A DNA stretch of 64,000 nucleotides from a virus (taxonomy: Duplodnaviria; Caudoviricetes). The notes below the pieces were generated by a model, which ran no database searches, had not been told where the DNA came from, and was given only the letters and a program-made list of their open reading frames with translations. Of this stretch, positions 1-64,000 are shown piece by piece. The stretch covers positions 4,162 through 68,161 of IMG/VR virus record IMGVR_UViG_3300037721_000043; one strand, 5' to 3'. A program made the translations under genes and the position numbers. The first letter of the stretch is position 1. Every line of letters begins with the position of its first letter.

Positions 1-677
1 ACGTCGCCAGGGGATTCGATGGCACTAAGCGTCTTGACTGTGCCTTTGGTGTATTCCTCGAACTCCTCGCGTTCTTTATCAGCCTTTTGAAGCAGGGATA
101 ACTTTTTATCTATTTGCTCCTTCTGGAATGCTTCTGGTTTTTTGATTTGCTCTTGGATGTACTCACGGGCTTCTTTATCACCAATGCCAAGAGCCTCCAG
201 GTATTTACCCTCCGATACCTTCTTACGGAATAGGGAATTAGCGGCCTCATTAATAGACTTGAGGTCGTTCACATCTTTATCTGTGTACGGAGTTGTACGG
301 GTACCGGCGGCCTGGGCGGTAAAGAATGATTTTGGAAGGATGTCTTTTACTAACCCAGAGGCGCCTTTGTATGCGCTCTTAAAGAACCCGTCTTTCGACG
401 ATGTACTTTTTGGCGAACTCTCGTTTGAAGGTAGCTTTGGCGGCCACGTATGCGCGCCAAAGTCGTCCGAACCAGCTGAGGTAGATTCTTTTTTTTTTGG
501 AGACTCTGTCTCCTGTGGTTTATCTAAATCCTCAAATGGCTTGTTAGGGTCAAATGCGGGCTTATTCTTTGGCTTTGGATCTTCTCTAATGGGCACTATT
601 TTAGCCTCAGGCGCATCAACTGGCTCAGATGGCTTATTCGGATCAAACTTTGGCTTCTCTTGTGGTAAATCAGTCAT
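1..677 (-). CDS. Large virion/ejection protein, N-terminal part (runs off window start)
   Basis: Not in ORF track. Manual translation from ATG at 677 (MTDLPQEKPKFDPNKPSEP...) stays open to base 1. Two FDPNKP motifs; follows two other putative ejection genes. Confidence 0.7.
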   Translation of the reverse strand, partial: MTDLPQEKPKFDPNKPSEPVDAPEAKIVPIREDPKPKNKPAFDPNKPFEDLDKPQETESPKKKESTSAGSDDFGAHTWPPKLPSNESSPKSTSSKDGFFKSAYKGASGLVKDILPKSFFTAQAAGTRTTPYTDKDVNDLKSINEAANSLFRKKVSEGKYLEALGIGDKEAREYIQEQIKKPEAFQKEQIDKKLSLLQKADKEREEFEEYTKGTVKTLSAIESPGD

Positions 678-680
678 GTC

Positions 681-2588
681 TTACTCGTATTTGCCAGTAT
701 CTTCATTCCATGTGTACGTGAATCCACCCTGAGCCCTATTGCTAGGCTGTCCAGAAGGCAGCGGAAATTTAGCTTTTTTCTTTGTCTCTGGCACGGCCGG
801 AGTAGGAGTGTTTTGGACTGCAGCAGTCTTCTCACGGTATACTGCCTGATACGCATCATCAAACCGGCGCATATCATCACTCCACTTGTTACGGTCTTTC
901 AGGTTCAATCCGTTGGTGATGTTGTTGATCTTATCCAAATCAGCCTGATCCGCACGGATGAGCTGATCAGATCGAATGGTGGTAATACCACTGCTCGCCG
1001 CGGCGTTCAGAATGTCCTCATCACTCAGGTCGCCATTGTTTAGCTTCTCCTTGAGCTCATTGATAGAATTTAGCTGCTCGTTGAGCTGCCCCAGTTTCTC
1101 TTTGTCTCCGACCTTTGTCGCCGCACCGATCTGGGTGGCTAAATCGTAGGAGTTGTTTTTGATGTCACCGAGCATTCTGGTCTTGTCAAGCACATACCCG
1201 CTCAGCGCAACCCTGGGGGCAGGCTCGAGGTTGTTGAATTCCTTGGTAGGCAGCGCGCGCAGCTTCTCAATCAAAGCGTCTGTGCTCTCTGCCTGAATAG
1301 GATATGGGCTGCCGTCTTTTTTATATACCTGCAGTTGATACCCGGTAAGGTTGAAAGGCTGCTTGCCGACCACCTGGGACTTCCTGCCGGAGGTTACCAA
1401 GTAAGCGTTCCGCGACTCAGCATCGAACGTGATAGGCTTACCGGTAGTTGTCCCCTTGCTTATCATTAATACGCCGCCGGGGCCAGCTAATGACCCCTTC
1501 TGGCGCCGCATGGCCCCGGTGTGTGCCGCCTGCTCGCCGTCGGCCGGTACATCGTACTCCGTGGCTGTATTGAAATATGTTGGAGAATACGCGATCGCGT
1601 CGTTTTTGTACATCCCACCGGTAGCCTTCTGATCGGTCTTTGTTTCCACCGACACTTTTGTCTGTATGGTAGCCGCATCCTTTAAGTCCTGTTTGGCCAT
1701 CTCCCGTTTCCGAATACCGAAGTCCTGGCTATTGATGATGTTCTTTTTTGGGTTAGTGATGAGCTCATTCATCACATCTTCATCAGACTTATCCTTCATC
1801 CAGGCTGCCCGGCTGTCGCCGCTGGCTCGCATGGACTTTATCTCCTCCTGTAGCTGATTGTCCAGTCTCCAAGTGTACTTTTGATCAACCCGGCCCTCAT
1901 CATCACTCTTAATGTACATGATGGCGTGTTCGTCGGTCACTTCTGGTTTACCTGTTTTAGGGTTCACAAAAGGCGATGAACTTCCCTCCATCTTGGCCGC
2001 GAACGGGCTTCCGGAGCTTACCTCTTTTTGCTTCTGGCCAAACGTATTGACCCAATCCGCCAGATACTCACGGTCTTTAAAGGACTGTGGGTTTTTGCCA
2101 CCTATTACTTTGTATGCATTCTCAAGTCTATCCCCCCGATCTATAAAATTAATATCATGCTCCTCACCAAAGGCCGCATCACTCCAGTATTTCTTATCGA
2201 CACCAGGCTCGTAGTATTTGTCTTTCTTGGCCCGTTCATCAATGATCGAATCGCCGCGTTTGAATAGCTCATCCTGCCGGCGGCGCTCCTGGCTTTGTGT
2301 CTCAAGCTCATCGGCCAGGCTCTTGGCGCCTTGTATCTTATGGCCATCCTTCTCCTTCATCCCTTCCTTCATCATGGATGTAACAGCCTTAGCCCCTTCC
2401 TCAAAGTAGATATTATCGTTCTCGAATGTACCTTTATTGATCGTGTACTTGTATTCGTCGATCTTCCGCTGTTTTGCTTTTTTATTTGCCGCGATGCTGC
2501 CGAACAATCCGACAAGGGCTTTTGATGCGCTCGCTAACGGATTGACAGCCTCAGGTACAGGTGCTTCGTAAAATTCGCGGTATGCCAC
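681..2588 (-). CDS. Putative internal virion (ejection) protein, 635 aa
   Basis: Long charged/helical ORF downstream of tail genes, in the position of ejection proteins in podovirus and crAss-like genomes. Function inferred from context. Confidence 0.5.
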   Translation of the reverse strand: MAYREFYEAPVPEAVNPLASASKALVGLFGSIAANKKAKQRKIDEYKYTINKGTFENDNIYFEEGAKAVTSMMKEGMKEKDGHKIQGAKSLADELETQSQERRRQDELFKRGDSIIDERAKKDKYYEPGVDKKYWSDAAFGEEHDINFIDRGDRLENAYKVIGGKNPQSFKDREYLADWVNTFGQKQKEVSSGSPFAAKMEGSSSPFVNPKTGKPEVTDEHAIMYIKSDDEGRVDQKYTWRLDNQLQEEIKSMRASGDSRAAWMKDKSDEDVMNELITNPKKNIINSQDFGIRKREMAKQDLKDAATIQTKVSVETKTDQKATGGMYKNDAIAYSPTYFNTATEYDVPADGEQAAHTGAMRRQKGSLAGPGGVLMISKGTTTGKPITFDAESRNAYLVTSGRKSQVVGKQPFNLTGYQLQVYKKDGSPYPIQAESTDALIEKLRALPTKEFNNLEPAPRVALSGYVLDKTRMLGDIKNNSYDLATQIGAATKVGDKEKLGQLNEQLNSINELKEKLNNGDLSDEDILNAAASSGITTIRSDQLIRADQADLDKINNITNGLNLKDRNKWSDDMRRFDDAYQAVYREKTAAVQNTPTPAVPETKKKAKFPLPSGQPSNRAQGGFTYTWNEDTGKYE

Positions 2589-2591
2589 TGA

Positions 2592-3473
2592 TTACTTGTT
2601 TTTGAGTGAGTCGATCTGTTCTTGCATCATGTTCATGATGGCTTGTTGATCTTGTATGGCCTTAATGAGAACCGGCACAATCTCATTGTAGTTAATCGAC
2701 ATGATTGTTTGAGTGCCTTCGCCAGTCATTACCTCTACATCAACTACAGACTCAGGCACTATCTCGTCGGTTTCCTGAGCTATTAGGCCTACATGGTTAA
2801 TATTAGATCCTATGTACTTGTACTCCACCACGTTCATCTTCATAACATCGGATAGGCCGTACTTAGTCGCCTTAATATCTTCCTTGGTTCTCTCATCCGA
2901 GATCACTGATCCAAGCATACCAAATAACCCGCCAGAGCCACCACCCTCACCATTTCCGCTACCGCCCTGATCTGACGTCCCCTGAGTCGCCGCAGATCCC
3001 CCTACAGCAATAGCTACCCCGGTAAATGAGTCAGTGATCATCTGAGATCGGCGCAATTTTTCATTGGCCCGCTGCAGTTTTTGCTGATATGGCATATTCA
3101 CGTTATAATTCCACGCCTTATCCTTCTCATCGATCATGGCATTGTTGGCCGCATATAAATTTTGTAGCTTACCTTGTTGCATGCTAGCCTCATCCTGTGC
3201 AAGACCACGGAGTTGTCCAGTTTTATTCGCATTAATGGCAGCTATTGTGCTGAGTAACGATGAGGTGCTGCCAGAGATGTCTTTAGCCATAGCAGCTGAG
3301 TTTGCTGCCTCTTGGTTAATATTCTCCTCCTGCATCTGGATAGATCTATCCCTGCCATATGCTTGCGATCTAGCAGACGATTGGGTCTGCGCTGCCTCAT
3401 CCGGAATCTCGTATTTTGGCCGATTCTTAATGGTATTCCTGATCTCCTTCTTAGCCTTTCTCGATCCAAACAT
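2592..3473 (-). CDS. Pilot-like virion protein with C-terminal peptidase S74 (intramolecular chaperone) domain
   Basis: SDERTKEDI...GLIAQE...SINYNEIVPVLIKAIQDQQ matches the S74 pattern. N-terminal part is Q/A-rich and helical, followed by a Gly-rich linker. Confidence 0.7.
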   Translation of the reverse strand: MFGSRKAKKEIRNTIKNRPKYEIPDEAAQTQSSARSQAYGRDRSIQMQEENINQEAANSAAMAKDISGSTSSLLSTIAAINANKTGQLRGLAQDEASMQQGKLQNLYAANNAMIDEKDKAWNYNVNMPYQQKLQRANEKLRRSQMITDSFTGVAIAVGGSAATQGTSDQGGSGNGEGGGSGGLFGMLGSVISDERTKEDIKATKYGLSDVMKMNVVEYKYIGSNINHVGLIAQETDEIVPESVVDVEVMTGEGTQTIMSINYNEIVPVLIKAIQDQQAIMNMMQEQIDSLKNK

Positions 3474-3491
3474 AATTTCCTCGTTTAGTTG

Positions 3492-6400
3492 CTAATTTAC
3501 AGGATTTTTAGGCGATTCTATATAGCCAGCTGAAACATAGTGCAGTAGGCTTCTATGGATAACATCTGGAGCTAAAGTAAGCAGCACTTGGATGGCCTTG
3601 CTCCTCATTTTTTGCCCTTCAATTATCGGGTTCACTGTGTTTGGTGTATTCTCATCGTTCTGCATCGGTGCCCAGTACGTATCCTCCTGATCCTCAAACA
3701 TCGTCAGTGGTATGTTCGACTGTTGAATGGTTTTTTGCCCTCTGTACTCACTGATAATCCTTTCCGCCATCCATGGGTCAGTTGCTACTACTGCAAGAGT
3801 CTGCCATGATTTGACCATTATCTGAAGTGGATTGAACACTGGCTCAATCTTAACAGGATATTTCACACCGTAGAATGTGCCATAATCGGGACCGCGCTCA
3901 TGTAGAAATACATTTCCATTAACAAAGCCTATAAACAAATTACCAATCTTAGCGAACCTCTCCGGATTATAACTATGACATCCTTTCCACCGAGTGTCAG
4001 CCTCACTGAATATTGTGCCTTTATAATCTGAATACCCTCTAAAAGATTCCGGCAGCGAGCTGTGGTCAATTCTGGTTACCAGTTCATCGTTGAATGGATC
4101 AAATTCACTAATCACTCGAGGTATCTCATCGGTTATGTACTTGGTCATCAGGAGATCTCCAATTTCCTTAAACCAGTTCCTCATTTTATTATCCGATATT
4201 GCCGTTAACCCATCACGACTGTATCTGATCCAGCTTCCATTAATTGCATCCCAATAATAAACTCGGCCGCGCTTTTTGCTTATACTTTCCGGATTAAGAG
4301 TTCCGAAACTTCCGACCAGCGCATTGAAGCTGCCCAGCACTTTATTGCTCAAAGCAATCTGGGTGTTACCGCTAAGATCCTCTATTGTTGTCCTGTTGAC
4401 ATATATGCTCCACGTCTCTCGTTCTCCAATAGCTAAGAATATAGATCCAACAGATTCGACCTGGGCATTAGTAACGTTTACAAGATCCCGTATCCTTCCG
4501 TATTCTGATGGGTATATGAATTGGTCTTCCTCCCGGAAATTATTGAGGTTGTTAACAAAAGACTCCTCGATAATTTTACCACCAAATCTGACCTGTGTCG
4601 GCTTGAATTTAGCTATTGGATAATTCGAGTATGAAATGCTAGGCCGGCCATTGCCACGGTCCCAGTATCCATATGTCTGACTTCTTAAATTAGTCATGCA
4701 TGGCGAGTTAACTGTTTTCACTTGGCCGCCACCTAACCCCAGATCCCGGTAGTTGGTCTTGCCCATCATTGTACAGTCACCAAGGGAGAAAGGTATCCTG
4801 CTGTACACACGTACAGCCCCATACTCAATACATGTGATGCCGTCGTTATTGGTGTATGTCCAGTCACTTTTTGACCACGTCCTTTGATTTGTTCCCGGGA
4901 ACAATATAGGATACCATTCTCCTGTCTCATAGAATATGTAGTCCGCAGAGTCTGAATCCTTTGGCGTGTACACCTCTATCGTGGCATCCTCTAAAATAAA
5001 ATTAGATCCATTCGATGTAGCGACCCATGCAAGATCATCTGGTTTTTTGCAAATAATAGCCTTCCCGGTAAACTCTAAAATGAGTTCGTCATAAACAGCT
5101 TTTTGCTCCTCCGTCGGATTTACCACTGCGCTACCGACAAATCTTACCCTATCTCCATGTCGGAAATTATAAAAGAGATTATTCATCGGATTATCGACTA
5201 ATCCACTTGCATCTTTTTTACTGGCGTTGTACCAGTTATTAATGTCGAAGTATAGGCGACTTCCATTAGCCATAACGGTAGCCTGAATAGTCTCACGCAT
5301 TTGCATGACCAACTTTGGCGCTATCTTATTCGATAGTAAATACCTATTAAGACTTTTATCCCTATTGGGACTGGTGTCAAAGAAATATTTACCGGCACTA
5401 TCTCTTGTCACCAATCCATTACCTACAAATGGATTTATCCTAGCACTTTGTACTTCATCAACTTTCTGGCTGAATTCATACCCCTCAACTATCCCAGAAT
5501 TCTCAAAATGTTGAGATATTCTGTTTTTCATGTCCTGAGACAAAGTAGTTACGTCATTTAATGCGGCCGCGACATTATCAATGAGCACGGTGGCCTTATT
5601 AAATAAACCGAACATGAAGTAGTCTATGTTCAAACAATTAGTCCTGACAATCTGGTAGGACACTGCCCATTTAGGTGGAATAAAATTTGGGCTTAGTTTG
5701 AACGTCAGGCCATACCCACCTTCCTCTACTTTCTTTTCATTAGGGACAAGGTAAGACCATTCATCGTTGGTATATGTACCGCTGACACGGCCTTTGCTGT
5801 CTGAGAATACTATTCCTACTTTATACCTTCCTCTTGATTTAAATGTATGGTCAGTTATAGAATTTCTTTTAGCTAATTCCTGAGCATCAAGCGCACTCAT
5901 GCCAGTGAATGCAGGTATTACCAAATTCCAGTTATCATTGGTGGTAATCATACTTCTCCTGACGACTCCTATATTCGTCACGATAGGCCTAATCGATGGT
6001 TCGTCCTCATCAAGACAGTCTCCAAATACAAATCTGTTATCAATAGAGTCGACGGTTCCAGCCAGTAACGGTACGGTATCGAAAAGTTGGTAGAAGTCAA
6101 TTTCAGATATCGGGGTTGAATTGGCCTCCCCATAAAAACGTACTACGTTGTCAAACGTACCCCTATTATCAAGAGTTTTGAATAGTCTCCACAGATCTGT
6201 TTCCCCCTCTCGGTACACAATTTCTATGGCCTGTACCGCAGCCACAAATTTAGGGTCAGAGTGATTGAAATAGTTGTACTGACTACCGCTGTCCGGGTTA
6301 TTGTACAATATCCCTGGTATAAATAGTTCTATTGCCGTTATTGATGGAGGGGCGATGTTTGTACCGCTTGATAGTGTCGGCTTGTTGTTAGCCACACTTG

Positions 6401-7517
6401 TCGGGCTAAACCTTGATTTTAGGTTACCTTTATATACATATCGATATGCCCATTGATACACTTTACCCTCAATCTTAGCCCTATTATTTGTGACGCCATC
6501 GTAGTATGCTCTTGTGATCGGCGGCATCGTCGGAGCCCACTTATGGAAACTGATGTGAAACTCTCTAAATTCAGCATCACCAAGAGCAATAAAAAGTTCT
6601 CCTATTTCGTCTGTATTGATAAGTCTTGGTGTATTTATCCTGTCTGTAAAAGCCATCCAGTTGTCTAGTTTCGCGAACTTAACAAATGAATTTTCCTCGA
6701 ATTTTAGCCCAGTCCATCGCAATAGTTCAAATACAACGTTCTGCAGTGGATCGAAATATCGGATAGAGTGGTTACCCGATGAATTATACACCGCGTAATA
6801 CTCTCGCTGAAATTCAACATCCTCGAATATCCCTATCGTCCGTTCATCACCATCTGGCTTACTGGAAAGTGAATACCCATTGATTCTGAAATACTCAAGA
6901 TCCAGGTGCGTTGGGCCCCCTGCGATGCCTTCCAGTCTAATGCCAACTCCAGTACAGTTCTCTGGTAATGATAGTGTTAATGTTTTTTCCTCGTATGTAT
7001 TTACGCCATCAGAGTTAATCTTCACGCTGGATAATACGGATGATCCATTCATGAATACCGCAGACAAACTTACTCCTGACGTAAATCCTTCTATTATTTG
7101 ATACCTAAAGCTAATTGTGACTTTATTGTCGTATGAACCAACAGGCTGATACATTACATTGCTGACAATAGCACCGCTAAGAGCTCCGATTATGATTGCC
7201 CTGTTAGTGCTATACAGCCATGGAGTAGAGCCGGCTGTATGAAGCCATGGGGCAAGTGACCCAACGAAATCCGGGTTAGTAACCAGAGACCCATAGGTTA
7301 TATAATCTGTTACTTCTGAAGTATCTTTTATATGCTCTCCATCCCCAAAAGAGTCAAATCGGCTGGACCCTATTCGCATGTTCAGAGCATATTTATAATC
7401 TCCAACTTGAAACAATGAGTTGCCAGACTCACTGCCTGGGGCTGGAGTTATAATGCTGTCATCCTGATTCATACCGCCAGAGGGTGTGAACATTGATTGC
7501 TCGTTCTGGTCAGCCAT
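3492..7517 (-). CDS. Tail stabilisation/muzzle-like protein (P22 gp10/crAss-like), 1341 aa
   Basis: Size, beta-rich composition, C-terminal ...GQKMRSKAIQVLL...S motif and position after ring proteins. Confidence 0.65.
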   Translation of the reverse strand: MADQNEQSMFTPSGGMNQDDSIITPAPGSESGNSLFQVGDYKYALNMRIGSSRFDSFGDGEHIKDTSEVTDYITYGSLVTNPDFVGSLAPWLHTAGSTPWLYSTNRAIIIGALSGAIVSNVMYQPVGSYDNKVTISFRYQIIEGFTSGVSLSAVFMNGSSVLSSVKINSDGVNTYEEKTLTLSLPENCTGVGIRLEGIAGGPTHLDLEYFRINGYSLSSKPDGDERTIGIFEDVEFQREYYAVYNSSGNHSIRYFDPLQNVVFELLRWTGLKFEENSFVKFAKLDNWMAFTDRINTPRLINTDEIGELFIALGDAEFREFHISFHKWAPTMPPITRAYYDGVTNNRAKIEGKVYQWAYRYVYKGNLKSRFSPTSVANNKPTLSSGTNIAPPSITAIELFIPGILYNNPDSGSQYNYFNHSDPKFVAAVQAIEIVYREGETDLWRLFKTLDNRGTFDNVVRFYGEANSTPISEIDFYQLFDTVPLLAGTVDSIDNRFVFGDCLDEDEPSIRPIVTNIGVVRRSMITTNDNWNLVIPAFTGMSALDAQELAKRNSITDHTFKSRGRYKVGIVFSDSKGRVSGTYTNDEWSYLVPNEKKVEEGGYGLTFKLSPNFIPPKWAVSYQIVRTNCLNIDYFMFGLFNKATVLIDNVAAALNDVTTLSQDMKNRISQHFENSGIVEGYEFSQKVDEVQSARINPFVGNGLVTRDSAGKYFFDTSPNRDKSLNRYLLSNKIAPKLVMQMRETIQATVMANGSRLYFDINNWYNASKKDASGLVDNPMNNLFYNFRHGDRVRFVGSAVVNPTEEQKAVYDELILEFTGKAIICKKPDDLAWVATSNGSNFILEDATIEVYTPKDSDSADYIFYETGEWYPILFPGTNQRTWSKSDWTYTNNDGITCIEYGAVRVYSRIPFSLGDCTMMGKTNYRDLGLGGGQVKTVNSPCMTNLRSQTYGYWDRGNGRPSISYSNYPIAKFKPTQVRFGGKIIEESFVNNLNNFREEDQFIYPSEYGRIRDLVNVTNAQVESVGSIFLAIGERETWSIYVNRTTIEDLSGNTQIALSNKVLGSFNALVGSFGTLNPESISKKRGRVYYWDAINGSWIRYSRDGLTAISDNKMRNWFKEIGDLLMTKYITDEIPRVISEFDPFNDELVTRIDHSSLPESFRGYSDYKGTIFSEADTRWKGCHSYNPERFAKIGNLFIGFVNGNVFLHERGPDYGTFYGVKYPVKIEPVFNPLQIMVKSWQTLAVVATDPWMAERIISEYRGQKTIQQSNIPLTMFEDQEDTYWAPMQNDENTPNTVNPIIEGQKMRSKAIQVLLTLAPDVIHRSLLHYVSAGYIESPKNPVN

Positions 7518-8287
7518 TATATCTTAGGCGTTAAGCGTGTGTTCTTGCGGCTAATATTTATCAGGTCCTTGGGAGTAAGATCATTAAATCTTGCTCGCAC
7601 TTTCACTTCAGCAAAATACAGATCAGTCCCCTTCCTTCGTATGCTGGACTCCGTTGCTTTCGGGTTATTCTTCTCCTCAAATTTGAAGTCCATGAACTTG
7701 ATCAAGTAGTCTTTCATGTACGGATGCACGACGGTCTCTCCACAAGGATCGAATCCATTGGTGATGTACTCTACATATACCTTTTGAGGGGCGTGGCTGT
7801 AGTCCAGCAGGAGCTCTTTAAAAGCACCTTTGTCGTGTAGTTTAAAATACCCTTTGCTTGGAAGGCCGCCTCCGATACCCCAAACCGAAGCGCCATTGTA
7901 GTTGAAGAAATAGTATCCTCCGTAATCTGTGAAGTCAATTCCATTGGGCATGTTCTGGCTAAGCATACCTCTCACCAAGTCGTTCCTGTTTAAAGATCTG
8001 TTGTCTGACCGTAGATCATCATTGACTCCCATTGTGATGCAGTACTGACCATATGGTATTCCTACCTTAACCCAATCAACAAAATCAGGAGGCAATATAA
8101 CCGTCCTCACCGCGGTTACATCAAATAGGCATGTCTTTACATCCTGCCACACGTCCATCTTAATCTCCTCAAGGCCACGGATGGCCCACTTCAGAGACTT
8201 ATTGAACCAGTGCTCAGTGAGGTCGTTATCATCGATGAAATCATCTACGATCGCGGAGACTTTGTAATATCTTGATTCATCTGCCAT
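7517..8287 (-). CDS. Tail ring/adaptor protein
   Basis: 256 aa, one of three tandem 220-260 aa genes before the stabiliser. N-terminal helical pair plus beta core typical of crAss-like ring proteins. Confidence 0.55.
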   Translation of the reverse strand: MADESRYYKVSAIVDDFIDDNDLTEHWFNKSLKWAIRGLEEIKMDVWQDVKTCLFDVTAVRTVILPPDFVDWVKVGIPYGQYCITMGVNDDLRSDNRSLNRNDLVRGMLSQNMPNGIDFTDYGGYYFFNYNGASVWGIGGGLPSKGYFKLHDKGAFKELLLDYSHAPQKVYVEYITNGFDPCGETVVHPYMKDYLIKFMDFKFEEKNNPKATESSIRRKGTDLYFAEVKVRARFNDLTPKDLINISRKNTRLTPKI

Positions 8288-8940
8288 TATGCGTTATCAT
8301 TTGAGTCCCTTACCCTGTCGGTCGGCTGTTCACGGCGTGACCGGAACCAGGCGACTAAAATCATAATCAACGCTTTCTGTTTGTCGGCAGGAATTGGATA
8401 GACCTCGTCATATCCTATCTGGGATGAGTCCCTGATCACCAGCGATACACCAAATTTCTCTCCGTATTTCTTTGATACGTTGGACTCCCCAAAAACAAAT
8501 CTACGGCCTTTCGGATATCCGAATAAGCGCCCCTGCATGTTACCGGCCTTGTTGTTCTGATACGATCTCAAATCACGGTGCGAGGTAATCACTACCGACT
8601 GATTGTACTCCCCGCGCTCCAACGGCCATATCTCATCGATGCCACGGTTCCTTGGCAGATCAACCCACGCCGCCGGCAGATCAAGATAGCTAGGCTGCCC
8701 ATTAGCTACATCCACTACCGTTAGCGCATTGTCGTCATCCCACCTGGTTAGGAACTGCTCATCCAGGTTGGCGCTTGAGAACTTCCAGTTGTCAAAAAAG
8801 CTAGTCCTGGCCATTTGATTGACCTCGGCATCCATCCGGTTAAAAACCTCCCGTTCATCGATCTTGAAATCGATATTAGGCTTATCGTTCTGCAACTCAA
8901 TGAGCACCTGTTGGGCGAACCATCTCTTGCTTCCTATCAT
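8287..8940 (-). CDS. Tail ring/adaptor protein
   Basis: 217 aa, tandem with neighbours; YLDLP...YPIP...I..LV pattern. Confidence 0.5.
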   Translation of the reverse strand: MIGSKRWFAQQVLIELQNDKPNIDFKIDEREVFNRMDAEVNQMARTSFFDNWKFSSANLDEQFLTRWDDDNALTVVDVANGQPSYLDLPAAWVDLPRNRGIDEIWPLERGEYNQSVVITSHRDLRSYQNNKAGNMQGRLFGYPKGRRFVFGESNVSKKYGEKFGVSLVIRDSSQIGYDEVYPIPADKQKALIMILVAWFRSRREQPTDRVRDSNDNA

Positions 8941-9620
8941 ACGCCAGAGGCCTCCTGAACCATCGCCATTTGGGTTACTGTACTCATGTCAATATTCATC
9001 CCGGCGTACTTACATATGCGCCAGCAGATCTCAGTGTGCATGCTACGATCGACCTCAAAATTATGACTTATTATTCCAGTCACCCCAGGCACGTTTGTGG
9101 AGTTGTATACAGGAGATCCGCTAACCATCGTGTAGTCCCAGTTAGGATCTTGTGGGTATCTTAAATATGTCCATAGCACATCAACCGCGCTAGGATCAAT
9201 CCGTATTTTATCGCCATAGAATACAGCCACTGGATGAAGATCATCAGGTGGATATATGAGGCTTTGTTTAACGTCAGCATATTGGTCGGTGTCGATGATG
9301 TCGATAGGGATGTAGTCATCCGTCTGTATCGAATCAATGTAAAAATAATCTTCTGGGTAGTCTGCTAGCCCAGCGGTGAGAGTTAAAGCTACGGGGCCGT
9401 TAATCAGCTCCCGTAGCTCATTCTTAACCTTTGCGTCAATTTTGTATCCATATTGAGGCACCATCCGCTGATCAAGCTTTTTAACATTGGTCAGGCGATC
9501 GGAAATAGCTTCAATCTGAGCCACAATAGCCCAGTTATTGAAGTCAGACGGCTTCACATAGCCACGCTGGTTCTTGTTTACGATCGAGTTAACGAGACGG
9601 TATGCCTGATCTATGTTCAT
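8937..9620 (-). CDS. Head-tail adaptor/ring protein (P22 gp4-like)
   Basis: NKNQRGYV.PSDFN.WA..AQ N-terminus and YLRYP..P.W.Y motif resemble crAss-like ring protein 1. Confidence 0.6.
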   Translation of the reverse strand: MNIDQAYRLVNSIVNKNQRGYVKPSDFNNWAIVAQIEAISDRLTNVKKLDQRMVPQYGYKIDAKVKNELRELINGPVALTLTAGLADYPEDYFYIDSIQTDDYIPIDIIDTDQYADVKQSLIYPPDDLHPVAVFYGDKIRIDPSAVDVLWTYLRYPQDPNWDYTMVSGSPVYNSTNVPGVTGIISHNFEVDRSMHTEICWRICKYAGMNIDMSTVTQMAMVQEASGV

Positions 9621-10108
9621 TTTTGCACTTGGTTGCTGCGCTCATACAGCTTATTAAGAGTCTCTTCATCTGGGTCCTCAGGCAGGATGAAAGGAGAAAA
9701 CACTCTCCACCAGTTAAAGTCCATATCGTCCGGTATGTCTGTAGTGAGATGAGGCTCGATCTCAACGACTGTCTGAAGATACTCCTTTTTCTCCTTACCG
9801 GCCTTCAGAAGCGCGTCTGTCGTGAACTTGAATCTGGTGGACTCTTCCTCTCGGACATCACCGTTCAGCGATCTCGTTTTGACCGGCGATTTCTCTGTGA
9901 CCGCATACCCGTCCTTGTCTTTTGAACAATACTTGATATCAATCTCCCGCTCTGTCTCCGACGCCTCATCCTCGATGTGTTTTGTCTTCCCGTACATCTT
10001 TGTCAATGCGTACAGAAATGGTCTAAATTGAGCGGAGTGTGTAGCCATGTACCGCTCCTGATTTCGTCGAAAATTCAATACCTTTTCAATAGTGACTTGA
10101 ACTGCCAT
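9617..10108 (-). CDS. Hypothetical protein, possibly fibre assembly chaperone
   Basis: 163 aa charged ORF, translationally coupled to the adaptor gene. Confidence 0.4.
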   Translation of the reverse strand: MAVQVTIEKVLNFRRNQERYMATHSAQFRPFLYALTKMYGKTKHIEDEASETEREIDIKYCSKDKDGYAVTEKSPVKTRSLNGDVREEESTRFKFTTDALLKAGKEKKEYLQTVVEIEPHLTTDIPDDMDFNWWRVFSPFILPEDPDEETLNKLYERSNQVQK

Positions 10109-10141
10109 AAATTTGTTTAGTTAATAACCAAAATTAGACAA

Positions 10142-11995
10142 TTACATCAATAATGTCCAGCTGGTTACCCACACCTCTTCAAAAGAGTCATCAGCCTTCT
10201 TGAAATACATTTTCAGCCTTACATATCTACCCGAGTCCTCTGGGTTTATGTTCAGTATCCGTGATGTCTCGCCAGCTAGTTCCTTTGAACCCAATCCAGT
10301 AATTGTGTTTGATACGTACCACTGAAACGTCGACACATCCGTGTTCCGATCGTTCATGCTCAGACCCATACCCTTCAAGTTCCACTCGCTGTCAGCGGTC
10401 AGGCGGAAGTCTTGTGGCACTTTATAGCTTTGGGCTGTGCCCGGGTTGTGAGCTCCGTCATAGCTCGGGATGCTGTTCGTATCCCAGGTGATCGCCTCCC
10501 AATTAATGGCATCAATATCCGGCCGGGTGGTCGGAGTGCTGCTGTGAGTCAAAAGGCATATGAAGTACCGATACATGATATTCTCTCTCCATAATGCGAC
10601 AATGTCTCCAGCATTATACGAAATAGGCTCCCCGGCACGGTCAGTCCAGTAAGCGTACAGATCTGCCCACTGCTCAATCTGCTCAGCCTTTTTGCCAGGG
10701 AATCCGGTGTTCTTGTAATCCGGCGCCGGCATCGCGTTGTCCTGCACGTGCCCGTATGATTCGTATCCGGCATCTGTCTCCAGCAGGCTGGTTTTGGAGT
10801 TGTCCCAGGTTAGGTTTATCAGCGACACCTTATCCGGTCCATTCTTAGCGGAGATGGCATACGGGAACACCGTCTGATTGTCGATCTCGTTGTACGTGTT
10901 GTTGAATTTCCGGAAGTACAGATCTCGAAGCTCCCATTTAACCCCATGATTCATTGTGGTGTTCATGTAGACCCCTAGGCGACGTCCATCATTTATCAGT
11001 CCATTCCGGATAATAGCTGGGGCATTGTTTGGGCTGCCGATGCTCGATCCCAACAAAGAGAATCCAGAGTCAGCCCAGCCATCAATGATGAAGTTCTGCA
11101 TCATATTGTCGCCCTCATCCACCAGCCATTGGTTACACCCACCCTGGAACTCTTGAAAGGCCGCTTTCCATTTGTATGCCGCCGCGTAGGCAACGAAATT
11201 TTCACATACACCTTTCTCGGCGGATTGCAACAAATGTTGCAGCTGGATTGCCTCAGTAGCGGTCTGGGCACAAACAATGTCTTTTATCCGAACTTCCTTA
11301 AACTTAGCAAATGGGCTACCTAAGGTTTGACCAACATAGAATCCTTCGCCATTGATAGAGTCATGCAGGTATAGCTGCCGGGCATCAAACTTATCCAGGG
11401 TCACATTGGCGTTGCCTGGCAGGATGCGTAGCGAACAATATCCGTGCTCAATCTCAATGCCCCGCAAGCTGATGGATTTCATTCCTGAGGGGCCGCTGAT
11501 CATCAACTGAAATGGCTCTTCCGAAAGCCTTGTGCCTCCAGAGATGAAGAATCCAAACTTCCCGGCCATGCCGCCGCTCCACGGGTACTTCATGCCTGGA
11601 TGGTTCTCTGTAGCGCCGTTTATGGAAAGGTTAGGGATGTCTGCCAGAAGCCACATACGGGCAGTATTTGATGCGCTACTCATCGACATCTCTACCTGCC
11701 CCCTCAGCGGACGGAAGGTAATCGGGTTGTCAGCATCACTTACCCCTGACCAAATAACATTATTATTGTGGGTCTCGACTGCGAACAGCGGGGGCAACAC
11801 TCCCATATCAAACCATATGCGCCCACCGAACCGTATACCGGACATCTTGGAAGCTAGATTGTTGATGTATATCTGACCCTTTCCACTAGCGGTGGAGAAT
11901 GGGGTGTCGATTATGTAATCCCCAGCCTGCAGCTCGCCGTTGGTGTCGGTTGCGAAATTAGCCTGATCAAGAAGTGTTGCCAGCCTGTCTGCCAT
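10142..11995 (-). CDS. Right-handed beta-helix (pectin lyase-like) protein with CBM-like and Ig-like C-terminal modules
   Basis: Repeating I-x-I-x-N/D beta-helix pattern; YNAGDIV...YFICLLTHSS...P...W module; C-terminal FQWY...GET...D.G.YVR. Confidence 0.6.
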   Translation of the reverse strand: MADRLATLLDQANFATDTNGELQAGDYIIDTPFSTASGKGQIYINNLASKMSGIRFGGRIWFDMGVLPPLFAVETHNNNVIWSGVSDADNPITFRPLRGQVEMSMSSASNTARMWLLADIPNLSINGATENHPGMKYPWSGGMAGKFGFFISGGTRLSEEPFQLMISGPSGMKSISLRGIEIEHGYCSLRILPGNANVTLDKFDARQLYLHDSINGEGFYVGQTLGSPFAKFKEVRIKDIVCAQTATEAIQLQHLLQSAEKGVCENFVAYAAAYKWKAAFQEFQGGCNQWLVDEGDNMMQNFIIDGWADSGFSLLGSSIGSPNNAPAIIRNGLINDGRRLGVYMNTTMNHGVKWELRDLYFRKFNNTYNEIDNQTVFPYAISAKNGPDKVSLINLTWDNSKTSLLETDAGYESYGHVQDNAMPAPDYKNTGFPGKKAEQIEQWADLYAYWTDRAGEPISYNAGDIVALWRENIMYRYFICLLTHSSTPTTRPDIDAINWEAITWDTNSIPSYDGAHNPGTAQSYKVPQDFRLTADSEWNLKGMGLSMNDRNTDVSTFQWYVSNTITGLGSKELAGETSRILNINPEDSGRYVRLKMYFKKADDSFEEVWVTSWTLLM

Positions 11996-12882
11996 TATTC
12001 TTTGGTTACCGGAAATTTGTACTTCGCCCCGCTTTCGGTGACGATGTGAGCTTCGCCTTTGAATATGAAGCCCGTGGTAAATCCGTCGACGATCTCTACT
12101 GGAGGCTCAGGATCTGTCGGAGGATTCGGTTGCTTCGATTTACTGTGCGCCAGCAGCCATTCGAACCAGGTGGGCTCTCCAACTTTCCACTCCCTCAATT
12201 TTGCTCCTTCAAAGGTTGTGATAAGTTTACCGTCCTTGGTCATTTCAGCCTTAGCTTCACCAGCGGCGTTGTAGACGTAATCCCATGCCGAGTGGCCAAT
12301 GTCATCATACACTATCAACTCAAATCTCTTAGGGTCCAGTTTTTGTCCGGCAGCAATGAATCTAGCCGAGGCGCCAACCATATTCGCACCACCATCATTC
12401 TCGCCGGCATGGGCCTGGATGTACTGGTCGTTGTCAATAATGCGCTTCACATTCGGTATGGCGCTGTCCAGGTTTGTGGCCATAGGCGTAAATGTGCTGT
12501 ATGTCTTGTATATGTCAGATCCTTCATTAATGAAGTCCCTTATCATATATCCACCAGACGATAAGCCGGCCATGTGTTTGCTGCCCTGATCAATCGTCTG
12601 GTAGTGCTTATCGGCCCAAACCGCGAAAGGAGATGCCTTGCCCCAGCCATTAGCATCTTGTGGCACCAGCACCAAGAACGGAACATCGTTCTTCCGAAGC
12701 CATAAAACAATGTTCCTCTGAAGGCGGTCCAGTCCACTGTCCGTACCTGATCCTGTTTCGCCCAATCCATGCCACCATGTGAGCATGGGAAATTTCTTAG
12801 TCCCGTCGTATCCCACCGGCAGGAACTCGACATAACCATTTGGGTTTCCCCGCTGGCCTTTTACCACTTCCGTTTCTTTCAT
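11995..12882 (-). CDS. Alpha/beta hydrolase (esterase/peptidase-like)
   Basis: GY.EFLP.GY...KFPML..WHG.GE, nucleophile elbow GLSSGG, GENDG and IGHSAW suggest a Ser-Asp-His triad. Confidence 0.75.
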   Translation of the reverse strand: MKETEVVKGQRGNPNGYVEFLPVGYDGTKKFPMLTWWHGLGETGSGTDSGLDRLQRNIVLWLRKNDVPFLVLVPQDANGWGKASPFAVWADKHYQTIDQGSKHMAGLSSGGYMIRDFINEGSDIYKTYSTFTPMATNLDSAIPNVKRIIDNDQYIQAHAGENDGGANMVGASARFIAAGQKLDPKRFELIVYDDIGHSAWDYVYNAAGEAKAEMTKDGKLITTFEGAKLREWKVGEPTWFEWLLAHSKSKQPNPPTDPEPPVEIVDGFTTGFIFKGEAHIVTESGAKYKFPVTKE

Positions 12883-12898
12883 TTTATGTTTTGTTTAG

Positions 12899-14005
12899 TT
12901 AATCCCAAGGTGCATTAGCAGCAAACCAGCTCCACATGTCCGCTTGCTGTTCTGATGTAAGCTCTACTGATTTTACAAAAATATGGCTGATGTAAGCATC
13001 CGCGAATGTACCTGTACCAGAGTTATTGGCCCCTATCCGTCCGTTGTTTACACCTATCGCGAAGGTTACCGCGGGAACAGCGTTATTCACAAACTCACCA
13101 TTGTTCAGGTTTATCTTACTGGTATTTGATGTGCCACTGATCACGAACCGGAATACTCCCCATTGATTCGTCGGAAATGTGTAGCCTGTATTTCCGCCGG
13201 ATAGATATACACCGCCGGTATTACGTACCTCAATCAAATGATCCGTGCTAAAGCTCATCATTCGCTGCCACCCTGGTATCTGTGTTTTCAGCTTAGCCCT
13301 TACCCATATCTCAACCGGCATGCCGTACTGAGGGTTAGGCAAGTCCAAAACAAGCTCCCGTGACAATGAGTTTGTGAACTCAGCGGCATCCTGTGAACCG
13401 TTATAAGTAGGCATTGGATCACTACCGTTCCTTGTGCTGTTGGCCCCGCCGAGAGTGCCTTCATTCAGCCAGTATTGATTTGTTGATATGTCAACAACGC
13501 CAGACGGTCGATGCGCGGTAAACCACGTCAAATTTGTGATCGGGTTGAATACGTTGTCAGCAATGGCTGGTGTGTAAATAGATGTTACCGGATCGCCTTG
13601 ATTATTGATGCCCCCGATTTGAACGGGCGTCACAATACATCGCAGATACTTGCCAACATCTGCATCTACCAGAATGTGTGTGGCTCCGGTAGCCCCAGAT
13701 ATTGCCGACCCAGATGACCGAATATTATCGGCCCGATACCATTGGTACAAATGGACGCCTTCTGCATATGATGATGCGGAGAAGAATCCATCTGTTACAA
13801 CTGTTAATGTTTCGCCCTTAATGGTTGTGCCTAAAATGGACACATAATCAATGTATGGGGCTTTACATTGTTCTGGCTGTCCAACATCAAATGAAACCTC
13901 AAGCGTATACTGCGTTTGGTTCATCAAAACATTTTCAATAAAGGGGTCGACCGGAGTCCCACCACCCTGAAAAAATCTCGAACTCTGTATTACCCCTATA
14001 AACAT
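12899..14005 (-). CDS. Tail appendage protein: Ig-like plus LamG/ConA-like domains
   Basis: YQWYR...ISGAT...L.DAD.GKY.RC.VTP (Ig-like); C-terminal IG....F....ISHIF...LT.EQ...W (LamG-like). Confidence 0.6.
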   Translation of the reverse strand: MFIGVIQSSRFFQGGGTPVDPFIENVLMNQTQYTLEVSFDVGQPEQCKAPYIDYVSILGTTIKGETLTVVTDGFFSASSYAEGVHLYQWYRADNIRSSGSAISGATGATHILVDADVGKYLRCIVTPVQIGGINNQGDPVTSIYTPAIADNVFNPITNLTWFTAHRPSGVVDISTNQYWLNEGTLGGANSTRNGSDPMPTYNGSQDAAEFTNSLSRELVLDLPNPQYGMPVEIWVRAKLKTQIPGWQRMMSFSTDHLIEVRNTGGVYLSGGNTGYTFPTNQWGVFRFVISGTSNTSKINLNNGEFVNNAVPAVTFAIGVNNGRIGANNSGTGTFADAYISHIFVKSVELTSEQQADMWSWFAANAPWD

Positions 14006-14019
14006 ATTAACACACGTTT

Positions 14020-15639
14020 TTAAGAAGTCCAGGCCGCTGCTCCAGTATTAAGTCGTGTTATTACATTCTGCCAATTAACAGAAGGATCTCCAGCCACTGC
14101 ATACTCGACATCACAGTTCATGTACTCTAATGGCGCGTCCAGTGATGTTCTTGCTCCTATGCCACCACCATCAAGGCCAGGTCCAGTGGATGCCACCGCG
14201 GATGTCTGATCAATGGTGATATTTTTTATGAATCCAGAAACTCCAGAGGCAGTTCGTATGAGGCCATAGAATGTATTCGGGTCTAGGTCGCCTTCTGCGG
14301 CAAACGTAGTGTCTGTTTGTGTGGCCGCTCGCCACAGAACGCCACCGCCGCTGGCCGTTGACCGTTGACGGACAGACCTGCTGCCTATTGACGCGCCGCT
14401 CGCCGACCCACCACCAAATAATGCCGCTGCTACTCCTGTTGATCTATTGGCAACAAGTTTAACCCCTTGGAAAAAATTATCCTGAGAAGCATATGATATA
14501 TCATTTGTGCCATATTTAATTTTGTAATTAAATGAAGCGATCTTACCGTTAGATGCCAGTCCGTCAAAGGTGATAAACTGATTAGCCGTAAATCCAAACG
14601 GGTTGCTGTTTTGCGCTCCCCTATCAACGATTGATGTCTGACCTCTAAGGTCAGCGAAAAAGTTTCTTCTATCCGATGATTTAAACCAGTGGATAAGGTC
14701 TAACAGATACCAATCATTCAGCCCAATTCCAGCAATAATAGCTTCCATCACTGCTAAGTTGGCAGGAGACATATCCACAAACTGGCAGCATGCTATATAT
14801 CTAGCCTCTTTTGTTAAAGAAGAGTTTATATACCATCTTGCCCACTGTCCGCCCCAGTTGATATTGCCATCATCATTCAAGTGTACGTTATTAGTCTGGT
14901 TGTAGCCATTCTGGGACAGACTGGCCATAGTCGGGCCTTTAAACACTCTTGTGTTATTCTTAACAAGTTGGTCAAGAATTTTACGTATCGTCAACTGCCG
15001 GACACCAGATATATTGTTAGGGTCTGTTATAATTGCTGTATTATTCAGGTAGCCTGTTGGAGCCCAGACAATATCTACTCCAGGGAAGTCAGCTAATAAT
15101 CGCGTGATCAAAGACTGCATTCCAGTGGCCACGTCAGTGAGCGCGCTAGACGCCTGGCAATCATTAGTGCCGAGTCCAATATAAATTGCTTTTGGTTTTG
15201 TTACCCCGGCAGCTGCCATGGCTGCGGTTATGCGGCTGACAAAAGTTGAGTACAGCGTTCCGCTTGTATACCAAGTATTAGTTGGCTGGCCAGGATCTGG
15301 CCACGCTGTTGAGTTCCCAACCGCCGCATTTACAATGATTGTTTTTTTACCAGTAGATGTGAACACCGCATTCCCGTATGGTATCCATGGAGCACCATTT
15401 GTCTCCCCTAACATATGACTACCGACAACCATCTGAATTTGAGACGCCCCAGAATTCCATTGGAATACAGCTCCTGATATAGCATTTGGGAGGGTTGTTC
15501 CTGGAGATGAGACCCCTAGCATGTGCGACTCTCCTAGAACACCAATAACTTGCTGGTTATCTGCATTGGTGTCATCAGACGATCCGCCGCCAGTAGCCTT
15601 ATTACCTTGTATAGCAGAGTATATCAATCCTGTAAACAT
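14020..15639 (-). CDS. Tail appendage protein with SGNH/sialate O-acetylesterase-like domain
   Basis: SGNH blocks: LGESHM, NAAVGNS, GLGTND, NNVHLN. Confidence 0.7.
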   Translation of the reverse strand: MFTGLIYSAIQGNKATGGGSSDDTNADNQQVIGVLGESHMLGVSSPGTTLPNAISGAVFQWNSGASQIQMVVGSHMLGETNGAPWIPYGNAVFTSTGKKTIIVNAAVGNSTAWPDPGQPTNTWYTSGTLYSTFVSRITAAMAAAGVTKPKAIYIGLGTNDCQASSALTDVATGMQSLITRLLADFPGVDIVWAPTGYLNNTAIITDPNNISGVRQLTIRKILDQLVKNNTRVFKGPTMASLSQNGYNQTNNVHLNDDGNINWGGQWARWYINSSLTKEARYIACCQFVDMSPANLAVMEAIIAGIGLNDWYLLDLIHWFKSSDRRNFFADLRGQTSIVDRGAQNSNPFGFTANQFITFDGLASNGKIASFNYKIKYGTNDISYASQDNFFQGVKLVANRSTGVAAALFGGGSASGASIGSRSVRQRSTASGGGVLWRAATQTDTTFAAEGDLDPNTFYGLIRTASGVSGFIKNITIDQTSAVASTGPGLDGGGIGARTSLDAPLEYMNCDVEYAVAGDPSVNWQNVITRLNTGAAAWTS

Positions 15640-15648
15640 AAAATAGTG

Positions 15649-18600
15649 TTAAGGTAATGTTGTTCCTAAATCAGTGGCTGCATTAAAGGCCCCTGAATTA
15701 TCTATGGTTATCCTCCAGTAATGCGCATCAGGGCTTTTCCAAACAAACCCTTTCGTACTATCATCAACAACTACATCACTTGTAGATAGTACATGCCTAT
15801 TTCTTGGATCAAGAGTTATGATGCCATCCACACCGGTACCTGCTATTCTTCTCTGTCCTGACTGAATAAGAACGCTTCCGCCATTACCGTTTCCAGATCC
15901 AGTAAAGGCATCTCCAGCAATAAAATTGGAGTTCGATGCGGATACTGTTCCGGCTGTTCCGTCGCCAGAGCCAAAAGTTGAGGCGGTGGAACCATCGCCA
16001 CCCTTAACTACAATACCAGCATTGCCAGTGCTTGTGATTGTGTTGCTTGAAAATGTTACGTAGTTGTTGTTTGCGTTATTTCGAATTATCGTGGTTCCGT
16101 CGTTATCTATAACGATATATGCCCCCGTGGTCTGATCGAACGCCTCTAATTGCAGCGGTATAGAAGAAATGCCTGATCGTACCTTCGCTGCTCCATTGCC
16201 TAAGCTTCCTATAGTAACAAGACCTGTGCCTTTAGCGATCAGGCCTAAGTTGGCATTCGTCGATGATGACGCAACATCAATAATCTTGTCACCGGATACA
16301 GCGGCATTGCCAATTCGGACAGTGTCAGCAATGAGCCTGTTGTTCGTTGCGTCATATTCAAACCCAGCCTCATCCGTGATTGTTGTGGAGGAGTTAGCAT
16401 ACGGGACTCGGCCCGCAGTGAGACCCGATATACTTCCGCCGCCGCCTTGCTGATCCAACTGGAAGCGAGCACCGGTACTGTCAGTCCAATAGATGTGGGT
16501 ATTCGTTGTTTCAATAGCCCCACTTTCCGGTGTAGTTAATAAGGTACCACCAGCTGTAATCTTCAATGGCGCCGTATTGGCTGTAGCTGTCCCGGCCGGC
16601 AAATGAACCATGGCAGTAGGGGACATAACTGCTCCAAGACCCCATTTTTGAGCCGCTGTTATGATCCCAGCATCTATGCTGTTATTCGTTCTAAAGGCAA
16701 TGGTACCACCGGTTCGTCTAGTCAGGAACAGCATACGATCAGCACCGGCACCGGAGACAGCAGTGCCTCCTATATTTATCTCAGCTATTTGGTTAGTCTG
16801 ATTATAGAATGTAAGTTGCCCGGTTGATGTGCTTGACTCCCATCTAAATCTACCGATCTCTCCAGATGTACCATGCCTAACCTCTAATATGGTAGTTGTA
16901 GCAGGAGTCAATGTCCCGATACCAACCCTACCAGAAGCTATAGACAAGCCTATATGCTCGATTGGATTTACTCCGGAGACAGTAGGATTGTAAACGATGC
17001 CTCTAACGGTGTTACCGGTGAAGGTACTAATCGCAATAGTGGGATTTATCTCAAGACACGTTATAGTCTGTGTGTTAGCGCCAGATGTGATAGTGCCCGA
17101 GTTATAGTAATTCGTGTACGCGTCAGAAGTTATATCTCGCAGAGTAACGGTAGGAGCTATGCTTGAATAATATTGACCGTTAGCAGAAGTTGTAAACGTG
17201 CCGGCAAAGTTTAACTGATTAGCTACGTTACTGTTTATAGTAACCGCTCCAGTTAATGTTGATGTGCCATTTAATGCCCACCAAACCTGAGAGGAGCTAC
17301 CAGTGCCTCCATTTGCCATCGGTAGAATTCCAGAGACGCCATTCGTTAGGTCTACCTGTGACCAGGCCGGGCTATTGCTTGCCCCGGTATTACTTAGATA
17401 CCTTGTTGCGGATGTGCTTTTAGTAAGCGCCGATATTGTGTTTGTTGCCGATCCGTAAATTATATCACCTTGCGCAACCGATGCTAATCCGGTACCACCC
17501 CTGGTTACTGCCAGCTGGCCAGTCCATCCGGCAGTAATTGACACTGCCCTGAGTAGAGATGTGGCTGGAGTTCCGCCAAGAGTCAAGGTCACATTTGTGT
17601 CATCTACCTCCGTTAATGCCGCCGCTCCTGTTATTGAGGTAGCTGCCGGAGTTACTGTAACGTTGACCACATCTGTGATAAGGCCCTTCCCGTTAACAAT
17701 AAATTGTGCCACTTGGGTAGCATTTCCGAACGTGCCTACATCACTGTTCACTGTAGCCAGCGCAGTCGTTATGCCTGTCGCGCCGCTGCCGGTGACGTCA
17801 CCCGTAAGAGTAATCGTTTGGTTCCCGGATATGTAGGTAGGGCTGAAGTACTCCAGTGCAGTAGAACCAGCATTAACGCGCAGGAGCTGATTGGCTGTGC
17901 CGAGTGCTGTCAGGCCTGTACCACCTTTGCTTATGCCGATAGTGGTGGCATTCCATGTGCCGGTCGCAACAGTACCGAGAGTTGTAATTGAGGTTTGTCC
18001 GACATAGGTTGCGGCAATATCTACAGTAGGATCAGTGCTGGTGCCTCCTATTGTGATCCGGTTGGTTGTGCCGCCGACAGAGTTTACGGCACCGCCTCCA
18101 GAACCACCAGCGCCAAGAGCACCAAATCCATACCAGTCATTAGTCCCTTTGTATGTCCATGTTGCCGCGGTATTCTCATTTTGGATGTCGGTATCTCCAT
18201 TAATTGTATGGAGAACAGAGGTTCCGTCATCAATATGGTTTATGACTCCGGCGCCTTCTGCCCGAGCGGAGGTGAAGCTGAAATCGGCAGTGAGACCAGA
18301 AGGGATCGTGACGGTACATCCAGCGACGTTGGTGAAATAGATCAAATACCCATCATCACCAGCTACTACGGTATATGTTGTTCCTGTTTCTTCCTTCTGT
18401 TGAAATGACGTTCCTCCACCACCAGTAGCATTCAAGGTTGTGCCTGTAATAGACAGGTTAGACCCTACAGTAAGCCATGTTACAGCCCCGGCGCTGTCAT
18501 CCCAGAACATTATCCGGTCAGCCCCTGGATCAGTCAGCGATGCTCCTGTGCCACCATCAGCCAGGGATACATCAGTTCCACCTATTCTGTAGATGTATTG

Positions 18601-20448
18601 ACCGCCAATCGTAACAGCAGCAGCCAGGTCCATTGTAGGAGTGTTGCCAGCTGTAAGTGTAGCAAATGTTGTGTAAGCGGTGCCATCAACATCGTATGCC
18701 TGTAGGAGCAGCGTATTAGCGGCCGTTGTCCCAGTCCGAATCGCGCCGGCAGTCTTAATGGTGAGGTTGGTGACAGCGGATATGTTGTCGCTGTTATCGA
18801 TGACAATACCTGATCCTTTTATGGACGTACCTCCTGTATCATTCCATCGAACAATGGTGTTTACAGCCGTAGGTGACACACCAGATACGTTGCCAGGAGG
18901 AGTTGGGTCTTGCCATTGAGGAGTACTGCCAACTAGCGTAAGAACCTGGCCGGTAATACCAGGGGCTAATTCAGTCGCTAGGTTACCAGCGTCACCGACC
19001 CACATGGCATTATAGGCAAGTGATCTGCTCTGTTTGTTATTCAGTTGGCCTTGAATATTACCAGATGCGCCAGTCAGATAGTTTAATTGTGTCGATCCGA
19101 CAGTCAATCCAATAAGCTGATTGAGCTCCACCGCACTTACCGATATATCGGTAATATCCGACACGACGAGGGTATGCCACTCGGTATTATAGTCGCTACC
19201 GTCTATTTTTCTCAGGTACTGAGATGCTGTGCCGCCAGCAGGTATCCCGTTAGCGGTAGGAGATCCCCAGTATACTGTCGATCCATTGGATGTCAACACC
19301 TCGCCATTGGCGCCGATGCCAAAATTTACCCAGTTAGAGCCATTGTATGTGATGACGTCACCAGCGGCAAGCGCGGTGATACTCACCGACAGCTTGCTGT
19401 TCAACTGAGTCTGTACCGATGAGGTTACATCCAGAAACTCAAGTGTCGCAGCCGTTACAAAACTCGCGATTGGAATTCCATTCGTATCCGATATTAAGAC
19501 TTGCCCCGGGGGAATAGCGGAAGCATCCGTCATAACCCCGATCGAGCTGTTTACTACAAGACTGTTTGCGGCTCCATTGGCTAATTTCGACCTGGTTATC
19601 GCAGCTGTTGCATTGACATCAGCGTCGACGATGGCGCCAGCTGTTATTGAGAATACTCCTGAAGTGTTAAAAGTGACGTCTCCCGTAGGAATGAATGGAG
19701 TCGCTACGTTTGCTACACCAACCCAAAACTGGCCGGTCGGCAACGCATTCGACATCTTTCCATCAAGCTGAGTCTGAATAGGGCTGGTGACCCCATCAAC
19801 ATAATTCAACTCAGTGGTAGACAGTGTGGCGCCGTCAAGGATATTAACCTCTGCGGCATTGGCTGTGATATCCGATATCTTCGCCAGGTTCAGCGTGTCC
19901 CAAACGACATCATACGATGTGTTCGAGTTTTTACGGAGGTATTGATTAGTTGTTCCGCCGGATGGTAGCCCATTGCCTGAGTTAGCGCTCCATATGAGTC
20001 CTGTTGGGCTGGATGTAAGGACCGTTCCAGGAGGCCCCATCGGGAAGTTGGTCCACACCGGTCCATTATGGCCGATCAGGTCCCCCAGATTGCCTGGCAC
20101 AAGGTCGAAATTGAATCCACCATCACCGAAGTTGAACTGGTACGTGGTGAGAGGCATCGGAAATATCGGAAGTTTCGGGAGCTCCGCTACCTCACGAAGG
20201 CTGAATAAAAGGTCATTAATAACCTCGACATCTTGGTACTGAATACCAACAACAGCAGTTCCGGCGCCATTCAGCACAACATGCCCCATGATCGTACGGT
20301 AGAGCATGGTAAGATCGATCAGCTGACTGATGTAAGCCTGCTGCTCCGCGCTTGTGTTAAGCGAGACAATCTTTACACCGATCTCACCAATTTTTTTATA
20401 GCTTTCAGACAGTATCTTGAAAGCGTCTGGGATTAACTGCTGCTGCAT
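15649..20448 (-). CDS. Long tail fibre protein, 1599 aa
   Basis: G/T/S/A-rich with internal repeats, PV..GGTG motifs and a C-terminal KSPD..YWRITIDNSG tip motif. Confidence 0.8.
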   Translation of the reverse strand: MQQQLIPDAFKILSESYKKIGEIGVKIVSLNTSAEQQAYISQLIDLTMLYRTIMGHVVLNGAGTAVVGIQYQDVEVINDLLFSLREVAELPKLPIFPMPLTTYQFNFGDGGFNFDLVPGNLGDLIGHNGPVWTNFPMGPPGTVLTSSPTGLIWSANSGNGLPSGGTTNQYLRKNSNTSYDVVWDTLNLAKISDITANAAEVNILDGATLSTTELNYVDGVTSPIQTQLDGKMSNALPTGQFWVGVANVATPFIPTGDVTFNTSGVFSITAGAIVDADVNATAAITRSKLANGAANSLVVNSSIGVMTDASAIPPGQVLISDTNGIPIASFVTAATLEFLDVTSSVQTQLNSKLSVSITALAAGDVITYNGSNWVNFGIGANGEVLTSNGSTVYWGSPTANGIPAGGTASQYLRKIDGSDYNTEWHTLVVSDITDISVSAVELNQLIGLTVGSTQLNYLTGASGNIQGQLNNKQSRSLAYNAMWVGDAGNLATELAPGITGQVLTLVGSTPQWQDPTPPGNVSGVSPTAVNTIVRWNDTGGTSIKGSGIVIDNSDNISAVTNLTIKTAGAIRTGTTAANTLLLQAYDVDGTAYTTFATLTAGNTPTMDLAAAVTIGGQYIYRIGGTDVSLADGGTGASLTDPGADRIMFWDDSAGAVTWLTVGSNLSITGTTLNATGGGGTSFQQKEETGTTYTVVAGDDGYLIYFTNVAGCTVTIPSGLTADFSFTSARAEGAGVINHIDDGTSVLHTINGDTDIQNENTAATWTYKGTNDWYGFGALGAGGSGGGAVNSVGGTTNRITIGGTSTDPTVDIAATYVGQTSITTLGTVATGTWNATTIGISKGGTGLTALGTANQLLRVNAGSTALEYFSPTYISGNQTITLTGDVTGSGATGITTALATVNSDVGTFGNATQVAQFIVNGKGLITDVVNVTVTPAATSITGAAALTEVDDTNVTLTLGGTPATSLLRAVSITAGWTGQLAVTRGGTGLASVAQGDIIYGSATNTISALTKSTSATRYLSNTGASNSPAWSQVDLTNGVSGILPMANGGTGSSSQVWWALNGTSTLTGAVTINSNVANQLNFAGTFTTSANGQYYSSIAPTVTLRDITSDAYTNYYNSGTITSGANTQTITCLEINPTIAISTFTGNTVRGIVYNPTVSGVNPIEHIGLSIASGRVGIGTLTPATTTILEVRHGTSGEIGRFRWESSTSTGQLTFYNQTNQIAEINIGGTAVSGAGADRMLFLTRRTGGTIAFRTNNSIDAGIITAAQKWGLGAVMSPTAMVHLPAGTATANTAPLKITAGGTLLTTPESGAIETTNTHIYWTDSTGARFQLDQQGGGGSISGLTAGRVPYANSSTTITDEAGFEYDATNNRLIADTVRIGNAAVSGDKIIDVASSSTNANLGLIAKGTGLVTIGSLGNGAAKVRSGISSIPLQLEAFDQTTGAYIVIDNDGTTIIRNNANNNYVTFSSNTITSTGNAGIVVKGGDGSTASTFGSGDGTAGTVSASNSNFIAGDAFTGSGNGNGGSVLIQSGQRRIAGTGVDGIITLDPRNRHVLSTSDVVVDDSTKGFVWKSPDAHYWRITIDNSGAFNAATDLGTTLP

Positions 20449-21131
20449 TTAGTGTTCACTTGTCTAATGATCTTATCCATCTCATTCGGACTTCCCTGGG
20501 CAAATTCTGAATCGGCAGACATGACCAACCCTGCTAAATAATATGCGTAGTTATTTTGACGAGCGTTACCATTCGAACAACTGCAATCATCCAGCTTAGC
20601 AAATAAGCTGGATAGGCATTTACTAGCTCGCGTCTTGATGTAAAAATTTTTGATGAATACCTCGACGTTTGTATTCGGAAGTAGGTCCAGCATATCTTCC
20701 TCTAGTACCTCGGCGAAGTACATGGTGTTTACTGGATCTTGCCCAGTGGAGGGCAGAATTGCCTTGTACACCTTATTGGTGGTGCCATAATAAAAAATGC
20801 TTGCATACTGGGTAATTATCCCACTGGCAGGCTGCTGCTCTACATAGTTCTCGCCCGCATCGTATGGCTGTATCCGTAGCTGTATACCTTCATACCAGCC
20901 ATCCATTGGCGATTCAACGTTGTATTGCAGGTTAGTCAGTACATTGCCCTGATCAACTGGCAGAAGGTCACGGACCGCATCCTGATCGGTTTTAGACCAC
21001 AGCAGATATTCTGCGGCATCACCCCTGGCTGGATTCCCGCCAGTCCCATAGTCCGGAGTCGTATTGTCTACTATGCCTATACCAATATTGTCAGCGTCTT
21101 GAGTGAATGTTAAGTCTGGGTGTAGAGCCAT
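20433..21131 (-). CDS. Putative tail hub/fibre-docking protein
   Basis: 232 aa with a C-terminal Cys cluster (SKC...DDCSCS...KCS), immediately upstream of the fibre gene as in crAss-like hubs. Confidence 0.45.
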   Translation of the reverse strand: MALHPDLTFTQDADNIGIGIVDNTTPDYGTGGNPARGDAAEYLLWSKTDQDAVRDLLPVDQGNVLTNLQYNVESPMDGWYEGIQLRIQPYDAGENYVEQQPASGIITQYASIFYYGTTNKVYKAILPSTGQDPVNTMYFAEVLEEDMLDLLPNTNVEVFIKNFYIKTRASKCLSSLFAKLDDCSCSNGNARQNNYAYYLAGLVMSADSEFAQGSPNEMDKIIRQVNTKCSSS

Positions 21132-21146
21132 GAGTAGAAATTAAAA

Positions 21147-21171
21147 AGGCCATTGAATCCAATGGCCAATT
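21147..21171 (-). terminator. Intrinsic terminator
   Basis: GGCCATTG-4nt-CAATGGCC hairpin with an A-tract on its left (U-tract on minus). Confidence 0.7.
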
Positions 21172-21196
21172 TAAGAATTAAATCCCATTATAGGAA

Positions 21197-22306
21197 TTAC
21201 ACCCAGTAATTGAGCATTTCCATCATTTCTTCGTACAGTGCCATTTTACCCTGTTCATTTTTTATGGCTTGAACGAAGTCTTCGATAGGGTCTGCTCCAA
21301 GCGGAACCATATGGAGTATTTGGCCGGTCTCAGTAAACTCGAACCGCTTCTTGCTTGCTTCATAGGTGATGATGCCCTTCCCGAGCCCATCGTGAATGTT
21401 TAACTTAATGGCAGGACCGATGTCTTTGAAGGAAGCAAAAAACTTACGTGGATCATTCCGGGCGGCAATTCGGAGATCTTGCTTGATCTCTCCTGGCTGG
21501 CGACCATCTACGAGGATACCAAACTGAACCGCATATCCAATGATTAGTTGCTGATCTTTGATTTCATCTCTCACGGCGATTTCAGCATCCATTGCCAAGT
21601 CAAGCAGGGCGGCCTGGAGAGCTGGTGAAATATTAGTCTTTAGGTCTACTCGTTCAAACTCAGGAGCATTGTCGTTATTTCGGTGTTTATTTGATCCATT
21701 CAGCGGATGGAGCTCCATGAATACGTACTCCCGGTAATCCTTCTCGACGTTCACATCCTTCACCCCGTTAACAAATTCGATGTCCTTAATGGTGTATCTG
21801 CGCTCCTCCTTTTGAGTTTCGTTATTGAATACCACTTCCTCGCGACCGAGGTTTTTCATTAGCTTGTTGCGCCGCACCGGGTCCGCCTCAAACTTGTCAT
21901 AGAATGTGTATGTCCCAGGGAAGAGAGCATCATTCGCCACAGGCTCCTTACCGGTGGATGGATCTATGCGACCTCGGTTGATCATCCTGTACCTGGCTAC
22001 TGCTGTCTTTGTAAGCGGCGGCAGAATAAGATCGCTAAGCCCCAAGCTTACCGCGCGGCGCCGTCGTGGGCTGGACCCATCTTCTCTTACAACCTTTACC
22101 GTGGGGCGCTCATCCATCTGGATACGGTCGATATCCGCTACAGCAGATGCCATTGGAGACTCATCAATATCTCTCTCCTCAACAGGCTGTTTATGTTGTG
22201 GTGTGCGCTCCAGCTTTTCTTGTCGGTAGTTTTTCTTATACTGCTTCGGCTCAGCTCCGGTGAAGTTCTCCTCTTCATTCTCAGGCTTTGGTCTCTCGAT
22301 AATCAT
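21197..22306 (-). CDS. Conserved crAss-like protein downstream of MCP
   Basis: 369 aa, position directly after MCP; YMELHP.NGSN motif. Confidence 0.55.
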   Translation of the reverse strand: MIIERPKPENEEENFTGAEPKQYKKNYRQEKLERTPQHKQPVEERDIDESPMASAVADIDRIQMDERPTVKVVREDGSSPRRRRAVSLGLSDLILPPLTKTAVARYRMINRGRIDPSTGKEPVANDALFPGTYTFYDKFEADPVRRNKLMKNLGREEVVFNNETQKEERRYTIKDIEFVNGVKDVNVEKDYREYVFMELHPLNGSNKHRNNDNAPEFERVDLKTNISPALQAALLDLAMDAEIAVRDEIKDQQLIIGYAVQFGILVDGRQPGEIKQDLRIAARNDPRKFFASFKDIGPAIKLNIHDGLGKGIITYEASKKRFEFTETGQILHMVPLGADPIEDFVQAIKNEQGKMALYEEMMEMLNYWV

Positions 22307-22403
22307 AATTTATTTTTGTAGTTTATTTTAATGCGTAAAAATATTTGTTTTTAAGGCTAAAAAGATGGCCACGAATGGCCACCTCCTTAACTAAACGCTT
22401 CTA

Positions 22404-23861
22404 TTACAGGTTAACGGGTTTGCCGAGGATGTGCTTAGAGGCAGCAACAGTCTGCATACCCATGTGTGCGGCCATGTTGATCTCGCGGTTCAACCGGCGG
22501 TTCGTAGCCCGAGGGCGTGCGTTCGCACCAGTTTCCCAGATCTTATAGTGACCACGGGCACCTTCACCTACTTGTTTTTGGTAGATGATACAGAACGGAT
22601 CGAGCAGTGTGCCTTCTTTGGGGTCGCGCTGCTTCTGCATCGGAGCGATTACAAAGTAATGCGGATACTTGAAGCCAGGCGCACCGGCGAACTTCACGTG
22701 GTTCAGGATTTTCAAGTCCTTCACGTTGTAGGTAAATCCGCCTTTTTTGAACTGCTGGATGTCCAGGTCGATAGCTTGACGATCGTATACCACGCCGCCG
22801 TTTACCCCGAGCTGGGTCACGATAGATTCCATTTTAGAACGGAACTCGTAACCAACCCACAGCATCATGTCTCCACCTTGCTGCAGTTTACGGCGATAGC
22901 GGTTGATCTGGTCGAACATCGCCAGTGTAGGAGTGGTATCATAGTACAGTTTCTGGGCGTTGAGCTCCAGGTTCTGGATATATCCTTGAGTGGTTGTCAC
23001 AAGCTCAGTCGCGCCAGTCTCAGGGTCGATGTGGGTCAAGTTACCGTCATCTTTGTTGGCCAGGAACAGACCGTTGTCGATCTGTGCACCGAACCGGATT
23101 TCGGTGTCGTTGATACCTTTTTCGTAGGTAAATTCGATAAGCTTGCCATTCCAGGTAACAGGATATGTCTCGTTTTGCTCTTGCCAATCGGACACTGTGT
23201 AGTATTCCGAGAATTGTTGCAGGTAGCTTGTGAATGACTTGGTGGTAGGCACCAGGCCTTGGGTCATACCGAGGGTAGCCTCACCGAATGAGTTGGTAGG
23301 CAGGATGAACGGGTTACCGCCATATGTGCCGGCTGTGTTCGTTATGGTCGCTGCCAGGTTAGGCATGGTAGACTGAACTTGTTGCAGATACAGGCGGTGA
23401 GCTGCAGCGATAGTCTCGCGCTTACCGCGGATACGCCACTCCGAGTTGTTGGCGAACAGAATGTTCTGTCCAACGCGTGGGAAGCTTTTTGTGTTGGCAT
23501 ACGGTCCAGAAGTAGGGCTGTGGCTGTCAGCACTTAGCTGAATGTAGGCCAAGCCAACGAATTCGGCAGGGTCACCGTTAATGACCGAGGCAGTACCATA
23601 TACATCCGCCAGGGTAGTAGATGTGTTTACATTCGGCACATCAAAGCGTGAGTTTGCTTCGTGGTGAATAATCTCCTGGCCTTTCACTTCCTTCATCAGC
23701 CCCATTTTCATGAAGTCACCGAAGTCAGTTTCTACCGGGTTTACATCAAACAGCTTACGGCCTACTTGAGGCTTGAGCCAAAACGAGAAGTTGGAGATCA
23801 GGGGATATTTCTCTTCCGCTGCTACCGAGTAATCGTTATATGTATTCGATTCTACTGCCAT
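22404..23861 (-). CDS. Major capsid protein (crAss-like HK97 fold)
   Basis: 485 aa; in portal-scaffold-MCP order; N..QQF...Y.VSD, GY...LE and C-terminal ...MGMQTVAA motifs; followed by a terminator. Confidence 0.8.
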   Translation of the reverse strand: MAVESNTYNDYSVAAEEKYPLISNFSFWLKPQVGRKLFDVNPVETDFGDFMKMGLMKEVKGQEIIHHEANSRFDVPNVNTSTTLADVYGTASVINGDPAEFVGLAYIQLSADSHSPTSGPYANTKSFPRVGQNILFANNSEWRIRGKRETIAAAHRLYLQQVQSTMPNLAATITNTAGTYGGNPFILPTNSFGEATLGMTQGLVPTTKSFTSYLQQFSEYYTVSDWQEQNETYPVTWNGKLIEFTYEKGINDTEIRFGAQIDNGLFLANKDDGNLTHIDPETGATELVTTTQGYIQNLELNAQKLYYDTTPTLAMFDQINRYRRKLQQGGDMMLWVGYEFRSKMESIVTQLGVNGGVVYDRQAIDLDIQQFKKGGFTYNVKDLKILNHVKFAGAPGFKYPHYFVIAPMQKQRDPKEGTLLDPFCIIYQKQVGEGARGHYKIWETGANARPRATNRRLNREINMAAHMGMQTVAASKHILGKPVNL

Positions 23862-23947
23862 TTTATAAAAAGGTTAGATGGTACGTTTTTGATTTACATA
23901 TCCAACCTTTCCCAGGAGTACTAGAAGTTATCGGGCCTTCCTTCCGA

Positions 23948-25183
23948 TTACTTCTTTTTCTTGCTTTTTGCGCGTTCCTCAAGTAGCTTTTCCCACTGTT
24001 CTTCTTCCGACTTAGGTACTTTGGTAGCGTCGCCTCCTTTGGCTTTACGGTTTGGCTTGACCCCTGCGATCTCCTCAATCCGTTTTACCGCTGTTTTTGT
24101 ACTCGACCGTTGCATAAACACCGGTAGAATGTCTTGATAGAACAGGGCGAATGTCATCCGTAGGATGTTCTCTTCAGGATCGAATCCTTCGAGCTTGCCC
24201 TTTTTGTTGTACAATGCAGTGTTATTGACATATGCATTTGCAGCGTCCCGCACCTGCTTCAACTTCTCCGCATCAAGCGCATATACTATTTTCTCGCCAT
24301 CAAAGTCAGCGGTGACTTGCTTGAACTCCTTCATGAATGCATTCAGTGCACGGGTATTCTCTGCGACACCCTCTTTTACTGCTTCGCTTTCTTTTGGGCT
24401 TTCGTCTGTCGACTCCTCTGCTTTATATGACTGTTGTTGCTTTTTTAAGAACTCCTTTGCTCTTGCACCCTCTGACTTCAGATCTATCTTACGATCCTCT
24501 TCTTCTTCCTGGCGGTCTTTGTCGTTATCAAAGTCTTCCGCTTTGACGGTGTATTTACGGCTGTATTCCTTCTCAAACTTACGTGTAGCCTCGTCCCGGG
24601 TGAGCTCTGGATGTTTGATCACATACTGCATCTTCAGTGCCAGCTTCGGATCAGTATTATCAACATCCATTTGTGTGAGCTCAGCCCAGGTTTGGAGCCC
24701 CTCACCATGACGTGTTTTGGGCATATCCTTGATGAACTCGTATGCTTTTTCCTGCTCAGGGGTCTCAAAGGCCAGTTTCGGCTTAGCCTTTTTTACCTCT
24801 TCAAGCTCCTTCTCAAGCTCCTCGTTGTGCTCAACTATTTTGTCCAGCGTAGCGAGTGTCTGCTCGAGTTCCTCCATGGAGTTGATCTCATAATCTTCTC
24901 CAAATTTAGATTTTATGACTTCGTCGATGTCTTCGGTCTCCTCACTTTCCTCCTCTTCTTCCTCCGACTCTTCTTCGCTTTCCTCTTCGGTTTCTTCCTC
25001 TTCCTCGGATTCCTCTTCTTTCTCCTCCTTCTTGCCTTTATTCTTCGCCTCCGGCTCTTCGGTCTCCTCTTCTTCTTCCTCAACCTCTTCTTCGGTTTCT
25101 ACTTCTTCTGTGGCAGCATCTTCCAAAGTGCCTACTTCCGTGTCGAGTTCATTGGCATCATAGACTTTATCCCCTTTTCCCAT
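23948..25183 (-). CDS. Putative capsid scaffolding protein
   Basis: Extreme Glu-rich N-terminus, helical; lies between portal and MCP. Confidence 0.65.
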   Translation of the reverse strand: MGKGDKVYDANELDTEVGTLEDAATEEVETEEEVEEEEEETEEPEAKNKGKKEEKEEESEEEEETEEESEEESEEEEEESEETEDIDEVIKSKFGEDYEINSMEELEQTLATLDKIVEHNEELEKELEEVKKAKPKLAFETPEQEKAYEFIKDMPKTRHGEGLQTWAELTQMDVDNTDPKLALKMQYVIKHPELTRDEATRKFEKEYSRKYTVKAEDFDNDKDRQEEEEDRKIDLKSEGARAKEFLKKQQQSYKAEESTDESPKESEAVKEGVAENTRALNAFMKEFKQVTADFDGEKIVYALDAEKLKQVRDAANAYVNNTALYNKKGKLEGFDPEENILRMTFALFYQDILPVFMQRSSTKTAVKRIEEIAGVKPNRKAKGGDATKVPKSEEEQWEKLLEERAKSKKKK

Positions 25184-25236
25184 ATATGTAATTTTGTACC
25201 AATTTCGGAAAGTTTCTCTGAATTATCAAAAAGGGC

Positions 25237-25252
25237 ATGTTCCACGTGGAAC
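25237..25252. promoter_or_regulatory. parS: parS centromere-like site
   Basis: TGTTCCACGTGGAACA, an exact 16-bp match to a known chromosomal parS variant. Intergenic; the palindrome extends to 20 bp (25235-25254). Confidence 0.75.
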
Positions 25253-25258
25253 ATGTAA

Positions 25259-27601
25259 TTAATCTCCTGGGCTTTTATCAGCCCGCTTATCCACCTTTTC
25301 GCGCTCGACAGTATTCCTCATCCCCTGCTTAATTATCTCGTCCGTTCCCTTCTGCTTCTCAATCACCTTCTTCATGTAGCTCGTGTTATCCATGATCGAT
25401 GCATCCGCCTGCTTCACCGCCAGTTGGTTGTTGAGCTTGATCTTGCCGTCGAGGATCAGCAACTCGCGCTTGATATCTCCCTCGCGCTGCATGTAGGCTA
25501 AGTCCATCTCCATCTTGGCGCCAGCTTGTTGAGCGGTTGCCTCAGCCTGCATTTGAGACATTTGGCTTTGTTCCTCCATACGATTTCGGCGGTGTTGCTT
25601 CTCACGGATAACCATGATCTGCCTGGCCTGTTTGAGATTGTCGATCTCGCGCAAGAAGATACTGTCTGAGAGACTGATCTTATCTCCCTCAAGCGCTATT
25701 CTGACATCCTGATAGAACTCTGCCCACTCTTCTGGACCAGGCTGACGGCCGAATATCATGCCGTACTCACAGTAGGCTACGTCCTCTGATACCTCGTGGT
25801 AAGAAGTATTTACCTTACCTAGCGCCGGTAAGAATCCCCTAATCTTTTTCTTGTTCCTGATTGTCTCCTGCATCATCAACAGCACCACATGGGCTGTCCG
25901 CTGATACAGGTACTCATGAGCGTTGTACAAGTACTCCATATCCAGGTCGCCGGAGAACTGGGACTGCTTGACTGCAGCTGCCGGCAGTCTATCCGGAACG
26001 TCTGCGGACTCCGCGATGGAAGTACCGGTCATCTGCTCCAGAAGGTTTATAGAGACGGAGAGGGTGTTAAAATAGTCAGATAGGTCGACGCCTGTAGACT
26101 GGTAACTCACCGCCCGGCCATTTGTCTGCCCGTATGGGTTGGTGACTCCTCTTGTGATCAATGTATTCGACATCTCGAAGTACTCATAAACCTCGCGTTG
26201 GCTCCATACTCGGCCACCTCGGCCCATGGCAACGGCCTCTATCTCACTGAAGTTTACCTCCCGAAGACCGATCCATCCCTTTGCCAAGGTCTCTTTTATC
26301 TTATTCCAGGCGACATTTATCATGTACACCGGCTCCACCATCTGGGAGGCAAAGCTTACTGACCGGCCCTCTTTGAAGTTGGTGGCGAATGTTTTTATCG
26401 GCAGCGTGGCATTCACCAGGTTTGTCCGTGGGTATTCCTTTCGGCCGTACCCAAATACGATATCACTGTCAATGATCCAGGTACCTCCGTAAACGCTTGT
26501 GTATTGTGCCTTATGGGCTGTTGAGTCTCCTCCTTCATTGTACCGGGCAGCAACTTTCTCATCAGGCACCCAGTCACAATCGCGCTCCATGATGGTGTCG
26601 CCTCCGAATTGGTTCTTACGGGTTACGAACGTGCGGTTGTCCTCCGAAAGGAAGTAGAACCGCATAACGGGGATGTAGGTGAGGTTATCGTATTCAGCGA
26701 GCGTGCGCTGGTCGAGGTAGCTATTGGTCGCAGAGTTCTTGATGCCGTACTGCTGGACGATCTTCTGCATGCTGTCCTGGTCCATACTGCCGGTTGCCTC
26801 CCGTATGAACTGGGTAGGGGTGATGCATTCTATGAAGCCGGCGTACTCCTGGTCCTCGTAGTCATCATTGTCGATGTATGAACCTATCCAGTACTTCGGG
26901 TTTACCCGCTCTATGCGGGGTACCCCGTTCAGATCGGTAAAGCAATGTAGGTGCCCGCGGCCGTAAACGACCAAATCCCAGTCAACCTCGCGCAGCTTCT
27001 GCATGAACCGATTGATCCATAGGACAAGCTTTAATGCGAGCTCCCCAGCGATCTCCTTCTTGATCTTGGGGTTGACGGTCATGTCGTAGATTAGCTCGTC
27101 AGCGTACTTGGGCAGGCTCTCTATGTCGAGTCCCGGGAAGGCCGCCTGTGGTGATACGCCGATACGCTCAACCCAGTCTTTAAGCCGGTAGAACGCCTGT
27201 ACAGAGGCGGCGTAGTCGGCCTTCTCATCTAAGGAGAGTAAGTCGATCGACTCCAGGCTGATGTCATAATTGAGTCGCTGCATCTTAGCAACAGCGCGAT
27301 TTATGTACTTCGGCGCCAAGTTCAGCGTTTGGATGTCGATGTAGGCTAACGATGCCGGGCCGTCCTGGAATCCGGGGCTATTCGGGTCCGCGTGGAACCC
27401 CATCAGCTTCCTGATATTGGTCACCGATTGGCGGCCTTGCGCGAATTCCGTCAGGGATTGGTAGTCGGTATTGTCGTAAAGGCTTCTGAAACCATACCGG
27501 TTATTGGTATAGTACATTGCCTTTGCATACTTGTTGCCATATTCCGCAACTTCTTTATCCTTTGGATTTACAAACTCACTAGGGAAAGGATATGCATCCA
27601 T
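25259..27601 (-). CDS. Portal protein
   Basis: 780 aa; FP.E.V...DK N-terminus, LAPKYIN, C-terminal Q-rich coiled coil; between terminase and scaffold. Confidence 0.8.
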   Translation of the reverse strand: MDAYPFPSEFVNPKDKEVAEYGNKYAKAMYYTNNRYGFRSLYDNTDYQSLTEFAQGRQSVTNIRKLMGFHADPNSPGFQDGPASLAYIDIQTLNLAPKYINRAVAKMQRLNYDISLESIDLLSLDEKADYAASVQAFYRLKDWVERIGVSPQAAFPGLDIESLPKYADELIYDMTVNPKIKKEIAGELALKLVLWINRFMQKLREVDWDLVVYGRGHLHCFTDLNGVPRIERVNPKYWIGSYIDNDDYEDQEYAGFIECITPTQFIREATGSMDQDSMQKIVQQYGIKNSATNSYLDQRTLAEYDNLTYIPVMRFYFLSEDNRTFVTRKNQFGGDTIMERDCDWVPDEKVAARYNEGGDSTAHKAQYTSVYGGTWIIDSDIVFGYGRKEYPRTNLVNATLPIKTFATNFKEGRSVSFASQMVEPVYMINVAWNKIKETLAKGWIGLREVNFSEIEAVAMGRGGRVWSQREVYEYFEMSNTLITRGVTNPYGQTNGRAVSYQSTGVDLSDYFNTLSVSINLLEQMTGTSIAESADVPDRLPAAAVKQSQFSGDLDMEYLYNAHEYLYQRTAHVVLLMMQETIRNKKKIRGFLPALGKVNTSYHEVSEDVAYCEYGMIFGRQPGPEEWAEFYQDVRIALEGDKISLSDSIFLREIDNLKQARQIMVIREKQHRRNRMEEQSQMSQMQAEATAQQAGAKMEMDLAYMQREGDIKRELLILDGKIKLNNQLAVKQADASIMDNTSYMKKVIEKQKGTDEIIKQGMRNTVEREKVDKRADKSPGD

Positions 27602-27880
27602 TTAAAATATCTTTTGAAAGATTTCGAAAGGCACTATCGCCTTCCCGTCCGACGGATCAGTAAACAAATAATCACCCCTGTTGCCTTGAAAGTTACCTAA
27701 TTTAGTGTGGATTTCGAAATCATCCACCATTTGCTTGTATCGGATGTACTTTGGTTTGTCAAGCCCAGGGTATAAATTAAGCTCCGACATCTTGCCTTCG
27801 AAGTGCTCCTGCAGCTTCTTTACCTGACCTTTTGTTTCGACCGGAATCCAGCTGTTGATATGATCATCGTTTATCGTCAT
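27602..27880 (-). CDS. Small hypothetical protein (PGDYG-like motif)
   Basis: GNRGDYL...VPFEIFQKIF resembles the GDY...IF.KTY family. Confidence 0.45.
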   Translation of the reverse strand: MTINDDHINSWIPVETKGQVKKLQEHFEGKMSELNLYPGLDKPKYIRYKQMVDDFEIHTKLGNFQGNRGDYLFTDPSDGKAIVPFEIFQKIF

Positions 27881-30042
27881 CGGTTTATCACCTCCCCATT
27901 GTTATTGAAAGCATTCATGAATCCATCCAGGTCCATCGGGGCTATTGCCTTGCGCTTCGGTGCGATCTTCCCAGCAAGCTCCGTCCACCCGCTTGCTACG
28001 GCGTAGTCAAACTCCCGGGTCTTGGCCGGGTTGAATGCCAGTAGATCGCTGACCTGCTCTTTGAACTTAAAGGTATGTCCAAAATACTCAATATAAGTGG
28101 CCAGGGCGCTGGTGTACTCCGAAATAGTCATGGTATTGGCTGGCGTCCCCTCGTCGCTGGCGGTGGAGTATTTCTTCTTGGGCTCATCTAGGGGTTTGTA
28201 TTTTGGCAGCACAAAGGCCCCACAGTTGTTGTTGTGTAGATAGCTGATCGTGCCTGGCTTCTGGCTCTCAATATTTATCGGTACACCGAAATACCAGCAA
28301 ATCAAAAGCACCCGTTCGTACAGGACGTTCGGATCGTTCGGCCTGGTATCCATCATCAGGAAGTAAATACCGGTCTCGTATTGCTTCTTTATCTTGGCAT
28401 TCTCAATCATGTCCTCATGCGTGAGCGGGCCGTCGATTGATGAGTCGTAGTTTCGCTTGACAAATAACACCGGGCGCGACCTACGGGAGGACACGAACTC
28501 ATCCGCCCCCATGCGGTCCTCGGTTACGTGGCCGTGGTCAATAGGGTCAATGCCACAGGAGAACTTCGCGTAGTTTTTCGGGGCGTACTGGGTCTCCCCG
28601 CCGATGATCCTTGTTTCTACCTGGTTGTCCAATCTGTCTATCTCTCTCGGCATCCAGCTGGTTTTAGCCCACCCGTTTACTGGATTATGACGCCATCCGA
28701 CCTTTCCGAATCGGATATTGTTCTCCCAGAAGAACTCAATCTTATGGATATTGTCATCACCGGAGATGGTGAGGCTGGTTAGGCACTCCTGCAGCACGGT
28801 CGCGTTAAACTCGCAGTTCTCAGCGTTGACATAAAATATCTCGTACAGGTACAGTGGGTACTTCCGGATGATAGCCGAGTAATCTTCCGGGACATCTTTA
28901 CAGGACTCCCGCTCATCCAGGATAAACTTCTTAGCCTGCTCGCGCATTGGCCGGCCGTGGGCATCGAAGTAACCTTCCAAGGCACAGTCACCCGGCAGAA
29001 ACGCCGCGTACAGACCTGTCTTGGTTCGTCCGTCGGGGCCGCGGTCATTGTAGTCGCTGGAGAAGAACATCTTCTGGTAGGCCTTACCGCCTTTCCCACG
29101 GGTCTCCATAAACTCCACCGTGGTGCCCATGAAGCACTTGCCGCGAATGTAGATACCTCGCTTCAAGCATGGCTTAACGATGGCCCAGCGCTTATCTACG
29201 TTGGCCACAAGGGTCTTTCCGGGCTCCTCCATGATGTAGGAGTTCAGACGGGCCTGGTCATAGGCGCCTTCTTTGGATACCCGGTGATCGATCTTGGACT
29301 CAAGTACATCGACCTCTTCGGCGTCGAACTTCTGGCCACGCTTAGGAGGGTTAAAAAAGTCGATGCCTTCCAACTGCTTGGAGGTGGTGTCGTACGTCGG
29401 CTTGAAGTATTGGGGTAGCTTGTAGAACGGCTGACGGATGTGCTCATCATAGAAGGAGAATATCTTGTCATCATTCTCCCCCTGCATGCCGGCATTGTGT
29501 TTGTGGTTGCGGATAGTCCGAAACACGATCCAGGCACCCATTAGCGCGGACTTACCGTACCGGCGGATGGTATTGAGCATGCCGCCAAAAGCGTTAGGAT
29601 CTTCTTCCCAGAACTGTATCCAGTAGGTGATCTCTTTGTCCGTCTCCCGGTATTCCGGAGTTCCGAATAGCGGCTCCCATGCGGTCATGTAGAACGCATA
29701 GAACGTAGTCATATAGGTCTTGACGTTGTCGTTCCAAAACCAGATTCCGTTCTCAGTCCATCCCCAGTGCTTCTCTATCCATGCGTCCATCTCACCCATA
29801 AATGGGCTGATGAAGTCCGGATCGAACATCTTCTTATTCTCTGGATCAGTCTTGAATATCCACTCCCGGTAAGCCTTTTTAAGGTACCCGGGCATCTCTG
29901 GTCGGGTCCACTTCTGCTCTTCTTTGAACAGTATTTCATCGTCCGGCGGAGGCTCTGGCAGGTAAACTTTCTCTATCCCGGGGCCAGTGATGCCGGTTAT
30001 TAGGTATTGGAATTGATATTCGTTGCTGGTGGGATTAAACAT
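27877..30042 (-). CDS. terL: Terminase large subunit
   Basis: Walker A-like RRYGKS, Walker B-like YIMEEPGK, nuclease GIDPID and C-terminal D.AVASG. Confidence 0.9.
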   Translation of the reverse strand: MFNPTSNEYQFQYLITGITGPGIEKVYLPEPPPDDEILFKEEQKWTRPEMPGYLKKAYREWIFKTDPENKKMFDPDFISPFMGEMDAWIEKHWGWTENGIWFWNDNVKTYMTTFYAFYMTAWEPLFGTPEYRETDKEITYWIQFWEEDPNAFGGMLNTIRRYGKSALMGAWIVFRTIRNHKHNAGMQGENDDKIFSFYDEHIRQPFYKLPQYFKPTYDTTSKQLEGIDFFNPPKRGQKFDAEEVDVLESKIDHRVSKEGAYDQARLNSYIMEEPGKTLVANVDKRWAIVKPCLKRGIYIRGKCFMGTTVEFMETRGKGGKAYQKMFFSSDYNDRGPDGRTKTGLYAAFLPGDCALEGYFDAHGRPMREQAKKFILDERESCKDVPEDYSAIIRKYPLYLYEIFYVNAENCEFNATVLQECLTSLTISGDDNIHKIEFFWENNIRFGKVGWRHNPVNGWAKTSWMPREIDRLDNQVETRIIGGETQYAPKNYAKFSCGIDPIDHGHVTEDRMGADEFVSSRRSRPVLFVKRNYDSSIDGPLTHEDMIENAKIKKQYETGIYFLMMDTRPNDPNVLYERVLLICWYFGVPINIESQKPGTISYLHNNNCGAFVLPKYKPLDEPKKKYSTASDEGTPANTMTISEYTSALATYIEYFGHTFKFKEQVSDLLAFNPAKTREFDYAVASGWTELAGKIAPKRKAIAPMDLDGFMNAFNNNGEVINR

Positions 30043-30539
30043 TATGCCTGCTTCTGCTTCAACCGACTCTCCGCTGTAGGCAGCTTACGGATCTTATCCT
30101 CTGCCATCTTCATCTCTGCATCTCCCTGGAATATCTCCTTGGCAAGTTTGTTGATCCGGTCGAGAAGCTCTTCTGACTTCGCCGACATGGTGGTCTTTAG
30201 GTTGAGGTTTTTGAGCGCAAGCTCGTCGTCATCGGTGGCTTTTAACGGCTGCATCTTTCGGGCTTGGATCTCCCAGAACAACTGTACATCGCTGATGTAT
30301 TGGATGTAGTTGAGGGGACTGCTGATTCGAAGGTATTCGAATATCTGCTCTCTGACTTCTTTGTGGGATAAGTCCATGATCTCCTTCGATGCTGGCTGCT
30401 CAGGATCGAGGCCTACCAGGTTACATGCCTTAATCTTCCGATCGTTAAAATCCAAAATAGCGATCAGCTCAGACTCTTTGGAGTACACAAGACGTATGTA
30501 CTTTTCAATTTTTGATTTATCTTTACCCTTATCTAACAT
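30042..30539 (-). CDS. Conserved helical protein upstream of TerL (terminase small subunit candidate)
   Basis: Start re-called at MLDKGKDKS (30539); coupled to terL. Function from position only. Confidence 0.5.
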   Translation of the reverse strand: MLDKGKDKSKIEKYIRLVYSKESELIAILDFNDRKIKACNLVGLDPEQPASKEIMDLSHKEVREQIFEYLRISSPLNYIQYISDVQLFWEIQARKMQPLKATDDDELALKNLNLKTTMSAKSEELLDRINKLAKEIFQGDAEMKMAEDKIRKLPTAESRLKQKQA

Positions 30540-30549
30540 AAACACAGGC

Positions 30550-31044
30550 ATGGCAATAAGTACAAATGTATCAAAACCGCCGAAGAAAAAGAAGACCAAA
30601 ACGGTCATCGGCTTGAAGGTGACCTCTGAGAAGCCGACGGCTAAGCAGGGCACAATGACTCCCAGCACAGAGAAAAAGGTGTTCAAACCGGCGGACGTTC
30701 GTACTGGTGACAAACGCTATGGAAAGGAAAGTGCAACTAATCCCACTCCTGGATTCGTGAAGAAGGCGCAAGGAGCGAAGGTTGACATTGCGACAAAAAA
30801 TGGTAAGGATTACCGCGCGGGGTACACCACTACCCAGAAGGAACCGGCAAAGTTTGCCTCGGTTCAGAAGCTGCCGAAGGTGAAGGCAAAGTTGGATATC
30901 CGGACCAACGTGGAGGCTGATAAGACAAAATCATCTAAATCTAAGACCGGCAAGCTGAAAGCTATGGCTATGACATACGGTACAGACAGCCCGAAAAAAG
31001 GCGGTGGGACGAAATACAAGAAGAAGGTTAAAGCCAGGAAATAG
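30550..31044 (+). CDS. Highly basic Lys-rich protein, 164 aa
   Basis: Start re-called at MAISTNVSKPPKKKK; K/T/A-rich; followed directly by a bidirectional terminator. Confidence 0.6.
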   Translation: MAISTNVSKPPKKKKTKTVIGLKVTSEKPTAKQGTMTPSTEKKVFKPADVRTGDKRYGKESATNPTPGFVKKAQGAKVDIATKNGKDYRAGYTTTQKEPAKFASVQKLPKVKAKLDIRTNVEADKTKSSKSKTGKLKAMAMTYGTDSPKKGGGTKYKKKVKARK

Positions 31045-31069
31045 CTGTGATTTGCTAAAAATGTAAACG

Positions 31070-31095
31070 AAAAAGCCCCATAGTTGGGGCTTTTT
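31070..31095. terminator. Bidirectional terminator
   Basis: AAAAAGCCCCA-tagt-TGGGGCTTTTT between convergent genes. Confidence 0.85.
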
Positions 31096-31156
31096 GTTGT
31101 CCTTCTAGGTTGCGATCTGAATGACTTACTGTACTTGACAATGCAATATACAATTT

Positions 31157-31669
31157 TTACTTCTTCGCATTCGTCGTCGCATAGAATATCTCGATATCGT
31201 TGTCGTGCACCGACGCCCAGTTGTGCTTCTTCCGGCGCTTCTCACTGAGGAGATAGTTGCCAAAGGCAATCATATCAGCGCGGTTGAACGATGCTGGTAC
31301 AAGCGAGTTGATATCCACCTCTACCAGTTCTTCGCCTTGGTGGCGATACCACTTACCGTCAGCAGCGGATTTGAATACCTCGTCCACAGGGGATGTGCCG
31401 AAGTTGTCCTCGGCGATGGCGCCTTTCTCGCGGACGGGGCGGTTCATGCCGCCGTCTACCGCCAGGGCCTCTGGGTGGTCACCTTCAGTTTTGTTTGCAA
31501 AATCAGTGAAGTTTGCGGTTTTACCGTCTGACTTCTGAGGATTGTAGGTTGGGTCATCTGGACGTTCGTTGTATGGTTCGTCCGGAACACCGGCTGTCTG
31601 GGTATTGAGCAGCGGGGATTCGTCGCCAGAGTGATCTACTGGGTCGGTTGCTTTTTTATTCTTGTTCAT
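31157..31669 (-). CDS. Hypothetical protein (ADM.AFGNYLLS motif)
   Basis: Acidic disordered N-terminus; C-terminal motif shared with 45525-45938. Confidence 0.6.
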   Translation of the reverse strand: MNKNKKATDPVDHSGDESPLLNTQTAGVPDEPYNERPDDPTYNPQKSDGKTANFTDFANKTEGDHPEALAVDGGMNRPVREKGAIAEDNFGTSPVDEVFKSAADGKWYRHQGEELVEVDINSLVPASFNRADMIAFGNYLLSEKRRKKHNWASVHDNDIEIFYATTNAKK

Positions 31670-31712
31670 AGCTATGAGTTTATGGTGCTAAGGTAATAAT
31701 CGTGCCTGTGGA

Positions 31713-31910
31713 TTAATCAGTTTTTACCAATTTCAGGCCAAGTTCTTCCTGATCGAAAATATACAATCCCTCTATTGGGATGCTGTACTCATTTTCTTGG
31801 TCGACGATCATCTGTATCTCATCCTTGTAGATATTGATTACCCAGTCGTCTGTCACTCCGCTCTTTCTTTCGAGCCGTTCAATAGCATCTTTCAGTTGTC
31901 CTAATGTCAT
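31713..31910 (-). CDS. Hypothetical protein
   Basis: MTLGQLKDAIERL N-terminus, common in small phage proteins. Confidence 0.5.
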   Translation of the reverse strand: MTLGQLKDAIERLERKSGVTDDWVINIYKDEIQMIVDQENEYSIPIEGLYIFDQEELGLKLVKTD

Positions 31911-31919
31911 ATTATTTAG

Positions 31920-32279
31920 TTAATCAATTCTAGCACAATAAACCCCATTAACCTCAGCGATTCCTATTCGTCTAACCCGGCGGCTTAAGATCGCCTTGCG
32001 ATGGGATTTGCTGTTCATCCATGCCTCGATCGGATCATCGGACGTAGTCAGCACCTCGTATCTGGCGAGCATACGTATCGGCCCATGAACAAGTTTGCCG
32101 TGATACTTCACCTGCATAATGCGTAACCATTCGGCTGCCTGTTGCTCTAACACCGAGTCACGCTTTATGGGCATACGAAGATGCTTGATTCGCTCACGGT
32201 TCAGTTGATCATACTGAGGCGTCTGGGCGTGGCTAAGGATAGCTGTAAATGATAATAGTATTACCGCGAGGATTTTCAT
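31920..32279 (-). CDS. Secreted CAP/SCP-domain protein
   Basis: Signal peptide; LN.ER...L...A...A.M and AWMNSKSHRKAIL...IGI motifs. Confidence 0.75.
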   Translation of the reverse strand: MKILAVILLSFTAILSHAQTPQYDQLNRERIKHLRMPIKRDSVLEQQAAEWLRIMQVKYHGKLVHGPIRMLARYEVLTTSDDPIEAWMNSKSHRKAILSRRVRRIGIAEVNGVYCARID

Positions 32280-32835
32280 GAATCATTTTATGTTGAGTGG
32301 CCACAAGCGAGAAATGGTAAAGGAGCACCGAGATAACGAATATCAGTATCTTACTACCAAGCCACAATATACATCTAACATGCGGGCTGAATTTACTGAA
32401 CCATTTGTCAATCATCGAGGTGTTATAGTAACTGCTTACATAGAAAAGTGATTTACCCCTATGATAGTTTAATAGAAAGTCAAACAGTAGCCAGAATATA
32501 GCGCCTAAGTAAATCCATCCAAATAGCGATCCGGATTGGAAATCCGATACTCCGAATGCCAGCATGTGAATCAGAATCGATATTGTGCCCGCAATAATAG
32601 ATCTTGTCCAGAACCGATCGAAGTGGTTAATCTCTTTGCCGGCAGCAATACGGATTGACTCACGGTACGCATGCAGGTTGATCGTCCAGAATGACCCGAC
32701 AAATAGTCCTACGATCATGAGTCCTGTCTTGTCGGAGTAGCCGTTAACATAGAACGACATTATACCGATTCCGATAAACCAGGCGATGAAGTTGCCTACG
32801 ATAGGATGGTAGAGGAAGTTGTTTTGTAGTTTCAT
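32233..32835 (-). CDS. Multi-pass membrane protein
   Basis: About five hydrophobic segments. Confidence 0.6.
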   Translation of the reverse strand: MKLQNNFLYHPIVGNFIAWFIGIGIMSFYVNGYSDKTGLMIVGLFVGSFWTINLHAYRESIRIAAGKEINHFDRFWTRSIIAGTISILIHMLAFGVSDFQSGSLFGWIYLGAIFWLLFDFLLNYHRGKSLFYVSSYYNTSMIDKWFSKFSPHVRCILWLGSKILIFVISVLLYHFSLVATQHKMIHENPRGNTIIIYSYP

Positions 32836-33119
32836 AATTTTAATTCTAAATACTCTTCAAAAGAATCCACTGTATATGCTTCGAATCCCTGCGCTTGTAA
32901 TTGCTCATGTCGGAACACCTGCAGCGGCTCAGCGATTTTATCTTTCTGTTTCACCTCTATGAATACGGCTCGGCCATTCTTTAACGCCTCGCAGTCATTG
33001 AACCCAGGATGGTTACACCGAATTATCTTGATTACAAACCACCCATTCTTCTGCAGGTGATTAATGATTTTCTCCTGTACTTTGCTCTCCAGCATTGGAT
33101 CGTTCTTTATCTCTTGCAA
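32832..33119 (-). CDS. VRR-NUC domain nuclease
   Basis: ESKVQ.KI...L...GW...GF.D......G.A.FIEVK...LQ...H.QL...GF. Confidence 0.85.
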   Translation of the reverse strand: MQEIKNDPMLESKVQEKIINHLQKNGWFVIKIIRCNHPGFNDCEALKNGRAVFIEVKQKDKIAEPLQVFRHEQLQAQGFEAYTVDSFEEYLELKL

Positions 33120-33868
33120 CGCATAATGTTTCTATATAATGAAAATCGTCTAATGTGAAGTCGCCTTTCTTATCATTAACCGCCTCGACGACTGCAACAA
33201 TAACCTCCGCACTATAACAACTCATTTGGAATCCCGCCATTCTAAAGGCCATCATCATGTACTTAGTTTTCTCGTCTGGTGTCATAATACATCTTTTAAG
33301 GTTGCTTTATCGATTGCTTGGCCGGAGTTGATTAGCCCGAACAAGTCAAATCCTTTGCTTAATAAATACCGGAATCCACGAGCCATGCCCTGTCGTCCTG
33401 AAGATTCTGTATCTGACTCACAAAATCTTGTCAGGAGATATTCCTCTCGCTGCTCTTCTTCGGTCATAGATGTAATATGACGAAGAATGAATTTAACTTC
33501 CTCCATCTTAAAAGCAAATTGGATGTCCCCACGATCAACAACAATAGGGTTATACATTGTATCATCAATGCCGGTTTTTGTATACACATACTTACAAATA
33601 CCATATGGTGTTTTAACATCACACCCAGTATACAAATGCCAATCAGTGAACTTGCTCATATTTTCTCGTTATCATGAAATCCCTTCCAAAAATCTTGTCC
33701 AACCGGGGTCCGATGAACATTATCTCCGGGCCTCGTATGCGTGGTCTTACATTTGTTGCACTTGTACTTTATGTAGACGTAATCTTTTGTAAGTCCACTT
33801 TTTAGCTTCCGCTTTCGGATCGACTTAATTTCGCTCATTGAATCTCCACACTTTTTGCACAGTTCCAT
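33061..33868 (-). other. Three small hypothetical ORFs (33061-33285, 33282-33659, 33656-33868; the last a Zn-ribbon)
   Basis: Overlapping start/stop coupling; CKKC...CNKC in the last. Confidence 0.55.
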
Positions 33869-33878
33869 GACCCAAACT

Positions 33879-33896
33879 TACTAAAATATTTTAGTA
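33879..33896. promoter_or_regulatory. Palindromic operator TACTAAAATATTTTAGTA
   Basis: Perfect 18-bp palindrome next to a leftward TAnnTTTG (-7) element at 33900-33907; recurs elsewhere. Confidence 0.65.
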
Positions 33897-33950
33897 TAAC
33901 AAATTTATTTTAAATTGCTTTAGGCATAGTTTTTTAACGTAAATAGCATC

Positions 33951-34211
33951 ATGGCTTTCAATACGTACCATATCCACTTCCATACATACGACCCAAAAAT
34001 CGATAAGAAATTAACAAAGATTATGGCATCCCTCGCACAATTTGAGCAAGCTCTATCCAGGATAGACCAAGCTACCAGAAACCAAGGACTCACAGAGGAG
34101 CAAGAAACGGCGCTTTTGTCACGCACCGAAGGACTTGCCTCAGCACTGGAAGCCATGGGTAAAAGCCCTGAGAATCCAGTACCTGAAGAACCTAATGGCC
34201 CGGTAGTTTAA
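33951..34211 (+). CDS. Small coiled-coil hypothetical protein
   Basis: Rightward ORF followed by a hairpin terminator (about 34217-34245). Confidence 0.55.
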   Translation: MAFNTYHIHFHTYDPKIDKKLTKIMASLAQFEQALSRIDQATRNQGLTEEQETALLSRTEGLASALEAMGKSPENPVPEEPNGPVV

Positions 34212-34256
34212 TCTTAGAAAACGCGCCCCGAACAGGCGCTTTTCTTAGCCTTGAAA

Positions 34257-34274
34257 TACTAACATATTTTAGTA
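34257..34274. promoter_or_regulatory. Operator copy (1 mismatch)
   Basis: TACTAACATATTTTAGTA upstream of the lipoprotein gene. Confidence 0.6.
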
Positions 34275-34297
34275 TGTTTACAGGAAAAATACTCCGT

Positions 34298-34759
34298 ATG
34301 AAATCAATAATAATTCTATCCGCGATCATTTTAGTATCCTGCTACTCCGGCATGGACGATGACTACACGTATGTTGACCCAGCCATACGGCCTTATTTTG
34401 ATGATTTTATCAGGCAGGCGGCAGCCCGGGGGATTGAAATCGACACTTTTGGAGCGAAGGTATGCTTTGGACCTATGAATAAGGAGGGACGCCAGGGATA
34501 CACATCACACCGGTACAATCAGGTGTTTATAGACTCATCCAGCTACAAGTGGAAAAGCCATCCAGAAACCATTATTTTTCATGAACTTGGGCACCTATTT
34601 CTTCACCGTGAGCATAATGACTACAGGGTAGAATTTAACCCCACATCGATCATGGACAGCAGGGAGATACCGGAGTATGCGCTTGGTCGACCGGAGCTTC
34701 GTGAGTACTACCTGGATGAGCTCTTTGACCCAAATACTCGCCTGCCGGATGAGTTTTGA
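34298..34759 (+). CDS. Lipoprotein zinc metallopeptidase (HExxH)
   Basis: Signal MKSIIILSAIILVS-C; HELGHLFLHREH; Met-turn-like SIMD. Confidence 0.7.
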   Translation: MKSIIILSAIILVSCYSGMDDDYTYVDPAIRPYFDDFIRQAAARGIEIDTFGAKVCFGPMNKEGRQGYTSHRYNQVFIDSSSYKWKSHPETIIFHELGHLFLHREHNDYRVEFNPTSIMDSREIPEYALGRPELREYYLDELFDPNTRLPDEF

Positions 34760-36039
34760 TATTTTACGGTCTTTTTTGGGAACTTGATATCAAAATCCTT
34801 CACGAAATACGCCGCCGTGTAATCCTTCTTCTCAACAACCGACTTGTACACATACTCCTCGATACCTTGCTCGCTGAAGATCCAGTACATCTTACTAGCC
34901 TTGACCCGGTCCTTCGTCTGCATCCGGGCACGTACCTGCCAGTAGGTCATGGCGCTGAAGTCGATGTTGTACATAACCAAGGCGTCCGCCGTTGATATAT
35001 TGATGCCCATGCTGCCGGCCTTCATTTGGCAAATAAATGTCAGGTGACTCGATGCGTTAAAGTCTTCCGGCACATCCGTATATTCAGGGAACACCTTTTT
35101 CAATACCTCAAACTCTTGCTTGAATAAGTAGTAGATAGCGATCTTCTGCCCAGCGAACCTGGTTTTAATGAACCATGCCTTCGACTCATCCAAAGCATGA
35201 TAGATCCTTTCCTCTTGACTCAGGTCGCTTGCGATTACTGTCCCAGAGCTTATCTGATGGAACAAAGACTGCATCCGTACCTTCGTATCCGCGACTATGT
35301 AATCACCGCACTTCATCTTGTACACCTTGTCCTTTTTCAGGACAGCCATCAGCTGATACATCCGCGCGTCGATAGGAACCTTTATTATTTCTTCCTCAAC
35401 GTAGCTAACAAACCCTGCCTCTTCTTGAGAGAACTGGACCATATACGGACGTACTGCATCTTTAACCTCTTTCTCTTTGGCTTCGGAGTAGTCGTTGATG
35501 TCGAATCCGTTGATGAATTTTTTTGTGACATTTACAAAGTCTTTTGACCATTTGTAGAAATTAGTGTACCGCTGGAATGGTCCGTGTTGGCTGACCCAAA
35601 ACTGGTGGTAGAGCTGTGAATATGTCTCCGGGTTGGGGGTTCCGCTCATCAGCAGAACGTCAGACGTCCCGATCAACTCGCGCAGTTTCTTTGTCCTCCC
35701 GGAAGGTTTGGCGAAGGCGCCCAGGCTATGGGCCTCGTCTATGATGTACAGGTCGTACTCATGCGCCAGGGTGTGTACCTGCTCGAAGTTGGTGACCGTA
35801 AACTTATCGAAATGGTAACCCGAGTCGCGATAATCAGTCTCGATGCTGGAGATGGCTTTCTTTTTGGTGATAAAGCACACCCGGCCGTAGTACCGGTGGT
35901 TGGACGTGTGCGCCACTGACAGCGCCATGATGGTCTTACCGGTTCTAACCTCTGCTGCCAGGTAGGCGATGTGGTACTTCGCCAATACACTGATCGTCTC
36001 GTCTACTTTTACTTTCTGCTCAGGACGGAGTTGTATCAT
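34708..36039 (-). CDS. SF2 (SNF2/DEAD-like) helicase
   Basis: VRTGKT (Walker A), IIDEAH, LMSGTP, QVRARM. Confidence 0.85.
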   Translation of the reverse strand: MIQLRPEQKVKVDETISVLAKYHIAYLAAEVRTGKTIMALSVAHTSNHRYYGRVCFITKKKAISSIETDYRDSGYHFDKFTVTNFEQVHTLAHEYDLYIIDEAHSLGAFAKPSGRTKKLRELIGTSDVLLMSGTPNPETYSQLYHQFWVSQHGPFQRYTNFYKWSKDFVNVTKKFINGFDINDYSEAKEKEVKDAVRPYMVQFSQEEAGFVSYVEEEIIKVPIDARMYQLMAVLKKDKVYKMKCGDYIVADTKVRMQSLFHQISSGTVIASDLSQEERIYHALDESKAWFIKTRFAGQKIAIYYLFKQEFEVLKKVFPEYTDVPEDFNASSHLTFICQMKAGSMGINISTADALVMYNIDFSAMTYWQVRARMQTKDRVKASKMYWIFSEQGIEEYVYKSVVEKKDYTAAYFVKDFDIKFPKKTVKYQNSSGRRVFGSKSSSR

Positions 36040-36323
36040 TGGCCTATCTTTTTGAACTCCTCAGGAGTCATGTGCTCAATGCCTTCGTTTAACTTCCATT
36101 CATTCTTTTCTTTGTCATGAGTCCATGGCGCAAAAAGCCGTGTTATTGCATCCATGAGGTTGTTATCCTCCGTGTCCTCTACGCAGAACAAGAATGTACC
36201 ATCCTCATCGTAAAAAGAAACAACATCACAGCCTAAATTATGATGTGAGTACAATGTCCTTTTGTCCCGGCTGCCGTAGGCACCTTCTACTTCGTACGTT
36301 GTTTTTAGTCTGTAATGGCTCAT
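36036..36323 (-). CDS. Hypothetical protein
   Basis: Start re-called at MSHYRLK; coupled to neighbours. Confidence 0.5.
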   Translation of the reverse strand: MSHYRLKTTYEVEGAYGSRDKRTLYSHHNLGCDVVSFYDEDGTFLFCVEDTEDNNLMDAITRLFAPWTHDKEKNEWKLNEGIEHMTPEEFKKIGQ

Positions 36324-36925
36324 AAATTCATATCCCCTATGTAAGTGTCCCACATTTTTTTAGATGCCGCCAGCTTCTTGGTGCCGCTTTTGAAGTACGG
36401 ATGGTCTTTGTCCACCAGTCGCTTGAACAGTCGGTCCGGGTAAGCCTTGCTGACCCCGGCGATCAAATAGAACTTATGCCTGACGATCGGCATGTACCAC
36501 GCGACTGCCTGATCATAATCAAAGTGATAGATAGCCTCCTCGAATGATTTGTCAGTATTTACCGCCAGGCCCTTGTATTCGAAGATCACGGAGCCTTGCT
36601 TACTGTCGCCGTCGGTCTTGCAGCGCACGCCTTTGAGCCCATGGGTATTTATCCGGTACCACTCATGCTCGCGCCGGAAGTCGGGCAGCAGGATGATCTT
36701 AGCGCACAGCCTGTCGCGCAGGACCGTATCAGCCATCTCTTTGGCCAGCGGATATTTTGCGTGTGTCTTATCGCACTTGTATGGCTCCAGCAGGGCTTGG
36801 TGATTGATCGTGCCGGCGTGGTAGATCTCATCCAGGTTGACAGGTGGCTGGAACTTCGGATCAACTTTGGCCCGAAGTTCCTTTAGGTTTGAGTTTGATA
36901 CGAAGTGGTGGTCGAAGTAGTCCAT
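36320..36925 (-). CDS. PD-(D/E)XK exonuclease (RecE/ExoVIII C-terminal-like)
   Basis: VSNSNLK, GT..HQA.LEP, VRCKTDG...IFEYK, YD.Q.AWY. Confidence 0.75.
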   Translation of the reverse strand: MDYFDHHFVSNSNLKELRAKVDPKFQPPVNLDEIYHAGTINHQALLEPYKCDKTHAKYPLAKEMADTVLRDRLCAKIILLPDFRREHEWYRINTHGLKGVRCKTDGDSKQGSVIFEYKGLAVNTDKSFEEAIYHFDYDQAVAWYMPIVRHKFYLIAGVSKAYPDRLFKRLVDKDHPYFKSGTKKLAASKKMWDTYIGDMNL

Positions 36926-37092
36926 CAGTCAGACCCCCAACGTTTTTTGGCTAGCTCCTTATATCGACGCAAGTCTATATCATAATCATCAGTGTACCTC
37001 CAAATGAGTATGTAATCCAGAGTTACTATTTCTCTCCACTCTTCGGCGGTGAGCCCGCCCCGTATGTCTTTTGAGTCGTATGGTTCTGTCAT
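36925..37092 (-). CDS. 55-aa hypothetical protein
   Basis: Manual translation MTEPYDSKDIRGG...KRWGSD; TGATG overlap with the next gene. Confidence 0.55.
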   Translation of the reverse strand: MTEPYDSKDIRGGLTAEEWREIVTLDYILIWRYTDDYDIDLRRYKELAKKRWGSD

Positions 37093-37093
37093 A

Positions 37094-38365
37094 TTACTTA
37101 CGTATCGTTATCTTAGCCACTTTCACCAAGTCCATCCCCTCAATCGATACATCACAGTTGTTGGCCACGAAGTCGAACCACCACTGGATCTCGTCTTTCA
37201 GCAGGAAGGCGCCTGTCTCCTCGTCGAGTACGCGCTGCTTCTTTTTATCCAGCTTGTATATGCCAGGGAAGTTCTCATTGATCATGGCGTGGTAGATGGC
37301 GTTGCATAGCGCTTTGGCCAGCATCTTCTCATCCTTCACCACGTACTTCTTCTTGGTCGGCGCCGTTTCGATCGTCTGTACTGTGGCCTGCTCCACGAAC
37401 TCATTCTGCATCTTGGACATCGTGGCCTCGGACTCGATGTCTTTTTTGGCCTCTTCGGAGGCTTGAGCAAGGGCAGCATCCACGTTCTTTGTCTCCTCCG
37501 CCTGCGCTGCCGCTTGCTCTGTTTTTAGCCTCTCTCTCTCCGCCTCATCCTTCGCGTTTGCCACTGCGATTAAATCTTCCTTGATCTTAGGTATCTTGGC
37601 TCGCCACTCGTTTATGGTGGGAGTGATTGCTTCTATGACGCGCTCATTCCAGATGTCGTATGTTTCTTCAGTTTTGATGCCTTCTTTCCATGCTACGTAT
37701 TCATCAGGGGTGATGATGGCGGTATTGGCTTGGATATTAAAGCACGCATCGTATGTCTCCTGTTTGAGCCTGATTTTAGCTGACAAGAAGTTCTTGGACC
37801 GATCTTCGAAAGTCTCCAGCGTGGTGGCATTCCAGAAGTCGCGCGATCCGGAGTCAGCCTGCTTTACGCGGTCGATCAGCATCTGGGATAGATTCTTTCT
37901 AACCTGTGTGGTGAGGTCAACCTTATGATTCTCCAGGTCCTTTTTGCGCTTTGCGATCGCCTCTTGCTGGGTCTTGTAGGCCAGCTTTTTGTTCTCAATG
38001 GCGACCAGTAAGTTCCGGTTTTTGGCGTACAGGTTGTCTTTCTCTTTGTCGGAGACAGCCTTCTCGTACTCCATGATCTCTTTTTTGAACTCATCGAGCG
38101 GCCCAGTGATCTCCATTCGCTGGGAGTTCCACAAGTCGTATGCCTTCTTGCAGGCAGACAGCGTGCCAGTGGTTGCCTCGGCCAATGCCTCAAGGTCATC
38201 GTTTGGCGATCCGTCGTAGTCTTTCACCGCGGCGGCCAGGGAGTCGTATCGCTCCTGAAGTTTTGCCACAGCCCGGTCTCGGCCGGTCTGCATCGACGGA
38301 ACATACTTATTAATTTTCTCTACGATCGATTCAATTTTCGCAGGCAGGTTCTGTTGTTCGGTCAT
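37094..38365 (-). CDS. Coiled-coil protein of the recombination module
   Basis: 423 aa helical; R.EIT.PLD.FKK motif typical of coiled-coil proteins beside phage recombinases. Confidence 0.6.
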   Translation of the reverse strand: MTEQQNLPAKIESIVEKINKYVPSMQTGRDRAVAKLQERYDSLAAAVKDYDGSPNDDLEALAEATTGTLSACKKAYDLWNSQRMEITGPLDEFKKEIMEYEKAVSDKEKDNLYAKNRNLLVAIENKKLAYKTQQEAIAKRKKDLENHKVDLTTQVRKNLSQMLIDRVKQADSGSRDFWNATTLETFEDRSKNFLSAKIRLKQETYDACFNIQANTAIITPDEYVAWKEGIKTEETYDIWNERVIEAITPTINEWRAKIPKIKEDLIAVANAKDEAERERLKTEQAAAQAEETKNVDAALAQASEEAKKDIESEATMSKMQNEFVEQATVQTIETAPTKKKYVVKDEKMLAKALCNAIYHAMINENFPGIYKLDKKKQRVLDEETGAFLLKDEIQWWFDFVANNCDVSIEGMDLVKVAKITIRK

Positions 38366-38370
38366 TGTAT

Positions 38371-38574
38371 CTATATCTTAAAAACTTTTTCTCCTTGATC
38401 CGACTCATTAAGTCCAGTCCACTGACTGCGCGGATTTGATAATGATCTCCATGTAGCAACTGGACGTTTTGAAACTTTACCAAAAACCCGATTTGAATGA
38501 AGTGTATACACATCCAAATCACCGTGCTGGTCGATGCCTTTCTGTAGGATACTTATGAGTTCGGATGCTTTCAT
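38371..38574 (-). CDS. Hypothetical protein
   Basis: MKASELI..L...I..HGDL.V N-terminus; start uncertain. Confidence 0.5.
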   Translation of the reverse strand: MKASELISILQKGIDQHGDLDVYTLHSNRVFGKVSKRPVATWRSLSNPRSQWTGLNESDQGEKVFKI

Positions 38575-38719
38575 TTCTCCAGCCATTTTTGGATGTGGAT
38601 TATAACTAGTCCTTGAAGAACACCTACTATAAAAGCCACACCCCATATAAGCGACACAAATTGCCAGTTGTCTGCAAACATCTGAAGTACGGTCTTTTCT
38701 TCAATCATAACATAGTCTT

Positions 38720-38748
38720 AAAAAAGCCCCGGCATGCATGCCGGGACT
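38720..38748 (-). terminator. Intrinsic terminator closing the ncRNA locus
   Basis: AGTCCCGGCATGCATGCCGGGGCT followed by TTTTT on minus. Confidence 0.75.
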
Positions 38749-39011
38749 AATGGTTGGATAGGTTTTAACAAAACCCATACTGTTGGAGACTGCTTTAAGA
38801 CTGAATCTTTTATCTCCTGCCACCCGGCCAGTATGGGCTGAATCTTTAATGCCACATTTGTAATTAACCCGCGCGATCAAACGGGGTTTAGGTTGAAAAA
38901 GCATCTTGGATTCACAAGTTCTCGGCCCATGCACGATGCCCGTACTGGGACTTATCCGCCATGGTGCCAAAGGTGCATCACTACCGACTCTTAATCGGTC
39001 GATTGCCTTCC

Positions 39012-39081
39012 TGGTGGAGTATAGTGAGTCGAACACTCCTTACATTGATCGTGCACACACAATGCAATCCCCGGTTACCCC
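39012..39081 (-). ncRNA. 70-nt tRNA-Ala/tmRNA-TLD-like RNA with encoded CCA
   Basis: GGGGTA/TACTCC acceptor stem with G3-U70, discriminator A, CCA; T-arm AGTG-TTCGACT-CACT; no D-stem; 8-bp TTGCATTG/CAATGTAA stem. Confidence 0.65.
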
Positions 39082-39086
39082 ATTAT

Positions 39087-39161
39087 AAAAAACGCCAGGC
39101 AACAAACGACATATGTCTTTATCCATAAGCGAAGTAACACATATCTACGGCACTGGCGTTT
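39087..39161 (-). ncRNA. Large-loop hairpin with 3' U-tract
   Basis: AAACGCCAG/CTGGCGTTT 9-bp stem, inner ATATGT/ACATAT stem, then T-tract. Confidence 0.5.
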
Positions 39162-39163
39162 AG

Positions 39164-48881: not shown

Positions 48882-49318
48882 CATGTCCGGATAACACACC
48901 GCGCCGCGATCCGCATCGGCTGTGCGGCATAACTCAAAACCTCGTGCGCCGAAACGTGCCACACCTCCACCAGGTGATCCCGAAAAAACTCCCTGATCCG
49001 CTCCTCCTTCTCCGGCTCCACCAAACTTGTGTCCACTATCTCTATCAGTAAGATCGGCGTTCCTTTATGAAACACACATATGTCCGGCACAAACAACCAC
49101 GGCCCCCGGTGCGTCTCCATAAACTCAAAATAATACGGGCTCGAATCCCGATGAAACGGCAACTCAACATGCACCCCATAGTTCCCCCGGGTCCACACAA
49201 ACGGCTCAATCATCGCCGCGCCAGCCTCCACCTCCATCAGCCACGACGCCAATTTTAGCTTCGCCTCCAGATGAACCGCTCCCTCCCGGGGCACAAATGG
49301 CCGTTTTGTTTCAGTCAT
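48881..49318 (-). CDS. PD-(D/E)XK (CoiA-like) nuclease domain protein
   Basis: H..AK..L, E.PF, VPDI.V......LIEI..T; start re-called at MTETK. Confidence 0.6.
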   Translation of the reverse strand: MTETKRPFVPREGAVHLEAKLKLASWLMEVEAGAAMIEPFVWTRGNYGVHVELPFHRDSSPYYFEFMETHRGPWLFVPDICVFHKGTPILLIEIVDTSLVEPEKEERIREFFRDHLVEVWHVSAHEVLSYAAQPMRIAARCVIRT

Positions 49319-49353
49319 TACACAAAGATAAATCATCCCAGAAACACACCAAA

Positions 49354-49651
49354 TGTTACAAAAGTTACGCGTAAAAAACTTAATGTAACACTTCCTGTTA
49401 CACTATGTTACGCATTGATACACTGTAAGTTACATAGCGTTGTTACGGTGTTACAGCATTTTTCGATTTTTATTCGTTGACGTATAAAATCACCAAAAAC
49501 ATGATATAATACCATATATATTTAATATATTATTTTTAAATAAATAAATTATCTAAAAAAAGTGTAACACTGTAACATTGTGAGAAATTGAGCTGGAATC
49601 GCATAAAAAACGTTACACTTTGAACTGTAACAGTACTGTAACACTGTAACA
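49354..49651. repeat. Candidate replication origin: about 14 GTTAC/GTAAC iterons flanking an AT-rich core
   Basis: Repeats in both orientations; AT-rich 49495-49560; beside the primase-helicase; GC-skew inversion nearby. Confidence 0.65.
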
Positions 49652-49697
49652 AGCCATTTTCTTGACTTTCTCAACACTTTACCCGACCTTTACCAAC

Positions 49698-49967
49698 ATG
49701 ATCATCCCTAACTGCCTAACTCCAGGGGAAGCCGAACTCTTCGTAGCCCCCAACGTCCAGGAAGCAATCCACTTGCTCGACCTGATACCAGTCCCATCCA
49801 AATCCTTCAAAACCAATCTGGCCGTTGACTCCCGCATATCCACGTGGCTCGCTGAGGCCCCAAATAGCCCCACTGCAGTGATATCTGCCCCCAGGACCAT
49901 ACTCGACATGTGGGCTACGCCGATCGTCGATCCTGGAGCCTTTAACGCAGCCAAATGCCCGTTCTGA
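49698..49967 (+). CDS. Possible hypothetical protein
   Basis: MIIPNCLTPGEAE...; competing antisense ORFs, uncertain. Confidence 0.3.
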   Translation: MIIPNCLTPGEAELFVAPNVQEAIHLLDLIPVPSKSFKTNLAVDSRISTWLAEAPNSPTAVISAPRTILDMWATPIVDPGAFNAAKCPF

Positions 49968-50341
49968 TGAAGAAGACTCTCGCATATGTGATCGCTTCTG
50001 GGTTATCTACCGTTCTCTGGTGCCTTGCCCTGCATAGTTGTGCTATGGCGCCAGGCGCCCCGAACCCCCCGGGTCTATCCCAAATTGGGACATCGAAACT
50101 TTCGACCCCCACCCCCTCGACTTTCGCAATGCCAAAATGTCAGCATAAATGCTTTGTCCAGAATTGGGACACAGCTGAAACTAATTCCTGGTTTGGCTCA
50201 TCTCAAATCACCGCAACGAAATGGGTAAATACCATAGAATCTACTGAGTTGGAGAAAACACAACTAAAAAATATTTGTTGTATAATTTATCATATGACAA
50301 TAGTCGATTGTATGTTATGTAACATTCCATTATCTTTCGAA

Positions 50342-50992
50342 ATGATTGAAAATAGAAACATTGGGGATTACATTGAGCTCCAGAAAGGGGAGCAATGGCG
50401 GCCTGTAGTACAGTGTCCAGAGCATTATTCAGTAAGCTCTTTCGGCCGAATATTTAGCTGGAAATCCAAGTTCCAATATAACTACAAACCTATCGGGTTA
50501 TTAAAAACAGGGAAACACAGCCTTGGATATTGTGTCGTATCACTTGATTATCAGGCACCTACAAAATTACATCGTGTTGTGGCGCTAGCCTTCATTCCAA
50601 ACCCTGATAACAAGCCTGAAGTTAATCACATCGATCACAATAAGCAAAACAATCGCGTCGATAATCTCGAATGGGTCACACATTCAGAGAATATTCAGGC
50701 ATCATACACTGGTGGATTTAGGGTTTCAAAGCGAGGCGATAAGCATCATAGATACGGTAAAACTATTCCTGAAAGTGCCAGATCTGCGATGTCAGAGGCT
50801 AAAATGGGTGAGAATCATCCCAAATTCAAGGGTTGGTACATTATTGACGAAACCAAATATTCTTCTGCTAACCAGGCAGCGAAGGCATTAGGCATTCATC
50901 CGATTATGGTCAGCCGGAGAGCTGTTGATGATCGTTTCCCAAATTGGGAATTTGTGCCAAAAGAAGACAAAACACCAATTTTAGACGCATGA
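50342..50992 (+). CDS. NUMOD4-HNH-NUMOD3 homing endonuclease
   Basis: EQWRPV...YSVSSFGRI, HRVVA.AFIPNP.NKPEVNHID.NK.NN...NLEWVT.SEN, G..HP/H.RYGK; start re-called at 50342. Confidence 0.9.
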   Translation: MIENRNIGDYIELQKGEQWRPVVQCPEHYSVSSFGRIFSWKSKFQYNYKPIGLLKTGKHSLGYCVVSLDYQAPTKLHRVVALAFIPNPDNKPEVNHIDHNKQNNRVDNLEWVTHSENIQASYTGGFRVSKRGDKHHRYGKTIPESARSAMSEAKMGENHPKFKGWYIIDETKYSSANQAAKALGIHPIMVSRRAVDDRFPNWEFVPKEDKTPILDA

Positions 50993-51086
50993 AAGTGTTT
51001 TATAACGCTGTATGGTTGGCCTTCACGGACAGGCACGCCAATGTGGCCAAAATGCCCCTATGAGGGGGTTAAATAATAACGAGATT

Positions 51087-51527
51087 ATGCAACCATTCAG
51101 TTACAGGTTGTATGAATATATGCGCAGGCGCGCTGCATTCCCATTATTACAGCGCTATGGTATCAATCGTTATGAGTTATGGTTATTGGTTCAATTGAGT
51201 GCTCATTTACAATACGAGGATAAGGTCATATCTAGCACCGAGCGATTTTTAGAGACTATTACAGGCAATCAGCGTGAGCAGGCTAAGATGCGTGGTTATT
51301 ATCATGGTTTGTTGACTAAGAAATTTATTGGTGCCTTTGAGTATATCAGATATCCAGGCAGTGAGAGTTGCGGTATTAGTGATTTAGGTGTTAGGGTATT
51401 AGAGGAATATGATAAGTGTATTACTGGTCTTATGCTTAAGTTTCAGCCGTCAGAAAATCGTTTAGGTCGTGTTGTATCCTTCACACAAGAACCACCAAAG
51501 GGGACGTATTTTGCCAAGTCTGCCTAA
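51087..51527 (+). CDS. Hypothetical (winged-helix-like) protein
   Basis: Start re-called at MQPFSY; ...L..K.FI...Y....ISDLG..VL pattern. Confidence 0.5.
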   Translation: MQPFSYRLYEYMRRRAAFPLLQRYGINRYELWLLVQLSAHLQYEDKVISSTERFLETITGNQREQAKMRGYYHGLLTKKFIGAFEYIRYPGSESCGISDLGVRVLEEYDKCITGLMLKFQPSENRLGRVVSFTQEPPKGTYFAKSA

Positions 51528-51558
51528 CATTATGTTAAATAGGTATTTGTGAGAGCAT

Positions 51559-51585
51559 AAAAAAAGCCGGTGATTAGCCGGCTTT
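51559..51585. terminator. Terminator between convergent genes
   Basis: AAAGCCGG-7nt-CCGGCTTT with A-tract. Confidence 0.75.
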
Positions 51586-51591
51586 GGTGTT

Positions 51592-51983
51592 TTATATCTC
51601 AGGCCATTGTATATCTGTTTTGCCTCCTGGTAGTGAGACTACGTTGTATGAGGCTTTCTTAAGCGCCTCATATTTTTTAGCGTTTGGTTTACCTGTGAGT
51701 ACGATGAAGTTTGTGTATTCGGCGGCTTGCTCGATCATTTGGGAGATCTGATCGAGTTCCAGGTCATTGATATCTTCGGAGGGGTAATTGTCACGGTCGC
51801 GGAGTTCGGCTGCTTCAAATGCTGTGATGAGCTTCATAGTGATGATTAGTTTAGGTCCAGTGTTAATTCTTTCCCAAAGTCGATGCAGTAATGCACTTGT
51901 GTTTTGGCTTCGTTGTACCAGATCGCGGTTACGGTCTTGCCGGTGAGTCCCTCGATGATTTTGATAGTTTGGATGAGTGTCAT
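51592..51983 (-). other. Two small leftward ORFs (51592-51837, 51846-51983)
   Basis: Second translated manually: MTLIQTIKIIEG...LDLN. Confidence 0.5.
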
Positions 51984-52000
51984 AATGGTTTAATGTTTAA

Positions 52001-52072
52001 TTGATGATTCAAAGGTCACAAACATTGCAAGATATTCCAAGTGTTTTATAAAATATATTTTCTATATTTGTT
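52001..52072. promoter_or_regulatory. Second divergent promoter cassette
   Basis: Shares TTGATGATTCAAAG-N23-CAAGT with 40728; rightward TATATTTG at 52063-52070. Confidence 0.55.
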
Positions 52073-52093
52073 CTCACTAAACGAGATACAAGT

Positions 52094-54237
52094 ATGGAGA
52101 CATTCAAATTAACTTTGGCATACACATTTGTGGGGGATCACGCTGAATGCCGGCGTGTATATGAGGAATCGGAGCGATTTAAGAAGGATTTTAAGTACTT
52201 TGATTGGGTTGAGTTTAGCATTGATCCGGTGACTATTGAGCCATTTGAATCGCCTGCTGAAGAGCCGGCGGACATCCTTACGGAGGACTATTTGAATGTG
52301 TTAGGCTGGCATCTGCAAAAGATAGACGGCATTCACAATGAATACACTAAGGTGACGGGAGACAGGCAAGAGCGATTGTTGTTCAGTGTGTGGCGTGATC
52401 AGGGTATATTAGCTGCCATAATCCATCAAACCGGTGAGTCATTACCGCGTGGTGTATTCTCTGGCCGGATCGACAGCCGCGACACATTCGAGATCATCTT
52501 AAATTGCGTAGCATGACCAGAGAGGAGCTAATAGAGGAGCTTAATAAAGCTATTGCCCATGGTGATTATGGGGGATTCTATGCATGGGGTAACGGCATTC
52601 GGTGGAGCTACACTAAAAAGGATGGCGCTACAACAGTGGATGTTATCCGTGTGGTGTTCCAGGCGTTCAATAGTATATCCAGTGATAATGTTGTGATGAA
52701 TCCTATACGTCATGATGGTGATGAGATCTCTGTATATATGGGACTTAAAAACGATATTTGGTAATATGACAACAGACAAACAAGATAGCCCGAATGAGTC
52801 GGGGCCATATATGGTATCTGATTTTGATAGTAACATATGGACCCCGGCAACATATGATGCAGCCGCAAATATTTGGATGCAATACTCTCCGTTCAGTGGG
52901 GGTAATGGATGGTATGAGATCAGCGCTCCGGATAAATGGATGAAATGTCAATGATAGTACCATCAAAAAACATTTTAAAGCCTGGCGCGGTATTGACTGT
53001 TCGAATTATTGATTTCAGTGATCCGGACGTGATTGACTTTGTAAAGCGTGCGCGTGCCGCCCAGAAGGCTATTCTAAAGCACAAAATAGTATCAAATGAG
53101 ACTTTAAAGCAAGTGATTACAATATGACAACACACGACCTACTACAGAGGCTTAACGATTACAATCTACCTGGCAAGTTCACCCAGCAGGGTGACCGCAT
53201 TGACTGGTATTGGTGTCTATCGAATACCACAGAGGACAGTAAAGCCGATCAGGAGGAGTTGAGTGATAACCGGCGGCATGTAATGGAGCAAATAGATCAG
53301 TTACTGGGGCATTACGTGGAGATGATTGATATATAGCAGGACCACGACAGCTGCGGGTTTATGGTGATCTTGAAGGACTTCATTGCCAAGTATAACGGGG
53401 TATTGTTTAAACTGCAGTCTGGTGTCTTCCCTGGGATCTTTGAGATTAAGGAGGACCGGATCCGGTGGTTCTATTTGGCTTCATATATTGATGCTATGCG
53501 TGTGGAGGACCTGATCACGGTCCAGGATGAGGCGTTGCGGTATGTAATACGGACTATTGGCGACTTCCGGCTGAAAGAGATCGGGCATGAGCATGATCGG
53601 TGTTGGTTTGAATTTGAGGTTATATGAGTGACACAAAATGGCGGGTCCTATGCCCTGCGCTACATTTAGCTATCCCTGGGTACTGGCCTGATATGCCGCC
53701 GGAGAATCCAGGTATTACCATCTCTGGCTACGATTACAATCAGTGTCTGGCTATTGCGGTATTGGCGGATGTGTTTAAGTGGGATGTTGTTACGTTTGGA
53801 TGGCTGACCAGCACAAACCGGTTTGTTGACAGTAAGGATGCCTGTATTATTGCGTTACGTGCTGGTCAGATCAAAACATGTCCGGATAGTGGATGGCTGT
53901 ACCCTCATGAATTCTATGATAATTTAGGATGAGCGACGAGATAGACAAAATTCAGAAGGCTGTCGATGTGATGCACTCCGTGTGTATTTCAGAGAAGTTG
54001 AGCTACACGATTGAATTTGTGCCCACTAAAAAAATGTACCGCATGCGGTTTATGGGTAAAAGCTGGCTTAATGAAAGCATGTTCGAGGTATACAAAGAGG
54101 CTATTATGCTGATTGCGGCGGTCTATGGCATCAAGAACCAGAGAAAAGAAGAGCCTAAAAATGGAATACGGCCAACAGCATCTGATTCAGATATGTCCAC
54201 AGTGATCACAATCGACTTTGATGATATTTTAATTTAG
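52094..54237 (+). other. Cluster of 8 small hypothetical ORFs
   Basis: 52094-52516, 52513-52764, 52766-52954, 52936-53127, 53124-53336, 53361-53627, 53624-53932, 53929-54237; mostly ATGA-coupled. Confidence 0.55.
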
Positions 54238-54317
54238 TATTTCACCACCATTCCTAAATAATTTTATCTCTGTAAATCAACCACTTACGATTTACTATGA
54301 AATATATTTGCCTTAAT

Positions 54318-54351
54318 ACTTGCAATATCGTACAAGTATGCGCTATCTTTG
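54318..54351 (+). promoter_or_regulatory. Bacteroidetes sigma70-type promoter
   Basis: CTTG-N21-TATCTTTG upstream of the ATG at 54384. Confidence 0.6.
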
Positions 54352-54383
54352 TATCACACAAACGGAATAAACCATTACAGAAT

Positions 54384-56505
54384 ATGAAAACTACAGACAT
54401 CACCCTGACCCGCATCAACAACGACGTAAACGGTAACCCCCGCTACGTGGCGGGCTTCCTGAACTTCATCACACCGAAAGACAAAGGCGACATATCTGAT
54501 AAATATGACCTGGCGGTAAAGCGTGCTAAGGCCATTGGCGGTAAGAAGTACCATAACAAGACATACGGCGGCGGCATCGTGTTCCAGTCGTATAACACCA
54601 ACGACCTGTTAAAGTCTATTGTCGACATGTACAAAGAAAATTCGAAATAAGCCATGGAAACCTTCACAGTAAACGACCCCACGGGGGTCTATATGTTCGC
54701 CGGCAACGAGGCGGAGGCCTGGGACGCATACACCTCTGACCCACTGTCATATTTAGAGCTCATGACCTGGTTTGATTGGTGTGTGAGGAATTTGGAGCAG
54801 GTGATATTGTACGTTTAAATAAAAATATATGGCTAAAACGATAGAAGATATAAATCCTGATTTGAAGGATGTATTCAAACACTTCCAAGCGCTAGGATGG
54901 AAACAACCAAAAGATGGGTTCCCGGACCGGTTTGTACTTGAGCATCCTACAACTGGGCATTACCTAGAAGTGCTGAATTTCCCATCTGATTACGTAGCCG
55001 TGATTAACAAATCAGGGACAACTATACTCGGTGCAGGTGTGACAGTAGACGAGATAAACAAAAATTACAAATGCGCCTGAACCTATCCATAGCCTCCATC
55101 ATCGCCATAACGATCGCATTAAGCATGTATATATTAATCCATTAACCTATGCCCAGCGGAATACCAGATAAGCGCAAAAAGACACCGCAGCAACTAGCGG
55201 CAGCGGTAGCTGCTGGCGAGGTCACACACACCATTGATGGCACCACATTGATAGGCCTGTATCAAAGCAAGGACGGTCTCTATCGTGGCCAGTGTTACGA
55301 TAAGGATACTGATACTATGAAATGGCGTGTATGGGGCACTGATGGCAGCACGACGGAAGGTATACCAGTTGGGTTGTCATTATGTACAACATCGGCTGCC
55401 CAAAGGAGAGAATGGAACGACAGAACCAAAAATAAAAAACCATGACCATACCAGAGTACGCCGCCAAACTATGGGCGGACAAGATCTCCAAGCTTATGTA
55501 TGATCCAAAAATCAAAAGCCAGGCAGATAAAATAGAAAAGTTCAAAATCTTGCTCCAGCGCTACACTGAGATAGGTATTACAGGTAAGCACAAATGCTAC
55601 GTAATCTTTACGGATTATCATGCCGGGACTGATTTAGAGGGAATTTGTATTGCTGCTGATCTTGAATCTGAGGCTTTGCCTATACAATCCTACATGCAGG
55701 TATACCCCGACAAAATACAATACAAATTCGGCTACGGCCAACCGATTCAAACCATCACTTTAGAAGAAATACAAAAATCATGACCATCGGCACACGCGTA
55801 TACAAACAAGGCTCGCCAAGCGATTACACAGCCGGCAGGCAGGGGGTAATAGTCGACACGGGGCAAGGTGTAAGGCTAGATAAAGCCCTCGTTAAATGGG
55901 ACGAGAACGGCAAAGAAACATGGGTACAAATCGGTGGTTACCGCGGCGTCCATGAGATTACTGAAAATGGAGTTATGTCCCAAAATGGGAATGAGTTCCA
56001 TAAACAGGACGTACTTGCCAGTTCGGTACCAAAGAAATACGGCCGTGTAATAGTTCACCCGCGCGAGATCGACAAGGCTGCTGCGGAGCTGGCCGGATCC
56101 AAAGGCAACAAATCCTAATTTTATGCAAACTAATTCCGGAAAAGACGTGTGGACTATCACTGCTAAAAACCCTCCGCTTTATTCAGGTTTTTACGATGTG
56201 GGAGGTTCTGATTATCGAAGACTGTACTACCATGGCACTTTAAGGAAGTGGTATGCAACAGTCGGAGGTGAAGGTACAATGGAGGTAAAAGCACCAATAA
56301 CATGGAAGTACGGAGATTCCACTACCGCATCATAAACACCCACGGTACCATTGTGGCGACCTCTGAAGGTGTTAGCAAGAAGCCATACAATACTCGGGTG
56401 GAGGCTAAGAAGGCTGGTGAGCGGGCGTTGTTGATATTGGGTATAAGCACGAAGTCTAACAAGGTAACAGTGATCCCGGGAGAAGCACCCGACTTTAACC
56501 ATTGA
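54384..56505 (+). other. Cluster of 8 small hypothetical ORFs
   Basis: 54384-54650, 54654-54818, 54829-55080, 55149-55445, 55442-55783, 55780-56118, 56123-56335, 56302-56505. Confidence 0.55.
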
Positions 56506-56526
56506 AGAACTTAACCGACTTTTATA

Positions 56527-56802
56527 ATGAAAGAACACGTATTAAAAACACACCCTGAATACTTCAAAGCAATTGTAGACGGAACGAAAACATTCGAATG
56601 TAAGAAAAACGACCGCGACTTTAAGGTTGGGGACATTCTTGAACTTAAAGAATACGATCCTAAAAACGATTACTACTCTGGTAAAATTGAGTACGTACGC
56701 GTAACGTACATACCCTTACTATGGAGTTCAACCTGGATATGTAGTGATGGCAATAAAGCCAGTAGATTGGTAACGATAGAGGAACTAAACAAGCTATTGT
56801 AA
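56527..56802 (+). CDS. DUF3850/ASCH-family protein with a frameshifted C-terminus
   Basis: H.LK..PEYF.AI..G.KTFE...NDRDFKVGD.L.LKEY; the family-like end YGVQPGYVVMAIK lies in the +1 frame. Confidence 0.75.
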   Translation: MKEHVLKTHPEYFKAIVDGTKTFECKKNDRDFKVGDILELKEYDPKNDYYSGKIEYVRVTYIPLLWSSTWICSDGNKASRLVTIEELNKLL

Positions 56803-56999
56803 TGAAAAAATATAGGGTGATATACCGAGACCAAAAGCGGTCACCAAGCGACACGCCGCGCAAATGGGAAGTGATTGAAGAAGTAAAAGAAGGCGAAACG
56901 ATCGATTCTAAAATCAATCGTTACCTGTCAATTCAGAACGCTGGCGAAATGAAAAGTGACCGGATAAAGTATGTTAGTCACACTAAAATAAGTGGATAG
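56802..56999 (+). CDS. Hypothetical protein
   Basis: 65 aa, TAATG-coupled. Confidence 0.55.
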   Translation: MKKYRVIYRDQKRSPSDTPRKWEVIEEVKEGETIDSKINRYLSIQNAGEMKSDRIKYVSHTKISG

Positions 57000-57021
57000 A
57001 GGAACTTAATAGATTACTGTA

Positions 57022-57627
57022 ATGAAGAAACTTTTGGTACTTGTTGGATGCGAGGAATCGCAAGAGGTTTGTAAGGCTTTCCGAGCACGTGGGCATGAGG
57101 CGTATAGCTGCGACATTCAGGAGTGCAGCGGAGGACACCCGGAGTGGCACATACAGGGAGATATTTTCGATGCGATCGAGTCAAGAAAATGGGACATGCT
57201 TATAGCCTTCCCGCCATGTCAGAAACTAAGCAAAGCCGGTGCGGCGAACTGGAAAAGACCAGGTTGGAAAGAAAAGCAAATGGACGCTATGAAGTTCGCC
57301 CACGCGCTAATGTATTGTGAAGAAATAGAATGTATAGCGATTGAAAACCCCGTTGGGAAACTGAATACATCGGTTCGGAAACCAGACCAGAGAATACAGC
57401 CTTGGCACTTTGGGAATCCATATACAAAGGAAACATGCCTTTGGTTAAAGAACCTTCCGCCATTGGTCGCAACTGACATCGTTACCCCAATAGCCAACTG
57501 GGTAAAGCCTGGGAACAAACGTAATCGAAGGTTCAACGACGTTAAGGAAGGAGCAGGAGGTGACGTAAAAGTAAGATCAAAGACCTTCCCCGGAATCGCC
57601 CGAGCTATGGCCGAACAATGGGGATAA
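57022..57627 (+). CDS. Short orphan C5 cytosine DNA methyltransferase
   Basis: LVGCEESQ.V..AF...GHEA.SCD, AFPPC catalytic motif, IENPVG, RSKTFPGIA.AMA.QWG. Confidence 0.85.
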   Translation: MKKLLVLVGCEESQEVCKAFRARGHEAYSCDIQECSGGHPEWHIQGDIFDAIESRKWDMLIAFPPCQKLSKAGAANWKRPGWKEKQMDAMKFAHALMYCEEIECIAIENPVGKLNTSVRKPDQRIQPWHFGNPYTKETCLWLKNLPPLVATDIVTPIANWVKPGNKRNRRFNDVKEGAGGDVKVRSKTFPGIARAMAEQWG

Positions 57628-57653
57628 AACAAAACAGATAAAACACAAACACT

Positions 57654-58750
57654 ATGACCGAAGAACAAAAGAAAGCCATCGATCAAATAGCGATCGTATT
57701 TAGAGACCTGAATGGTTTCGAAGTAACGGGCGTGACTGACGGATTTTGCATCATTATTGACCTTACAGGTGACCAGAAAGCGCAAATTTCTGAACAGATG
57801 AACAGAGGTCGCGTACATATCCAATCCATACACCCCGTATTATTATGACAACCGAGCAAAAGACCGCCATCGACGCCTGCAAGGATCAGGCAGCCGGTGA
57901 GCACTTAAACAAAGATGGATTTCCATTCCTGACGTACAAAGAAGCACGTCAACAGGTAGCCGGATTTATCAACGACGAGATAGTCGACCGCGCCATGCAG
58001 CTATACGGCGAGCAGTGCCGGAAGGAGGGGCACAAGCAAGGATGTATTGACACGGCGGCTATTTTAAAACCACTAACCGACCAGGCGTAACCCTGGATAT
58101 AAACGTATGGCAATAAGAATGCATCATAATGTACAGAAGGCCAAGAATTGGAACTCTGAACAACCTCAAGAAGAACATTTTTTTAATGAAAAAGGGAAGG
58201 ACCGGGAGACAGGATATGTGTCAAAATTCGGGACTAATAATAGATGGTTCCCGAATATACATCAAGCCAACAATTACGCAAATGGGTATCAGAATGGTAT
58301 CCGACTTGATGAGAATAAAATGACTCTTTGCGGTTGCTGTGGTGTTGCCATGGGGGTAGGAATGCAATGCGATTGTAAGCTTAAAAATGATTCGTATCGA
58401 GAAACACATAAAACCAGTCAGCCATGACCTTCGCAGAAGCAAAAGACCAGGTGGCCAAGAAACGCAATCTCAAAAACTGGGATGTGTTTGTTACCTCGCA
58501 AAACAATAACCCGAGCCAATTCCTAAACATCACCGAAGCGCTCGAAGAAGCAGGAAACATCCTCGAACAGCACGCCGCGAGCGTGAGGGAGGAAACGGAA
58601 CCTGTTCATTATTCATATCCAGTTTGTGAACAGGATGTTGCCGATCAAATACGGGATGTGTTTGATGAAAGGAATGACTTGCCTGAACAAATTGCAAAGC
58701 ACTTATTTAAAGGATTCAAGTTCGAAAAACTAACCGCCCCGGGGTGTTAA
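57654..58750 (+). other. Small ORFs 57654-57848, 57845-58090, 58107-58427, 58424-58750 (the last an MTFAEAKDQVA paralog)
   Basis: Coupled ORFs; junctions duplicated at 61605-62048. Confidence 0.6.
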
Positions 58751-58763
58751 CCGGAGAGAACGG

Positions 58764-58979
58764 ATGACCGACACACAAGTACTCCAAGAGCGAAAGAAGA
58801 TAGCCGAGCAGCTGAGGGGCTTACGCATTGAGCATGGCTACAGCCAGAAGGAGGTAGCGGATGCGATGGGGATCACACACGATACGATCAGCAAGATCGA
58901 GGCCGGCAAGTGGAATTTCGGGATTGACACGGTGATCAAGTACACTGGGGTGTTTAAAAGCAAGCCCAAGTTTGTATAA
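58764..58979 (+). CDS. XRE-family HTH regulator
   Basis: L..LR...G.SQ.EVA..MGI....ISKIE.GK.N. Confidence 0.9.
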   Translation: MTDTQVLQERKKIAEQLRGLRIEHGYSQKEVADAMGITHDTISKIEAGKWNFGIDTVIKYTGVFKSKPKFV

Positions 58980-59007
58980 AATATTTCCTACAATTCATTT
59001 GGATATA

Positions 59008-59023
59008 ACTAAAATATTTTAGT
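59008..59023. promoter_or_regulatory. Perfect operator copy ACTAAAATATTTTAGT
   Basis: Intergenic, just after the XRE gene. Confidence 0.65.
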
Positions 59024-59033
59024 ATTTAGGGGT

Positions 59034-64000: not shown

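Follow-up and report, generated by a model that had tools for sequence, protein, structure and literature searches.

The locus considered here raises the question of why an uncultured tailed phage with no recognizable partition gene should carry, directly after its portal gene, a sequence that bacterial chromosomes use as a ParB-binding site. The stretch of DNA analyzed, referred to as the window, has a length of 64,000 nucleotides and comprises bases 4162-68161 of a linear IMG/VR record of 68,161 bp that was estimated by CheckV to be about 88% complete. The 16-mer TGTTCCACGTGGAACA is located at positions 25238-25253, in the gap between the stop codon of the portal gene and the start codon of a 411-aa ORF, and matches the consensus for chromosomal parS sites, TGTTNCACGTGNAACA (as quoted from Livny et al. 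2007 in PMC10197239), without a single mismatch. The 16-mer is extended to a 20-bp perfect palindrome, CATGTTCCACGTGGAACATG (25236-25255), which is the longest perfect palindrome of the window; neither element is assigned to a strand. Read on the minus strand, the gap has the structure TAA-TTA-CATGTTCCACGTGGAACATG-CCC-TTTTTGATAATTCAGAGAAACTTTCCGAAATTGGTACAAAATTACATAT-ATG. The first-pass annotation had reported a parS sequence in a gap of 75 nt between the portal gene and a scaffold-like gene, and both the sequence and the size of the gap were confirmed; the coordinates 25235-25254 assigned to it were a few bases off. A second site with three or fewer mismatches to TGTTNCACGTGNAACA was not present in the window, and a second exact copy of the consensus was not present in the whole record. 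The window also contains a 16-bp perfect palindrome, TTGTTCCCGGGAACAA (4889-4904), inside a 1341-aa ORF (3492-7517). Its arms are similar to parS half-sites and its CCCGGG core is similar to a Noc-binding site, a resemblance that may be due to chance.

The late genes of the window lie on the minus strand. Upstream of the site, they comprise genes for the terminase large subunit (27877-30042; phrog_6681, E = 5e-41), a small ORF (27602-27880), and the 780-aa portal protein (25259-27601; phrog_6547, E = 1e-56). The match of the latter to P22_portal was weak, with 21.7 bits against a cut-off of 26.1. The 411-aa ORF immediately downstream (23948-25183, minus strand) encodes an acidic protein with a Glu-rich N-terminal region and matched no family in Pfam or PHROG. 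It is called scaffold-like by position only, being situated between the portal gene and the gene for a 485-aa virion structural protein (22404-23861, minus strand; phrog_13704, E = 9e-10), which is a candidate major capsid protein. Relatives of the phage possess orthologous ORFs of 407-436 aa after their portal genes. Elsewhere, the record encodes helicases, a RecT/exonuclease pair, a primase-helicase, an HNH endonuclease, and a DNA methyltransferase. Profiles for ParB_N, HTH_ParB, CbiA/ParA, AAA_31, tyrosine integrase, and resolvase gave no match in this record, in which a gene could be missing given its completeness of about 88%. Within that limit, the earlier statement that parA and parB are absent holds, and cognate parA and parB genes, as would make up a self-encoded ParABS system, were not found on the replicon. 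Any effect of the site in a phage without ParB or ParA must come through host proteins.

None of the phage genomes in INPHARED was similar to the region at the DNA level. The 176 portal homologues detected were mostly located on contigs of about 73-82 kb. The nearest cultured relatives, Cellulophaga phages phi46:3 and phi13:2 and Maribacter phage Panino, are very distant (21-24% identity), and one member of the family, a contig of 77,957 bp, had been binned with a Cyclobacteriaceae metagenome-assembled genome (MAG; G001). These indications, slight as they are, suggest that the host is probably a member of the Bacteroidota. A proposed connection to the carrier states of crAss-like phages found no support. 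The phage belongs to a family with genomes of about 75-82 kb that is only distantly related to the Cellulophaga phi46:3-like podophages.

The occurrence of the 16-mer on chromosomes of the probable host group was analyzed in a sample of 301 genomes from the phylum of G001. The exact 16-mer was present in 22 of these genomes, whereas the reversed control sequence was present in none, in accordance with the claim that it is an established chromosomal variant in Bacteroidetes. The chromosomal copies were often paired, with distances of about 1.9 kb or 40-60 bp, and G001 contained clustered sites with one mismatch, for example TGTTCCACGTGGAtCA. Paired exact copies were noticed in G296, G292, G164, G116, G040, G254, and G046. 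A canonical ParB of about 300 aa was encoded in all five parS-bearing genomes that were checked. A parB gene adjoined the paired sites in none of the five genomes checked and was located far away in G296, G292, G164, and G116; adjacency of parB was consequently unusable as a validation of chromosomal parS sites. The sequences flanking 21 chromosomal copies were variable, and the CA and TG flanks of the phage palindrome were found in none of them. An extended host consensus matching the 20-mer was thus ruled out, implying that the 20-bp extension was not copied from a host consensus. By its sequence, the phage 16-mer is a parS of the host chromosomal type.

Conservation of the site among relatives had been set beforehand as a test on which the proposed function could fail, and the site was not conserved. 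The nearest relative compared, L031, is a 3-kb metagenome contig with 84% identity in the portal protein and 75% DNA identity over 3 kb; closer portal homologues on Logan contigs, P0002 (89%) and P0003 (86%), were outside this comparison. The alignment with L031 shows a 23-bp gap over window positions 25234-25256, and the whole palindrome is gone. When the two sequences were read directly, 26 nt in the window corresponded to 3-4 nt in L031. The intergenic region is otherwise kept, with an identity of about 92% over the 50 nt at its 3' end, which is above the value for coding DNA (75% in the flanking 3 kb). This conserved leader, TTTTTGATAATTCAGAGAAACTTTCCGAAATTGGTACAAAATTACATAT (25184-25232, minus strand), separates the palindrome from the start codon of the scaffold-like gene and is probably a promoter, a 5' UTR, or a ribosome-binding region serving the scaffold and capsid genes. 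The gap contained no match to the strict form of the Bacteroidota promoter (TTTG, 17-21 nt, TANNTTTG; TTTG/TAnnTTTG), and a conserved 22-mer of the leader had no match when scanned against IMG/VR. As judged by its identity relative to the surrounding coding DNA, the leader appears to be under selection.

The wider family gave the same picture. A search of IMG/VR with the single portal protein yielded no match, and a profile search yielded 19 loci with 40-54% portal identity, in none of which a parS-like site was present at a distance of up to 4 kb from the portal gene. In whole related records, sites with at most one mismatch were absent from 15 of 16. The remaining record, G352, is the closest relative in IMG/VR and has a one-mismatch site, TGTTCCACGTGAAATA, at an unrelated locus (L157, 1501-1530), directly after the stop codon of an N6/N4 DNA methyltransferase gene; a further half-site, TGTTCCACG, follows 3 nt on. 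The locus of the MAG-binned relative contained no site with up to two mismatches, and the near-matches in the MAG were located on other contigs. On the evidence of these comparisons, the site is a lineage-specific indel that arose recently, by gain or by loss, and does not belong to the core of the phage family.

A site with this distribution might be a functionless and short-lived passenger, i.e. a patch of host-type parS that entered the genome by illegitimate recombination and is now being lost. Host ParB might then still bind to it, either without benefit to the phage or at a slight cost. Presence in one genome, absence from L031 and from the wider family, and the single copy all agree with such an origin, and perfect palindromes are prone to deletion. 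A patch taken from a host chromosome is harder to reconcile with the CA and TG flanks, which match none of the 21 Bacteroidota copies examined, and no donor was identified. In addition, other phage lineages have retained the site while diverging, and it shows a strong intergenic bias, as detailed below; both observations point to selection acting on sites of this kind in general. We consider a mere passenger to be a rather unlikely explanation.

The palindrome could also act at the level of RNA. In the minus-strand transcript, it can form a hairpin with an 8-bp stem containing four GC pairs and an ACGU loop, with a calculated energy of -11.1 kcal/mol (z = -4.65). A run of five U begins 3 nt past the stem, and the hairpin was flagged as terminator-like. 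The alternative already voiced in the first-pass annotation, that the sequence acts only as a hairpin terminator, was correct insofar as the hairpin is real, but the hairpin is weak, its U-run is offset by 3 nt, and the T-run, which is part of the conserved leader, also occurs in L031, where the hairpin is missing. More broadly stated, the element could be a weak intrinsic terminator, an attenuator, or an mRNA-stabilizing hairpin, its identity with parS being incidental. The stem with its 4-nt loop, followed by CCCUUUUUG, fits such a role, as does a similar terminator with an 8-bp stem and a 4-nt loop in the same operon (21148-21167). Furthermore, a strong GC-rich hairpin with a T-run follows the portal gene in several relatives, namely L014, L017, L018, L019, L022, and L023. 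Like the Rho-independent terminators of phage head genes, the site follows a head gene in a co-directional gap and combines a hairpin with a T-run. It differs from them by its moderate stem, by a T-run that is offset into the neighboring leader, and by its exact parS spelling, which a terminator does not need. It is also weaker than the two clear terminators of the window, with values of -16.3 and -17.3 kcal/mol. Taken together with two further observations on other phages given below, this renders a role exclusively at the RNA level improbable.

A survey of viral contigs provided independent information. The exact 16-mer was present in at least 120 IMG/VR contigs, compared with three contigs for the reversed control palindrome and 66 contigs for the control in which CG was changed to GC (TGTTCCAGCTGGAACA). 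Enrichment in raw counts was rejected as an argument because its size depended on which control was chosen, and the intergenic fraction was used instead. The two controls are matched in composition and yet differ 22-fold, the commoner one residing mostly inside genes in a single reading frame. When enrichment of a short motif in viral contigs is claimed, several controls are therefore needed, and sites have to be divided according to coding status. The sites were dereplicated by their flanks into lineages, and genes were called by a crude longest-ORF heuristic. With these gene calls and among the matches listed, parS was intergenic in 37 of 92 lineages and non-coding-like in 56 of them, whereas the CG-to-GC control was intergenic in one and non-coding-like in seven of 46 lineages (Fisher p = 4e-7 and p = 2e-7, respectively). 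This difference speaks against an exclusive RNA function because the control sequences are equally foldable. It also bears on the role of chance. The earlier argument that an exact match in 64 kb is very unlikely stands as such, but a few chance matches are expected over the billions of bases scanned, and chance is therefore better judged from the viral contigs. The parS sequence of the phage is almost certainly not a chance match.

Among the matches listed, ParB_N was encoded in two of the 50 parS-bearing viral records of at least 15 kb and in one of the 17 of these records that were at least 90% complete. The 102 genes flanking intergenic-like sites among the matches listed most commonly belonged to the Pfam families of capsid proteins, terminase, and portal; neither ParB nor ParA was found among them. 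The identical 16-mer was present in phages with GC contents ranging from 0.23 to 0.71 and with very different gene content.

One of the other lineages allowed the parS sequence to be separated from a terminator. In seven contigs (L065, L068, L149, L150, L123, L143, and L085), the capsid proteins diverge from 98% down to 60% identity, and the exact 16-mer is kept. The arrangement in this lineage consists of the stop codon of the capsid gene, a GC-rich terminator, the exact 16-mer, a spacer of about 30 nt, and the next gene; in the most divergent member, the distance from the 16-mer to the next gene is about 70 nt. The sequence of the terminator differs between the members, while the 16-mer beside it is constant. 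As far as the comparison of these contigs goes, the 16-mer is thus kept for its sequence and is not a terminator, which again argues against reading the phage site solely as an RNA element.

A constant sequence next to a gene start could also serve as the operator of a DNA-binding protein that the phage itself encodes and that has no relation to ParB; in the phage studied here, it would control the adjacent leader of the scaffold and capsid genes. The leader that the site abuts does exceed the surrounding coding DNA in conservation. In the lineage with about 38% GC and contigs of up to 105 kb, the intergenic region is apparently a divergent one and the distance from the 16-mer to the gene start downstream is about 30 nt, which is likewise compatible with an operator. 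Regulation of this kind is nevertheless highly improbable in our opinion: the phage has one copy only, no candidate phage protein was identified, and for a sequence that is identical across phages of such different GC content, a universal host protein is a simpler partner than many unrelated phage regulators. In the lineage just mentioned (L046, L063, L101, L105, L106, L107, L113, L119, and L141), the 16-mer is extended to AATTGTTCCACGTGGAACAATGG. The contigs have direct terminal repeats. The position of the site is operator-like rather than terminator-like. ParB_N was not found in the two 105-kb records of this lineage that were tested.

The explanation that we prefer is a docking site for host ParB of the kind known from phi29, recently gained or lost, located just upstream of the conserved late leader, and perhaps having a minor additional role as an RNA hairpin. 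We are evenly divided between accepting and doubting it. A ParB dimer bound to parS closes as a CTP clamp and slides onto the flanking DNA. In the phage, a dimer of the host's chromosomal ParB would nucleate on the orphan parS, and the CTP clamp would then slide onto the flanking phage DNA. The likeliest benefit would be that phage DNA which has not integrated is positioned in dividing cells or passed on to their progeny, as in a carrier state or pseudolysogeny. Secondarily, ParB might dampen the late leader next to the site, and the hairpin in the transcript may slightly attenuate read-through from the portal gene. Binding of ParB in vivo and any benefit to the phage are what we infer from this arrangement. 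The roles put forward in the first-pass annotation, namely segregation, titration of ParB, and repression of late genes, are hypothetical in the same sense. To our knowledge, experimental support for the borrowing of host ParB has so far come only from phi29 and its relatives.

The virulent Bacillus phage phi29 carries five parS sites of the host type, and the host protein Spo0J helps to bring the phage genome into the prespore by segregation (Meijer et al. 2005, as summarized in PMC2731898). Phage phi29 and its relative Nf are phages of the lytic type that bear the parS of the host chromosome without having a ParB of their own, and the role shown for the five sites of phi29 is the trapping of the genome in the Bacillus spore. 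By analogy with this precedent, as described there, the suggestion that our phage borrows host ParB is plausible. Like these phages, the record analyzed here has a host-type parS on a genome without ParB or ParA, as far as can be judged at a completeness of about 88%. Unlike phi29, the phage has a single site and probably infects a non-sporulating member of the Bacteroidota. The presence of several sites per genome and their conservation among relatives, as in phi29-type phages, contrasts with the single site found here and its absence from L031 and 15 of the 16 related records. The single copy, as opposed to five in phi29 and to the usual clusters on chromosomes, weighs against a docking site, as does the fact that it occupies a slot where relatives often have ordinary terminators.

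Other partition systems resemble the proposed docking site in part. The sequence of the phage site is identical to the chromosomal parS in complexes with the ParB (Spo0J) CTP clamp. It differs from chromosomal parS in being carried by a phage genome, where it occurs only once, away from any chromosomal origin and unaccompanied by a cognate parAB on that replicon. The plasmid prophages or phage-plasmids P1, P7, and N15 have their own ParA, their own ParB, and their own type of site. A centromere-like site on the phage genome is common to them and the phage studied here; in contrast to them, the record contains neither parA nor parB, and its site is of the host chromosomal type. The mobile element SGI1 hijacks the parABS system of IncC plasmids (PMC10954446) and thus, as proposed for our phage, has a centromere site served by the partition proteins of another replicon. 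SGI1 is an integrative mobilizable element that makes use of a helper plasmid, whereas the phage would use the system of the host chromosome. If host ParB does load onto the site, a Bacteroidota phage that looks lytic would possess a ready means of having the segregation machinery of its host position its unintegrated genome or pass it on, which would bear on persistence in a carrier state.

A more general proposal can be put forward tentatively, and we regard it as possible but somewhat doubtful. Orphan parS sites of the host type may be a widespread and repeatedly acquired device of ParB-less tailed phages across phyla, including those of non-sporulating Bacteroidota. Such sites would sit in a few intergenic slots of the head module next to terminators, would be quickly gained and lost, and would load host ParB, and possibly SMC or ParA, in order to position, compact, or pass on unintegrated genomes. 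Were this the case, the spore entrapment of phi29 would be generalized to a common mechanism of carrier states. The literature searched, the coverage of which was incomplete, contained no general survey of host-type parS sites in phages. The site described here is a poor flagship for the proposal because the nearest compared relative, L031, lacks it. The finding of the 16-mer in intergenic positions in dozens of unrelated ParB-less viral lineages makes the question a general and testable one.

Not only the 16-mer but also the complete 20-mer of the phage recurred in other viral contigs. An identical 20-mer was found beside the connector gene of a phi29-like contig. In two P22-like contigs with 53% GC, L005 (3518-3537) and L003, a P22-like portal gene comes first, and an identical CATGTTCCACGTGGAACATG follows downstream between a 307-aa ORF in scaffold position and the gene for a P22-type coat protein. 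In these unrelated phages, the site is thus again located in the head module.

Follow-up and report, generated by a model that had tools for sequence, protein, structure and literature searches.

The junctions between modules of mosaic phages can carry short conserved boundary or linker sequences, as set out in the modular theory (PMC3029335, its references 21 and 22). In T4-type phages, PeSL repeats mediate modular shuffling within a hyperplastic region (PMC2839356, PMC4122927), and Rad52-like recombinases of phages generate mosaics where homology is short and diverged (PMC3945230, PMC2327257). These are the closest described counterparts of the small-gene array reported here, which lies in a 64,000-nucleotide stretch of a caudoviral genome (the window). 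Three consecutive gene junctions of this array carry the same coding-like motif, IEELN[RK]LL-stop/ATG, and the three motifs are very probably leftover 3' ends of one parent gene, here called X, carried along with the accessory genes downstream and either non-functional or only passively used. The case is clear but ordinary phage mosaicism and not a new translated peptide.

The pattern ATHGARGARYTNAAYNNNYTNYTNTAATG has exactly three matches, all on the plus strand (Table 1), whether the window or the full 68,161-bp record is searched, and 0 of 100 shuffles produced a match, in keeping with a chance expectation of none. The preliminary description of this DNA had reported the motif at three junctions, differences among its copies that are synonymous apart from one R/K exchange, and an out-of-frame position of copies 1 and 3 overlapping the upstream stops; each of these observations is borne out. 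Pairwise, the copies differ at 8, 8, and 6 of 24 nt (67-75% identity). Within the IEELN frame, all differing codons except the R/K codon are synonymous, whereas in the five other frames the majority of differing codons alter the amino acid. Copy 1 overlaps the stop of the upstream ORF as ATT/TGA (56501-56505) and copy 3 does so as ATA/TAG (56996-56999), both out of frame with that ORF; copy 2 is in frame with the ORF upstream, but only because the DUF3850 gene has a frame break here. The only sequencing run in which the region was found is probably that of the source sample, and a separate Logan assembly of this run matches the window base for base from 56200 to 57200; the agreement is no independent evidence, yet it speaks against an artefact of the assembler. 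Comparison of the region with phage records by megablast gave no match, and a pattern-level search for genes A and C in viral contigs found no relatives. The motif is absent from 80 viral loci encoding relatives of the methyltransferase (at most 53% identical), and a scan of IMG/VR returned one match, by chance, within a GTP cyclohydrolase gene (L084). The corresponding scan of metagenomes returned 11 matches, nine of them unrelated.

Table 1. Features of the accessory-gene array (positions are those of the window)
Feature	Position	Strand	Evidence or remark
Motif copies (29 nt)	56501-56529; 56776-56804; 56996-57024	+	Exact match to ATHGARGARYTNAAYNNNYTNYTNTAATG
Gene A, 67 aa, no family	56302..56505	+	Last 6 codons and stop read out of frame from relic 1
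Relic 1, last 16 codons of X and stop TAA	56476..56527	+	tblastn, nhmmer
Gene B, DUF3850/ASCH, frame-broken at ~56713	56527..56802	+	PF12961; L086/L101 alignment
Relic 2, ~10 X-tail codons (..VTIEELNKLL) and stop	56771..56802	+	nhmmer profile positions 29-59
Gene C, 65 aa, no family	56802..56999	+	Homologues P0017, P0018
Relic 3, last 8 X codons and stop TAA	56996..57022	+	Homology to L092
Gene D, DNA methyltransferase (phrog_757), third cassette	57022..57627	+	phrog_757, E 6e-60

The only homologue of gene A, P0020 (60 aa), ends in ...VIPVE, whereas gene A of the window continues past this end as ...VIPGEAPDFNH. Relic 1 is identical to the C-terminus of X at 16 of 16 residues (tblastn) and matches positions 9-60 of the X-tail profile (nhmmer, E 2.7e-14); its TAA overlaps the ATG of gene B, and from 56476 onward the window is collinear with the X end and DUF3850 gene of a related locus, L086 (75% identity). 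Gene B matches PF12961 across residues 4-63 only (E 1e-21), with both Pfam and PHROG matches ending at residue 62-63. Alignment with the intact DUF3850 homologues of L086 (87 aa) and L101 (80 aa) shows that 8 nt are missing from the window at the break; the family-like C-terminus lies in the +1 frame (56714-56773) and ends at a TAA (56771-56773) 2 nt before copy 2. This TAA is also the first three bases of relic 2, and the embedded TAA marks the DUF3850-to-relic junction in L086 as well. The stop TAG of gene C is likewise located within relic 3, whose own TAA overlaps the methyltransferase ATG. Homology to the X end and methyltransferase of L092 begins at 56995 (84% over 688 nt), and gene D is 91% identical to the gene directly after X in that locus.

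A pattern scan of metagenomes recovered full ORFs ending in ...REKHPTLTIEELNRLL-TAATG. X is a 196-aa gene that invariably ends in ...REKHPTLTIEELNRLL; the invariant tail is common to 13 homologues of 196-198 aa, and two more proteins (P0014 and P0015) carry it behind a different, unrelated N-terminal part. Comparison with Pfam, PHROGs, and NCBIfam placed X in no family. Its AlphaFold model is poor (mean pLDDT 59) and suggests no more than a tail made of a long helix, interrupted at HPTLT, and a short helix at its end. Intact X is present in related metagenomic phages with ERF and YqaJ genes, a small group of uncultured phages in which it is the last conserved gene of an ERF-YqaJ-primosomal-like replication/recombination module; the variable region of small accessory genes starts directly after it. 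The window's phage has a different replication module, with a VapE-like primase-helicase, and X was not found elsewhere in its 68-kb record. Scanning IMG/VR with the invariant 20-mer of the X tail returned the three known X-bearing contigs and one unrelated match (L112).

The preliminary description had proposed searching related phages for a full-length parent gene and for the genes that follow the junction. In the relatives sampled (about 16 loci, a small sample), the 196-aa parent was found in front of all three downstream genes: intact X directly precedes DUF3850 in L086, the gene C homologue P0017 in L114, and the methyltransferase in L092. L114 also has a relic behind P0017, with the same starting point in the tail as the relic behind gene C. 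The genes directly behind the X tail vary from locus to locus and include DUF3850, gene C, the methyltransferase, and genes of 80, 77, and 112 aa, among others. Genuine X genes display all of the CGA/AGA and CTT-TTA/TTA-CTG variants that distinguish the window copies; a single nucleotide of the 24 separates copy 3 from the L092, L100, and L102 alleles of X, and two separate copy 1 from the L099 allele. None of the X alleles recovered ends in ...NKLL; the K of copy 2 may have arisen once the copy was already a relic, or may derive from an unsampled allele. Since the differences among the copies also occur among genuine X alleles, the codon-like pattern appears to have been inherited from a working gene and not selected in place. 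Selection on the peptide, as first proposed, is thus upheld historically, on the parent gene in the donor phages, and not on the 8-codon units in this genome.

X-tail relics recur in L086, L096/L097, L099, L101, L103, L105, L106/L107, and L114. They follow cassette genes in at least seven relatives, several are decayed, and the longest found span about 17 codons. The relic of L106 has a 4-nt deletion, that of L086 a 1-nt insertion and a final L-to-F change, that of L103 a final L-to-I change, and that of L114 an N-to-S change; the relics of L096 and L099 are truncated at their 3' ends, and the R-to-K change of window copy 2 is counted as decay as well. Such frameshifts, truncations, and changes at residues invariant in the parent argue against selection in place on the peptide, and the recurrence of relics behind cassette genes, together with their decay, tells against a translated mini-ORF or a frameshift tag. 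For three pairs of loci (L106 and L100, L103 and L108, L105 and L104), the relic and downstream DNA of the first equal X and downstream DNA of the second. L101 and L106 share the same cassette and 5' junction and diverge within and after the relic, with different relic alleles and downstream genes. Relic 5' ends cluster at out-of-frame stops in the tail, namely TAA/TGA in the TTAACG/CTGACA codons and TAG in ATAGAG.

The parent gene and the arrangements in relatives support the third option of the preliminary description, that relic gene ends act as cassette linkers. Assembly of the array would begin with illegitimate or microhomology recombination joining the 3' end of a cassette gene to the X tail. 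The first gene behind X would have kept the last X codons in front of it when recombined behind another cassette, and arrays of the form x-gene-x-gene-x-gene would build up. X tails would then constitute short direct repeats flanking the cassettes, at which relaxed homologous recombination could add, swap, or delete cassettes; its likely agents would be phage single-strand-annealing recombinases, ERF in the relatives (which also have YqaJ) and RecT in the window's phage, both present as genes. The window's phage would have imported such an array, its own gene A becoming fused to the X tail at the left joint, and the codon-like variation would stem from different parental X alleles, diverged in the donors under selection on the protein. 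Retention of the 24 nt may possibly also preserve, for the gene downstream, its stop/start overlap and an unstructured region for translation start. The recombination pathway is one that we infer from these comparisons. The longest identical run between the window copies is 11 bases, so recombination between them is probably inefficient now. Against the linker reading, all relics found are short and their 5' ends cluster at embedded stops, which random illegitimate joints would not obviously yield. This pattern could be explained by selection for an intact upstream gene, by instability of long direct repeats, or by a targeted break.

Like described boundary or linker sequences, the X tail combines the last codons of one gene with the start context of the next, is conserved between unrelated genes, and coincides with switches of homology partner (56476 for L086, 56995 for L092). 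Unlike those cases, the parent is an uncharacterised gene of uncultured sediment phages, and three diverged tandem copies occur in a phage that does not have the parent gene. The array resembles the PeSL cassettes of T4-type phages in that short repeats flank small accessory ORFs (PMC2839356, PMC4122927). PeSLs, however, are non-coding promoter-plus-terminator units, whereas X-tail relics derive from coding sequence. The three copies carry neither a stable hairpin nor any site resembling a promoter or terminator, and they show no combination of a strong sigma-70-like promoter with a stem-loop terminator. The presence of ERF/RecT, exchanges at short diverged homologies, and homology traces at fragment borders recall relaxed recombination of the Rad52-like type (PMC3945230, PMC2327257); that work is experimental and concerns lambdoid coliphages, whereas the pathway proposed here derives from comparative sequence alone. 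There is no inverted repeat or stable fold at the copies, as would mark integron attC sites, and no integrase among the proteins scanned.

The array provides an unusually complete natural example of phage accessory-gene array assembly, as all three parent arrangements were recovered from metagenomes and relatives show relics at varied stages of decay. It also calls for caution: even a perfect synonymous-only pattern among short repeats can go back to diverged alleles of a gene that functions elsewhere, and is therefore no proof that the repeats undergo translation at their present site. No new translation mechanism is revealed.

Compatible with a relic origin is the possibility that selection in place has kept the 24 nt as a cis element, either a promoter or an unstructured, A/T-rich translation-start region with stop/start overlap; we consider this conceivable but rather unlikely. 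No relic in the window has lost any of the last 24 nt or the exact TAATG overlap, the genes here are without obvious Shine-Dalgarno sequences, and folding of the RNA at the copies does not exceed that of shuffled controls (z -1.1, -0.8, +0.6), as for an accessible start; the same values led us to reject a reading of the motif as an RNA structure. However, relics that are 3'-truncated or set apart from the next start are tolerated in L096, L099, and L114, and gene C works without the tail in another context (L115). The three copies also carry no sigma-70-like promoter or terminator, and that reading is rejected on a scan that covers promoters of the sigma-70 type.

It is improbable that a targeted process, acting through a nuclease cut close to the TTAACGATAGAG codons or through x-gene circles as intermediates, and not general recombination alone, placed the cassettes at the X tail. 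Relic 5' ends and 3' truncation points do cluster within about 13 nt of the tail, and one embedded stop forms the exact end of three unrelated cassette genes, but clustering at embedded stops can come from selection for an intact upstream gene, and other junctions fall elsewhere in the tail (profile positions 9, 14, and 20). X has HNH genes in its vicinity in L086 and L092, and the window itself contains an HNH/NUMOD4 gene, yet no nuclease is linked to the cassettes; PeSL mini-circles offer a precedent for circular intermediates (PMC2839356), though no circles were observed here.

The translation readings fare worse. That each copy is a translated 8-codon mini-ORF, running from ATT/ATA to TAATG and passing ribosomes on, with a selected peptide, is very improbable. 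The geometry fits, in that ATT/ATA overlaps the upstream stop or sits 2 nt past it and TAA overlaps the next ATG, as does the single non-synonymous difference among the copies; both geometry and codon pattern, however, are inherited from the parent gene. The putative mini-ORF has no canonical start codon, and other junctions in this phage couple by ATGA overlaps with no mini-ORF. In relatives, moreover, frame and start context are not kept intact across copies: besides carrying the indels, truncations, and invariant-residue changes described above, relics are fused in frame upstream or are without an overlapping next start, and this option of the preliminary description is unsupported.

Its other translational option, a portable C-terminal tag added by programmed frameshifting (+1 at CCC-G in gene A, or as the unshifted DUF3850 product), is unsupported too, and very improbable. 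Possible +1 contexts occur at CCC-G (56488-56491, gene A) and CCC-T (56713-56716, DUF3850), but the direction of the required shift is not the same at the three junctions, copy 3 lacks a slippery site, and among homologues no conserved slippery sequence and frame relation was found. Both the 81-aa gene of L101 and the broken DUF3850 gene of the window run into the tail in frame, although about one-third of relics in frame is what chance predicts. The frame change in DUF3850 coincides with the 8-nt gap relative to intact single-frame homologues and so looks like an indel, not a conserved recoding site. The occurrence of the tail on the two unrelated N-terminal domains of P0014 and P0015 would fit a tag; the native gene A homologue, however, ends 7 residues earlier. 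Readthrough of TGA or TAG by stop-codon reassignment was rejected, as its products would be short and without relatives.

A second portable gene end, KLTAPGR-stop, occurs in the same region and is encoded by a GC-rich palindrome. It is doubtful, if conceivable, that this end and the X tail form two halves of a dedicated cassette system without its own integrase, in which genes would be excised and reinserted as units at a hot spot around the TTAACGATAGAG codons, perhaps with the help of a nearby HNH nuclease or of circular intermediates; the tail would then be invariant, even at synonymous sites of its CGG-GAG-AAG-CAC-CCG block, as a recombination target as well as a coding sequence.

A degenerate pattern for IEELNxLL plus TAATG has three hits and no more, whether in the window or in the entire 68,161-bp record (copies 1 to 3, plus strand, at 56501, 56776, and 56996), and shuffled sequences gave none; the stretch 56200-57200 is identical in an independent assembly of what is probably the source run. 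The copies differ pairwise at 6-8 of 24 nt. Apart from a single R/K change, every codon difference is silent when the copies are read in the IEELN frame; the five remaining frames show amino-acid changes at most of the codons that differ. Out-of-frame overlap with the stop of the upstream ORF occurs at copies 1 and 3. The three copies, their silent differences, and these overlaps are as the preliminary description gave them.

Scanning metagenome contigs with the motif identified two loci, L086 and L092, where it genuinely terminates a long ORF, here termed X. In L086, X is 196 aa long, has the C-terminus ...REKHPTLTIEELNRLL with a TAATG junction, and precedes a DUF3850 gene; in L092 it precedes a methyltransferase 91% identical to gene D of the window; and in L114 the gene C homologue P0017 (88% identical) lies directly behind it. 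All three arrangements of parent and cassette (accessory gene) therefore exist in nature, with full-length X found before homologues of genes B, C, and D. The tail AELREKHPTLT.EEL.RLL is invariant across the proteins that a search with X returned, namely 13 homologues, 196-198 aa in length, and two proteins whose N-terminal part differs. X matched no Pfam, PHROG, or NCBIfam model. All fetched contexts have the gene order ERF, YqaJ, small genes, a primosomal-like gene, X, and variable small genes.

The body of X is absent from the window and the whole record: tblastn against the window and a whole-record search recovered nothing beyond tails, with 16/16 residues matching at 56477-56524, 10 at copy 2, and 8 at copy 3. 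DNA homology to L086 extends from 56476 through DUF3850, and that to L092 from 56995 through the methyltransferase. For replication the window has a VapE-like primase-helicase gene instead of the X module; adjoining this gene is an HNH_3/NUMOD4 homing-endonuclease-like gene, which is free-standing. At the level of sequence comparison, these data show that the copies originate as X tails, that the tails moved jointly with the downstream gene, and that they are positioned on both sides of cassettes. Relic gene ends, one option raised previously, are thus what the window contains, intact X being confined to relatives.

Features of the window and of related metagenome loci
Feature	Locus	Position	Remarks
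Gene A	window	56302-56505	no known family
Gene B	window	56527-56802	DUF3850/ASCH
Gene B frame break	window	56700-56775
Gene C	window	56802-56999	no known family
Gene D	window	57022-57627	phrog_757 DNA methyltransferase
ORF upstream of gene A	window	56123-56335	70 aa; 34-nt overlap with gene A
RecT-family single-strand-annealing recombinase	window	39632-40516	minus strand; PF03837, E 5e-18
VapE-like primase-helicase	window	46548-48848
HNH_3/NUMOD4 gene	window	49955-50992
Invariant X-tail block	window	56476-56492
Invariant X-tail block	L086	1454-1480	same tail positions in L092, L096-L108, L114
KLTAPGR-stop-type ends	window	58729-58751, 62026-62048	..KLTAPGC and ..SLTATGR
KLTAPGR-stop	relatives		L086 2100, L098 5482, L100 4998, L101 5231, L102 5889, L103 1865, L104 2416, L106 3479, L108 4499
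GTAACCCTGGAT.TAAACGTATG element	window	58087-58109, 61604-61626
GTAACCCTGGAT.TAAACGTATG element	L115	about 225-252
GTAACCCTGGAT.TAAACGTATG element	L103, L108		just past X end
Relic	L086		1-nt insertion; final L to F
Relic	L096/L097		5' part only
Relic	L099		12-nt stub
Relic	L101		in frame with 81-aa gene; DUF3850 directly next
Relic	L103		final L to I
Relic	L105		no damage seen; contig end falls within relic
Relic	L106/L107		4-nt deletion
Relic	L114		N to S

A search with a DNA profile built on the 3'-terminal 60 nt of X located further partial tails behind cassette genes in relatives (see table). In the pairs L106/L100, L103/L108, and L105/L104, a relic and its downstream DNA in the first locus equal an X end and its downstream DNA in the second. 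A cassette gene and the 5' junction that links it to the relic are common to L101 and L106; the 3' allele of the relic and the gene behind it differ between the two, a pattern that recombination within the relic would produce. Substitutions at the final RLL positions occur in 3 of the 9 relics retaining them, as compared with 0 of 16 intact tails examined. Every relic found is short, several relic junctions coincide with out-of-frame stops embedded in the X tail, and the 3' truncations of two relics fall a few bases at most from the start of relic 3.

Genuine X alleles show the same codon variants as the copies (R as CGA or AGA; LL as CTT-TTA, TTA-CTG, or TTA-CTT), and copy 3 differs by 1 nt from the L092, L100, and L102 alleles, copy 1 by 2 nt from the L099 allele. 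The copies therefore descend from different X alleles that diverged while working coding sequence. This well-documented case warns that synonymous-only repeats do not prove translation. The block CTC-CGG-GAG-AAG-CAC-CCG-AC is identical in all alleles, including at synonymous sites and in both proteins with a different N-terminus, while the codons just 3' of it vary freely; it may reflect DNA-level constraint or frequent conversion.

DUF3850 family matches end at residue 62-63 of gene B, which at about 56713 lacks 8 nt relative to intact homologues in L086 and L101; a DUF3850-like C-terminus continues in the +1 frame to a TAA at 56771-56773. It is thus this break alone that puts copy 2 in frame; read in the ancestral frame, each of the three copies lies just past the stop upstream of it. 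The break has the appearance of a mutation rather than of conserved recoding, although a +1 slip at CCC-T is conceivable. The stop of gene C (TAG) and the family-frame DUF3850 stop (TAA) lie inside their relics. The sole homologue found for gene A has 60 aa, ending ...VIPVE, and the window protein continues for six residues past that end by out-of-frame reading of the relic. In this relative the upstream gene encodes 116 aa with an ATGA overlap, so the window's upstream ORF may be truncated or frame-shifted. The other proposals, 8-codon mini-ORFs and frameshift-added C-terminal tags, are rejected in view of the decayed, variably framed relics, the different shift directions required, and the single-frame homologues.

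Short conserved sequences acting as boundaries or linkers have long been proposed in phage mosaicism (PMC3029335), and the X-tail relics are one case of these. PeSL cassettes of T4-type phages (PMC2839356) offer a functional parallel; unlike these, the relics derive from coding sequence and have no promoter or terminator. The three copies bear no promoter-like or terminator-like site and no hairpin, folding no better than shuffled controls. A cassette would first be joined to an X tail by illegitimate or microhomology recombination, after which relaxed homologous recombination between tails could add or swap cassettes. Likely agents would be phage-encoded single-strand-annealing recombinases: the window encodes RecT, and relatives encode ERF together with YqaJ. 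In coliphages, such enzymes have been shown to generate mosaics where homology is short and diverged (PMC3945230; PMC2327257). Retention of the 24 nt may, in addition, keep intact an unstructured start region and the stop/start overlap for the downstream gene.

Two other junction elements recur. KLTAPGR-stop, a second portable gene end, terminates many unrelated small genes; its coding DNA is a GC-rich near-palindrome flanked by TAAC/GTTA, then CCGGA. At some loci a stop codon immediately precedes the element, which is there a relic or non-coding hairpin, and L103 and L108 carry a decayed copy behind the X end. A third element, GTAACCCTGGAT.TAAACGTATG, recurs upstream of different genes; in L115 it precedes a gene C homologue, and gene C thus also has a context without an X tail.
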